64,000 nucleotides of DNA. Origin: Leucoraja ocellata. Lineage: Eukaryota. The stretch is from assembly GCA_036785375.1 (NCBI GenBank), contig JAWMAR010000090.1, positions 1,550,001 to 1,614,000 of the forward strand, read 5' to 3'. Positions 1-64,000 of the stretch are shown here, one piece after another (the first letter of the stretch is position 1; each line of letters starts with the position of its first letter). The translations under genes were made by a program, and so were the position numbers. The notes under the pieces are model-generated. The model saw nothing but the letters and a program-made list of their open reading frames with translations, did no database searches and was not told the origin of the DNA.

Positions 1-1092
1 GGACTTGCACAGTTGGAATTGAACCCCAGATACTTTTCTTTGTAGGGGTAGAAGCGCATTATGGGATGAGGAGCCCCCCCCCCCCTATTCTGGCTCGCAA
101 GTAGTGGTGGATATATATTTTATTTTCCCGGAAGCAGCTGTTATCTCCTGTGTTTTGTTATATATCAGCCTTGGGAAATCTGTTCTGTCATTTTAAGCAG
201 ATGCTAAGTGAAGGTCACTTGTATCATCAAGGAATGATGTGCTGGAAATTCCAAAGTTGCCAAAAGCAAATTAGATTTTGCCAACTTGTCTCATAGGAAT
301 GTGGGTATCCCATATTGTTACATTGAAAGGTGCAGTTTTCTAAAATGCTTGCTAATCTGGCCATAACCAACACAATTGTTATTTTAAAACCTGGAGCAAA
401 TTTCAAAATTATCCTTCATCTAGAAAGTTCTGTCTTTACACTTGATTAGCAACAATTTTCGGAGGGTCATTTTGTAGGTCATATATCCAGTGATTGGCAA
501 CTCTGGTTGAATTGTTGATAGTTCATCCGATGTTTGCAGGGATATTTCCTATACCATGGACTTTTTTTGAGAATCTGTCGCCTGCACACTTCAGGAACAA
601 TTACCTATCTAAAATTGTCATACTTTGTCACTGTTAATGGCTAATTTTCTACTTTTTTTTATTAACTTCGATGCGTTGTCCATTCACTCGCATTCTTGGC
701 AAGGATACTTTGTGTTTAGTTAGTGATTTAATGGCAGCCGATGTAATGAGGATGAACTTCTTTATTTGAAATTTCAATACAATAAGGTTATGACAGACTA
801 GCACAAATTAAAATGTTTTTTCTCCCCCAACATTCCTTTCTGTTTCTGCACATCTCAAGTATGACAGTACCCTGCAGGTCCCCCCCGGCTAAATGTCTTC
901 CCAATCTGCTTCTAGTACTGTTCTAACAACAAAAAATCATTGGAGACTGAAGCTGATGAGCAATCCTGTGAGGCTGATCTAACCCCAACTTGTTGCTCAC
1001 ACATGCCATTTGAGATTTTAAACTGAGTGAGAAATTGAAAATTAGAATGTGTGGCTGTCATTTTATGGTGAATTCAGTTTAATTAACGTGAA

Positions 1093-1226
1093 TGTAGGAA
1101 AGAACTGCAGGTGCCGGTTTAAATCGAAGATAGACACAAAATGCTGGTGTAACTCAGCGGGACAGGCAGCATCTCTGGAGAGAAGGAATGGGTGATGTTT
1201 CGGTTCGAGACCCTTCTTCAGACTGA
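1093..1226 (-). mobile_element. Penelope-like terminal repeat insert with degenerate hammerhead core
   Basis: Reverse complement of the CTGAAGA-stemII-GAAA plus ...GATGCTGCCTGTCCCGCTGAGTTAC... repeat. Confidence 0.75.
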
Positions 1227-2494
1227 TGATTATTAATTGATGTGAATATGATTTTGTTAAATTAATGTTCTGTTAAATACGTATGTAACGCTACATAGAT
1301 GTCGCCTGGCAAGTAACTGCATTTCAATGCTTTTGTTTTTAGCATTTGGTTTACAACCTCATAAATCTTGTTCTGTCTAGATGGTAGTTATTTTTATTTC
1401 TTAATAATAGTTTAAGATTAATTATATAGAAATACTACACATGACCAATACAGTTCAGAAATAGTTCTCGATACATTTTCCATGCACAGATGAGATCCTG
1501 TCTGCCTATGGGGAATTTGAAATTTTAATACTGCAATTTCCAAATTGCATCTGTGCGTGCCACTCTGAAGATTGTGTGCCTACAACTCCCAGCATTCCTA
1601 AGAGATTGCTTACTCTAGTTGAATCTGACACTGAATGCGGTGCCGTGCTTATATCAGGAAGCTCTGGCACTGACTCTGGCTGTTAGGCAGCACAGTCAAT
1701 AGTAGCAAAAATAATTGTTTCTTGCAATTTGAATTTTCTGATCAAAGCATTTTTGTTTTAGATACGGCTACCTAATAGGATATCAACATCTAAGAAAAAA
1801 CGTCTATGAACAGCAGTGATCCATTGGAGGTAAGCGCCTATTGTTATGAAGTCCAGTTGCTTTAATATTAAAACTTAATCTCCTATTCCACCAATATATG
1901 CGCCACCACCTCCTCCATTCCCCTCCAATTAATTGTGCTCCAGGTCTCAGTTTAAATAAGTTTAAACTATTAAGTAAGTAAGTAAGTTTATTGGCCAATT
2001 ATTCACATACAAGGAATTTGCCTTGGTGCTCCGCCCACAGGTAACAACATGACATACAGTGACAGTTACGAATGACTCAAAATAAATCAATCATGGCAAA
2101 ACAACGTTGTTCAGTGTAGGATGGTGTTAGCAAAGATTTCAATTTAATGCATTTTGATTATGTTACATAACACAATACACATATAGAGTGACCATGCAAT
2201 TACTGCTAACAATTAATACTTGTACTTCCTGAGGGCCTGCGAAGAAAAGCTTCAAGTATATACTTCTCGTGTTAGACTCATTAGAATAGTTAGCACTTGA
2301 AGTCCCTTCCTGCTTCTCCCCTCTCTACTGTGCTTTTCCGGTAGGGTAATAATATATTTCTGCTGTGATGATAACATTTTGATTTGTGTTAATCACACAC
2401 AAAATATTTTAGTTATTAAGTTTGGCTGGAGACTGGGAGGTTAAGCTGCAATCCACAAATACATTATCGTTTGGTGCAAGTAGACAACTTGTTT

Positions 2495-2660
2495 ATAGAC
2501 ACAAAATGCAGGACTAACTCAACAGGACAGGCAGTCTGAAGAAGGGTCTCGACCCAAAACGTTACCCATTCCTTCTCCCCAGAGATGCTGCCTGTCCCGC
2601 TGAGTTACTCCTGCATTTTGTGTCTACCTATGGTTTAAATCAGCATCTGCAGTTCCTTCC
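2495..2660. mobile_element. Fold-back Penelope-derived short insert with 14-bp TSD
   Basis: TAGACAACTTGTTT at 2481-94 and 2661-74. Short inverted arm followed by a forward hammerhead-bearing arm whose GAAA is mutated. Confidence 0.85.
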
Positions 2661-2893
2661 TAGACAACTTGTTTCTTTGCTTTTAGATATGATATCTGAA
2701 AATTCTAGGGATATTTTTGATTTTGCAGTTTTTGATTTGTCCCTGTGGTTTGTGTAGGTACAACAGTTGTAGTAAGGCAATCTCAGGCTAGGAAGGAGAA
2801 ACAAATTGATTTACAAATTGGAGCATGGTGTAGAGGACTGTTTTTTTTTGTGCAGAATTTTCTAGTGAAAGCTGCACCAAAAGTAGGTAAAAT

Positions 2894-3009
2894 ATGTAGG
2901 AAAGAACTGGAGATGCTGGTCTGAAAAACGGTCTCGACCCGAAACGTCACCCATTCCTTCTCTCCAGAGATGCTGCTTTCCCTGCTGAGTTACTCCAGCA
3001 TTTTGTGTC
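2894..3009. mobile_element. Fold-back Penelope-derived short insert
   Basis: Flanked by CACCAAAAGTAG(g/t)TAAA direct repeats; core mutated to CTGAAAA. Confidence 0.8.
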
Positions 3010-3105
3010 CACCAAAAGTAGTTAAATTACGGTAGTTTATTTACGTAACGTTTTAAGGGGAACTTGGCTCTGCACAAATATCTCCCCCTTTTTTCCTCTA
3101 CTCAG

Positions 3106-3193
3106 CCAATCCCTGTACAGCTATGACTCATAACAATTTTACAAGGAAGAACAGTTTAATGACCCTCAGCCTAATGTCAAAGCATATCTGGAG
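3106..3193 (+). other. Candidate 5' UTR exon of MRTFB (88 nt)
   Basis: Strong pyrimidine tract tctccccctttttttcctctactcag| and donor GAG|GTGAGG in non-repetitive sequence. The first coding exon has an acceptor, so upstream exons must exist. No transcript evidence. Confidence 0.4.
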
Positions 3194-4140
3194 GTGAGGT
3201 TTTGGTTAGAAATTGCTGAGCAGGAATCAGCTTTGTGGACCAAGTTGCTGCTGTATCTGCTGCAGTTAATTACAAAGCCAGCAGGTAGGGGAACAATATA
3301 TGTGAGATAGATTGAAACATTCTGTGTGCAGATTCTGACCCATGTACTGCATGTTGTGTACTATTGTTGTATGGACATCATTAGAAGAGGCAGAGATGAC
3401 AGGATAAATCTGTCAGTTAGAGTAGTCAGTTCCACTATCATAAATTTCATCTCAATTTAGTATTTTGTATCCAGGTGGTGGGATGCCAAAATAATCTCAA
3501 TTAGCAGTTGGCCGATGATAATCAACCTTAAAGTGACTTGCTATTACAATGGCAGCAACTTTAAAGTGAAGTATATATTATTAAGTGTATTTGGCTGGTG
3601 GGTCCATATCACTACCAGCTTTTACTCCTCACTCAGACTGCTACTGGAAATGGCATTGATGCTGCAGTAATTAAGGCAAACAAATGAGTTATAATCGACT
3701 AAAAGGCAGCATATCTTATTGGCAAAATACACATGCTGTAAATTTACAAATGAAAACAGAAAATTCTGAAATGTCTCCACAGATCGTGCAGCATCTTTGA
3801 AAATAAATAAAATTATTCTTTGAAATCAATGACTCTGCGTCAGAACTTTCTTTTCCACTGTTAGTTATGTTTTCCTTCCCACAAATGTTCCCACAATCTC
3901 TGTTTTTAATACTTTGTCATTACTCTTGTTAGCATTTATGATTTACATCAAGCAATCAATTACACTGTTGTCAATTTAAGCCTTTCAAAATGTAGCATTG
4001 AACATATCTATTTAATCACCTAAAATATTTTGTAGTGCTCAAAAGTATTTGAAGTGAAATAAAAGGGAAAAAAAATTGACAAGGTTCCGCATGGTAGGCT
4101 GCTCTGGAAGGTTAGATCGCATGGGATCCAAGGAGAGATA

Positions 4141-4660
4141 CAGGTGCACATCCTTTTATCCTAAAGCCTTGGGACCAGACACTTTTCGTAATTCAGAATT
4201 TTTCGGCTTTCGGAATGGAAGATTTTTAGCGTAGATTTTAACGGCTGGCGCAGTGGTAGAGTGCTCGGCTCATATCCGCAAGGTCGCGAGTTTGCGCCTC
4301 GATCCCGGCAGTTACTCGATCGCGAGTTTGAGTCTTCAATGTAGTTTTTTCTTGCAGAATAGGGAGCGACAATCTGCTGCTGCCTGTCCGCTGAGTTAAA
4401 AAGTTCCCACGTAAGACTCAGCGGGCAGGCAGCAGCAGATTGTCAATTATAAACCCTCCCGCGCAATATACCCTCACCTTCTCTTTTATGAATGGGGATT
4501 TAGTTCCCCTTTCTTCGAGGACCGACCGGAGGTTCCGCTGTCACCTCTGCGGGCCGCCCTCGGTGAACGTCTTCAAGGACCTTTCTTCAAGGACCAAAAA
4601 AATGTCCGCTATTCGGAGCTTTTCGTTATTTGGAACTTCGGATAAAAGGTTGTGCACCTG
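4141..4660. mobile_element. Tc1/mariner (pogo/Tigger-like) MITE, short form
   Basis: TIR CAGGTGCACA(t/a)CCTTTTATCC and TA TSD at 4139-40 and 4661-62. The empty site GAGAGATAGCTGAATG is visible in the related CR1 at ~61815. Confidence 0.92.
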
Positions 4661-4824
4661 TAGCTGAATGGATAGCAAATTGGCTCTATGGAAGGAAGTA
4701 GAGGGTGATGGTGAAAGGATGCTTCTCTGACTGAAAGCCTGTGACTAGTGGTGTGACTCGGGGTTTGGCGCTGGGCCCATTACTGTTTGTCATCTACATC
4801 AATGATTTGGATGATAACATACAG

Positions 4825-6679
4825 TAGCATTGTTACAAAATTTTGAGATTTTAAAAATCAAGTCTGTAATTTATCTCATCAGATAAAGCATAAAAAGAAG
4901 TTTAATTTGACACCTAATTCACTTTCATATCTTCAGTATTAAAAAAGTTATGGCCATTTTCATACTAGGAAATTAGCATCTTATTCCCTATTGCTTTTCC
5001 ATTGACTTAACACAAAAGCTGTGATCGAGCCCATAACTTTCTTAAAAATTAAGAGAACTGAAAGAAATTTTCAGTTATTGTACATTGAAGCATTCTGAAA
5101 CAAATATGAAACAATCTTACTTAGATGACTTGAAATTAAAGCATATAATTAGTTAGTTACCTAATTGTAACTATTCCGGAAGTGGCGGCGGTGTTGAACG
5201 GCTGCTGCTCGCCTGCAGTCCGTCTGTTTTTACTTTTTTGTGGGGTTTTTTCGGCTTGTTTAGTTAAATATTTGGTCATTAGGTTGTGATATGTGTTGGG
5301 GGCGGGGGGGAGCTGAAACAGGGATTTCTGTCTCTCCCTTTGGGGGAATGCGACTTTTTCTTGTCGTATCCCCCTTCTCTGCCTCCGCCTGCGCTGAGGC
5401 CTAATGGCGGAGCTGGCGGCCTCCAACCTGCGACCGACCTCGAGGCTCCGGAGGTAGAGCCAGCCAGGACTCACCAACGCGAGGCTGGCCGTCTTCGAGC
5501 TGTGGCGGTGTTCGGGCAGCGGCACGACTCGGCGCTCCGGTGGGGGTGGCCCGGCACGGGGCTGGAGCGGTGCTGGCTGGGATGTTCCGGTGGCGGCGCG
5601 ACTCGGTGCTTCGGTGAGGGTGGCCCGGGGCTGGGACGGTGCTGGCTGAGATGGACTGGACTGGAGGGCAGCAGCTTCGACCACCCCGGGCGGCGGAGCT
5701 TGAACCGGCCCGTTCGCGGAGCTCGGTGAGCCGCGGGACTGACTTACCATCACCCGGTGGGGTATCACCTCAGCGCAGAGGGAGAATAGGAGGGAAGAGA
5801 CAGTAACCCTAAGATTTTTGCCTCCATCACAGTGAAGAGGTGCCTGGTGAATTCACTGTGGTGGATGTTAATTTGTGTTTATTGTTTGTTTTGTTGTTTT
5901 GTTGTATGGCTGCAGGCAACGACATTTCGTTCAGACCGAAAGATCTGAATGACAAATAAAGGATCTAAGTCTGTCTAAGTTGTAGCTAATTACAAAATTC
6001 AATTACTAGATCTAAACATCTATCAATTTCTTAAGATTAGATTAACATTTTTAAATAGCCTAAGTGTCCAAATAACATTCACATAAGAATTCACAATATA
6101 ACATAATTTTTAAATCTCATTGTCATGGATTTATAGGCCAAATGGAAGGAATTTAATGTTTAATACCTGTAAATTAATGGCCATTTAAATCATCTTGCGA
6201 GTGGATTTTTCTGGAATGCGATCAATTGGAACGTTGCGGTTGCGGTGAATTTAAACCCTATATCGGCAGGAAAAATGCTACCGGTTCGTACGGGAAAAAA
6301 AAAATCACCGTTTCGCAACGTAAAATGTGAATTAAAGGCATCTTAAGGAGCACTTTTATACATATAATAAACGGCTTTCCTTTACCTGTCCCGTACGTGA
6401 AATCCGTCGCCGTTGTCGGCGTTGACGGCTTTAGAAGTTGATTTTAAAATTACCCCAGCGCTGAACTTGTCGGGCGATTTAAAAAAATAAAAAAATACAC
6501 AGAACGGCTGTCGGAACAATTCTTCAGCAAAAGCTTGCACTCCAACCAAATATAATCCAGGACAAGGTGGGAAAAAAATGCGTTTTAACCCCACCGCCCC
6601 CTTCAAAGGCGCCAAAATCGCGCACACGACCAGTGGCAGAATTGCAGCGCCGCTTAAGGTAAGTATTGTAACATACCTA
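4825..6679. mobile_element. Unclassified non-autonomous DNA transposon with TAG...CTA termini
   Basis: Imperfect 14-bp TIR (TAGCATTGTTACAA vs reverse complement TAGGTATGTTACAA) and direct repeat CATACAG at 4818-24 and 6680-86. Removing it restores the CR1 frame. Confidence 0.8.
5170..5979 (+). mobile_element. GC-rich non-autonomous retroelement nested in the DNA transposon
   Basis: CpG-rich head starting TTCCGGAAGTGGCGGCG, internal hairpin, 3' stem-loop TTCAGAccgaaagaTCTGAA, AATAAA and a CTAAGT-type tail. The AT-rich host resumes at TTGTAGCTAATT. Confidence 0.65.
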
Positions 6680-7650
6680 CATACAGGGCAAGATTAACAA
6701 GTTTGCTGATGATACAAAAGTGAGTGGTTTTGCAGATAGTGAAAATGGTTGTGAAGGATTGCAACAGGATCTGGATACATTGGCCAGGTGGGCAGAGGAA
6801 TGGTTGATGAAATTTAATACAGAGAAGTGTGAGATGTTGTATTTTGGGACGTCGAATAAGGGCAGGATTCACACAATAAATGGTAGGCCTGTGGGTAGTG
6901 TTGTAGAGCAGAGTGATCTAGGAGTACACGTGCATGGTTCCTTGAAGGTCGAGTCGCAGGTAGATATGGTGGTCAAAAAGGCTTTTGGCATTTTGTCCTT
7001 CATCAGGTAGAGTAATGAGTATAGAAGTTGGGAGGTCATGTTGCAGTTGTAGAAGACGTTGGTGAGACCGCATTTAGAATATTTTGTTCAGTTCTGGGCA
7101 CCATGTTATAGGAAAGATATTGTCAAGTTTGAAAGGGTTCAGAATAGATTTCCGAGGATGTTGCCAGGACTAGAGGGTGTGAGCTATCGGGAGAGGTTGA
7201 GTAGGCTGGGTCTCTATTCCATGGAGCGCTGGATGATTAGGGGGGGGGGGGGGGGGTCTTATAGATGTGTACAAAATCATGAGAGGAATAGATTGGGTAG
7301 ATTCACAGAGTTTCTTGCCCATAGTAGGGGGATCGAGGACCAGAGGACATAGATTCAAGGTGAAGGGGAAAAGATTTAATAGGAATCCGAGGGGTAACTT
7401 TTTCACACAAAGGGTGGTGGGTGTATGGAACAAACTGCCAGAGGAGGTAGTTGAAGCTGGGACTATCCCATCGTTTAAGAAGCAGATAGACAGGTACATG
7501 GTTATGACAGGTTTGGAGGGATATGGACCAAGCACAGCCAAGTGGGACTTGCGTGGCTGAGACATTGTTGGCCGGTGGGGGCATGTTGGGCCGAAGGGCC
7601 TGTTTCCACACTGTATCGCTCTACGACTCTAAAATAATTCAGGTACTTTC

Positions 7651-7969
7651 AGTTTAGAATACAACATGGAAATAGGCCTTTCGGCCCACAGACTCCATGC
7701 TGACCATTAATCACCCTTTCACTCAAGTTTCTTTATTATTCCACTTTCACATTCATTCCCTACACACTAGGGGCAATTTACCGAGGCCACATAACCTACA
7801 AACCCGCACATCTTTGGGATGTGAGAAGAAACTGGAGCACCCAGAGAAAACCTACTCTGTCACAGGGAGAACGTGCAAACTCCGCTTAGAGAGCATCCAA
7901 GGTCAGGACTGAACTTGATCCTCTGCTGCTGTGAGGCAGCAGCTCTACCAGCTTTGCACTGTGCCGTTC
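7651..7969 (-). mobile_element. HE1-type V-SINE (diverged)
   Basis: Reverse complement of tRNA-like head, V-domain and CR1-derived tail. Confidence 0.8.
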
Positions 7970-8049
7970 TGAAAAATGGCAAGTAATAAATGAGAATACG
8001 ATGTACAGTGAAAGTCCAACAGTACAGGAAAGAACACTGATAGGGAATT

Positions 8050-9668
8050 AGGTGGGCCAATGCCCTGGGCAAATAAGATTAAAGAGAATTCCAAGACGTT
8101 TTATAATTAAACAAGGGCGTAACTAGGGAGAGGGTAGGTTCATTTAACGATAAAGGAAAGATGTTGTGCTTGGAGTCAGAGGATTACGCAAGGTACTAAG
8201 TAAGTGTTCACTTAGGAGTAGGACATGACAGTTAGTGACATTAGTGTGGGGTTATCAAGTCAAATCATACCCAAATCTAGAACAGCAGGCAGAGTGTTGC
8301 CATGTTCTGGTGCCATCTTACACCTTCCAAGTCTCTGAAAAGTCTGATTTTGGCCTAAGGAGATATGCAATTTCTATTTTTTTTCATTTGATGGTCCATT
8401 GGCCTGGCGGTAATGGATCATTGAAGTAGTGTTGGGGCTGGCCAAGTGCAATGCTGTTAGCTCCATCCATTCCAGTCGCAGAAGACTGCGCTGGGTCCAC
8501 TCGCTCACCTATCTGCTGTAGGGCCTTCCATAGCCGCCTCTGTCAGCACCACTACGGATATACTAATATGCCAGGTCATTTTGAGATTGGGGAAAAAAGT
8601 GATATTAGGTCTCCTGAAAAGTATCAAGGTGGATTGCTCCCTGAGGCCTGATGGTATCTATCCCAGCAATGGGGATAATCATGAAGTTATAAACCGGTGT
8701 GTCTCAAGTCAGTGGAAACTAAGCTATTCGAGAGAATTCTTAGGGATAGGATTGACTCAATTTTGAACAGAATAGGCTAATTAGGGACAGTGTGTGTGTG
8801 TGGTAGGTCTTGTCATACATATCTGACACGGTTTTTTAAGAGGTGACAAAGGTGATTGAGGGTAGGGTGGCAGATGATGTCTACATGGACTTTAGTGAAG
8901 CATTTGACAAGGTAAGTTCATGGTAAACTGATCCAGAAGATTAAGATGCATGGGATCCCATGGCGACTTGATAGTTTGGATTCAGAACTAGCTGACCATT
9001 CGAAGACCGAGGGGTGTGGTGGTTAAGCTAGAAGGAGAGGGTGGACAAACGTCTATTGTTTTCTCTGGAGCATTGGAGTTGAGGTGAGACCTGAGATGAG
9101 AAAATTATAAAATGATCAGGCATAGAGAGGGTTGAAAGTCAGCATCTATTTCCCAGTGTGGAAATGTTAAAGACTAGATGGTATAGCTTTGATGTGAGAT
9201 GGGGTAGGTTTAAAGGAGATATGCAGAACAAGTTTTTTTTTTTTTTTACACGAAACATGGTAGGTACCTGGAACGCTCTGCCAGGGTTGGTAGAAGTGGA
9301 AGTTAACGATAGTGGTCTTTAGAACGTTTTTAGATAGGCATATGAATATGCAGGAATTAATGGAAAAGGATCAAATGCAGAGAGAACGGAATTAGTTAAA
9401 TTTGGCGTGTAGGAAAGAACTGCAGATGCTGGTTTAAACCGAAGATAGATACGGAATGCTGGAGTACCTCAGCGGGTCGGACAGTATCTCTGGTGAAAAG
9501 GAATAGGTGACAGTCTGAAGAAGGGTCTCGACCTGAAACGTCACCTATTCCTTTTCTTCAGAGATGCTGTCGGACCCACTGAGTTACTCCAGTTTAGTTT
9601 GGCATCCTGTTCTACACTGATATTGTGGGCCAAAGGCCTCTTCCTGTGCTGTACTGTGCTATGTTCTG
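8050..9668 (+). mobile_element. Old fragmented CR1 with a Penelope-type insert at ~9408-9592
   Basis: Degenerate RT motif YMDFSEAFDK and a CR1 3' tail at ~9595-9668; boundaries approximate. Confidence 0.65.
9515..9542 (+). ncRNA. Minimal type I hammerhead ribozyme-like core
   Basis: CTGAAGA-A-GGGT-CTCG-ACCT-GAAA-CG-TC, with a G-U pair closing stem II. Confidence 0.6.
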
Positions 9669-10365
9669 GAAGACGTAATAAAGCATGTAAAAGGGAACTG
9701 AGAAGGAGAAAATGACTAGATGGAAAGAAGTGAAAGAGTTACAAGTCCATCAGTTCCAAGAAAAGCAACCATATTGTGAGTTAGATGTGACATCTACTAT
9801 TTAGTGAGTCAGAATAATGAGCATCATAATCAGATGTCCTCCCACTAGTTATGTCAGAAGAATCTGAATTCACCACTTCAAAGTTAAATGCTATTGATAA
9901 CTCTTTCACAACAATTATTTTATTGATTGCCTCATATTTATGATATTGTATATTTTAGTGTTTTACTCGTAGTTCAGGATATTACAAATAAATATTTTGA
10001 AAGTAAGAAGGGGGGCATTTGCTTCCTTGAAATTGCTTTGTAATTCAGGAATAATTGTTGATCTATTCTGTGGCTTCATCATCGTTTTATTGCCCTATAC
10101 TAATAACAATCATTTTTTTCAGTCAAAAGATTTATCTTAGCAGTAGATATACTCAGCTGCCTGAATTTAAAAAAAAATAAAGATTCACCATCCTCTGTCA
10201 AATCTTTCAAAAGAAGAAATTTAAAGAATCAACAACTGCTGGAAATCTGAAATAACAACAAAAAATGCTGGAAATACTCAACAGCCGAGGCAATGACCAT
10301 TAGAAAGAGACATTTCAGGTCAAAAACCCTTTGTCAGTCTTGTTTTTTTGTTGTATGGAGGCTTA

Positions 10366-10939
10366 AGGGCCTGTCCCACTTGGCCGTCATTTACTCGACA
10401 GGCTGGTAGTGACTCTATATACCCAGTTTATATTTACCCAGTTTATGATATTTATGGTGATTTGCTAAAATGTTCCAGTTTCTTGAGTGGTGCTAGCAAT
10501 TGGAAAAACTGCAGATGTAATGCCCCTATTCGGAAAACGAGGTGAATGAAAAGTAGCAAGCTGCAGACCAAATTAATCTGGGAAGGAACTGCAGATGCTG
10601 GTTTAAATTGAAGATGGACACAAAATGCAGGAGTAACTCAGCGGGACCGGCAGCATCTCTAGAGAGAAGGAATGGATGATGTTTCAGTCTGAAGAAGGGT
10701 CTCGACCCGAAACGTCACCCATTCGACCCGAAACGTCACCCTTTCCCACTTGGCCGTCATTTACGCGATAGGCCGGTGGCGTGTGAATATTTCGTGCCGA
10801 ACGAAATCCTCGTGCTCTGCGCGATACCGCGTGCAACTCCACACTCCTCCACGCCACTCCATGCGCCCGTCCCGCACTACCCACATGCTACCAGGTTGCG
10901 TAAATGGCGCGCAAATGACGGCCAAGTGGGACACGCCCT
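10366..10939. mobile_element. Harbinger-like MITE with duplicated left end
   Basis: Left end AGGGCCTGTCCCACTTGGCCGTCATTT (10366) is partly repeated at ~10744. Right end AAATGACGGCCAAGTGGGACACGCCCT. TTA/TAA flanks. Confidence 0.7.
10689..10716 (+). ncRNA. Minimal type I hammerhead ribozyme-like core (intact consensus)
   Basis: CTGAAGA-A-GGGT-CTCG-ACCC-GAAA-CG-TC: conserved CUGANGA and GAAA boxes, stem II, palindromic ACGT stem III and GUC cleavage triplet. Confidence 0.7.
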
Positions 10940-11801
10940 TAAGTGTTTCCAGTATTTTTTGTTCTCATCTCAATCTTTACTGGTCAATCAATTACCCTGT
11001 GGTAATGCCCCGATTTCAGGTTCCTCGACCAGCAAAAAAAATTGCGGCATTTGTTCAGCCATCACCCTTGGGAGTTTTATGTCTTTCAATCATTTGTTTA
11101 TCTAAACCCAAAGAAAAATTGACCCATTTTGCTGCATTTTTTCTCCTAAATCAACCTACTTATTCCAGTAATTAATTTAGTGAAACTTAGCAGTACTATA
11201 TATAAAGTTGCAAAATTGATATATCCTCATTTTAGTATGATTCACCAGCTGGAAGACATCAAACCATGACCTATGTGTTTTATGGAGACAAAGTGCAGAT
11301 GCTGGTGTACAAAAAAAGACAAGTGCTGAAGTAACTCAGCGGGCCAGGCAGCATCTCTGGTGAATGTGGACAGATGACATTTTTCGTCGAGACCCTTTTT
11401 CAGAATGATTGTAGGGGAAGAAAGCTAGAATACACAGGCTTCACAGGAATTTCATTTGCATGCTAAGGCATAAAAACTGTGTCAACACTTACAGCGATAA
11501 GGTTGCCATGGAAAGGAAAGAAACTCCTGGAGTGGGAGAAAGAGTGGAGGAATAGAGGTGGAAAATGGAGCAGAGGGTGTGAAACCAAGTGGGAGGTGAG
11601 ATTCGGGCAAGAGATGGGAAATGTAATGCCTCCTGGGGTTGGAACTGCTGGGTTAGGTAGGTGGTGGGGGAAGATGGTGGCAGGTGTCGAGTGCCACAAG
11701 CTGGCTGGGTGGGCCAGGGAATGAGTCAGTTACTGTGACTGGATTACAGACACTTATTAGTATTTAGAAACAGAATTATTAAAATATATAAATGATATCC
11801 T

Positions 11802-12024
11802 TGTAGCGGGTGCGTGAGAGAGCCCGGAATGAATGCGAGGAGCCAGGCAAATTCTGTAAAGGCTTTAATGAGCACAGCACTACTCTCCGCTTCAGTGAGA
11901 GACTGAAGACTGGTCTCGCACCAAAAATCCCTGCTCTTATCTTCGTAGCTGTGACCCCCCCCCCCCCGGACCAGTCCACCAAGTGCCGAGGGGGATGAAC
12001 CAGGCAGTAGCCTAAACCGCCACA
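11802..12024 (-). mobile_element. Solo LTR (223 bp), Gypsy/ERV-type
   Basis: TGTAGCGG...CCGCCACA inverted termini (TG..CA), 4-bp TSD TCCT at 11798-801 and 12025-28, and ATTAAA on the minus strand at 11864-69. Confidence 0.8.
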
Positions 12025-13051
12025 TCCTTGTGACACCAACTTAAGTGAAATGAGTGAATATTTTCTGTGTGAGAAACTCCTCTCTGATTGTCTCCTAATA
12101 TATTTGGCTATTTGATGCAATTATTGCCAGTAACTCTTTAAAATGTGCTGTACAAATCATCCATATGGGGAAAATACAGGTGTGTTGTGGTGAGTTGTGC
12201 CAGAAAGTGCCTCCTCCAATCTTCCAATGCTTCCATACTTTCACCATAAATCATGTGCAAACACCATAAAACATATCCAAGTATTTGGAGGAAACAGGGA
12301 ACTGCTCCTGGAGTTCGTCCAACACTTCATGTCCAAATAGTTTGAGGCCATTCGTGCTTACAAAAATCAAATGTCATTATTTTTTTAATTTGATTTTAGT
12401 CGGACGTATCTTAGAATGGAGGTTTTTGACAGCAATGAAAGCTGCCAAAATGTTAGTGGCCATAATACATTTGGTATGCACTCATAAGGTGCAACGTTTG
12501 CCTGGAATGTGAATACACTTAAAAAATAATTTATTTATCATATTTTCTTTGCAGTTTGGAGATCTGTGAAACAATATATGAACACAAAGTCTTCTTCTTC
12601 AATATGAAATCCAGTGCGAGCTATATATTGAATGTTGTTGTTGGTTGAATAGCTGATAAAAGTGTTTACTTTTTTTAATATAAAAGAGCTGTTACAGAGT
12701 AACTTTGTTTTATGTTAAAATAGTCATAAAGTACCATTGGCATTCCGTGGAATAGACTTTGTATTAAAAATGTAAACTTTACTGTATGTGTAATATTCTG
12801 ATCATTATTCCTTCCCATGATAACATCCACTGTTATTTCATGCTAGATGTTTTTATATCTTTAAGGTAAATCTATAGGATAAATAGTAGTTTCAATCGCA
12901 AAATATAGAAGCTCCTAACTTTAAACAACGTATTCAGTTTTGTAAATGTGAAATAGATCTAACTCCTGTACCCCAAAATGCTTATGGCCATCGACCCGTG
13001 AGAAATAATATACCGATTCTTCTTCCTCCTCTTAGCACTCTGTGAAAGAAT

Positions 13052-13241
13052 ATGGATCAACAGCCAACTCCTACCATCTTACTAAGTGTGATGGAGGATA
13101 TGCAAGTGTCTGAATTGGAGGATTCAGTTATACAGAGCTTAATAACCCCGAGCCCTCGAAGTGAAATGGTTGCCCACGAGTTGCAAGAGCTTACACTGCA
13201 GACAAATCCACGCTTACCGCCTCTGAATGAGCGGAAAAACG
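13052..13241 (+). CDS. MRTFB: MRTF-B (MKL2) first coding exon, long N-terminal isoform; exon spans 13036-13241
   Basis: Pyrimidine tract plus TAG acceptor ending at 13035. In-frame TGA at 13043-45 precedes ATG 13052. Encodes MDQQ...PSPRSEMVAHELQELTLQTNPRLPPLNERKN, matching recalled MRTF-B PSPQSEAVAHEFQELSLQ..LPPLNERKN. Phase-1 donor G|GTGAGT at 13241/13242. Confidence 0.93.
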
Positions 13242-13667
13242 GTGAGTACTACTCAGGGCCAACTAATTACCATTACCTCCATTTGGAAGGGGCAATATAA
13301 GATTGAAAGAATCTTCATGGAGATTTGAGATCAGTAGAATAATTAAAACTGATTGTGCTATTACGTTAGTTTCTGTAACAGATGGGAGTTTATCATTTGT
13401 GTTCTTTGCCACATTTGGTTGGATCAAAATGAGGTGAAATGTTAGCCAAAGTTAATTCTCTACATCCTTCCCGTTGGTGCAGCACTCAACGCTCAACTTC
13501 TGAAATTACTCTGCATATAAATGTCATGTAAATTGCCATGCTGGACAAAGGGGAAAAAGAAACATCATTTTGTTACTACTGTGATTTGCTGCTAAACTCT
13601 GCATAGTTTATATGTGGGCAAGAGGCATGTTAGACCCACTCCTCTTCAAGCTCTCAGTTCTGTTTCA

Positions 13668-14130
13668 TAGGTTATAGAAGCAGAATAAGGCCAATCGGTC
13701 CATCAAGTCTACTCTGCCATTCAATCATGGCTGATCTTTCTTTCCTTCTCAACCTCATTCTCCTGTCTGCTCCCCATGACACCTGTACTAATCAAGAATT
13801 TATCAATCGCTGCCTTAAAAATATCAATTGACTTGCCTCCACAGCCTTTTGTGGCAATGAATTTCACAGATTCACCACTTTCTGACTAAACAAATTCCTC
13901 CTCATCTCCTTTCTAAAGGTACATCATTTTATTCTGAGGCTATGGCCTCTGGTCCTAGACTCGCTCACTCGTGGAAACGCTCTCTCCACATCCACTCCCT
14001 CAGGCCTATCACCATTCAGTCATTTTCAGTGAGCGCCCCCTCATCCTTCTAAACTCAAGCGTGTACAGGAGCCATCAAATGCTCATCATATGTTAACCTA
14101 ATCACCCCTGGGAACACCCTCGCATCCTCT
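13668..14130 (-). mobile_element. CR1 3' fragment
   Basis: Reverse complement of a CR1 tail (GCCATTCAATCATGGCTGATC) and ORF2 C-terminus. Confidence 0.8.
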
Positions 14131-14237
14131 TTTGCAGCCTCAGGTGTGGCACCTTATCAAACTTTAGTGAAGTTTAAGCTGACATTATTTAAACATCATC
14201 TTGTTCTTTTGTAGTCATATTGACCAAACTTTTACAG

Positions 14238-14617
14238 TTATTATATAAAACTTTGTGTGTGTTTGTGTGTGTGTGTGTTTGTGTGTTTGCCTTTAACCCC
14301 CCCCTTCTCTCCCCATGCCCTCTCTCCCCCTCCTCTCTCTCCCCTTCCACTCTCTGTCCATCTCCACCCTCTCCCTTCCCCCTCCCCTCCACTCACCTCT
14401 CTCCCCACTCTCTCCCCCCTTCTCTCACTCCCTCTCTCCCCCTCCCCCTCTCCCACTCCCCCTCTCCCCTCCACCCCCCCCCCCCTTCTCACCTCCCTCC
14501 ACCTCCTGTGTGTGTGAGGTGTGATTAGTGTGTGTGTGTGACGCCGCAGGCATCCCCCGCAACTGTGCATTGAGGGGATGGAACCCAACGTGTCCCCCTT
14601 GATCTAGTCTGATCTAG
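14238..14617 (+). mobile_element. Non-autonomous Helitron with pyrimidine-rich core (5' boundary uncertain)
   Basis: Ends in a degenerate hairpin plus CTAG (14604-07, duplicated at 14614-17), joined to the TATTACTAAAAG start of the next element. Confidence 0.6.
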
Positions 14618-15319
14618 TATTACTAAAAGTCTGATCATGACCGCTTTTGGCCCACTGTGCTGCGATTTCCGAGAGAACGCCGCCACCTATGGCCGTCATT
14701 TTTGGCCACCTAGCTCAGAGCCCCCCTCCGCCTTCCTAGACCCGAGGATTTTTCCCATCGATGAAAAATCAGAAAGATATTAATGTTTTTTTTTTAAATT
14801 CCCTATTCTCTCTGCTGCCCCCGCTGGTGGCAGGGGGCAGGGACTATAAACCCCGGAAGTGTAGTCCCTCACTCAGTCTCTGCCAGACCCAGGAAGCGAG
14901 AGGGTCACGGCTCTCTGAGCTGCGAATAACACTGAACGCACGTCTACTCCACGGTGAGTCCCCTCGATGCAGCTGTAAAGTGGCTGCTGCCCAAATGTTT
15001 GCCTCGCCTTTTTAAAAAGTTTGTGTTCACAAAATGAATTTTGGTTGTCGGGTGGCTGCTGCCCAATTGTTTGCCTTGGCTTGGCTAAAAATGATGCAAC
15101 AGTTGGCTGCCAGCCCAAGAATCCATTCGGCCCACAATGTTAATACTAGCCCTCTGGAAACCAGTACCTTCGGCCAGCAACACCCATACTAGCGCAACAG
15201 AAAGCCCCCCTCCCCCCCCACTGGCAAGCAATATTGGAATAGGTGGAGAGGTGGAATATTGCGTTGGTGACCAGCCCTCCCATGCAATGCTGGGACCCAG
15301 CGGGTCCCACTTAGTCTAG
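14618..15319 (+). mobile_element. Non-autonomous Helitron
   Basis: 5' TATTACTAAAAGTCTGATC matches the reverse complement of 19195-19212. 3' hairpin GGGACCC-agc-GGGTCCC at 15292-15308, then CTAG|T at 15316-20. Confidence 0.88.
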
Positions 15320-15329
15320 TATAGTATAG

Positions 15330-15815
15330 AAGTGTACCCTTTCAGCCCACCACCACCATGCCAACCTTATTGCCACCTACAGTAATCCCACACGAGGTCT
15401 GTATCCTTTTATGCCTACCCTATTCAAATGCTTGTTTAAATATCTCTCAAAGATAATGATTGTAGCCGACTCTTACCACTTCTGGCAGTGAGTTCCAGAT
15501 GGTAATCACACTCCTCTATTCTCGCCAACACAACCACATCCTTCCCATAATGCGATAACCAGATATGCATCCAATTGTCAAAAGTACAATCTGATCAGTG
15601 TTTTGTTAAGTTGCAACATAACGTCCCAACTATGCTAGACCAATGGAGGCAAGCATGCCCAAGTTGTCACTTTCAGAGAACTATGGACTTGAATCCCAAG
15701 GTCCTTCTGCTCACCAATATTCCTGGGCACCCTACATTTACCATAGATAACCTCCCCTATTTGACTCCCCAAAATGCATTACCTTGTACTTGTGGGGAGT
15801 AATTTCCATCTGCCC
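15330..15815 (-). mobile_element. Old CR1 fragment
   Basis: Degenerate reverse-complement CR1 3' region. Confidence 0.55.
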
Positions 15816-17468
15816 ATCTAAGGAAAAGGGAAGATATCAATGTGAAAGATGCTATCATCAGAAAAAAATCAATGTGGAGCTTGAGAAACTGGGGAAAAGG
15901 AATGGATTTTTTTTACAGGGGACAGGGCGGGAGGAGTGGTTGTCAGGATAGCTGTAGGATTTGTGATAATGACAGATTAGCAACCAATCCTCTTGAGATG
16001 TAGATATTTTTTGCCAAAAGGTTACCCTATATTTGTTTAGGTCATTGTTACTGATGTGTTACAAAAATATAGTGATCACATTACCAACTTTGGAATGCTG
16101 AGCTATTGCCAGTATCACTTGAGTGGAGAGCTTGTCTTGTGAAATTTAGATGACCTATCACTTTTTATTGTTCTGCAGTAAAAAGAATGGTTCTCTCCAG
16201 AGAAATCAGATTCTTATGTCGATGTTGTACAACTTCTGAATCATCATTAGGTTGTAGTCAAGTGGTGAATAGTTGATTTATTATTAAAAGGAGTGATCAA
16301 TAAGAAATACATTTTACATCTTGCACTCCACATGTAAATAGCATTTTAATTTTGGTTTAAAAGCATTACAAATTTTGATGTAAGTTGCTTCTTCAGAAAT
16401 AAAAAGACTTAATCGATGCAAATAACTTTGTAAACTGTCATTGTTGCTACAATAAATGCCATTTGAATTCCAATTGGGAACTTTTTGTTTAACAATTGAT
16501 AGCTGGATTTTTTTTAAAACGTAGAAACAAATCTGAATTATAATTATCTAATGTTGCCAGTTTTCAGTTGTGCTATATTACTTAATCTGTGGGGTAAACA
16601 ATTTGTAAAACAAATGCTAAAAATCAATTGCAATTAATTTGAAGACAAGAGATGGATTGACTTTACTGAAATATTTTTCCCACAGTTTTCAAACCAATTG
16701 GGATATGACGTGATGTGTTGGTGAAATGTAATTGGAAAAATGGGCCCACACATTCCACTGAACCCATTTCTGTTAAAAAGAAATGAAGTAATTCAGAAAC
16801 CCCCCCCCTCCGAGTCATGTTGTAATTGTGGAATTATGTCGTCTTAGCATGGGTTTAATTTGAAAGTTGCAACATGGCAGATTCCGCAGAGCCATCTGTG
16901 ACTGAATTTTGTAAAAATATAAGTGAAAAGACTAAAAGAACGGACTTCTTGTTATTATTCATTGGCTTGGTATTTGACATGACTGATATGTCTAATAGCT
17001 GTTGAGAATGTTTTCTGTATATTAGAATAGATTGCTTTGGACATTGACAGTCTGTTTATTTATAGTAAAAGCAAAAACTGGAAAATAGATTCACTGGATC
17101 CTCTTGAGACCCCTCTCTAAGGAGAAAGGGCAAAGTTGAGAATTCACTTGTAAAGGACTCCAACTGAGCTATAACGGCAATAACTTTCTCTTTTGGATTG
17201 CTTCTTCCAATGGCATTGCCTAATGTTTGATTACTTTCCCAAGGAAATAAAGTGCACAATTTATCTTGACTGTGGTAATTCAACGGGTAGAGATGACGTT
17301 TCCCCAAGGAGACCAATTCAAATGTTCATTTTCTGTTAGCAATAACTATTATTTATTTGATCCATTTGTGTCATTGTCTCCCAATTCTATGAGGCTCCGC
17401 CAAAGGCAAATGTATTGTCAATAGCACTATTGGGGGAGTGCAAAATCAAGCATTCAGTTTGGTAAGTA

Positions 17469-18046
17469 CTAGACTAAGTGGGACCCCATGGGAGTCACAT
17501 GGGAGGCCTGGTCTCCCAACACAACCCATTCCGCAACGCAATATTCCACCACTCATCCGTTCCCCCAACGCAACCTGTCCCCGCAACACAATATTCCAGA
17601 GTCTCCGCTTTCCGTTTGGCGACATCTCCGACAGGGCTGGGTCTCCTACTCTGGGCTGGGCTGGGGTCTCCCATGCTGGGCTGGGTTGGGTCTCTGAAAC
17701 TGGAGGCTGCTTGGGGCTGGGCTGCTTCAGGTCCCTCCCAAAATTGTGTCCGGTTGGAAACCTCCACCGGCCATCCTCAGCTCCAGTAAAGGCACAATGG
17801 CGCAGGAAGGGGCAGACCATCCCGGGGAGTGACAGGGGAAGAGATTTATCCGCGCGGCGCTGACGGCAGGAGAAAAGATCGATTTGCGCATGTGCGGTTT
17901 TTAAGATTTTTAAACCTCGCTAACTTTTACGACATTCAACCGATCGGAACTAAATTTGGTACACTCGCAGCACAGGAGAACCGTGTTTGCGCAGATAGAA
18001 AGACCGCCAAACCGGAAGATAACAAGATCAGAGTTTTAGTTATATA
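17469..18046 (-). mobile_element. Non-autonomous Helitron (outer element)
   Basis: A|CTAG terminus at 17468-72. 5' end reads TATATAACTAAAACTCTGATC on the minus strand; its first four bases TCTA are displaced to 19217-20. Confidence 0.82.
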
Positions 18047-19216
18047 CTAGACCAAGTGCAGACCCGTTGGGTCTGTTCCCCCAATGTGTGATTTGGTGGG
18101 GGGGTGGGGAGGTGGCATGCAGCGTCACACACACTAACTATCCCGCCCCCCCGTACACACCCTAATTATCCCCCTTGATATTATATTAATATTATTAATT
18201 TGCTCCTTTTACCCCATAACCTCCCTATCTACTGATGCATAGCCCCCAACTTGCAGTCGCATCTAGAGAGAGGGGGCGGGGGTAGAGAGTGAGGGCAGAG
18301 AGAGAAGGGGCAGAGACAGAGAAAGAGGGAAAGAGGGAGAGGGGGGTGGAGGGGAGGAGAAGAGGGAGGGTGGGTGAGGGGGAAAGGTGGGGGAGGAGGG
18401 GAGAGAAAGAGGGGGTGAGAGTGAGGGGGGTGAGGGGAGGTGGGAGAGGTGGGGAGCAGGGAGGGTGGGGAAAGGGGTGGAGGGAAGGAAGTAGCGGGGT
18501 GTGGAGGGAGGGTGGGGGGAGAGAAAGAGGGGAGAGAGAGGGGGAGGAAGAGTGGGGGAGGGGAGAGAGGGGGGAGAGAGTGGGGAGGGAGAGAGATATG
18601 TGAGAAAGGGGGGAGGGGGAGAGGGGGCGGAGAGAAGGGGAGAGGGGGGGAGAGAGGGGGAGAGAGAGAGAGTGGGGAGAGAGAGGGGGGGTGACAGAGG
18701 GGGGGGGAGAGGGGGGGGGGAGAGAGAGAGAGAGAGTGCCTTTTTACTTCAACCTAAAGCCCCCAAACAATCATTTGCAGTAGTGCATTTTAACTTCAAG
18801 CGAAAGCACCCAAACAACCATTTGCAGGCAGTGTCTTTTTACTTCAAACCAACAATATTTTCATTTTCGAACCACATTAAGGGCACTCACAGTTTAGTAG
18901 ACATGTGTTCAGTGTTATTCAGAGCTCAGAGAGACGTGACCTCCAACTTGCAGAGACTGAGTGAGGCACACCACTTCCTGGTTTTATAGTCCCTCCTCCT
19001 TCCTCCAGCTGGGGCAGCAGAGAGAACGATGATTTTTAAAAAAACATTAATATCTCTCTGATTTTTCATCTATGGGAAAAATCCTCTGGTCCAGGAAGGC
19101 GGACGTGGGCTCTTAGCGAGGTGGCCAAAAATGACGTCCGTAGGTTTCGGCGTTCTGTCGGAAATCGCAGCACAGTGGGCCAAAAGCGGTCAAGATCAGA
19201 CTTTTAGTAATATAGA
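18047..19216 (-). mobile_element. Non-autonomous Helitron (inner element) with long purine tract
   Basis: 5' TCTATATTACTAAAAGTCTGATC on the minus strand from 19216; 3' hairpin CAGACCC-gtt-GGGTCTG and CTAG at 18047-50; inserted between A and T. Confidence 0.88.
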
Positions 19217-20761
19217 TAGATAGAAGATAGATAGATTTAATAGTAAGCTAGAATTTTAACTAAGATAAAATGAGTCTGTCAGTAACATCTAGCAAATAAA
19301 CGTTTAAGTTAGTGGAGTGAAGCTCTATCTCTGGATAACCTTGCATATATCCAATGTACCTATCGATAATGGCTCCTCCACATGTGGCTGTTTTATTCCT
19401 CAAAGACATTTATAGTCATGTGCAGCTATCTTTTGCATTTAAGGTTCACGTAAATGGGTGTCCAAAATTCAACTGGCCCTGGGCATCATGAAGGAAAATC
19501 ATCTTATTTTTGTTTTCCATGGATTTGCAGTAGCCTGTTGCGATGTCCAAGGAAAGTTTTGAAATTGAAGAGGTTGACTCGTACATTGGTGTGCCCTTTC
19601 TTCCCTGCTACTATTGCATGAAAAAGCAGATCACTATATCCCTGCTCTTGTAAGTGGTGTGAATTTGAGCTTGCCATTTAAGCCGAGCAATCACTTACTC
19701 ATTCTACAAAGAATATAAAATGTATTAAAAGTAAATGCTTTGATTTCACTCCATGTTTGCTCTCTGTATTCGCTGCAGATAAACCAGAATGTCATTAGTC
19801 AAGGACCTGGTAATGAAAAGGGATTGGAAGAACGTGCTTTTAAGAAAAATTGTTTATTTTCATACCTTTATGGTGTCAGATTTCCCAGCAACTCAATGTT
19901 AGAGCGGTGGTTTTGTTTCCACTGTATAGCTTAGTCATTTGGGAACATGATGATAACCCAAGAAGCAATATCTGATAGTTGTTTCTTTCTGCCTCTTGCT
20001 TCTACTCAGCGTGCAACTGATAAATTAATTAAAACCTAACAATCATTAAGAATAGGAAGCTATCTGACCATCGGCTGAGGCTGGTGTTTAAGTCATCCCA
20101 ATATTGAATGTAAGATAGTCACAAAATGCTGGAGTAACTCAGCGGGACAGGCAGCATATCTGGATAGACAAAATGGGTGACCCTTCTTCAGTATTGACAA
20201 TGTTTCAATATTCTCCAATATTCAATATTGAATGTGTTGTCTTTGCATATTTACCAGAGTATTACAATAAGCTTGAAAAACAAATTATCTTCAGAAAATG
20301 TAATTTGGTTCCCAACAATTTGAATGTTAACGAAGGCTTACCTTTACAGCTGTTTTTCTCCTGGTTTATTATCCTTGATAATATTATAGAATTATGGCCA
20401 AACTTGGATTGTTTTCTCTGGAGCATTGGAGGCTGAGGGAAAACCTAATGGACTTTCATAACATTTTGAGACCTTAGATGGAGTAGGTAGTCAATTTTTG
20501 TTTCCCGGAGTGGAAGTGTAAAATATAAGCACACATAGTTGTAAGGTAGGATGGAGAAAGTTTAAAGGAAATGTAGTGTTTTTTAACACAGTGCCTGGAA
20601 TGTGCTGCGAGATGTAGTAAGCTCCCAGAGTGTTGCCGTGGCCACAAAACTCCAATAAGCAGCAAGCCCGGCTCACCCGCCACAGGACTGGAGGAGCCTG
20701 CCTGGAGTGGGGGGAGGGGGAGGGGAGGATAAATAGGTGCCAGTCCAGGTGGGGAACCTGG

Positions 20762-21065
20762 GCCGGAGCAGTGGTAGAGTTGCTGCCTTACAGCGCTTGT
20801 AGCGCCGGGAGACCCGGGTTCGATTCTGACGGAGTTTGTACGTTCTCCTCGTGATCGCGTGGGTTTTCTCCAAGATCTTCGGTTTCCTCCCGGCACTCCA
20901 AGACGTTCAGGTATGTAATTAAATTGGCTTGGTAAATATTAAACATTGTCCCTAGTGTGCGTGTATGTGTGTGTGTGTGTTGGATACGGGGATCGCTGGT
21001 CGGCGTGGATCCGGTGAGCCAAAGGGCCTGTTTCCGTGCAGTATCTCTAAACTAAACTAAACTAA
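20762..21065 (+). mobile_element. HE1-type V-SINE
   Basis: tRNA-like head (GGTTCGATTC B box), V-domain GAGTTTGTACGTTCTC..GGTTTCCTCCC, CR1-type tail and (CTAAA)n. Confidence 0.88.
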
Positions 21066-21473
21066 AATAAATTGGAGAATTCAATGTTTATACATTTGGG
21101 TAAACTTCACATGTTTAAGGTAGAGGCCAGGAGATTTAGATGGGATTAATGGAAGGAATCTTTCACTCCAGAAGATGGTTGAAATCTTAAACACTGGCGG
21201 AGGGGACAGTGGAGGTAGGTTATTCTCATCACATTTTTAGAAGAGCAGAGAATGTTATGGACTAAGTTATGGAAAATGAGATTTGTATGAATAAGTAATT
21301 GTGACAGGCACAGATATAAAGGGCATAATGACTCCCTCACTCTCAGGCCTACATCTGATCTCAACAGCCACATCACCTATAGCCTATCCCAGAAATTCTG
21401 TGCATCTCCCAGAATCCCAGGAGAATATGCATTTCCTTTGCCCGTGTTGAAATCTCCTGCCAGGCCCTGAAGA

Positions 21474-22055
21474 ATAGAAACATAGAAACATAGAAAATAG
21501 GTGCAGGAGGAGGCCATTCGGCCCTTCGAGCCAGCACCGCCATTCATTGTGATCATGGCTGATCGTCCCCAATCAATAACCCGTGCCTGCCTTCTCCCCA
21601 TATCCCTTGACTCCACTAGACCCTAGAGCTCTATCTAACTCTCTCTTAAATCCATCCAGTGACTTGGCCTCCACTGCCCTCTGTGGCAGGGAATTCCACA
21701 AATTCACAACTCTCTGGATGAATGGTGATTTCATTCAGGAAGTCAATGTTTCAGACATGATACAAAGGGAGATTTAGGAACAAGGACGTCCTACTGCAGT
21801 TGTACAGGGCCCTGGTGAGACCGCACCTGAAGTATTGTCTGCAATTTTGGTCTCCTAATTTGAGGAAGGACATTATTGCTATTGAGCGAGTGTGGCGTAG
21901 GTTCATCAGGTTAATTCCTGGAATGGAGGGACTGACGTATGATGAAAGAATGGGTCGACTGGGCTTGTATTCACTGGAATTTAGAAGGATGAGAGGGGTT
22001 CTTATAGAAGCATATAAAATTCTTAAAGGATTGGACATGCTAGATGCAGGAAAAA
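21474..22055 (-). mobile_element. CR1 insertion with inverted 5' segment
   Basis: Minus-strand 3' tail at 21474-21718 adjoining a plus-strand ORF2 piece at 21772-22055 of the same subfamily (compare 36626-37412). Confidence 0.75.
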
Positions 22056-22084
22056 GGTGGGACCATTCAATACTAAAGGAGGGA

Positions 22085-23345
22085 ATTTATGCTTAGATGA
22101 TGTAGATGAGTACTTTGCATCTATAATCACCAAGGAGGCGGATGTGGAGGACAGTGGGATCATTGTAGGGAATACTAATATGCTAGGAGAGTCTGAGGTT
22201 AAGAAAGAGTGGTGTTAGAGCTCTTGAAGTGCATTAAAATGGATATGCCCTAGGGATGAATTAGATTATCACAGATAATTGAAGGAGTCTAGAAAAGAGA
22301 TAGCAAGAGCCTTACAAAGATCTTTGCATCTACTATAGCCACAGTCAAGTCCCAGAGGACTGGAGAGTAGCCAATGTTGCTCCTTTGTTTCAGAAGAGAA
22401 GTAAATATAATCCAGGAAATTGTAGACACTAGGAACTGCAGATGCCGGTTTGCTGGAGTAACTCAGCGGGTCGGGCAGCATCGCTGGAAGACATGGATAG
22501 GTGACGTTTCGGTCTAATTGTACTAGGAAGCAAGAAAGTTGAGTAAAGTGTTGAGTTTTGAGGAGGTGATCGATGAGACTAAGCAATGGGTGTTGCCTAC
22601 ATGGTCGTTGGTGAGGCATTTGACGAAAGTCTCTCATGGTAGACTGATCCAGAAGATTAAGATTCATGGCATCCACGGCGACTTGTTTGTTTGCATTCAG
22701 AGGGTTGTTTTATTCTGGCTGCTGGTTAACTTGGACATTAATGCAGATAGCTCGCTAATTGGTTTGTGGACAACACAAAAACTGGTAGAGTTGCGGACAG
22801 TGAGGAAGACTGTCAAAGTGTACAACAGGATATTGATCAGCTACAGAAATGGGTAGAGAAATGGTGGATGGAGTTTAATCTGAGCAAGTGTAGATGTTGG
22901 GAGATCAAATGTAAGTAGAAAGTATACAGTTAATGCAGAACACTTAATAGTATTGATGTATAGGGGGATATTGAGGTCCAAGTCCGTAGATCCCTGAAAG
23001 TGACATCACAAGTAGATAAAGTTGTAAAGAAGGGGTATGGTATGCTTGCCTTCGTTGATCAGGGCGTTGAGTATAAGTGCCGGTTACAGCTTTATAGTAC
23101 TTGTTTAGGCAGCATTTGGAATATTATGCGCAGTTCTGGTCGACCCATTACAGAAGGATGTGGAGGCTTGGACAAAGCGCAGAGCAGATTTACCAGGTGA
23201 TTTCTGGATTAAAGAATATTAGCCATAAAGAGAGGTTAGATTAAATGATCAAACTTCTATTGTTTTCTCTGAATCGTCGGAAGTTGAGGTGAGACCTGAT
23301 AGAGGTATATAAAATTATGAGAGGAATAGATGGGTAGACAGTTAG
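22085..23345 (+). mobile_element. Degenerate CR1 ORF2 fragments with a Penelope-type insert at ~22425-22515
   Basis: KVSHGRLIQKIKIHGI and QVDKVVKKGYGML remnants. Confidence 0.75.
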
Positions 23346-23560
23346 ATCCTGACATGCTCCACTTTGGCAGGGACAGCAGGTGAGAGGGGAGGGAGTCCCA
23401 TGGTAACCGTGCTTAGTTTTAAAGTGAAACGACATAAAATGCTGGAGTAGCTCAGCAGACTGAATCAGTCTGAGGAAGGCTCCCGAAGTCACCTATCTAT
23501 GCATTCTAGAGATCCTGACCCGCAGAATTAATCCAGCACTTTGTGTCCTTTTGTGTATTA

Positions 23561-24847
23561 AACCCCTTTCTCACGGGGCGACTTGACGCAAGAGTTAACC
23601 AGAGTTGAACATCGTGGGAACCTCTTGCGATAACCGTACGGCATTCGTGGACCACTGTGGCGCTAACGGCAGGTACTTGTGTAACTTGGTGACTCGGGAG
23701 AAAATTCAAACAAGCTTGAATTTCTCCAAGAGTGACTTGTACACTTGTGGTTGAACATTGCAACATTATATGCACGTAGTGGCCAGTGCGATATCCGTAC
23801 TGACTCTTGCGTGTACCGTGGGAACTCCTGCGAACGGTGAACCCGGAAGCTGGACAGAGGGGACAGAAGGTGAGTAAAAATTGTCTTCTGTGGGATTGAA
23901 TTTAAAAAATAAAGATTTGCATCCGCATATGGACATCAACTTATTCATGAGTTATTTTAATGAGATTCAAGAAAATAACTATAATCTTTAAAAGGGACTT
24001 TACTGAAAGGTCTCGCATTTTTATGGTCCGTGAGAAATGTTTTCACATGTACGTCTTTGAGAGATAGATGCTGCTTGGCCCGCTGAGTTACTCCAGCATT
24101 TTGTGTCTAACTTGCTGATTCAGACAGTTTTTGATTATCAAGGATTCTGCGCTGACTCTTTACTCTGAAACGCACGTTGGAAATTTAAACTTGGGCGCAA
24201 CTAACATCGTCTTACTACCGTGGGAACTCTTTAACTCAGCGGGCAGGCAGCAGTTAATTGTTGCTCCCTTCAGTTTCCCAGGGGGTCGGGACGGGACTGG
24301 AGTTGGGAGGGAAAGGTGGGGGAGTCGAGGGAGAGGAGGGGGAGACAGATGGGGGTGTCTTCATTTACTGGCGGTGGGTGTCTGTCACTGAAACAGGCAG
24401 GTGAGATTTCACATCCACCTTGTGTGTGCCTCTCTCTCTCTCTCCCTCCCTCCCTCTCACACAGGCTGAGAGACTCTGCCTCTGTGAGTGTACGTCTCTT
24501 TCTCCCCCTCTCCCACACACAGTAAGACCGAGGTACTGTGCTCAGTCCATCTGTGTCTCCCACATACACAGTAAAACTCTGCTCTGTGTGTGTATATACG
24601 TCTCCCCTCATTTCTCTCTCCCCCCATCATTTGTGCCACGTGATGATTTAATTACACTTGACAGTTTACAATGTCTTTCAAGATTTAACGGGAAAGCTCA
24701 GGAGACGGATAAGTCACTCGCACAAATAACAGAGTACCGTGGGAACTCTTTGTCTACCCCCCCGTTATATCTTGTGATATCGTGCTAGACCACGACCACT
24801 TCACTCTGGTTACATCTTGCGTCAAGTCGCCCCGTGAGAAAGGCCTA
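23561..24847. mobile_element. Harbinger/PIF-like non-autonomous DNA transposon (1287 bp)
   Basis: TIR CCTTTCTCACGGGGCGACTTGACGCAAGA at both ends and TTA TSD at 23558-60 and 24848-50. It splits a Penelope-type repeat. Confidence 0.88.
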
Positions 24848-26431
24848 TTAACCATCATCTGCAGTCATCGTCAATAACTTACACCACTCCCTCCGTTATG
24901 GTCTGTTCCTGTGATTTCTTGTTATAAAGATTAAGACATGTAAAATATGCTTTAGTTAAATAAACATCTGGATTTCCTGGGAACCCAGTGTGAAATGTGC
25001 ACTTGCACACGGCAGAGAATTAGTGGTTTAATTAGTGGATATTTTTCCATTCTCCAGCTATAAAATCTAATTTATACTCTTATTGAAAACACCTTGGAGT
25101 AGAAATTGTTTCCTGTCACGTGTATTAAATGTATAATATAGGACAGTTTTACTTTGTTTCTGATATTTTTATTTCTATTTTATTAAAGACATGATTGTAT
25201 TGTACTCATAATGCGAGGGTGAATTTTTATCCTATTAATTCCAAAAGGAGAATGTGTAACCCGTGAATGTGCTTAAATTACCGCTGCATGTTCAAGTAAC
25301 TTCAGGATCCGATGGCCATGATAAATGAATAGCAATTACTCTGGGGGAGCTGCTTGTTGACTTATATTACAACATAAAGCAATTAAAGAAAGTATTTCCA
25401 CATGCTTAGGCAAAAATGTTTTCCCCATGTTAAAGAGCACCCAGCTTGATCTTTGTAATTTTTGAAAAGGTTTTGAGGGTGATTTGTTTCTACCTTTTAA
25501 CCAAATCTCAATTTGATCCAGTATATTATTATCTCCAATTGACAATGCTGCAATGACATGTTGCTTTACAACAAATTCAATTACTATTGGCATTGGAAGA
25601 AGATCTGAATGTGGCTGTTTTTTTTATCTGCGTTTACTGAGATTTAAGTAAGAAGAGGTATTTGTAAGGTTGTCTGAGGACTTGCACTCAAATTATGAGA
25701 ACAGGTTGAAAGGTAACATTTTGCCTACTTTTGACCTATTACCTGGAATATCAAAATATGCCACTATTTTCTTATTGTTTAAACATGCTACCTTTTTCCA
25801 CACATTACCAGAAGGGAGGAGTTGTCCACAAAATGTTAAACATGTTAACCTGGTACCAGGAATTATGCATCATTATCCTTCGGAATGGTCATTCTGAAAT
25901 AGTGGGGAAAAACAACCCATCTCACAACCTGATGCTTAATAATTGAAGAAAAGGACATAGCTGTGATTGTTCCAAATTAATTGTATATTAAATCCAAATA
26001 AATATTATCCTGTCTGCTTCCAAGCTAAATATAAAAATCCAAATTAATAAATGGCTCGAGTTTCATGCTCGAGTTTGAATGACTGTCATGGCTTTGAACT
26101 GTGTCATGACGCTGAAACCAGAGAAAGCAGTTGTGGGTGGAAGTTATTGTTTAACTTGCAATCTAAAAAAAAATTGCAGCTGGATGTTTGGTTCCATTGA
26201 TTTTTTTAAATTGGCAGAATGTAATATGTAACAGTAGAATACCCTGCTGTTCAGTTTACCATTAATCATGTGGCATGGATGCTGGTGGGAGATATTATTG
26301 ATGTTGATGCTGAGGGATAATAGATTGTGAAAAGAAACTGATGGACAGATGGAACACTGAGTTACACTGAGGGTAGTGGTGCTTTTATTTGTTGGGTGAA
26401 ACAGTTGAAGGAAAGAATAATATGTCTGTCT

Positions 26432-26607
26432 GTAACCCATTAGTAACCTATTCCTTCTCCCCAGAGATGCTGCCTGTCCCACTGAGTTGCTCCAGCATTT
26501 TGTGTCACCCATTCCTTCTCTCCAGAGATGCTGCCTGCCCCGCTGAGTGACTCCAGCATTTTGTGTCGACCTTCGATTTAAACCAGCATCTGCAGATCTT
26601 TCCTACA
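26432..26607 (+). mobile_element. Penelope-derived short insert with internal tandem duplication
   Basis: Flanking direct repeat ATAATATGTCTGTC; two tandem copies of the ATTCCTTCTC..GATGCTGCC..CATTTTGTGTC unit. Confidence 0.8.
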
Positions 26608-26859
26608 TATAATATGTCTGTCCATGTGGGTTAGGAGAAGGAAAGGATTTAAGCTGGAAGAGAATATCTCTGCAAGGTAGGATGCTTAGGATTAGTGTAT
26701 TAGACACTGCAAACAGTGTGTACGGCAGGGGCAGATTGAGTGCATGAAGCCACACCAGCAGAAGCTATAATGTTCTCGCCGCAGTTCCACAACCCATGCA
26801 TTCCCGCAGCCTTCATGCAATTGAAATTGAGCAACACAGCCAAAAAATCCCATGTTTCA

Positions 26860-28448
26860 TCACCCCGCTGCACGAGAAGGGAGCAAAGCAGAATCGTGGG
26901 AACTATCAGCCGGTTAGTCTGACTTTGGTGGTTGGTATGATTTTACTGTCCATTATAAAGAATGAGGTTGCGGAGTACTTAAGTCCACGATAAAATAGGG
27001 CAAAGTCAGCATGGCTTTGTGAAGGGGAAGTCTTGCCTGACAAATTTGCTGGAATTGTGTGAAGAAGTAACTAGCAGGACAGAGAAAGGAGAGTCAGTAG
27101 ATGTTGTATACCTTGATTTTCAGAAATCCTTTGATAAGGTGCCACAGGTGAGGCTACTAAGGAAGATCCGAGCCCATGATATCAAAGGGCAGGTACTGGC
27201 ATGAATTTCAGGTTGGCTGAATGACAGAAGGCAGAGAGGCAATAAAGGGGGCTTTTTCTGCTTGGATGCCAGTGACTAGCGGAGTTCCACAAGGCTCTGT
27301 GCTGGGGCCACTGCTCTTCACGTTGTATATTAATGATTTGGATGAGTGGATTGAAGGCTTTGTGGCCAAGTTTGCAGATGGTACGAAAATAGGTGGAGGG
27401 GCAGGTCGTGTAGAGAAAGCAGTGACTGCAGAATGACTTGGATAGGTTTGGAGAGTGGGCAGATAAATGGCAGCTGGAATGTAGTGTAGCAAGGTGTGGA
27501 ATCATGCATTTTGGTAGTAGGAATAAAGTAGGATTCTTTTCTAAATGGGGAGAGAATCCAGAAATCGGAGGTGCAAAGGGACTTGGTGCATGATTCCCAA
27601 AACGTGAATCTGCAAGTCGAATCAGTAGTAAAGAAAGCAAACTCAATGCTAGCATTTATTTAGAGAGGGCGTATCTACAAAAACGGGGATGTAATGCTGA
27701 GGCTCTAAGGTGCTATTTAGGCCGCATTTGGAATATTGTGAGTTATTTTACGCACCATATCTGAGGAAGGATGTGCTGACTCTGGAGAGGGTCCAGAGGA
27801 GGTTTACAAGAATGATCCCAGGAATGAGTAGGTTAACATATGATGAGCGTTTGACGGCACTGGGCCTACAGTCGCTGGAGTTTAGAAGAATGAGGTGTTG
27901 TCTCATTGAAACGTACAGAACAGTGAAAGGCTTGGATAGAGTGGATGTGGAGAGGATGTTTCTACTAGTGGGAGAGTCTAGGAATAGAGGTCAAAGCCTC
28001 AGAATTAAAGGACATTCTTTTAGGAAGGAGATGATGAGGAATTTCTTTAGTCAGAGGGTGGTGAATCTGTGGAATTCTTTGCCACAGAAGGCTGTGGAGG
28101 CAGTGTCAGTGGATATATTTAAGACCGAGATAGATAGATTAGATAGATAGACACAAAATACTAAAGGGGACAGTTTAAGATTGAGGGGTAAGCCATTTTG
28201 AACGGAGACGAGGAAACACTTTTTCGCACAGAGAGTTGTGAGCCTGTGGAATTCTCTGCCTCAGAAGGTGGTAGAGGCCGGTTCTCTGGATACTTTCAAG
28301 AGAGAGCTAGATAGGGCTCTTAAAGATAGGGGAGAAGGCAGGAACGGGGTACTGATTGTGGATGATCAGCCATGATCACATTGAATGGTGGTGCTGATTC
28401 GAAGGGCCGAATAGCCTACTCCTGCACCTATTGTCTATTGTATATTGC
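26860..28448 (+). mobile_element. CR1 LINE RT domain and 3' end (two joined pieces)
   Basis: GNYQPVSLT, KSCLTNLLE, YLDFQKSFDKVP, GVPQGSVLGP, YINDL and KFADG with frameshifts; (CTATTGT)n tail. Confidence 0.93.
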
Positions 28449-28454
28449 TACAGG

Positions 28455-28880
28455 AGATGCAACATTTGTCCCTATACCTCCTCCCTTGACTCTATCCATG
28501 GATCCCGACAGTCCTTGCAGGTGAGACACAGGTTCACTTGCACCTCCTCCATCTCAGCTACTGTATCCACTGTCCTAGATGTGGACTCTATATATTGGCG
28601 AGACTAAGCGCAGACTGAGCGATCATTTCGCTGAGCACCTTCGCTCAGTCCGCCTTGGCCTATGCGATCTCCCCGTTGTCAAACACTTTAGCTCCCCCTC
28701 CCATTCCCATACTGACCTTTCTGTCCTGGGCACATCCACTGTCCTATTGAGGTCACACGCAAATTGCCGGATTAGTACCTTGTATTTCGCTTCGGTAACT
28801 CAGAAACCAATGGTATGAATATTGACTTCTCCAAATTCAAGTAACCCTCTCTCCATCCCTCCCCCACCCTAGTCATCCTA
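28455..28880 (+). pseudogene. Penelope-like element GIY-YIG endonuclease fragment
   Basis: LYIGETKRRLSDHFAEHLRSVR..LPVVKHF..PSHS is typical of the PLE GIY-YIG domain; frameshifted. Confidence 0.85.
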
Positions 28881-29712
28881 CATGGAAACGTGAGAGTGCT
28901 TCTGGATTTAATTATACCACTGCGCATTTGACTACTCCAGATATTACTGTTTCACAGTGTAATGACAGCCAGTGATAACAGTTTCTCATTACTACTGCTG
29001 GAAAGCCTAAATGCTAGAAAACAATTTTAAAATTGGCGTTAGAAGTACTTAGATTAGAAATTGTTTTTATTTATGACACTTTATCAGACCTGCAGGTTTA
29101 CTTTTTGCAAATTAGTTGAAACTCTTTGTAGATAGTAACCAATCAATTTTCTTCTATGTTAACGGGATACTCTTTTTAAAAATGTTATAGTCGATATGCT
29201 GGAGAGATGGCCTACTCTCGATATGTCTGGAGTTATATTGTGGCCAAGCACTGGGAAATGTTCAGTTTTTACACACCTCATGATCTCATTTTCCATGTAA
29301 ACAGAGCGAATTTGGATATAAAGATGACAGAGTGATATTTTTAAACTGCCTTTGACTAATTGGTGTAAAAAGAAATAACTCCTGGTTGTGCTGTACCTCT
29401 CGGATTCCTCTGATCTGTACGCCTTCATTGGAAGGTTATGATTGTGACTTGACTAATTTCGCTCTAAAAAACATGCATTTCTCCTGACTAAGCAGCGGTC
29501 AGCTTGCTACATATCACATTTCGCAATCTTAGCTTGAACTGACCGAAATGAGATTTAGATGCTGTTGGAGCTCAGGACTGATTTCATAATAGAAGCCAGA
29601 TTGATCAAACATTATGCATACTGATTATTTTGCAACATTAACATGCCTAGCTTTCATTGATGATTGTCAGTCTATATTATCTAAATGTATATGAACATTG
29701 CGGGAAACTGGA

Positions 29713-29974
29713 TTTAGTTTAGTTTAGTTTGGCGATATAGCGTGGAAACGGGCCCATCGGCCCCCAGTCCACACTGACCAGCTGTCACACATACACTAGT
29801 TCAATCCTACGCATTGGAGACAATTTAGAGAATGTGGGAGAAAACCAGAGCACCCAGAGAAAGTCCACAGGGCCACAAGGAGAACGTACAAACTCCATAT
29901 GGACAGCACCCATAATCGGGATCAAAGCCAGGTCTCTGGCGCTGTAAGGCAGCAGTTCTACCACTGCGTTGCCC
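29713..29974 (-). mobile_element. HE1-type V-SINE
   Basis: (TTTAG)n tail, V-domain and head in reverse complement. Confidence 0.85.
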
Positions 29975-30009
29975 TCATTTGACAAGGCCTCTCAGCTCAT
30001 AGTGAGGGA

Positions 30010-30431
30010 TACAAGCTGATTGGAGTGAAGTGCTTTTATGGGAACTGACATTTTTGTGGCAGCTTATTCAGGTGATGTGCCAGCGCAAGGAAGCAAAGGT
30101 TTTTAATCTTTCTTTTGGAACCACAGACCACAAGGACCTTCAAGATCATGAGTACAAAAGCTGCATTTCCTGTGATAATTGGAGTCTGGCAGGATTCCCG
30201 AGGGGGCTGAAACTGACTCACTGACTGCTTTCTGCTTTGGGGCGGCTCTGATTGGTACTCTCACAACAGCGAGGTCTAGGTCTGCCTCTCAAAAGCAGTC
30301 TCCTGCAGTCCTAGAGCAAGCTTTTGGTGTGCACACTGGATGCCTGGCATATTTTCTGTGTACTTCAATGGAACTAAATTACGAATCCGAAGCAAAGTAT
30401 CGTGAATCTGTGGGATTTCAGTCATTAGCAG
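30010..30431 (+). promoter_or_regulatory. Candidate internal promoter / 5' UTR of the alternative exon
   Basis: Unique, TE-free sequence with inverted CCAAT boxes (CTGATTGG; ATTGG at 30019-23 and 30251-55) and a GC box GGGGCGG at 30239-45, directly upstream of the alternative ATG. Confidence 0.5.
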
Positions 30432-30486
30432 ATGGCTCTGCTGGAACCAGAGAGGAACATTGCGTTAGAAAGTAGTTTTAAATCAG
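30432..30486 (+). CDS. MRTFB: Putative alternative first coding exon of MRTF-B (MALLEPERNIALESSFKS + G), myocardin/BSAC-type N-terminus
   Basis: ATG 30432 with G at -3 and G at +4, 18 codons, then phase-1 donor CAG|GTGAAT. Splices in frame to 52855 to give ...SSFKS-VLQLRLQQRR. Resembles recalled BSAC MTLLEPE... and myocardin ...SKFRSVLQLRL. Confidence 0.8.
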
Positions 30487-30990
30487 GTGAATGTCTTTTA
30501 TTTTAAGGCCACATTTCTTAGTATGGAGTAAAACGTTTGATTTGTACACACAACACAACTAATATAGACTCTATTGACTTTTCAGCCTGCATTGTCAGTT
30601 GTTTAAGGAAACTGGAACATTTAGCATTGAAGCAGTATGTTCAGAGACTGAACCTAGTACAATAACTTTTACTACCAGGTTGAGGCATTAAGATGATCAA
30701 ATGAAAATGTGAACTGTTATATCGTGTGGGGCTTTGCCTGAAATGCAGTGTAGCTTTACACTCAAATGACAAAATCAAAGTTTGACTTATTTGACTTGAA
30801 CTTATTAAGATGTTGAGAAACGTTGATCGTAGATCCTAAAATGATTAATGTTATTCATAAAGGACTGGGATCTGTCAATAAAATTGCTTCAAACTAGTCA
30901 AATGTAAAATGATAAGATCTTTCATAGGTAGACAAAAATACTGGAGGAACTCAGCGGGTGAGGCAGCATCTATGGAGAGAAGGAATAGGC

Positions 30991-31018
30991 GACGTTTCGG
31001 GTCAAGACCCTTCTTCAG
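30991..31018 (-). ncRNA. Minimal hammerhead-like core (intact) in Penelope-type insert ~30925-31020
   Basis: Minus strand reads CTGAAGA-A-GGGT-CTTG-ACCC-GAAA-CG-TC. Confidence 0.65.
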
Positions 31019-33019
31019 AAGAAAGTCTTTCACATGGATGATTTGTTTTGGATGAACTTGTATGCCTTTTGTGTCCACTCATCAGAGTTTATATTTGTGT
31101 TCGCATATGTAAAGAATATTTTTGAATTGCTGACAACATACTTGCTGTTTGATTTCATTTAAAGTGAAAAATTAGGCAAATTGTCTTGTTACTGAGCGTG
31201 AGTTGTAGAACTCATGGGAGCAATTGTTATCAATTGTGTTTCTGTAGTCTTAATGGAAAACTAGTCTGCGGGATCAGTGTGAGAGCACAGGAATGTTCAC
31301 AGAGCGATATGAAAACATTTATGATGACAATATAGCCCGAGGGGATAGGAACCAGGTCATAAGGGGACATGTCAGAGGTTTCAGCCACACATTTAGGCAT
31401 TAGTAACAACATTCATTAAACGTTTTAAGATTGCTAAATCCACCAGGATTGCTGGGAACAAGTTATCCCCCTGGGTGTCACAATGAAATCCACCAGATTC
31501 AGAATTCATTGGTTCCTCAGAGTTACTTTCAGTATCAAAAATATAATCAGTTAAATGAAAAGTAGATTGCTGCCAGTTAGAATGGTCTAAAACATTTTTT
31601 TTTCTTTGTTTAGTTTTGAGCTATAAATCTTGTTGGGAAAAATAACAGGAAATTCACAACACACAGTTAATAATGTACAGCTGAGCCGGGAAGTTCAAGA
31701 GAGAGAGAGAGAAAGCCCGTGTGAGCCGTGAATGTCCAGAAGTTTAAACAAATGGCTGCTTTCCCTTAAACTACTGGTTACTTCAATGAACATGCAGGAT
31801 TTGAAAATTAAACTAACTGCAAGATGCTAGAGTTTGTACTTAACAAGATAATGTCTCCTTTAATGATCTGTACAATGCCAACCAACCATTCTGACTCAGA
31901 AAAATAATAATTTGATTTTTTGAGTGGTAAATTACTCTAAAAAGGTTTTACGAATCCCCAAATTAATTTGGGTTTTTCCCCTTTTGTTTTGAGACTTTGG
32001 CATTGCTGGCAAGGCTAGCTATGGTTGTCCATCCAGTGTTGTTCTTGAGATGATGGTGTGTTGCCTCATGAACCATCATGTATTGTCTTTCCGCTGACTG
32101 GATAGCACGCAACAAAACTTATCACTGTACCTCGGTACACGTGGCAATAAACTAAACTGGATCTGAACCAATGCTGTCTCTCTGTTGCTGCTGGTTCGGG
32201 AGTTCCAGCATTTGGATACAACCGTAATGAAGGAATGGCAATGTATTTTCAAGTCGGGAATGGTCAGCCTAGTCTGGCATGGTCCTGGAGAAGTGTGGCT
32301 AACTGTCGTTCCTGCTACAACCCAGGTCCAATTGCATATTTTAATGAATGTTGTCTGTTCCGATAGCTTTCATTGGATCCAGGGTTCTCAGCCTTTATTT
32401 CTATCACGTTGATGGAATCAAATTGACAGAATACTAGTTTAGGAATGGATGTAAGGAGAAAGCCATAATAGATTCTCCACTTGCTACTTCTGAGTAAACA
32501 TGAGTATAAATATTGCTGCATTGTCATTGGTACTTCGATGCTGGGCTTTATGGGAAGGGCTATGTTTAATGCCTAATCACATCCTGTGATCCTACCCTGA
32601 ACTATCCTGCTAATAGATCAAATCATTGCAATCTTTGAAGCACAATCATTTAATGCCATCTAAGAGGAGGAAGTCTTCCAGAGCCAAATTCCCCTTCAAA
32701 TGTTTGAGATGTCAATTCCCTTGCCCCCTGGGGAAATGGGTACTTTAAGGACTATGGGTCCTAACACCAGCTTGTTGGAAATGAAAAGTATCTGTACTCC
32801 AGAATTGGATTCGTGCTTTAGCTGATATTATTAGAGCATTGGAACCTACCAACCACTTGGAAATCATGTACAATAATCAAAACCAGCTCAATACAAGGAA
32901 TGAATCATCACCTATTCAGACTACTACTTTAGTTACTGGCAATTTCTTGCTGAAGTTTTGTTATGCTCTGCCGGAAGCATTTAGTTTGAGTTAGGGGTTT
33001 ATGCAGGAATTTGAATTTG

Positions 33020-34400
33020 AGAGACAAGTGTCAGTTGTCTTATGCACCCAAATAGAACAATGCAATTCTTACTTGCAGCAGAGCAACAGGTTTGTAAACA
33101 TGGTTATCAATAGATAACATAATAAACAAACAAAAAGATCCATAAATTAAAAAATCTATCATATTACAAAGCCCAAAGTCTCTTGTATAACCAATACAGT
33201 CGGTGGATTGAATTTTAGTTGGAGTTTGTAGTGTTAAACAGCCTGATAGTTGCTGGGAAGAAACTGTTCCTAAACCTGGACATTGCGACTTTCAGACTTC
33301 TATATCTTCTTCCCAGTGGCAGGAGTGAAACGAGAGTGTGAACCAGGGGTGAGGGTTATTGATGATGTATTTTTGGGTCAGTGCCTCCAATAGGTCCCCA
33401 TGATAGTGGAGAGGTCAGTACCTGTAATGGACTAGGCAGCGTCCACCACATTTTGTAATTTCTGAGTGTTCGAGTTGCCAAAATAGGCTGGGTTACAACC
33501 AGTCAATATGTTCTCCACGGTACACTGAACACAAGTTCAAGAGAATATTTGTCGACATACCAAAACTCTTCAATATCCCAAGAAAGTAGAGGCATTGAAT
33601 CATTTATTTATGATTGTATCAAAGTGCTGGTTTCAGGACAGATCTTCAGTCAGATCTCCTGCGGTGTTGACACTTGTTTGTTTGTTGGGGTTCCTAATGT
33701 TGAACGCCAAGCTGTAGGTGATGAACAACGTTATGTTTTTATCGTCCAATGGTCCAGTGCATGGTGTAGAGCCAGCGAGGACGGATGCCCCATTGATCTA
33801 TTGTGGTGGTAGGCAAATTTAATGGGCCCAGGTTCTTGCTAAGGTAGGAGTTGATATGCAGCATAACTAACCTCTCAAAGTACTTTGTCACTACAGATGT
33901 TAGTGCCACCGGTTTGTGGTCATTTGTGCATGCCACCTTACTCTTTTTGGACACTGGTATTATTGATGCTCTTTTAAAGCAGATGGGGAGCTCAGTAATG
34001 AGACTGAAGATGTCCACAAAAACTCCAACCAATTAGTCTGCACAGGTTTTGATAACACAACTCGGTACACCATCAGGTCCAGTCACTTTCCAAGGGTTCA
34101 TCCTCCAGAAGGATCTTCTGTCGTTGGCCTCAGGACTGAGATTGCACTACCATTAGGGGGATTTGGGGGCCTGAGAAGGCACGTTGTTATTCTCCCTATC
34201 AAAGCATGCATAAAATGCATTGCGCTCGTCTGGGAGTGATGCCTCGCTATCGCTTGAGCTGCCACTTGGTTTTGCATTGTAGAACGTGATAGCTAGCAAG
34301 CCCTGCCACAGCCGCCAAACTTCCGTCTCATCCTCCAATTCATAGCAAAAGTCCCTCTTAGCCTTTGATGCCTTTATTGAGATTGAACGTGAACTTTTCA
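33020..34400 (-). mobile_element. Rex1/Babar-like LINE remnant
   Basis: Minus-strand peptides CFKRASIIPVSKK..NDHKPVALTSVVTKYFERLV and RLWQGL..LPDERNAFYACFD. Confidence 0.8.
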
Positions 34401-34943
34401 AGGGTTTTTATTGGCATTTAGGGAGGCACACAAGATCCTTAATATTACATGGCAAACGTGCATAAGTATCTAGAACCTTGTTTTTTTTTTAGATGAATAT
34501 TCGGATGGCCTGTGCCCTTGAGCGTCCTGTTTTGAAATTGTCCTGTCTTCAGGCAAAATTACAATTTTGATCCAAATATGAACGCATGATTAGAATTCCA
34601 GAGATGAAGTAAGAATAACTTATTTTTACATTAAGAATCCATTCAATTAAATGTCTTAATTTAGGGTGCCCGATAAAACTGAAATTGATGAAGTTGAAGA
34701 GAAATCTCTTCATTGGCTGTAGTCATAACAACACGAGCAAAGGTCATTGAGTTTGGTGATGACCAGTCATCTCAGCCTTAGCGTAATGCGATGGTTTGCG
34801 AGCACTGTTTAAATCTGTTCACCATTTGGAAATTTGTAGTTAAAATCAGTATGTTTGAATACTTATTCAAAATAATTTATCAAAGCAAAAAATACGTATA
34901 CTTCATATTCTCCCTGATCGCGAAGATTCTATGTAGAATTCTA

Positions 34944-35223
34944 CATCGGCGAGACCAAGCGCAGGCTCTGCGATTGCTTCACTGAACACCACCGCTCAGT
35001 CCGTGTTAACCAACCTGATCGCCCGGTGGCTCAGCACTTCAACTTCCCCTACCATTCCCAATCCGACCTTTCTGTCCTGGGCCTCCTCCATTGCCAGAGT
35101 GAGGCACAGCGCAAATTGGAGGAACAGACTCTGAAGAAGGGTCTCGACCCGAACCGTCGCTTATTCCTTCTCTCCATAGATGCTGCCTCACCCGCTGAGT
35201 TTCTCCAGCATTTTATGTCTACC
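34944..35223 (+). mobile_element. Internally deleted Penelope-like element: GIY-YIG fragment fused to hammerhead-bearing terminal repeat
   Basis: YIGETKRRL..PVAQHFN..LSVLGLLHCQSEAQRKLEEQ runs directly into CTGAAGAAGGGTCTCGACCCGAAC. 10-bp TSD TAGAATTCTA at 34934-43 and 35224-33. Confidence 0.9.
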
Positions 35224-35410
35224 TAGAATTCTAGGAGCCGATTTTACATCCTTGGGACAGCTCAGCCTCAAGACTGACTGTGACTCGGTATTTTCTTTTC
35301 ACATTGTTTAAACAAGCAATAAACAAAATAACAAAGAAATCTAGGTGTGCTGACCTAAAGCCTCTTATTTTTAAATTCGTAAAAGTTTGCTGGAGCTATT
35401 ATAGTAATTA

Positions 35411-35604
35411 ATTATAGACACAAAAAGCTCAGCGGGACAGGCAGCATCTCTGGAGAGATTTCAGGTCGAGACCCTTCTTCAGAGTCTCGATCTGAAACCG
35501 TCACCCATTCCTTCTCTCCAGAGATGCTGCCTGTCCCGCTGAGTAACTCTAGCTTTTTGTGTCTATCTTAGGCTTAAACCAGCATCTGCTGTTCCTTCTT
35601 ACAC
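35411..35604. mobile_element. Fold-back Penelope-derived insert
   Basis: Inverted arms around 35480; flanking direct repeat ATAGTAATTA. Confidence 0.8.
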
Positions 35605-36625
35605 ATAGTAATTAGTGCGACCATTTTTCCGTGATAAAATTATAGCTGCATCTATTAAAATTAATATTAGCAACAGAAATATTTGATGCAAACCTGTTGC
35701 TTTAAGTTTAAAAAAAAACTCTAAACTGTGCCCTGTTTAGCAGGTTTCAGTGTTATGTTCACATAAAACCCATTGGATCTGAACAGAAGTCTTTCTCATC
35801 ATCCGCCAGTGTTGTAAAGGATGTCCACATGCTTTTACTCAGAAATTTAAGTTTAACTAAGTGACACTAGTTTGCCACTTCTCATTAATCCATTTCACTC
35901 TTTTTTACTTTTTGGAAAATTTGATGATTGCCAGCGTTCATCATTTTCTTTTCAAATCGGAATGTTTTCTCAATTTATCTTGGAAACTTGCTTAGCATAC
36001 ACCCAAAAGATTTTCCTTAATAATACAAAATAACTCTGCAGTTCTTGTAAGGTCTCATGGCAATTTCAGGAAACAGAATATAAAAAAAGTCATAATACAT
36101 ATTTGGTACTTTTTTGTAATATTTATATCTCATAAAGACGAAGTGCATCTTTGTTTCACTATGGCTCTCTAGCGAAGGAAATATGCCCGCCTGTATGTGA
36201 TTCTAGATATGGGACACTGAGCAACCAATCTAATCCGTTCAAGGAAACTAGGGATGGAAAATAAATGCTGAACCCAGTTACGCCTACATCCCATGAATGT
36301 TTTTTTTAATTAAATGCCAAATGTCACAGGCATGTGTGTGAAAATCTATGTGACCTGGATACACTTTTTTTTAAAGCTTGTGTATTTTCTGGAAGACCTA
36401 CTTAATTGTCCAAGGATAACTACTGCCCTGGAAAATTGATTCAGTTACCTTTTTGAACAATTTGTTTTGCTGTAAACCACGTATAATAAAAGTCCATTAG
36501 TATTCAGTCATGTTTTTTTAATTTTAATGATGAGAAGAAGGGTCTCGACCCGAAACGCCACCCATTCTTTCTATCCAGAATTTCTGCCTGTCCCGCTGAG
36601 ATACTACAGCATTTTGCGTCCATAC

Positions 36626-37412
36626 AACATAGAAACATAGAAAATAGGTGCAGGAGGAGGCCATTCAGCCCTTCAAGCTAGCACCGCCATTCATTGTGAT
36701 CATGGCTGATCGTTCCCAATCAATAACCTGTGCCTACCTTCTCCCCATATCCCTTGATTCCACCAGCCCCTAGAGCTCTATCTAACTCTCTCTTAAATCC
36801 ATCCAGTGATTTGGCATCCATTGCCCTCTGTGGCAGGGAATTCCACAAATTCACAACTCTCTGGGTGAAAAAGTTTTTTCTCACCTCAGTCTTAAATGGC
36901 CTCCCCTTTATTCTAAGACTGTGGCCCCTGGTTCTGGGCTCGCCCAACATTGGGAACATTTTTCCTGCATCTAGCTTGTCCAGTTCTTTTATCATTTTAT
37001 ATGTTTTATAAGATCCCCCTCATCCTTCTAAACTCCAGTGAATATAAGCCTAGTCTTTTCAATCTTTCCTCATATGACAGTCCCGCCATCCCAGGGATCA
37101 ATCTCGTGAACCTACGCTGCACTGCCTCAATCACAAGGATGTCCTTCCTCAAATTAGGAGACCAAAGCTGTACACAATTCTCCAGATGTGGTCTTACCAG
37201 AGCTCTTTACAACTGCAGAAGAACCTCTCTACTCCACACTGAAATCCTCTTGTTATGAAGTCCAACATTCCATTAGCTTTCTTCACCGCCTGCTGTTCCT
37301 GCACGCCAACTTTCAGTGACTGGTGTACAAGGACACACAGGTCTCGCTGTACCTCCCCCTTACCTAACCTAACCCCCCGAGATAATAATCTGCCCCCTTG
37401 TTTTTGCCACCA
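36626..37412 (-). mobile_element. CR1 LINE 3' portion
   Basis: (CATAGAAA)n tail in reverse complement; minus ORFs ..RKNFFTQRVVNLWNSLP.. and ..QRDLCVLVHQSLKV.. Confidence 0.92.
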
Positions 37413-37434
37413 AAGGGGGGGGGGGGGGGGGGGG

Positions 37435-37607
37435 TGGGAGCTGTCTAAAATATTCACACGGGCTGGTGAAGGAAGAGATGTATTTGTGTGTGTGTGTGTG
37501 TTCCACCCTGGCAGTCGCCGTTCCAGTTCCCAGTTTTTCAGGCGACTGCTGGCAACTTCACAGTCGCCGAGAGTCCGCTGAAAAATCGCCTAAGTGGGAC
37601 AGGCCCA
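37435..37607. mobile_element. Harbinger-like MITE right-end fragment
   Basis: Ends AAAATCGCCTAAGTGGGACAGGCCCA|TTA, the same terminus type as 10939 and 63510. Confidence 0.65.
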
Positions 37608-38225
37608 TTACATTCTCCAGTGTCTTAGTGTATCACCTTCAAGATAGGAGACAAGTCCAACTGTTGGTGCATCTTAGGGAAAGTCAGTGTTCTCTGTCAC
37701 CTCAGTAGCTGAAGAGCTGCTCTGTGAATCACAGTGTGGTTTGTGTCTATCCAGAAAATATAATTAAGTTTTCATTACAGTGAAGATACATCCAAGAAAA
37801 ATGCAGAAAAAAGCACTAGCCACTATAGTTGTCCTTTTTTAACCTCACTAAAGTCTTTGAATCCGTTAATCAGGAAAGGCTGTAAAATCCTTCTCAATTT
37901 TTGCTGCCCACAAAATTGATCTCAGCTTTACATCTGTTTTTTGGTGGTGCGTATGCCACAATTTTAACCAGTGGGTCTCCAGACGGACACATTTCATGGA
38001 CAGGCAAGGCAACTGCATTGCCCAACACTTCATTCTTTGTTACCACACCTTGCCTCCAAAGGTAGAGCTAATCTTCAGTGCCACTGGGGTAATATTCAAT
38101 GTGGAGTGACCACACTCTAAACAATTGGGGCCCAACCTGTTTCTGATTTCCAACATGCACATTTCCTTGATTTTCATTCACCTGAAACTCAGTTGCAGTA
38201 CATGTATGCTCAGAAGTCGAGCTAC

Positions 38226-38547
38226 GGGCAGCACGGTGGCACAGCGGTAGAGTTGTTGCCTTGCAGCGAACGTGGCGCCGGAGACCCAGGTTCGATCCCG
38301 ACTACGGGCGCTGTCTGTACTAAGTTGTACATTCTCCCCGTGACCTGCGTGGGTTTTCTCAGAGATCTTCGGTTTCCTCCCACACTCCAAAGACATTCAG
38401 GTTTGTATGTTAAATGGCTTGGTAAATGTTAAAAAAAAAATTGTCCCTAGTGGGTGTAGGATGGTGTTAATGTGCGAGGATCGCTGGTCAGGGCGGACCC
38501 GGTGGGCCGAAGGGCCTGTTTCCACGCTGTATCACTAAAACTAAAAA
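38226..38547 (+). mobile_element. HE1-type V-SINE, full length
   Basis: GGGCAGCACGGTGGCACAGCGG A box, GGTTCGATCCC B box, V-domain and CR1 tail. Confidence 0.92.
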
Positions 38548-38549
38548 CT

Positions 38550-38930
38550 ACAGGTCATTATTGATTTGTTCACTGAAGCATTCAGGAGCATGAACCTTGT
38601 ACTCAACGTCCATAAGATGAAGATCCTCTACCAACCTGCTGATAATGCACCAAAGTAACAATAAAGGCTCACAGCAGGACACTGGAAAATATGCTCAAGA
38701 TTCGAGCATCTGCATTTTCTTGCCACCACTCAGCAAGGACACATAACGCTATGAAATTCATCAGTGCTTTTGAGACACCAATGTGGCCTTTGGTTGTTGG
38801 GGAAAATGACATTTGAGGATTAAGACTTAAGATCTGGCACAAAACTCACAATGAAGCTGATGACAGTGCCCTCCTATTTGTTGCTGAGACCTGAACTATT
38901 TAGAGCAGGCACCTTATGGCACTGGGAATG
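38550..38930 (+). mobile_element. RTE-clade LINE remnant
   Basis: Degenerate F.EAF...L.LNV.K.KILYQP peptide typical of the post-RT region of RTE elements. Confidence 0.55.
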
Positions 38931-39781
38931 GGAGTCGGGAAATTCCTCCAAATTCACCAACATATTCAGTACCATGGCGCTAGTTAGACTTAGTTGGCTA
39001 CGATTAAAAGGGATTTGGTGATGTGCCCAAAGTCTCCTTGGAATAAATATCTTTGATTCTGGGAATGCCTGCCCCATAATTTTTGAAGTGCAGAAACATG
39101 ATTCAGAATGGTATTCTGTACCTCAAAGAGCACACAGAAGTCTGCAACAGCAGCGGAAGGAATATACCAAACAAACTAACCCCGCTCCCACCCCAGGCAC
39201 TTTCTGTTATATCTTTGAGAGTTTCAGCAGTTCTCATATTGCCTCAAGAAACCACCCCAGAACCCACAAAACTGGAGTGGATGCAAGTCAACCTCAATGC
39301 TAATGAACTGTCTAAGTAGGAGAAAGCAGTCATTTAACTTCAAAATGTATTCAAAAGTAAAATACTGTGGAAGTTAGAAATCAGATGTAACATTTGAAAA
39401 ATGGTCTCCTGTCTAAATGTTGTTATTTTAATCCCCATTTGCTATCTGGCCTGCTGTTATTCAAAAATAATTTGATCTTTACAGTTTGGTAGGCAATTTG
39501 GCCGACAATCTCCATAAATTATACAATAATTTACTTACTATAGGTTATTTGAATGAAGTGATACCAGAAATGTGTTAACCGCAATGTCTACTGTTGTCTA
39601 CTGATTTTCTTTATTTTCTTGTGTTAATCATCTTGGAAAAATACTTCGTATTTAAGTTTTAACAGTAACTGAAAACTATTTGGGGCATTTCAGCAAGCAT
39701 ACATTTTACTGAAGCTGGAGTTTTGATTACACAAAAAGGGTTGACCATGGTCTTCAGAACTATCAAACCATGACTGTAACT

Positions 39782-40037
39782 GGGGTGGCACAGTGGCGCA
39801 GTGGTAGAGTTCCTGCCATACAGCACTAGAGACCCGGGTTCGATCCTGACCACGGGTGCTGTCTGTACGGAGTTTATACATTCTCTCCAGTTTCCGCCTA
39901 TGTAGAAAAAAGACATGTATTGACTTCTGTAAATTGTCCCGATTGTGTAGGATAGAACTAGTACATGGGTGATCATTGGTCGACGCAGATTCGGTGGGCC
40001 GAAAGGCCTGTTTCTGAGTTGTATCTCTAAACTAAAC
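39782..40037 (+). mobile_element. HE1-type V-SINE
   Basis: Head, shortened V-domain and CR1 tail. Confidence 0.85.
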
Positions 40038-41631
40038 CAATAACTTAAAAAAATACCGACTCCTTTATCAAACTATCTGGAATAGTTTAAGCCTATTTAT
40101 TTGCAAAGAAGAAAAAATCCATTGACTCTTTGCAACAATTGAGAGTTCAGCTGATATTCAAATGTTGATTCTCTGCCTAAATGGACAATAGGTGCCAGTA
40201 GTAAAACGTATTCTCTCATCTCAAATGGGCCCAGATTTTGAATGAGCAACTCCAGTACAACATTGACCACAGAACGCTCCACGTTGAGTAGCTATAGTTT
40301 AGTCTCAACAAGTTTTAAAGAAGTATTGTTCTCAGTTTATGTTTGTAGGCGCTGTTCCAAAAATAGACAAATTACTAACAGATGCACCATTAATGGCAAT
40401 GATTTGTGATAGGATAGAAGTAGACAGTATGTCTACACTGGCAGATTATTTGCTTCAGTGGATTTTGTGTCTTTTCATCTGTATAACGTACGATTCTAAA
40501 GATACGGAAGCACAATGTTTGGACAAATACCAAGATAATTATGTAGACTTTTTAATTCAGTTTTGCAACCCAGGAGAGGTAACAACCGCGGAATAATACT
40601 TCCTTACTCTGCTCTGCTGTCACAGACCTCCCAGGTCCAGGAGCAAGAACATATCAGCAAGTTTCCTGCTCGCCCTTATGGTCAGAGATTGCCAAGGTCG
40701 CAGAAATTCTGATCTAAGGAAAATATATAGGATTTCCTGTAATTGATACTTCCACAGGCTTTATGAAGCATCTGGGAACCAAGTAACTGCCATGAAGAGG
40801 TTTGACAGAAATAACAATGTTCATTTTCTCAGTTTATTGAATAGCCATTTAATAATTGTGTGATGGAGATTAAGCTTTGGAATCTTTGTAAAGCTTTTTA
40901 TTCAGACCTAATGTTGTATTAGATATTATGTCTGTGGTGCTTATTATAATTTTAAAGGTTCCTGGCAAATTTGTATCCGCCTTTCTAAGTGAAGTATATA
41001 ATATGATCTGAGGGAACTTATCCATTAATAGTAAAAGATAAAGAAATTGTTTTTAAAAGAATTGCTTCATTGAAAATAATATTGTATGTATGCAATGCAC
41101 CTTGAATTACTGAAATAGGCAAATTGGCTTTGATCTTATTGACTGGCAGAGTAAGCTCAAGTGGTTGAAAAGCCTTGTGCTCCTTATTCATATGTTAGAG
41201 AAATGCCAGAGGGTTAGAAATTTGATAACATTGCACTCAATATTACACCAAAAAATGAAAAAGGAGAAACTATGCATTTTATCAATGTAACTTCAACACT
41301 ATGGATGTTATGATAAACCATTATTAAAACAAACTTTCTTTGTTCTTTCTATTCTTGATTATTGAATGACTTTCCAAGTAAAGACATGAATTAGAATATT
41401 TTAAAGTCTAACAAAGTAATTTGAAAATATGTGTCTTTTTACAATACTGGAGAGTTTTTGATGAACTAGATTAGTATTCACTTTTTTTACACCAATACAC
41501 TGTTCTTAACAAAAATCTACCCATCATGTGAAACCTTATAAATAGCAGATATAAATTAGATAACTTCAAGACCGAAAAGTCAAAAATATTTTTTCATAAC
41601 AGACAAATTTTCATTGTTTTCCTGCCATTTT

Positions 41632-43166
41632 GGACACAAAGTGTGACATTAAAAACTCTGCCACATTTAGTCATGAATATTTAATTCATAAATAAACTCC
41701 ATATGGCCCCTCATACATATACGTTTTGATAATGATCTAGGGAAATACCTTCATAAATACCAGGAGAAAAATACAGTAACATAAAGGTAAAGGTACAGTA
41801 AAGATCCCGTAACGGTCATTGTGCTTGGTGTCCATAGTCACAGCCACCGTTATTGCGGTCGGTGTGTCCATAAGTTAAACCACGGGGGCTTCAAACTTCT
41901 AATGCTTTTCAAAAACCCACATCCTATGGTAGTAGCGATCTTTGGGTGAGTTAATTATTTTTTCTTATTTTCCAATTTAATATTTCAAAAAAATCATGGT
42001 GTCAAAAATGCAACGACCGTTTATGGTATATTTTCTGACTTCTTAAAATCAATTAAAATTGGTCATCAAAACTAAGAAACTTAGCCAGCCTTCAACTTGA
42101 CAACACACTGTCCCTTGTTTACCTGTTGTACGGACCAAGTCGCTAACTTCTTTCCTTCGTGTCAACTTCGGGAAGCTCCGTAACTTTATTCTATAGGTCT
42201 TTCTTCTTTGGAGCGCAGAAGGTTAAGGGAGGACTTGATAGAGGTCTTTAAAATGATGAGAGGGATTGACAGAGTTGACGTGGATAAGCTTTTCCCATTG
42301 AGAGTAGGGAAGATTCAAACAAGAGGACATGACTTCAGAATTAAGGGACAGAAGTTTAGGTGTAACATGAGGGGGAACTTCTTTACTCAGAGAGTGGTAG
42401 CTGTGTGGAATGAGCTTCCAGTGGAAGTGATGGAAGCAGGTTCGATTTTATAATTTAAAAATAAATTGGATAGGTATATGGACAGGAAAGGAATGGAAGG
42501 TTATGGTCCGAGTGTAGGTAGATGGGACTAGGGGAAAATAAGTGTTTGGCACGGACTTGAAGGGCCGAGATGGCCTGTTTCCATGCTGTAATTGTTATAT
42601 GGTTATATGGTAACGACCGTTACGGAGACATTTTACTTACCAAAAGAATCAGCCCAAATCAAACAATCTGACGAATCATTGGCCATCGATAGCTCAAATC
42701 CATCAGGTAATGTACCGTTTAGATCACAGTGGTGAAAATGCTTAGTGCTCACTAATAATCTAACGTTCGTTTTCTGGGAGACAAACCTTTTAGTGTCAAA
42801 GAAGGTTTGTGTAACGCGTGTTGCGGTGTCTACTCAGATGGATGCAGTATTCTACTAAATGATCAGGTGAATGATGTGGAAACGGTGTTTGCAATTTTAT
42901 TGTTCCATGTGGTATTCATAAACACAGAAAGGAATAAGAAATACGTGCACTTACTGTGCCAACCAGGTCACTGATGGACACCACACAACAACCGTTGCAC
43001 AACATGTATTTGTGTATTCTGATGCCATTTTCAAAAACTTGCCAACAATATGCTATCTTTTCTTATATTTGTTGTTGATACTATGTTAGTGATGAACCCA
43101 ATAAAGTGCTTGTCAACTTTTTTGAAGGAATTTTAATATTGACCCCATTTGTCACATTCTGTGTGC
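41632..43166. mobile_element. Unclassified DNA-transposon-like element with palindromic internal motifs
   Basis: Imperfect inverted repeat GGACACAAAGTGTGACA vs reverse complement GCACACAGAATGTGACA; recurrent AACGACCGTT/CCGTAACG motifs; no clear TSD. Confidence 0.45.
42190..42610 (+). mobile_element. CR1 3' fragment
   Basis: LERRRLREDLIEVFK..NFFTQRVVAVWNELP and a (GTTATATG)n tail. Confidence 0.9.
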
Positions 43167-43501
43167 AATATTGTAAAAAGACACATATAGTCATTCTTGC
43201 AATGGAGTGGCAGGGACCTTTAAACTAGCAGGTCGCCTTAATATAACAGTGAGATAAAAAGTAAATATTGGTTGGGTCATCAAAATTGTATATATCTTAA
43301 AAACATAGAAACATAGAAAATGTGTGCAGGAGTAGGCCATTCGGCCCTTTGAGCCAGCACCACCATTCAATATGATTGTGGCTGATCATCCAGAATCAGT
43401 ATTTAAGAGGGAACTGCAGATGCTGGAGAATCGAAGGTTACACAAAAAAGCTGGAGAAACTCAGCGGGTGCAGCAGCATCTATGGAGCGAAGGAAATAGG
43501 C

Positions 43502-43529
43502 AACGTTTCGGGCCGAAACCCTTCTTCAG
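43502..43529 (-). ncRNA. Minimal hammerhead-like core, second subfamily
   Basis: Minus strand reads CTGAAGA-A-GGGT-TTCG-GCCC-GAAA-CG-TT; stem II is kept with a different sequence and a UUCG loop. Confidence 0.6.
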
Positions 43530-44009
43530 ACTGAAAAATGGTGAACACTGCCCAGTCCAACAGAGGTAGTGAAATCCCCATCTTTGAAGAGATCTACAGG
43601 AGTCACTGCCTCAAAAGGGCAGCCGGCATCATCACAGGCCCACACTTCCCTGGCCATGCTCTTATTCCACTCCTGTAATCAGAAAGAAGGTATAGGAACC
43701 TACCAGGTTCCTTACTCACAATTGTCATGTGGTGGTTTGTATCAAGTTTCATTCAGATTGATGTTATATTTCACAAGTTATTCACATTTTTAAATTTACA
43801 AAACCCCAATTTGAGAAAAAATGTCTTCCCTCTGCACTGGCATTTACAGCTATGATGTCACAATGGGATTGTAGCCCTGCTCGCTACAATGTTGCTATCC
43901 CAGGACACTGAGTCCTGCCAGCCCCAGCAAGTGCAATTGCAAGCTACAATTTTTGGCTACAAAAGCTACAATCCCTTTTTTATATTCCTGGCAGCAAGGA
44001 TTTAAAAAA

Positions 44010-44255
44010 AAGATTATTGAGGGAGGGTGGATAATGGGAAATGAGCCGCCCCTGCGCAGTTGGGGGCTATGGAATATTGGTGAGTGCTGGAATATTGCGT
44101 TCGGGGAACAGCTTGCATTGGGGGAACGGGTGGAATATTGCGTTGGGAAATGAGTTGCGTTGGGGGACCAGGCCTTCTGTGAGGGCTATGGGTGAGTGTG
44201 GAATATTGCGTTGGGGAACCAGGCCTCTCGTGTAACAGGGTCCCACTTGGTCTAG
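44010..44255 (+). mobile_element. Helitron 3' fragment with GGAATATTGCGTTGGGG repeats
   Basis: Ends GGGTCCCACTTGGTCTAG|T at 44252-56; reverse-complement similarity to 17469-17600. Confidence 0.78.
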
Positions 44256-44997
44256 TATATGCTAAACATTTTCTTGTTGTTTATTGTGGTGTTTACAAAG
44301 TGCTATCTTTATCTGTTGTGCTGCTGCATGTAAGAATTTCATTGTTCCGTTTTGGGACATCATGACCATAAAATACTCTTGACTCCTAACATTGAACCCA
44401 AACATTCTGATTCCGTCGTAAATGTGCCAACAGAGTCACAACTGATTCAATTAACAATTGAAGAGAGCTAGTGTGATTTGTTAAAGGCAACAAATGTTTT
44501 GACTAGTTCATTTGAATGCTTGATAAATTAACAAAGAAAATTTGCATTTATGTTTATAGGTTAATTGGCTTTTGTAAATTGCCCCCGGTGTGTAAAGAGT
44601 GATGTGAAATTGGGATAACATAGAACTAGTGATGGTCGGCATGGACAGTGGGCCGAAATGCCTGTTTCCATGCTGTACCTTAAAACTAAACATTAATGGC
44701 GGTGTAGACAAAAATGCTGGAGAAACTCAGCGGGTGAGGCAGCATCTATGGAGTGAAGGAAATAGGTAATGTTTCGGTCCGAAACCCTAGGGTGTTTATA
44801 CATGGTTAAAAATTCTCCAGCAAAGTCATTAAGCTGTATTGCTGTGCAAAGGGAATGTTAGTCGATTTTGTGTGAGATTCCCAAGCAGCAAAATTCTGCA
44901 GCAAATGTGGGAAAGAGATGGTAAAGAGGCTTGGCGCCAATGTTGTCAGAGGGCTGGATGAGAGGGATGCGTGAATGGACTTTGGAGGATGGTGTTA

Positions 44998-46668
44998 CAG
45001 GTGCACAACCTTTTTATCCGAAAGCCTTGGGACCAGACACTTTTCGTAATTCAGAATTTTTCGGCTTTCGGAATGGAAGATTTTTAGCGTAGTGGTAGAG
45101 TGCTCGGCTCAAGTCCGCAAGGTCGCGAGTTTGCGCCTCGATCCCGGCAGTTACTCAATCGCGAGTTTGAGTCTTCAATTTAGTTTTTTCTTGCAGAATA
45201 GGAGAGAATAGGGAGGGTTCGGCTGGGATCATTCTCTGCGAGATGATCTTAGTGCGGGAGACAAGTGTAGGAGAGGTGTACTGACTGTGTGGGCAGAACT
45301 TTGGAAGTGATTGCCCACCATTCTCAAAAGCCTCTGTGTCTTCCTGTCCCTCCAACTCCAGAGGAAGCCGCTCCCCAATGGGCTGCTACGGCGACAAGTG
45401 GCAGTTCGCCCACAGCCCGAGCTGCGGCCCCTCATCCGCAACCCGGGTTCCTCTGGAGTTGGAGCGAGCTTGGGCTAGAGTTGTTGCTGGCTGTGAGTCT
45501 CTAGGATCTCCGTGCTTGCAGTGGACCTGGGGGTCGGTGTCCTGATGAGGGGGCGCAGCTCGGGCTGTGGGCGAACTGCCACTTGTCGCTGTAGCGGCCC
45601 ATCGGGGAGCGGCTTCTGGTGGTCCTGACGTCTCTCAGCTCCTGTCCAGGGGGGTGGCCGGAGACGTCGGGACCAACAGGAACCCGCTCCCCGATGCGCC
45701 GCTACAGCGACAAGTGGCAGTTCGCCCACAGCCTGAGCTGCGCCCCCTCATCCGCAACCCGGGTTCCTCTGGAGTTGGAGCGGGGCTGGGCTAGAGTTGC
45801 TGCTGGCTGTGAGTCTCTGGGATCTCCGTGCTTGCAGTCGGTGTCCCGTTGGTCCTGACGTCTCCGGTCACCTCCCTGGAATGGAGCTGAGACTGGGAAC
45901 TGTACCGCCCTTGCCCCCTCCCTCTGCAACTGCAAACAACCCCACAGTTCCCAGTCTCAGCTCCTGTACAGGGGGGTGGCCGGAGACGTCACAGCCCGAG
46001 CTGCGCCCCCTCATCCGCAACCCCAAGACCAAGACGTACTTTGCACACCATCACCTTCTGTCCCTACGGGGAGCGTGTTCCTCTGTACTTGGAGCGGGGC
46101 TGGGTTGCTGCTGGCTGTGGGTCTCTGGGATCTCCGTGCTTGCAGTGGGCCTGGGGGCCGGTGTCCCGTTGGTCCTGACGTCTCCGGTGACTGGCACTGG
46201 CTCCGACGTGAAGACAGTGCAAAGCCCCCGCGCCGGTGCAATGGGCGGGGAGCTGGAGAGGGGAGGGAAGCGATCACACACATGGCCGGGAAGCAGAGGG
46301 GTGTAGGTGGGGTGAAACTGAAGGGAGCGACAATCTGCTGCTACCTGCCCGCTGAATTAAAAAAAGTTCCCACGCAAGACTCACGATACACTGTGTATCG
46401 TGTCTACCGTGGGAACTTTTTTAACTCAACGGGCAGGCAGCAGCAGATTGTCAATTATTAACCCTCCCGTGCAATATACCCTCACCTTCTCTTTTATGAA
46501 TGGGGATTTAGTTCCCCTTTCTTCGAGGACCGACCGGAGGTTCCGCTGTCACCTCTGCGGGCCGCCCTCGGTGAACGTTTTCAAGGACCTTTTTTCAAGG
46601 ACCGAAAAAATGTCCGCTATTCGGAGGTTTTCGTTATTTGGAACTTCGGATAAAAGGTTGTGCACCTG
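44998..46668. mobile_element. Tc1/mariner (pogo/Tigger-like) non-autonomous element, long form (1671 bp)
   Basis: Same TIR as 4141-4660, TA TSD at 44996-97 and 46669-70, internal direct and inverted GC-rich repeat units, no transposase ORF. Confidence 0.92.
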
Positions 46669-46811
46669 TATTCATGAAATTATATATGCTTTCTTTCAAT
46701 GGCATTTTATGAAAATATCTATGTCAGTCCCCATTCCTCACATGGTTGTATCTGTCTCTATCACTATCTCTGGTGGTTTATTCAGTGCAAGCAGCACTTT
46801 CTATATTTAAA

Positions 46812-47470
46812 AAAAAGTCTGTCAGGTCTCCTTTAAATGTCTTCCCTTTCACGTGAAAACTATGCCCTTCAGTTTGAGACCCATGGAGAAAGACTCTGAC
46901 TGTTATAATCTATGCCCCTTATAATTTTATAAACAGCTGCTGGGTCTCCCCTCAGCCTCCTACATTCCATTGAGAATGAATCTTATCCAGTCCCTCTTTA
47001 ACTAAAGGTTACACAAAAAAGCTGGAGAAACTCAGCGGGTGCAGCAGCATCTATGGAGCGAAGGAAATAACGTTCATGTGGTGAGAGATTGGAGTGAGAC
47101 GGGAGTGGAGAAGTTGAGGCGGTAGATGTCGCGACGGCAGTTATTGATAAAAAGTTCTAAAGCCGGAAATTGGCCACGAGGGGGGTTCCACGAGGAGGGG
47201 GTTTAACTAAAGCCCTCCATTCTGGTCAACGTCCTGGTGAATCTCTTCTGCAATCTTTCTAATGCTACCCCATCCTCCCTGTGGTAATCAAAACTATACA
47301 CAATACTCCAAGCATGGCCTACCTAACGTTGTATGCAGCTGCAATGTGATAACCCGACTTATATTCGGTGCCTCAGCCTATGCAGGCAAGCATGGCGAAT
47401 GCCTTCTTCACTATCTTATCCACCTGTGTCACAATTTCCAGGGAGTAATGAACGTAATGAACTAAGATCA
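46812..47470 (-). mobile_element. Old CR1 fragment
   Basis: Degenerate reverse-complement ORF2 C-terminus; interrupted at 47008-47201. Confidence 0.7.
47008..47201 (-). mobile_element. Internally deleted Penelope-like insert (pre-RT ORF piece plus terminal repeat)
   Basis: 11-bp TSD TTTAACTAAAG at 46997-47007 and 47202-12. Minus strand encodes PSSWNPPRGQFPALELFINNCRRDIYRLNFS, joined to the terminal repeat. Confidence 0.8.
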
Positions 47471-48034
47471 CTCTGTACATCAATACTCCTGAGGTTCGCA
47501 CTGCTTCCATCAATTTTCTTAGGTACCTCCTTTCATTTAAATGTAGCCTTTTTGTTTAAAATTGCATACATTTTAGACAAAAACTGAAATCTCTAGAAGC
47601 ACTCAACAGTCAGAAATAGCTTCAGTAGATTGAAGTAGAACTAATGTTGCAGGCTTATTATTCTTTATCAGAAACAAAAAAAACATCAAGAACAGTGTGG
47701 GGGAAGGGGTGCATCACGACATTTATACGTAAAGAACAAAATCAAGTTGTCAAATTTTCAGTAGCCAGCAAGAGACTGACATGATAGTAAAGTGACAAAT
47801 GGAGGCATACTGAGGGAAATCAGAAAAATCAAAGTTATCCAATGACCCAGTGGAATCACCAGGAATTGTTCGGTGGTCTCCAGAGCCTTTGGACTAATAA
47901 CATTATTTGATGTAGTCTTGTTTTACAAGGTAAACATCATAACAAATGGAACATTGTGGGTAACTCGACACTTTATGGGAGGAAACGTCCGAGAACAAAT
48001 GCAAAAAGTAAATATTCAGCAATAATCCTGACTG

Positions 48035-48915
48035 AGTCATAGCGCTAAACAGTGCAGAAACAAGTCGACCCACTTGTCCATGCGACCAAGTTGACGTACT
48101 TGGCTAGTCCCATTTGCCTGCATTTGGCCCACAATCTCTTGTGAAGGATTTCTTTTCAAACCAGGTTGTCAGTAGCAGGAAGAACCTTTATCTTCACTGT
48201 CAAGAAACTCCAAAACACTCTTAGACACACCAACAACAAAATTATCCAAATTCCACTCACAACTCTGCCTCTGACAATTTGGGGCTCTGGAATGCATCAA
48301 AAATGTTTTTTCAATTTGCCGGGTTTTTTTGTCCAATGAAACATTGTCCCAGATCATAATCCACTTTGGAAATCGTAGAATACTTGTATACTGTATTTGA
48401 TCATTTGATAATACCGTAATAGAAAATTACAATATTTCTAACCAGGGAAGACCTACTGGAGGAGCTGTACTATTGGAGTCAAACAGTATGGAAACAGGTC
48501 CGTCGGCCTAACTCGTCCATGCTAACCAAGCTAGTTTCTTTTACTCATGTTTGGCACATATCCTTCTGAACCTTTCCTATCCATGTATCTGTCCAAATAT
48601 CTGTTAAATGCTGTTATAACACCTGCCTCAACTAGCTTGACTGGCAGCTCGTTCCATGTATCCACCATCCTCCGCGTGAAAAGTTGCTCCATGGTTTGCC
48701 CTTCTCATCTTAAATCTGTGTCCTCTGGTTTTGGAAGCCCCTACATTGTGTAAAAGAATGTGCATTCACCTTATCTATTCTTCACGTGATTATGCATCTC
48801 TGTAAGATCACTTCTCAGCAATAAAGAGCTAGCCTGCTCAACCTCTCCCGATAGCTCAGCCCCTTAAGTTCTGGCACCATACTCGTAAATCTTCTCTGCA
48901 CTCTTTCCAGCATGA
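48035..48915 (-). mobile_element. CR1 3' tail fragments (two: ~48035-48140 and ~48475-48915)
   Basis: Reverse complement of the CR1 tail GGAAACAGGxCC..GGCC. Confidence 0.7.
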
Positions 48916-51900
48916 CATATTTGTATTATGTTGAGTAAATGTCAGCATACTGTGTGATTTTTACATTCTGATTTCTGTGCTGTAATATAAATAAAAACAG
49001 TGTTTAAAAAGAGTGATTTATTTTTTACTCAAAGTATTTAATTGAATGCAAAGTGCTTTGGAATTGCTAAAGCCGTGATGGACGGCAAAAACATATGTTT
49101 TCTTTAAAATAAAAATTTCAGTTTTGGCTCAAAGTACCTGACGGGTTATGGGGAGAAGAAAGAAGAATGGGGTTAAGAGGAAAAGATAGATCAGCCATGA
49201 TTGAATGGCAGAGTAGACTTGATGGGCCAAATGGCCTAATTCTGCTCCTATCACATGAATTTATAACCTGGTTTGCAAATGTATCAATCTTGATTTTAAC
49301 AGTGCGGGCCTGTGAAATATGTCTTTAAAATGTTAACAAATAATAAGTAGGTCATTAATGTTTCAAGACAATAAACTTTAATCATGATCTTTCATCACTT
49401 TTCGAATCTGGCTCTCTGTCTTTGTCTGTGTTTCCTTTCTCTCATTGTTCTCTGCTACCATGCCTCCAGCCACAGAAGCCGCCAAACAGACTGAATATAT
49501 CATGCATTTTTTGCTATATTTTTCAGATTTCTATCATCTGAAGCATTTTAGGCACGAGGAATTGCAGATGCTAATTTACCAAAAAAGACGCACAGTGCTG
49601 GAGTAAGTCAGCGGGTCATGCAGCATCTCTGAAGAATATGGATAGGCAACGTTTCGGTTTGGAATCCTTCTGAAGATTGGAGAAGGATCCCTTGTTTTTC
49701 AGAGATGCTACTCCAACACTTTATGCCTTTTATTATTTGAAGCATTGTGCTTTTTAATAATTTTGAAACATATTTCACTGAAATACGTGTACAGAATTGA
49801 GGTATTTGCCACAGTATATCTAACTCCTGTTTTTGTAATATTGAATATGTGTGGGCTGAGTTATTTCACAGGATTACATGGATTTGCAGTTGGGCACTAT
49901 CTTAATCAGCAGTCTTGTTGACAACTGTTGGACTTATTTTTTACCAAAGATTGTCATGCAAGTCTGCCCATTCAATTTTCTTTAAATAGGAAAATTCCCG
50001 TAAACTGAGGACATAAATACTTGACAGTGAGTAACTTCATGATCCATCTACAACGTTTTGATTAGCAACATTAAACGTTGTAAATTGGTGTAGCGGTAAC
50101 TCCATGTGGGTTTATTACTGCCTTTGCCTTTTCTGCACCTTGCTTATAGAGCTCAGCAATATTAGGACATGGAAGCTCATATGTTGCCGTTTCTTTTCAC
50201 TCTGGGTGTAAAGTACAGGACTTACCCAATTCACAAATGCCCAACTTATGTGTGGCCTGAGCATATGAACAAGTGTTTGGGAGACAGACTGGAAGGATTT
50301 GCTGACTGCTGCAGGGCTGGAGACATTGTCTACTGTGTGGGAACTCGATTAACAGCCGCATTTCCAGCATGCAAATTGTTCTGGTTCTCAAGAACGGAAC
50401 ACTGCCAAAACCTGGGGACAACCTGTACTTGTTTTTCATTGTAGTTTTTGTTTTACCTTTTAATGGTGGAATGTACCCCCTAATCAATGAGGTAACATTT
50501 AACATCAGCAAGAAAGCAGAATAGCTGGTGCTGGTTTGGCATCCTATTATGTGCCCCCCCCCAAATGTTAAATTCATGTTTAATTCAGTGGAAAATGAAA
50601 TCAGGGAGAGGTGAGAATGCTGGAGGTGGAACTCCATAGTGCAGAGAAGAAAAACGAATTACAGGATAAAATTCCAATTGATTTTCTGCAAGAAATCTAG
50701 TGATTTCATGATGTTGTAAACTTCAATCGGAGAGCTTGTGATTCTGCTTTTTATCAGTTATAAAGCTGTTCGGTAACTCGAGTTTTGAACAAAGTATCAA
50801 ATATTTTGTTGCATCCTTTTGCAGTACCTCTTATCATATCAGTGGTCAAAGGTTTACACCATATTGTGGCTTTTCCAAGGAGTTTCAAGTTGTATCCTTG
50901 CACCCTTTACAAATGTCAGTTTTTCTTTCCATAGGTCTGCATGATATGATCTAAAAGCATTGTGCTGGATGGTGTCATTACACACAAAACTAGACATATC
51001 TCCAGATATGATTTCCACTGGGTTTCTCTGAGGTGTGCCTGATTACAGAGTTTTGAATAAGCTCTTATAATTAAAGATTTCTTCTTCAAAACCAGGACAC
51101 GACAGGACAATTTATAAAAATCCATCAATTAATTTACTAATTATTTTACTCTAGGTCGAGTTTATGATTCTTTAATGCATAGTATTTTAAAAAATATTTA
51201 CAATTATTGAAAGTGTCGTTGCTTGCAGATGGGTGAACAAATTAAGATTTTGGTGGTAATTACATTTTCAGCGATACTAACAGAAGCACATCAAGTTTCA
51301 TCCTTAAATGTGTTTATTGGAAACTAAATATCTGAAGAATATTATTACACCATATTTATACCAGAGGTGTTTGAGTTGTGGCCTATGTGTCACTGTGGTG
51401 ACTAATACACCTAGTTTCACACCACAACGTTTTGCCATCAACTACAAGCCAACGGTTAGAAATAATGTGTGTATCCCTTCATTATCACCTCTTCCCCAGC
51501 CAAATATGGGCCATAATGGGTTCCACCACTCCATGGTCATCTGTTGCGGCCCTGCTTGGTTCTGGCCATTTCTTACCAATTCCCTCTGAAAAAGGGACCC
51601 GACCCGAAAGGTTATCCATCTTTCTTCTCCAGAGATGCTGCCTGACCCGTTGAGTCACTCCAGCACTTTGTGCCTATCTTCGGTCAGAAATAAGATGGCT
51701 TGCTTGGATGAGATCATCATCCAGGACAACGCAGCCCACTGGGTTGATGCCCTATTGATTTTCTCCACTGGTATGGCACCATGATTGCAGTGCATACCCA
51801 CTACAAAATGCACTGAATAAACTGACGGAGTAACTCAGCAGACCAAGCAGCATCTGTGAAGAGAATGGATAGACACTGATTTGGTTCGGAACCCCTCTTC

Positions 51901-52107
51901 AGACTGTAGAAGAGTTGGAAGAACGGTCCCAGCCTGAAATATGATCTGTCCATTCCCTCCGCAGATGCTGTCTGACCCACGCACCTTGTTTTTTGCACAA
52001 GATTCCAACATCTGCAGTTTCTTGTGTCTCCATAAACTTACAGCTGACTTGCAAAGTAGTAACTTGAAAATTAATGGTCTATAAATAAATAATGTGAAAT
52101 TATATAT

Positions 52108-52362
52108 AGGGCCGCACGGTGGTGCAGCAGTAGAGTTGTTGCCTTACAGCGCCAGAGACCCGGGTTCAATCCTGACTATGCGTGCTGTCTGCCTGTACTG
52201 AGTTTGTACGTTCTCTCCGTGACCTGCGTGGGTTTTCTCTGGTTTCCTCCCACACTCAAGACATACAGGTTTTGACACAAAGTGCTGGAGTAACTCAGTG
52301 GGACAGGCAGGTGGGACTGGAGAGAAGGAATGAGTGACGTTTGGGTCGAGACCCCTCAGGCT
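52108..52362. mobile_element. HE1 SINE 5' part (+) joined to a Penelope-type repeat (-)
   Basis: Head and V-domain to ~52270, then GACACAAAGTGCTGGAGTAACTCAG...GAGACCC. Confidence 0.8.
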
Positions 52363-52389
52363 GCTGAAACAGTAGGCTGGGGGCATCAT

Positions 52390-52625
52390 TCATTTTAGCT
52401 ATGAACTAAGAGGAGGAGCACTGGACTTTTTGGTGCCTTCCCTCACAGTGGAAAGTGTTGATTCTGCTGTGGGGGGACGTTCATGTTACGTTCTATAGTG
52501 TGTTGTGTCTTTTTTCTTTTTTCCTTTTATATGGATGTATGGTAATCTGATTTATTTTCTGTAAGGCACTTTGGCTTCAACGTGATTTGATTTAAAAGTG
52601 CGATACAAATAAAAATTACTTACTT
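52390..52625 (+). mobile_element. Short non-autonomous retroelement with L2-like 3' end
   Basis: TGTAAGGCACTTT...AAAGTGCGATACAAATAAA stem-loop/polyA end and (TTAC)n tail; upstream hairpin similar to 5820-5870. Confidence 0.55.
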
Positions 52626-52854
52626 TAATCAACTCAACAATTGTGCTAATTATTTGAAAGCAACCACTCTTGTTTGGCAGGTGTATCCTATTATTTAATC
52701 CCTTGTGAATAAACACTCTTAACAGTGATCAAAGAAACTGATCCAGAATTCGTTATCTATTCCGTGCACCTTGCTAGTGATATGTTATTTAAGTCTCGGC
52801 ACTAGTCTGTTTACTTTTATTGATTTAGTATTTCTGTTCTTCCTTTCCTGGCAG

Positions 52855-52920
52855 TACTTCAATTAAGGCTACAGCAGAGACGGACGAGAGAACAGCTGGT
52901 GGACCAGGGGATCATGCCAC
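52855..52920 (+). CDS. MRTFB: MRTF-B RPEL1 exon (66 nt, phase 1-1)
   Basis: Acceptor ttcttcctttcctggcag| and donor C|GTAAGC. With the upstream G it reads (V)LQLRLQQRRTREQLVDQGIMP, identical to recalled MRTF-B RPEL1; MRTF-A has LKLQ..EELVSQ and myocardin has TQEQLANQ. Confidence 0.96.
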
Positions 52921-54316
52921 GTAAGCAACATTCTGGAAATAAATATAAAATACAAGCTTTAATACAATAAATATAAAATACAGGCCTTACAAATGTGATT
53001 TTATAAGCAGAACAGTGTGATTTCAATATAAACTTCTGAGATTCTGCCCCATTTACTGAAACAGTAAGTCTTTTAATTTCTTTTAAAGGTTACTCTCAAA
53101 AGTGTTATTACTAATCGCACTGCAGATAATGGCGGGATATCCTGTTTTTGTTACCGATATTTTTTCCAAACTAGCAAAGATCTGTGTTGTATAAAACAAA
53201 GAGTGTTTCATAAATTTCTCATTGTTTACATAGCTGGCAAACTTGTAGATACGCAGCCATTTAAGTTATATCTTAATTTATATTTGGTCGTGTTCAAAGC
53301 TGAAAACTCATGGTGTATACTTGTTTTTTACATTCATTAATGTAATTAAGAATTCCATTAAACATGAAATATTTTTATAAGATACGTTCCAATTAGGTTA
53401 TTCTGTTGATGAATGGTGGTATTTTGTTGCGTTTGAGAAGAGAACATTTACAGCATCCTGTGATACAACACATGATAAAGGAAATCAATACACGTTCATT
53501 GTGAATACAATATCATGCAAGAAGAGTTCGAAGAAGAAGCGAAGGCACTGGTACAAATGCATATTATTCTAAAAGATTGGATTCCATTCACAGAAAGATT
53601 GATTTCTTGCATACAGTATATATAATGTTTGTATTGTTACAATGAAAAGTTTTAGACCTCTTTTCACACTTAATTTCTCTCCACCCTAATTGTCTACTGT
53701 AGCAACTAATCTGTAGACAACTGGAGAAGCTAGGAATTGCAAATGCTGGAAGCTTGAGCAAAACACAAAGTGTTGGAGTAACTTAGTAGATCAGGCAGCA
53801 ACTGTGGACTTTAACATATATTAAAAATGTGTTAGGGAACAAAGAGGAGGAAGACTTCCTATTGTCCGAAAAATCAGTGTCGAGCACCAAAGCCTCAAGG
53901 ATGCCGTATTATAAGATTGTTACATTGATTCTTAAAATGGAAGTTGCTGTTCTAATTGTTGGAACTAAATAGAATGAGGCCAAAACTTTAACCTGAAGGG
54001 TCCCAACCCAAACTGTCTCCTATCCATTTCCTCCACAGATGCTGCCTGAACTGCTGTTATCCCAGAACTTTGTGGTGTGCTCAAGTCGACAGACAACTTT
54101 CTATGACTCTCCCTGAATACATCAGAAGTGGAAATTTTGTCGTTATCTTTCATTAAGGAGTTGATTTTCCCCCTTGTCTCCAACTAGATTGTTGATTTTA
54201 ATTCTTTCTCGCCATATTGGTGGATAGGAAAGGATCATGTTGGGGAATCTTGAAAATGAAACTGCCAAACCCACACTACATGGGGCTGCAGCAAAAGGCA
54301 GGCTGTTGCCCAGTTA

Positions 54317-55948
54317 CAGTGCCCTCCATAATGTTTGGGGCAAAGACCCATCATTTATTTATTTGCCTCTGTACTCCACAATTTGAGATTTGTAATAGAA
54401 AAAATCACGCTGTTAAAGTGCACATTGTCAGATTTTAATAAAGGCCATGTTTATACATTTTGGTTTCACCATGTAGAAATTACAGCAGTGTTTATACATT
54501 GTGCTCCCCATTTCAGGGCACCATAATGTTTGGGACACATGGCTTCACGGGTGTTTGTAATTGCTCAGGTGTGTTTAAATGCCTCCTTAATGCAGGTATA
54601 AGAGAGCTCTCAGCACCTAGTCTTTCCTCTGGTCTTTCCATCACATTTGGAAAATTTTATTGTTGTTTATCAACATGAGAACCAAAGTTGTGCGAATGAA
54701 AGTCAAAGAAGCCATTATGAGACTGAGAAACAAGAATAAAACTGTTAGAGACATCAGCCAAAACTTACCAAAATCAAATGTTTGAAACATCATTAAAAAG
54801 AAAGAGAGCACTGTTGAGCTTACTAATCACAAAGGGACTGGCAGGCCAAGGAAGACCTCCACAGCTGATGTCAGAAGAATTATCTCTATAATAAAGAAAA
54901 ATCCCCAAACACCAGTCCGACAGATCAGAAACACTCTTCAGGTGTGGATTTGTCAATGGCCACTGTCCGCATAAGACTTCATGAATAGAAATACAGAGGC
55001 AACACTGCAAGATGCAAACCACTGGTTAGCTGCAAAAATAGGATGGCCAGGTTACAGTTTGCCAAGAAGTACTTAAAAGAGTAAACGCAGTTCTAGAAAA
55101 AGGTCTTATGGACAGATGAGACGAAGATATCGAACTTATATCAGAGTGATGGCAAGAGCAAAATACGGAGGAGAGAAGGAACTGCCCAAGACCCAAAGCA
55201 TACCACCTCATCTGTGAAACACGGTGGTGGGGGTGTTGTGGCCTGGGCATGTATGGCTGCTGAAGGTACTGGCTCACTTATCGTCATTGATGATACAACG
55301 CTGATGGTAGTAGCATATTGAATTCTGAAGTGTATAGAAACATCCTATCTGCTCAAGTTCAAACAAATGCCTCAAAACTCATTGGCCAGCGGTTCATTCA
55401 ACAGCAAGACAATGATCCCAAACATACTGCTAAAGCAACAAAAGAGTTTTTCAAAGCTAAAAATTGGTCAATTCTTGAGTGGCCAAGTCAATCACCCGAT
55501 CTGAACCCAATTGAGCATGTCTTTTATATGCTGAAGAGAAAACTGAGGGGGACTAGCCCCCAAAACAAGCATAAGCTAAAGATGGTTGCAATACAGGCCT
55601 GGCAGAGCATCACAGAGAAGACACCCAGCAACTGGTGATGTCCATGAATCGCAGACTTCAAGCGGTCATTGCATGCAAAGGATATGCAATAAAATACTAA
55701 ACATGACTACTTTCATTTACATGACATTGCTGTGTCCCAAACATTATGGTGCCGTGAAATGGGGGGACTATGTATAAACGCTGCTGTAATTTCTACATGG
55801 TGAAACCAAAATGTATAAAAATGGCCTTAAAATCTGACAATGTGCACTTTAACCACATGCTTTTCCCTATTACAAATCTCAAATTGTGGAGTACAGAGGT
55901 AAATAAATATATGATGGGTCTTTGTCCCAAACATTATGGAGGGCACTG
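54317..55948 (+). mobile_element. Full-length IR/DR-type Tc1 transposon (1632 bp)
   Basis: ~220-bp TIRs starting CAGTGCCCTCCATAATGTTTGGG with inner repeat CCATAATGTTTGGGAC; TA TSD at 54315-16 and 55949-50. Confidence 0.96.
54675..55700 (+). pseudogene. Tc1 DD34E transposase, disrupted
   Basis: GRPRKT linker, VLWTDETK, VKHGGG and QQDNDPKH...SPDLNPIE (34 residues between D and E); several stops and frameshifts. Confidence 0.93.
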
Positions 55949-56486
55949 TACTATAAACACCAGAGAGTTATTGTCAAGGTGTGAGAGTCCAAGCGCAGCC
56001 TGTGGTTTCCTTCTGTTTGAACTGCTTGCCAGACAGGAACGCCTGTGGACTCTGCTAATTACTTGTGTCAGTGGAATTTACAGTTTCCCTCTAACTGTTA
56101 TGAAGGAATTCACAATATTTTCATGCTCCCTTGATTCTTAAAACAAATGATTTCATGAGCTATTTCCAATTTCTAAAACAAGCAGATTGCACACTACTTC
56201 GGTGTCTCCTCTTCTACAATCTTTGTCAGGGCAATCAACAATCTCCCTGTTTCTTTAACAGGAAGTCATTTCATCTCCACCTAATATTTACACCGTTCCA
56301 GGATATGACCACAATTGCTTTCGCACCTCTCCTCCCACTGATGTTGCCAGTAAAAATCACAGGTCACTAGCAGTGGCATCCTGCAGATAAATTCCATGTT
56401 TTTGTGATTGTGGGTTGGGAATCCAGAGAGTGCTTCATAATTAAAGCACCTACCTCGTGATAAAAGGCAGTACTTTCACTCCAGGA

Positions 56487-56668
56487 TATAGACACAAAAT
56501 GCTGGAGTAACTCTGCGGGACAGGCAGCTTCTCCGGATAGAAGGAATGGGTAACATTTCGGGTCTTGACCCGAGACGTCACCCATTCCTTCTCTCCAGAG
56601 ATGCTGCCTGTCCCGCTGAGTTATTCCAGTATTTTGTGTGTAACCCAGCGTCTGCAGTTCCTTCCTGC
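56487..56668. mobile_element. Fold-back Penelope-derived insert
   Basis: Inverted arms centred on GGGTCTTGACCC at ~56565. Confidence 0.8.
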
Positions 56669-57780
56669 ACTTTCTGTCAGTATTAAGAACACTTCCATTT
56701 CTCAAGATTTTTCAGATACATTGAAGTACCTGTATAACTATTTAGTCAACCCATGCTGCAGTGGCCAATGATGCTAGGAGCATGGTATTTTAAATGAACC
56801 TTTTTATAAAACAAATTAAAATCTTGACCCAAAATGGCTCTCCAGTTTTCTCTCTCCATCTAGAGCCCAGATTATTATTTTGCAGATTTTCATCCATATC
56901 AGTAATACTATTATTTATGATTTAATATTATTATTTATGATTTAAGAACCTAACTTTTGTGAGCAAATACATGTGAGCATTATTAAAATTATTGACACGG
57001 CATTCCATCTCGTATTGAACATGCAGTATTGGTATATAACAGATTAAAATGAGTAGCCATGCAGTTTTAGCTGGTTATGGTGGCATTGTATCACAAAATA
57101 TGCTTGAGTTCCCAAACATTTGCAAGTGCATTTCAATCCCATGTACATAAATTCTCTGTTTTGTGCACATGAGGTATAATCCTCGCTGTGATTTGCAGAC
57201 ATGAGACAAATGTTTGCTGAGGAGTGTTCATATCTAATTCCTAGTTGACCAATAAAATGGCTTATGCCAAAATTTAAATTAAAATGTGTATTAAGGATGG
57301 CCTGGTAACATTGGATGACACAGGAGCAATCTAAATATTACTGATTCTTTATCAACGTCATTATTTTTCACTCAGCCATCAATTAAAGCAGTAGGGGCCG
57401 GCAGCTGCCCACCTTCAGCAGGTTCTCGATGTCGGACTGAGGAGGGTGGAGGGGGGGTGGAGGTGGAGGGCAGCCGGCAAAGCCGAGCTGGAGCCAGCTG
57501 CTGCAAGTCAAGGGCCACCACGGACACCTCGGGACAGGGGCGGGACACTGGGGAGGGGGCGGGGACTGCCCAGCAGTAACTCAACAGCACCCGCAGCGAC
57601 AGAGAGCCGACCCCGACCCGACTATGGACGAAACGCAAACCTGCACACAATGCAGCATCACCATTGCCAAGACTATTTTATAGCTAATGGCCTATGACCT
57701 GGGCATGCACAGTCAGAATACCGAACTCGCTTATTAAGTCAGCAAGTATCTATAATGTGCACAAACAACCAAAACATTTT

Positions 57781-57912
57781 AGTCTGAAGAAGGGTCTGGA
57801 CCCGAAACATCACCCATTCCTTCTCTCCAGAGATGCTGCCTGTCTCGCTGAGTTATTCCAGCTTTTTGAGTCTATCTTCGGTTTAAACCAGCATCTGCAG
57901 TTCCTTCTTACA
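57781..57912 (+). mobile_element. Penelope-derived insert with hammerhead-like core at 57784-57811
   Basis: CTGAAGA-A-GGGT-CTGG-ACCC-GAAA-CA-TC; flanking repeat CAAAACATTTTAG. Confidence 0.8.
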
Positions 57913-58076
57913 CAAAACATTTTAGCATTCTGGATAAGTTCCTAATAGTGCCAATTTGAGTAGGTGCTAGACATAATTACGCGGCCTATACAAGATCACG
58001 AAAAGGTTTATGTTATTATTATAGATCCAGAAAGTATAAATAGCGTCTAGGATCGTTACATTGTTTTTATTCTCTA

Positions 58077-59115
58077 CTAGATCCAGTGGGAACCGTTGTG
58101 TCCCATCCCCCAATGCGGGACGGGGGGAGGGGGCGTCACACAGGAGGTCTGGTCCCCAAGCACGGCGTCGCCGCTCACCCCGGAGACAGGCACCCCCGGA
58201 GCCAGTCACCCGTTCCCCCAACGTAACCCGTTCACCCAACGCAATATTCCACCACTCACTCATAGCCCACAACTGCGCAGGCGCGGCTCATTTTCCCTCA
58301 TCCCCAACACTCCCTCCACTCCTCTTCACCCTCCCTCTCCTTTCCCCTACCCTCAGTTATTGCATACCCTCCGTAACTCCCTCCCACCCTCCATAACCCC
58401 TCTCCCCTCCCTAACCCATTGGGCCCCGTTTCCCCAAACGTAATATTCCATCACTCACCCATTCCCCCAACGCAAACCGTTCCCCCAACGCATCCTTCCC
58501 GCGTGGTGGGGGGAAGGATGCGTTGGGGGAACGGGTTGCGTTCCCCCAATGCATCCAAGGGGAATCTCACTCTCTCCGTAGTCCCTATGAAGCTGCTGAT
58601 CCCATTGTCTGTCTGTCACCCTTCCCTCGCGTTCCCTACCCTCAGTCACTCCCTCACCCACCTCTCCCCTTTCGCATTCCCCCACTAAAGACAATGTTTA
58701 AATAACATTTATTCTCCTCCCATCTCCCACTCCGTCAACTCTCCTAGCTTGTGTATTGGCAGCAGAGATCACATTGTGAAGTCATTATCGGTTGTCGGAA
58801 TGTTCACGGCAGCGTGTGTAAATGAGATCCCATTGTGATTGGAGGAGTGTGAGATGCTATTGTGACATCATCACTGGAAGCTGCTGGAAAAGTCTATCTC
58901 TCACAGTCAGTTATTCTCAAAGTTGGCTTTTTTTAAACTTTAAATATCAATAACGTGAAATATACCATTAAATGTGAAGAAACTTGATAAAAACGACCAC
59001 AGGGAAAAGCTGAGTAAGATCCTGCAAAAAGCGTTTGCGCTATTGTGTACCAATTTGGCGTAGCTCCTGAGATCACAGACAAACAGACAAACAAGACAAG
59101 ACTTTTAATAGCATA
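58077..59115 (-). mobile_element. Non-autonomous Helitron (outer element)
   Basis: A|CTAG terminus at 58076-80 with a degenerate hairpin; CGCAATATTCCA-type repeats; 5' TATGCTATTAAAAGTC with TCTA displaced to 59425-28. Confidence 0.8.
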
Positions 59116-59292
59116 CTAGACCAAATGGGACCTGTTGGGCCCAATCCCGCAACGCGGGGGGGGGAGGCATCACATGGGAGGACTGGTCCCCGAATGCATT
59201 GTTGTGATATAACCACACACACACACTAGCGTACCCCCCCACACACTAGCGCTCCCCCCACACACTAACACCCCCACACACACTAACCCCCC

Positions 59293-59350
<58 letters not shown>

Positions 59351-59424
59351 TCCCCCTTCCCCTCCACTCTCCCTCTCTCTCCCTCCCCCCCCCCACGCAA
59401 TAAATGGTCTAATATATATATAGA
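59116..59424 (-). mobile_element. Non-autonomous Helitron (inner element) with (CT)n microsatellite
   Basis: CTAG at 59116-19, hairpin GGGACC-tgttg-GGCCC and 5' TCTATATATA from 59424. Confidence 0.82.
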
Positions 59425-59879
59425 TAGACATAATAAGAATGAAAAGATTTATGTGCATATTTAAATGTTTATATAGCCAATTTTCATGTATTTCATACTA
59501 AAGAAGTGTGCACTCTCAATAAGATTACCAACAGGTATAGTTTTCTTTCCATATTATGTCATGCAACAAATACCAAAGGAATGCAATTTCAGTTGCACAT
59601 GATTCTAAAAGACTTATTGCATAATAGAATTGCCTTGATCTTGCACTATTGGGGTCATTTAAACCGTGCCCAGCAGTGCGTGAGTCAGGGCATCTGGTTA
59701 AAATGCTGAAATTCTAAATTGGGAAATGAACATGCCAAAACCTTGTATTAATCCTGCTTGGATAGCCAGACGGTGAAGAATGAAAAACTTGAGCCAAAAC
59801 ATTAATTGTTCGCAAGCCTTTACAGATAGATATACAAATATTGCAGGAGTTCATAAACCATAAATCAAACTATAAATAT

Positions 59880-60192
59880 GGCGACCACGGTGGCACAGCG
59901 GTCGAGTTGCTGCCTTACAGCGCTTGCAGCGCTGGAGACTCGGGTTTGATCCCGACTATGTCTGTACGGAGTTTGTACGTTCTCCCCATGACCGCGTGGG
60001 TTTTGTCCGAGATCTTCCGTTTCCTCCCACAATCGAAAAAGACATACAGGTTTGAAGGTTAATTGGCTTGGTGTATGTGTAAATTGTCCCTGGTGTGTGT
60101 AGGATAGTGTTAATGTGCGGGGATCGCTTGTCGATGCGGACTCAGTGGGCCGAGAAGGGCCTGTTTCCATGCTGTATCTCTAAACTAAACTA
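59880..60192 (+). mobile_element. HE1-type V-SINE, full length
   Basis: Head, V-domain, CR1 tail and (CTAAA)n. Confidence 0.9.
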
Positions 60193-60404
60193 AGCATAAA
60201 TCAAATCCTTAAAATAAAAACAAAACCTGCTGGAAACTTGCAGCATATCTGTGTAAAGAAAACGGAAAAAGCCCACCCAGTCTTAGGGAGAGTGTACAAA
60301 CTCCATAGAGTAGTCAAGATCTAACCTGGGTCTCTGGCGCTGTAAGGTAGCAATTCTACCGCTGCGCCATTGTGCTGCCCTAGATTTTCAGCATCTGTAC
60401 TTTT

Positions 60405-61350
60405 TGATCCCAGGGATGATTGGGTTAACATATGATGAGCGTTTAAGGGCACTGGGCCTGTACTCGCTGGAGTTTAGAAGGATTACCGGGACCTCATTGA
60501 AACTTACCGACTAATGAAAGGCTTAGATGACGTGGATGTGGAGACGATGTTACCATTAGTGGGAGAGTCCAGGACCAGAGGCAAACCCTCAGTAAAAGGA
60601 TGTACCTTTAGAAAGGAAATAATAAGGAATTTCTTTAGTTAGAGGGTGGTGAATAGAAACATAGAAACATAGAAATTAGGTGCAGGAGTAGGCCATTCGG
60701 CCCTTCGAGCCTGCACCGCCATTCAATATGATCATGGCTGATCATCCAACTCAGTATCCCGTACCTGCCTTCTCTCCATACCCCCTGATCCCCTTAGCCA
60801 CAAGGGCCACATCTAACTCCCTCTTAAATATAGCCAATGAACTGGCCTCAACTACCCTCTGTGGCAGAGAGTTCCAGAGATTCACCACTCTCTGTGTGAA
60901 AAAAGTTCTTCTCATCTCGGTTTTAAAGGATTTCCCCCTTTATCCTTAAGCTGTGACCCCTTGTCCTGGACTTCCCTAACATCGGGAACAATCTTCCTGC
61001 ATCTAGCCTGTCCAACCCCTTAAGAATTTTGTAAGTTTCTATAAGATCCCCTCTCAATCTTCTAAATTCTAGAGAGTATAAACCAAGTCTATCCAGTCTT
61101 TCTTCATAAGACAGTCCTGACATCCCAGGAATCAGTCTGGTGAACCGTCTCTGCACTCCCTCTATGGCAATAATATCCTTCCTGGGGTCTGGTGGAATTC
61201 ATTGCCACAGAAGGCTGTGGAGGCCAAGTCAATGGATATTTTTTAGGTGGAGATTGACATTCTTAATTAGTAAGGATGTCGGGGGTTATGGGTTGAGAGG
61301 GAAAGATAGGTCAGCCATGAATGGCGGAGTAGCCTTGATATGCCGACTTG
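60405..61350 (+). mobile_element. CR1 fragment interrupted by an antisense CR1
   Basis: Host reads GAGGGTGGTGAAT| (60654) and resumes at ..GTGGAATTCATTGCCACAG (~61190). Confidence 0.8.
60654..61183 (-). mobile_element. Younger CR1 3' portion
   Basis: Minus [45 protein letters not shown]; (CATAGAAA)n tail. Confidence 0.92.
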
Positions 61351-61469
61351 ATGGGCTGCTCCTAGAACTTGTGAACTTGCTCCTATATAAATTACAAAAT
61401 CAGATATCTCCAATTGATAGAAGCTACCAAATGATGCTTGTCACCGATACTTTATGATTAAATATGAGA

Positions 61470-62745
61470 GGTGCCGGGAGACTGGAAGATGGCAAACTTT
61501 GTGCCTCCATTCAGGAAGGGTTGCAGGGAAAGGCCTGGGAACTACAACCAGTGAGCCTAACAATCTGTGGTCCTAATGTGATCAATCTGTTGTCTATTGT
61601 AAAGTTGCTGGTGAGTATTCTGTGAGATAAGATATACTTACATGAATTTACATCAACAAGGGCTGGTTAGAGATGGTCAGCATGATTTTGTACATGGGAG
61701 GGTGTCTTACAAATCTGAGTTAATGAGGGCAGAACTGCAGACTTATCAGCAAAGCATTTGACAAGGTTCTGCATGGTAGGCTGCTCTAGAAAGTTAGATC
61801 ACATGGGATCCAAGGAGAGATAGCTGAATGAATTTTTAAAAATCGGCTTCATGGAAGGAAGCAGAGGATAGAGGGCAGTTTTTCTGACGAGGCCTATGAC
61901 TAGTTGTGTGCCTCAGGCCTTGGCCCATTGCTGTTTGTCATCTACATCAATGATTTGGATAAGAACGTACAAGGCACGGTTAGCAAGTTGACAGATAACA
62001 CTAAAGTGAGTGGTATTGTAGATAATGAAAATGGTTGCTAAAATTTTGCAGCAGGATCTTGATCGGTTGGGCAGGTAGGGCTTGAGGATTAGTTGAAGGG
62101 GTTTAATGCAGAGAAATGTGAGGCGTTGTATTTTGGGAAGTCTAACAAGGGCAGGACCTACACAGTGAATGGTAGGACTGTGGGGAGTGTTGTAGAGCAG
62201 ACGGATCAAGGTCTGCAGTTAGTTCTTGAAAGTGGTATCGCAGATAGATGGGGTGTCAAAAGGCTTTCGGCACATTGCCCTTCATCAGTCAGAGTACTGC
62301 AAAATAGAAGTTGAGAGGCCATGTTACAGTTCTACAAGGCACTGGCGAGGCCAGATTTAGAGTATTATGTTCAGTTTCGGTCACCATGCTATAGGAAAGA
62401 TGTTGTCAAGCCGAAAAGGGTGCAGGGAATATTTACGAGGATGTTGCCAGGGCTCGAGGGCCTGAGCTATAGGGAACGGTTGATCAGGGTAGGACTTTAT
62501 TCCTTGAAGTGCAGGAGGATGCAGGGTGATCTTATAGTGTACAAAATCATGAAAAGAATACATCAGGTAAATGCCCAGAGTCTTTTGCCTAGAGTCGGGG
62601 AATCAAGAACCAGAGGACATAGGTGTAAGGTGAGGGGGATAAGATTTAATAGAAACCTGAGGTGTAACTTATTTTCAAAGGGTGGCGAGTGTAAGGACCA
62701 AGCTTACATGTTGCAGCAGGTACTATTGCAACGTTTAAGAAACAG
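61470..62745 (+). mobile_element. CR1 LINE RT region; continues at 63511-63630
   Basis: AFDKV, YINDL and ALARPDLEYYVQF motifs; related to 4076-7633. Confidence 0.9.
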
Positions 62746-62756
62746 TATCGCACAGG

Positions 62757-62902
62757 NNNNNNNNNNNNNNNNNNNNNNNNNNNNNNNNNNNNNNNNNNNN
62801 NNNNNNNNNNNNNNNNNNNNNNNNNNNNNNNNNNNNNNNNNNNNNNNNNNNNNNNNNNNNNNNNNNNNNNNNNNNNNNNNNNNNNNNNNNNNNNNNNNNN
62901 NN
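62757..62902. other. Assembly gap (146 N)
   Basis: Run of N. Confidence 1.
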
Positions 62903-63510
62903 CATCATGCAGGCAGGGGACAGGGCAAGCGGGGGGAGCACTATCTGAGTGAAATTCACATGGTGCATAGCCAAGGAGGCACACCACGATGAACAGGAAG
63001 GTTGGCGCTGTAATTAAGACGACTAAAGCACAGTGTACAGTAAGTCCTTTAAAAGAAGGGGTGGGGAGTGGAGGGAGAAGGAGTGGAGACAACTTTTTAG
63101 AAGCCAGAGATACACGGCTGTGAAACTCGGCGGACATTTAGTATTACTGGTCGGTTATCCTTTGTTCTGAAAACTACTGCTTACGTTTTTTTTTCCCAAT
63201 GAGCCAATGAAATTCACTGGTCAGCACCGGCTACAACCTACGAGAATCTACGAGATCCTTCGACCTCCTAGCGACCCACCTACGGCACGAGAATTCTCGC
63301 TACTCTCCATGGCGGCTCCATTCTGGTCGCCGCTAATTTTTCAACATGTTGAAAAATCTACGGCGATCATAATGAGGCCGCGACTAGTTCCCAGAATGCG
63401 GGAACCCCTCACGACCATGAAGGCGACTCCCCGGCAACCACCCGCGAACATGTGGCGACTGCATAATCTCCTGCAGTCGCCTAAAAAGTCGCCTATGTGG
63501 GACAGGCCCA
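62903..63510. mobile_element. Harbinger-like MITE, right part (left end lost at the gap)
   Basis: Ends AAAAGTCGCCTATGTGGGACAGGCCCA|TTA; CR1 resumes at TTAGACAGGTACATGG. Confidence 0.75.
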
Positions 63511-63747
63511 TTAGACAGGTACATGGATAGGACAGGTTTAGAGGGATATAGGCCAAACGCAGTCAGGTGGGTCTAGTGTGGATGGGGCATGTTACTCTAC
63601 TCAAGAACGTACCTCGGTGACTCTATGACCAATTTGGATCAATTAAGCTCTGCCACTACTGGTGTTTATCTCATAAATGTTTCTAAGTATATCATCCAAG
63701 AGAAATACAGTTTCTGTAGCAATTAACCTGCACACTCATGATGAAAT

Positions 63748-64000
63748 GAAGGGTCACAGTTTACAAATAAGGAGTAGGCCATTTAGGACTGAGATGAGGA
63801 AAAACTTTTTCATCCAGAGTTGTGAATCTGTGGAATTCTCTGCCACAGAACGCAGTGGAGGCCAATTCACTGGATGTTTTCAAGAGAGAGTTGGGCTGTT
63901 CTTAGGGCGAACGGAATCAAGGGATATGGAGAAAAAGCAGGATCGGGGTACTAATTTTGGTTGATCAGCCATGATCATATTGAATGGCGGTGGTGGCTCG
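63748..64000 (+). mobile_element. CR1 3' fragment running off the window
   Basis: KGHSLQIRSRPFRTEMRKNFF and tail GATCAGCCATGATCATATTGAATGGCGG. Confidence 0.88.

Follow-up and report, generated by a model that had tools for sequence, protein, structure and literature searches.

Judged from its sequence, the window, by which we mean the whole 64,000-nt stretch analyzed here, holds the 5′ part of the MRTF-B gene of a rajid skate, a chondrichthyan (Table 1). When the long upstream exon with its ATG at position 13052 was compared with proteins, all 17 matches were either MRTF-B-named proteins or one member of a skate cluster, and the exon differed from that of Amblyraja radiata by one residue. In a tree of 27 proteins from which the first exons had been removed, the skate, shark and fish bearers of the short exon described below fell inside MRTF-B (100/99), and MRTF-A plus MRTF-B (98/97) stood apart from myocardin plus MASTR (98/95); this tree was built without full-length shark myocardin or MASTR, and the hagfish sequence forms a long branch with a loose placement. 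A quick tree of 43 rows agreed with it. The assignment to a chondrichthyan MRTFB gene, made in a preliminary description of this DNA, was thus borne out by both the long-exon matches and the tree.

Table 1. Features of the MRTF-B locus in the window
Feature	Position	Strand	Description
Competing upstream exon, long isoform	13036..13241	+	ATG 13052, 63 codons, ends ..ERKN, phase 1
CCAAT box CCAATCAG, candidate promoter element	30016..30023	-	sequence match
GC box GGGGCGG, candidate core promoter	30239..30245	+	sequence match
CCAAT box CCAATCAG, candidate core promoter	30248..30255	-	adjoins GC box
Out-of-frame upstream ORF, overlaps the ATG of the short exon	30368..30475	+	35 codons, weak context
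Coding part, alternative (short) first exon of MRTF-B	30432..30486	+	18 codons + 1 nt, phase 1
Splice donor GTGAAT	30487..30492	+	context CAG|GTGAAT, strong donor, phase 1
Shared RPEL1 exon	52855..52920	+	66 nt, phase 1-1, common to long and short starts

The long exon appears to carry an S-P site, an NES1-like segment and the basic half of an ERK docking motif, roles that are carried over from mouse MRTF-A by similarity. The Leucoraja RefSeq model has an extra Pro before LNERKN that is absent from the window, from Amblyraja and from the Logan members of the cluster, and this Pro is either a species difference or an assembly error. Pfam detected three RPELs and a SAP domain in the RefSeq skate short isoform; the window itself holds RPEL1 only. 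Between ..ERKN and RPEL1, catshark MRTF-B has an insert of 17 residues and coelacanth MRTF-B one of 36, both at the place of the rodent 21-residue SOLOIST micro-exon. No counterpart of the catshark, coelacanth or rodent insert was found in the window between 13242 and 52854: tblastn with these inserts gave short chance matches only, and a set of 76 symmetric micro-exon candidates yielded no convincing one. A micro-exon that breaks the ERK dock may be old or may have evolved repeatedly.

Repeats within the window account for about 27% of its length, and 146 N are found near 62.8 kb. A Tc1/mariner-type transposase fragment was detected at 55294-55638 on the plus strand (Pfam DDE_3, E 4e-10). Four further segments (6672-7560, 21761-22096, 27701-28150 and 62315-62992) resemble what we take to be reverse-transcriptase ends of CR1/L2 LINEs; the one tested gave no Pfam match. 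The frame at 34918-35226 (+) resembles a remnant of a Penelope-type GIY-YIG endonuclease, and gave no Pfam match either.

The short exon encodes the 18-codon peptide MALLEPERNIALESSFKS, with its ATG at 30432-30434 and one extra base at 30486. Joining 30486 to 52855 keeps the frame into the RPEL1 exon, so that the phase-1 donor and the in-frame splice claimed before were both found. The acceptor of the RPEL1 exon is preceded by a tract with 17 pyrimidines in 20. This exon matches mouse MRTF-A RPEL1 structures and supplies both the first actin-binding helix and the second half of a MEF2-type helix. The start codon had been credited with a good Kozak context, which we found to be only moderate (C at -3, G at +4), and an out-of-frame upstream ORF overlaps it. 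In RefSeq, isoform X4 begins with exactly this peptide (18/18) in two skates, Leucoraja erinacea (XP_055507811.1) and Amblyraja radiata (XP_032896206.1). These XP_ entries are predicted models; RefSeq isoform models are usually built on RNA-seq junctions. The exon is consequently real, as claimed, given these two identical starts and its top profile rank in the window (see below), but it is not hidden, since RefSeq already carries the same N-terminus for two skates. Among the 15 of 22 members of the skate cluster that were listed, none of the six from Logan begins with the short exon, so that the RNA evidence for it is indirect.

Other short isoforms were reached via the long exon, via cluster members and via the N-terminal 40 residues of the short isoform from horn shark (MALLEPERSIVLRSKFKS..). 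Of 20 chondrichthyan species, 18 had the 18-residue start in their MRTF-B; none was seen in Mobula hypostoma (15 of 20 cluster members) or in Pristiophorus (one protein). M1-A2-L3-L4 and F16-K17-S18 were invariant in all 18 species and the length was constant. The conservation in other chondrichthyans, whose absence had been named as evidence against the exon, is therefore found. The horn shark residues retrieved 90 proteins among 1751 candidates, including MRTF-B of chimaera and sevengill, fish myocardins, and MRTF-B of bowfin and teleosts. In bowfin and teleosts, the short start of MRTF-B ends in ..CRGKFKS, often with a 15-residue extension, and in paddlefish two of seven MRTF-B isoforms have a short start. 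A search of the ESM Atlas with the same 40 residues returned RPEL clusters only (0.84-0.86) and was uninformative. Teleost duplicates seem to divide the first exons between them: one copy has the long start, while mrtfbb often has the myocardin-type start alone (Pempheris, Lampris, Kryptolebias, Scomber). In Scomber, the copy with the long start also has a decayed short start.

The relationship of the exon to the first exons of myocardin and MASTR was assessed with a profile built from nine distinct myocardin, MASTR and hagfish first-exon peptides only, and hence independent of MRTF-B. Among 51,981 stop-free 18-codon segments on both strands, the skate exon ranked first (37.4; next 23.4), and it was also first among the 46 of these with an initial Met and a phase-1 GT at the end (next 2.3). 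All but one of about 24 chondrichthyan and ray-finned short starts scored between 26 and 52 (shuffle p = 0.0005 each), the exception being a 17-residue teleost start from Scomber (-5.6). Scores below zero were obtained with long starts (six), amniote isoform-1 starts (four) and MRTF-A starts (six). The likeness is visible in the sequences themselves: sharks end in ..LRSKFKS and myocardin in ..IRSKF[KR]S, fish myocardins read MTLLGSEHSILIRSKFKS, lizard and turtle MASTR begin MTLLASERSMLIRSKFRS, and the hagfish myocardin-like protein has ..LLIRNKFRS. Rat BSAC starts with MTLLEPEMLMMAVQS, as given in the part of the supplement of PMC3821035 that lists it. The starts given in the preliminary description agree with this supplement for BSAC and with database proteins for myocardin and MASTR, and its proposal that the exon combines features of these proteins holds insofar as the exon is a homologue of myocardin/MASTR exon 1 and bears a likeness to BSAC. 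We are all but certain that the short exon is real and shares this homology.

Two other candidates were rejected. The 40-residue isoform 1 of amniote MRTF-B (..KSLKE), considered as a diverged orthologue, scored -15 to -22 on the profile (shuffle p 0.6-0.9), and a segment of the window at 14960 that matches a Rhinoraja alternative start over five residues has neither its Met nor its ending. Using amniote isoform-1, teleost MRTF-A or stingray MRTF-A alternative exons as queries, tblastn of the window gave short chance matches only. By eye, the start of stingray MRTF-A X1 is similar to that of isoform 1 of amniote MRTF-B (M-x-D-x-S..EIL..C..); the starts of teleost MRTF-A have the ending ..SLR[EQ]. 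This third class of alternative start may also be older than the A/B split.

The MEF2-binding motif of myocardin is reported to lie within residues 1-27 and to overlap half of RPEL1 (PMC9900090). Passages of PMC3362810 and PMC9900090 call it unique to myocardin and MASTR within the family, and the former, a review, states that the motif confers MEF2 co-activation when moved to MRTF-A. HDAC4 contacts MEF2 through V171, K172, L175, F178 and V179, according to PMC10954479; in the register that we infer, this spacing would fit I12, R13, F16, V19 and L20 of myocardin and L12, R13, F16, V19 and L20 of sharks. Residues 12-20, which span the splice junction, show the pattern of an amphipathic helix, hydrophobic at 12, 16, 19 and 20 and basic at 13, 15 and 17. 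The skate has the anchors L12, F16, V19 and L20, and these positions, assigned as anchors by way of HDAC4, are hydrophobic in all 18 chondrichthyans; the long isoform has Arg at position 16.

The basic positions behave differently. R13 and K15 are invariant in the nine myocardin/MASTR profile peptides, whereas the skate exon has E13 and S15 and so lacks these basic residues of the motif. Each of R13 and K15 occurs in 11 of 18 chondrichthyans and both together in 8; skates have E/Q13 with S/N15, carpet sharks A/T15, and three carcharhiniform sharks Pro13, which would be expected to break the helix. Position 12 is mostly Cys in teleosts. R13E and K15S place the skate copy among the starts least likely to bind MEF2, and the constraint on this binding may have been relaxed in MRTF-B. 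Going by these residues, we would give MEF2 co-activation by the short isoforms of sharks and teleosts an even chance, and we find it doubtful for that of the skate; the predicted function would suit sharks, stingrays, chimaera and teleosts better than the skate.

It is possible, if rather unlikely, that the exon, homologous as it is, merely removes NES1 and the ERK dock and provides a tissue-specific promoter, as in BSAC, MEF2 binding having been lost in MRTF-B generally. F16-K17-S18 would then have been kept for the helix, for packing against RPEL1 or for another partner such as ARP5, which is reported to bind the same segment 1-27 of myocardin (PMC9900090). The independent variation of R13 and K15 in skates, carpet sharks and carcharhiniforms, including Pro13, speaks for this account, as do the persistence of BSAC despite the loss of all its basic residues and the report that in the mouse MRTF-A as well as MRTF-B occurs in variants that have NES1 and the ERK dock and in others that do not (PMC4963197). 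However, among 62 ray-finned entries, a set enriched for matches by its retrieval with the shark start, 60 have R13 and 55 have K15, several sharks equal myocardin at six of the seven positions 12-18, and the sufficiency of the motif on an MRTF-A body, as stated in the review cited above (PMC3362810), is a further argument for a start that can bind MEF2.

Upstream of the short exon, the 8-mer CCAATCAG of the CCAAT boxes, chosen post hoc, occurs twice in the 64 kb, both times within 420 nt of the exon. The looser pattern CCAAT[CG][AG]G has eight sites in the 64 kb, two of them upstream of the exon, and the strict consensus RRCCAAT[CG][AG] has 14 matches in the window, none of them there. A CpG island is absent from this region (o/e 0.30), and neither a MEF2 site nor a CArG or TATA box was detected between 29900 and 30900. 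The CCAAT and GC boxes are thus present as had been claimed, but without the strict consensus and a CpG island they are only suggestive of a promoter of the short exon. If they act as such, their positions would place the transcription start near 30300-30350. Five upstream ATGs lie in 29980-30431, and the upstream ORF is relevant only with a transcription start 5′ of it.

Alternatively, the exon could be internal, or 5′-extended, and follow a non-coding first exon, the CCAAT and GC boxes being incidental. The absent CpG island and the lack of a strict NF-Y consensus would suit this arrangement, as would three AG dinucleotides within 12 nt 5′ of the ATG, which directly follows a CAG. However, these AGs have 10-11 pyrimidines in the preceding 20 nt, like 35-47% of all AGs, compared to 17-18 at two real acceptors, and it is because of these poor tracts that we favor the status of a first exon. 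Since the teleost and hagfish frames also run 15 and 7 codons upstream of the Met, and BSAC is described as having its own 5′ exon (PMC3821035), we regard an internal exon as very improbable.

The short exon occurs on both sides of the split between myocardin/MASTR and MRTF-A/B, as well as in hagfish, which argues for an origin before the vertebrate duplications. That it is older than these duplications is highly probable, and descent from a single pre-duplication vertebrate gene would be the simplest account of the sequences. A later transfer into MRTF-B from myocardin, by gene conversion or exon shuffling, is very improbable, for although eel MRTF-B and myocardin are placed on a contig of equal length and have nearby locus tags, and no intact copy was seen among six alternative or long starts of non-mammalian MRTF-A, LLEPE is common to shark MRTF-B and rat BSAC while myocardin has LLGSE and MASTR LLASE, which points to an A/B ancestor, and the hagfish has the motif with LLGPE.

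The suggestion that this is the ancestral first exon of the family holds for vertebrates, but there are two or more old first exons, of which this is one, and it was not seen in invertebrates. The motif is absent from all 28 invertebrate-type representatives, which is weak evidence because a cluster is seldom represented by a short isoform, and it was not seen in Saccoglossus, Ciona or three deuterostome-like sequences. Most invertebrate starts have an S-P site and an acidic stretch followed by ..DKNKE; by eye they resemble the long vertebrate exon, and for this reason the long start looks older. The hagfish ending ..MDRRKN forms a bridge between ..DKNKE and the long vertebrate ending. In the wasp Trichogramma, MRTF has two alternative N-termini at the RPEL1 border, so that the swapping of starts at this border is itself ancient. 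Among 30 named sarcopterygian MRTF-B starts, 19 were of the isoform-1 type, 11 were long, with or without an insert, and none was short, in a thin sample with one coelacanth and one frog fragment. The short start was likely lost in amniote MRTF-B; amphibians and coelacanth, with a single protein each, bracket this loss only loosely. Amniote MRTF-A, MRTF-B and myocardin isoforms were under-sampled, as 41 of 86 rows and 29 of 143 representatives were left unused.

With moderate confidence, we favor an explanation in which two starts share one RPEL1 exon and the short one was inherited from the single vertebrate gene that preceded the duplications. In fish MRTF-B, the long start (13052-13241) and the short start (30432-30486) would be spliced to the same RPEL1 exon; the former would bring the S-P site, the nuclear export signal and the ERK docking motif, and the latter would be paralogous to exon 1 of myocardin and MASTR and, judging by its likeness, also to the BSAC exon of MRTF-A. 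The pre-duplication vertebrate gene probably had both promoters. Myocardin and MASTR would have retained the short start and MRTF-A/B both, with the short one apparently decayed in mammalian MRTF-A (BSAC) and none seen in amniote MRTF-B.

The short start takes the place of the NES1 segment and of the ERK dock's basic half, and RPEL1 stays intact. In the sections of PMC4963197 on mouse MRTF-A, the long start is reported to contain NES1 and S33, its last residues complete the ERK docking motif, and BSAC is described as having neither this dock nor S98 phosphorylation. By analogy, the short isoform would be an SRF co-activator that binds G-actin via three RPELs and, with NES1 and the ERK dock gone, may be coupled less closely to ERK and lie somewhat more in the nucleus. 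Its helix probably docks in the MEF2 co-factor groove, like that of myocardin, in sharks, stingrays, chimaera and the majority of ray-finned fishes. In rajid skates, which keep the hydrophobic anchors, R13E and K15S have probably weakened or abolished this binding.

Mutation of the RPEL1 leucines LL74/78 is reported to block actin binding (PMC4963197). As L20 and L24 correspond to these leucines and are part of the MEF2-type helix as well as of the first actin-binding helix of RPEL1, actin and MEF2 would compete for one helix. We therefore put forward, tentatively, that in most fishes one isoform of MRTF-B acts as an actin-gated co-activator of MEF2, with a MEF2 site that would be masked by G-actin and freed by Rho-driven polymerization. 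If this is true, it would constitute a direct route from Rho and actin to MEF2 that mammals are without, as their myocardin is actin-blind and the RPELs of MASTR are lost. In the pre-duplication gene, the choice of promoter would then have decided between an ERK/SRF mode and a MEF2 mode, and in myocardin and MASTR one of the two isoforms would have become permanent. Fish myocardins have an intact-looking RPEL2 (RPEK..L). Non-mammalian myocardin may accordingly still be regulated by actin, and an actin-gated MEF2 co-activator might not be special to MRTF-B.

The isoform is already annotated, and its identity as the myocardin/MASTR exon seems undescribed. In the literature, with subscription papers thinly covered, we found no description of a myocardin-type first exon or a MEF2 motif in fish MRTF-B. 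The passages of PMC3821035 on MKL1 N-termini speculate, by analogy with myocardin, that these may bind other factors, and note no homology. Part of the homology might already be visible in the alignments of PMC4963197 (Fig 8B) and PMC9900090 (Fig 6A) or in bioRxiv supplements. The gain is thus one of interpretation and not of gene discovery. The motif would not be confined to myocardin and MASTR, the homologous exon being a conserved MRTF-B start in cartilaginous and ray-finned fishes; these two proteins would be recast as specialized descendants of one promoter isoform of an ancestral vertebrate gene, and BSAC would be explained as a probable remnant of the short exon. Fish mrtfb genes may be predicted to act on MEF2 targets, which bears on how redundancy between myocardin and MRTFs is read in zebrafish heart and muscle. 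The intact shark start, the skate with R13E/K15S, the catshark with Pro13 and BSAC together form a natural mutagenesis panel for the motif.

Several known systems resemble the arrangement found here. The MEF2-binding helix of class IIa HDACs and Cabin1, with hydrophobic residues at i, i+4, i+7 and i+8 and a basic one at i+1, fits positions 12, 13, 16, 19 and 20, but these are unrelated proteins and repressors. Isoform 1 of amniote MRTF-B is likewise an alternative first exon that uses the same junction and is without NES1 and the ERK dock, so that a positional relationship is possible. In BSAC of rodent MRTF-A, a separate 5′ exon with an MTLLEPE head and a terminal Ser meets RPEL1 at its border, and the ERK dock is absent; it differs, in a comparison by eye only, in that it has 15 residues instead of 18, lacks basic residues and has Val where the short exon has Phe16. 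MASTR, described as a MEF2 co-activator in the review PMC3362810, has LLAS and RSKF in common with the chimaera MRTF-B start, but lizard MASTR has one RPEL stretch, whereas MRTF-B keeps the SRF/actin machinery. Mammalian myocardin is reported to bind actin poorly and to be constitutively nuclear (PMC4963197). Exon 1 of its cardiac form (MYOCD-935) matches the shark and skate exon over 18 residues without a gap, ends in F-[KR]-S before VLQL, and joins RPEL1 at the same residue as the short MRTF-B start, so that the protein junctions coincide. Unlike in myocardin, the exon provides here an alternative start for an MRTF-B protein in which Pfam detects three RPEL stretches, and in the skate it carries E13 and S15 in place of R13 and K15.
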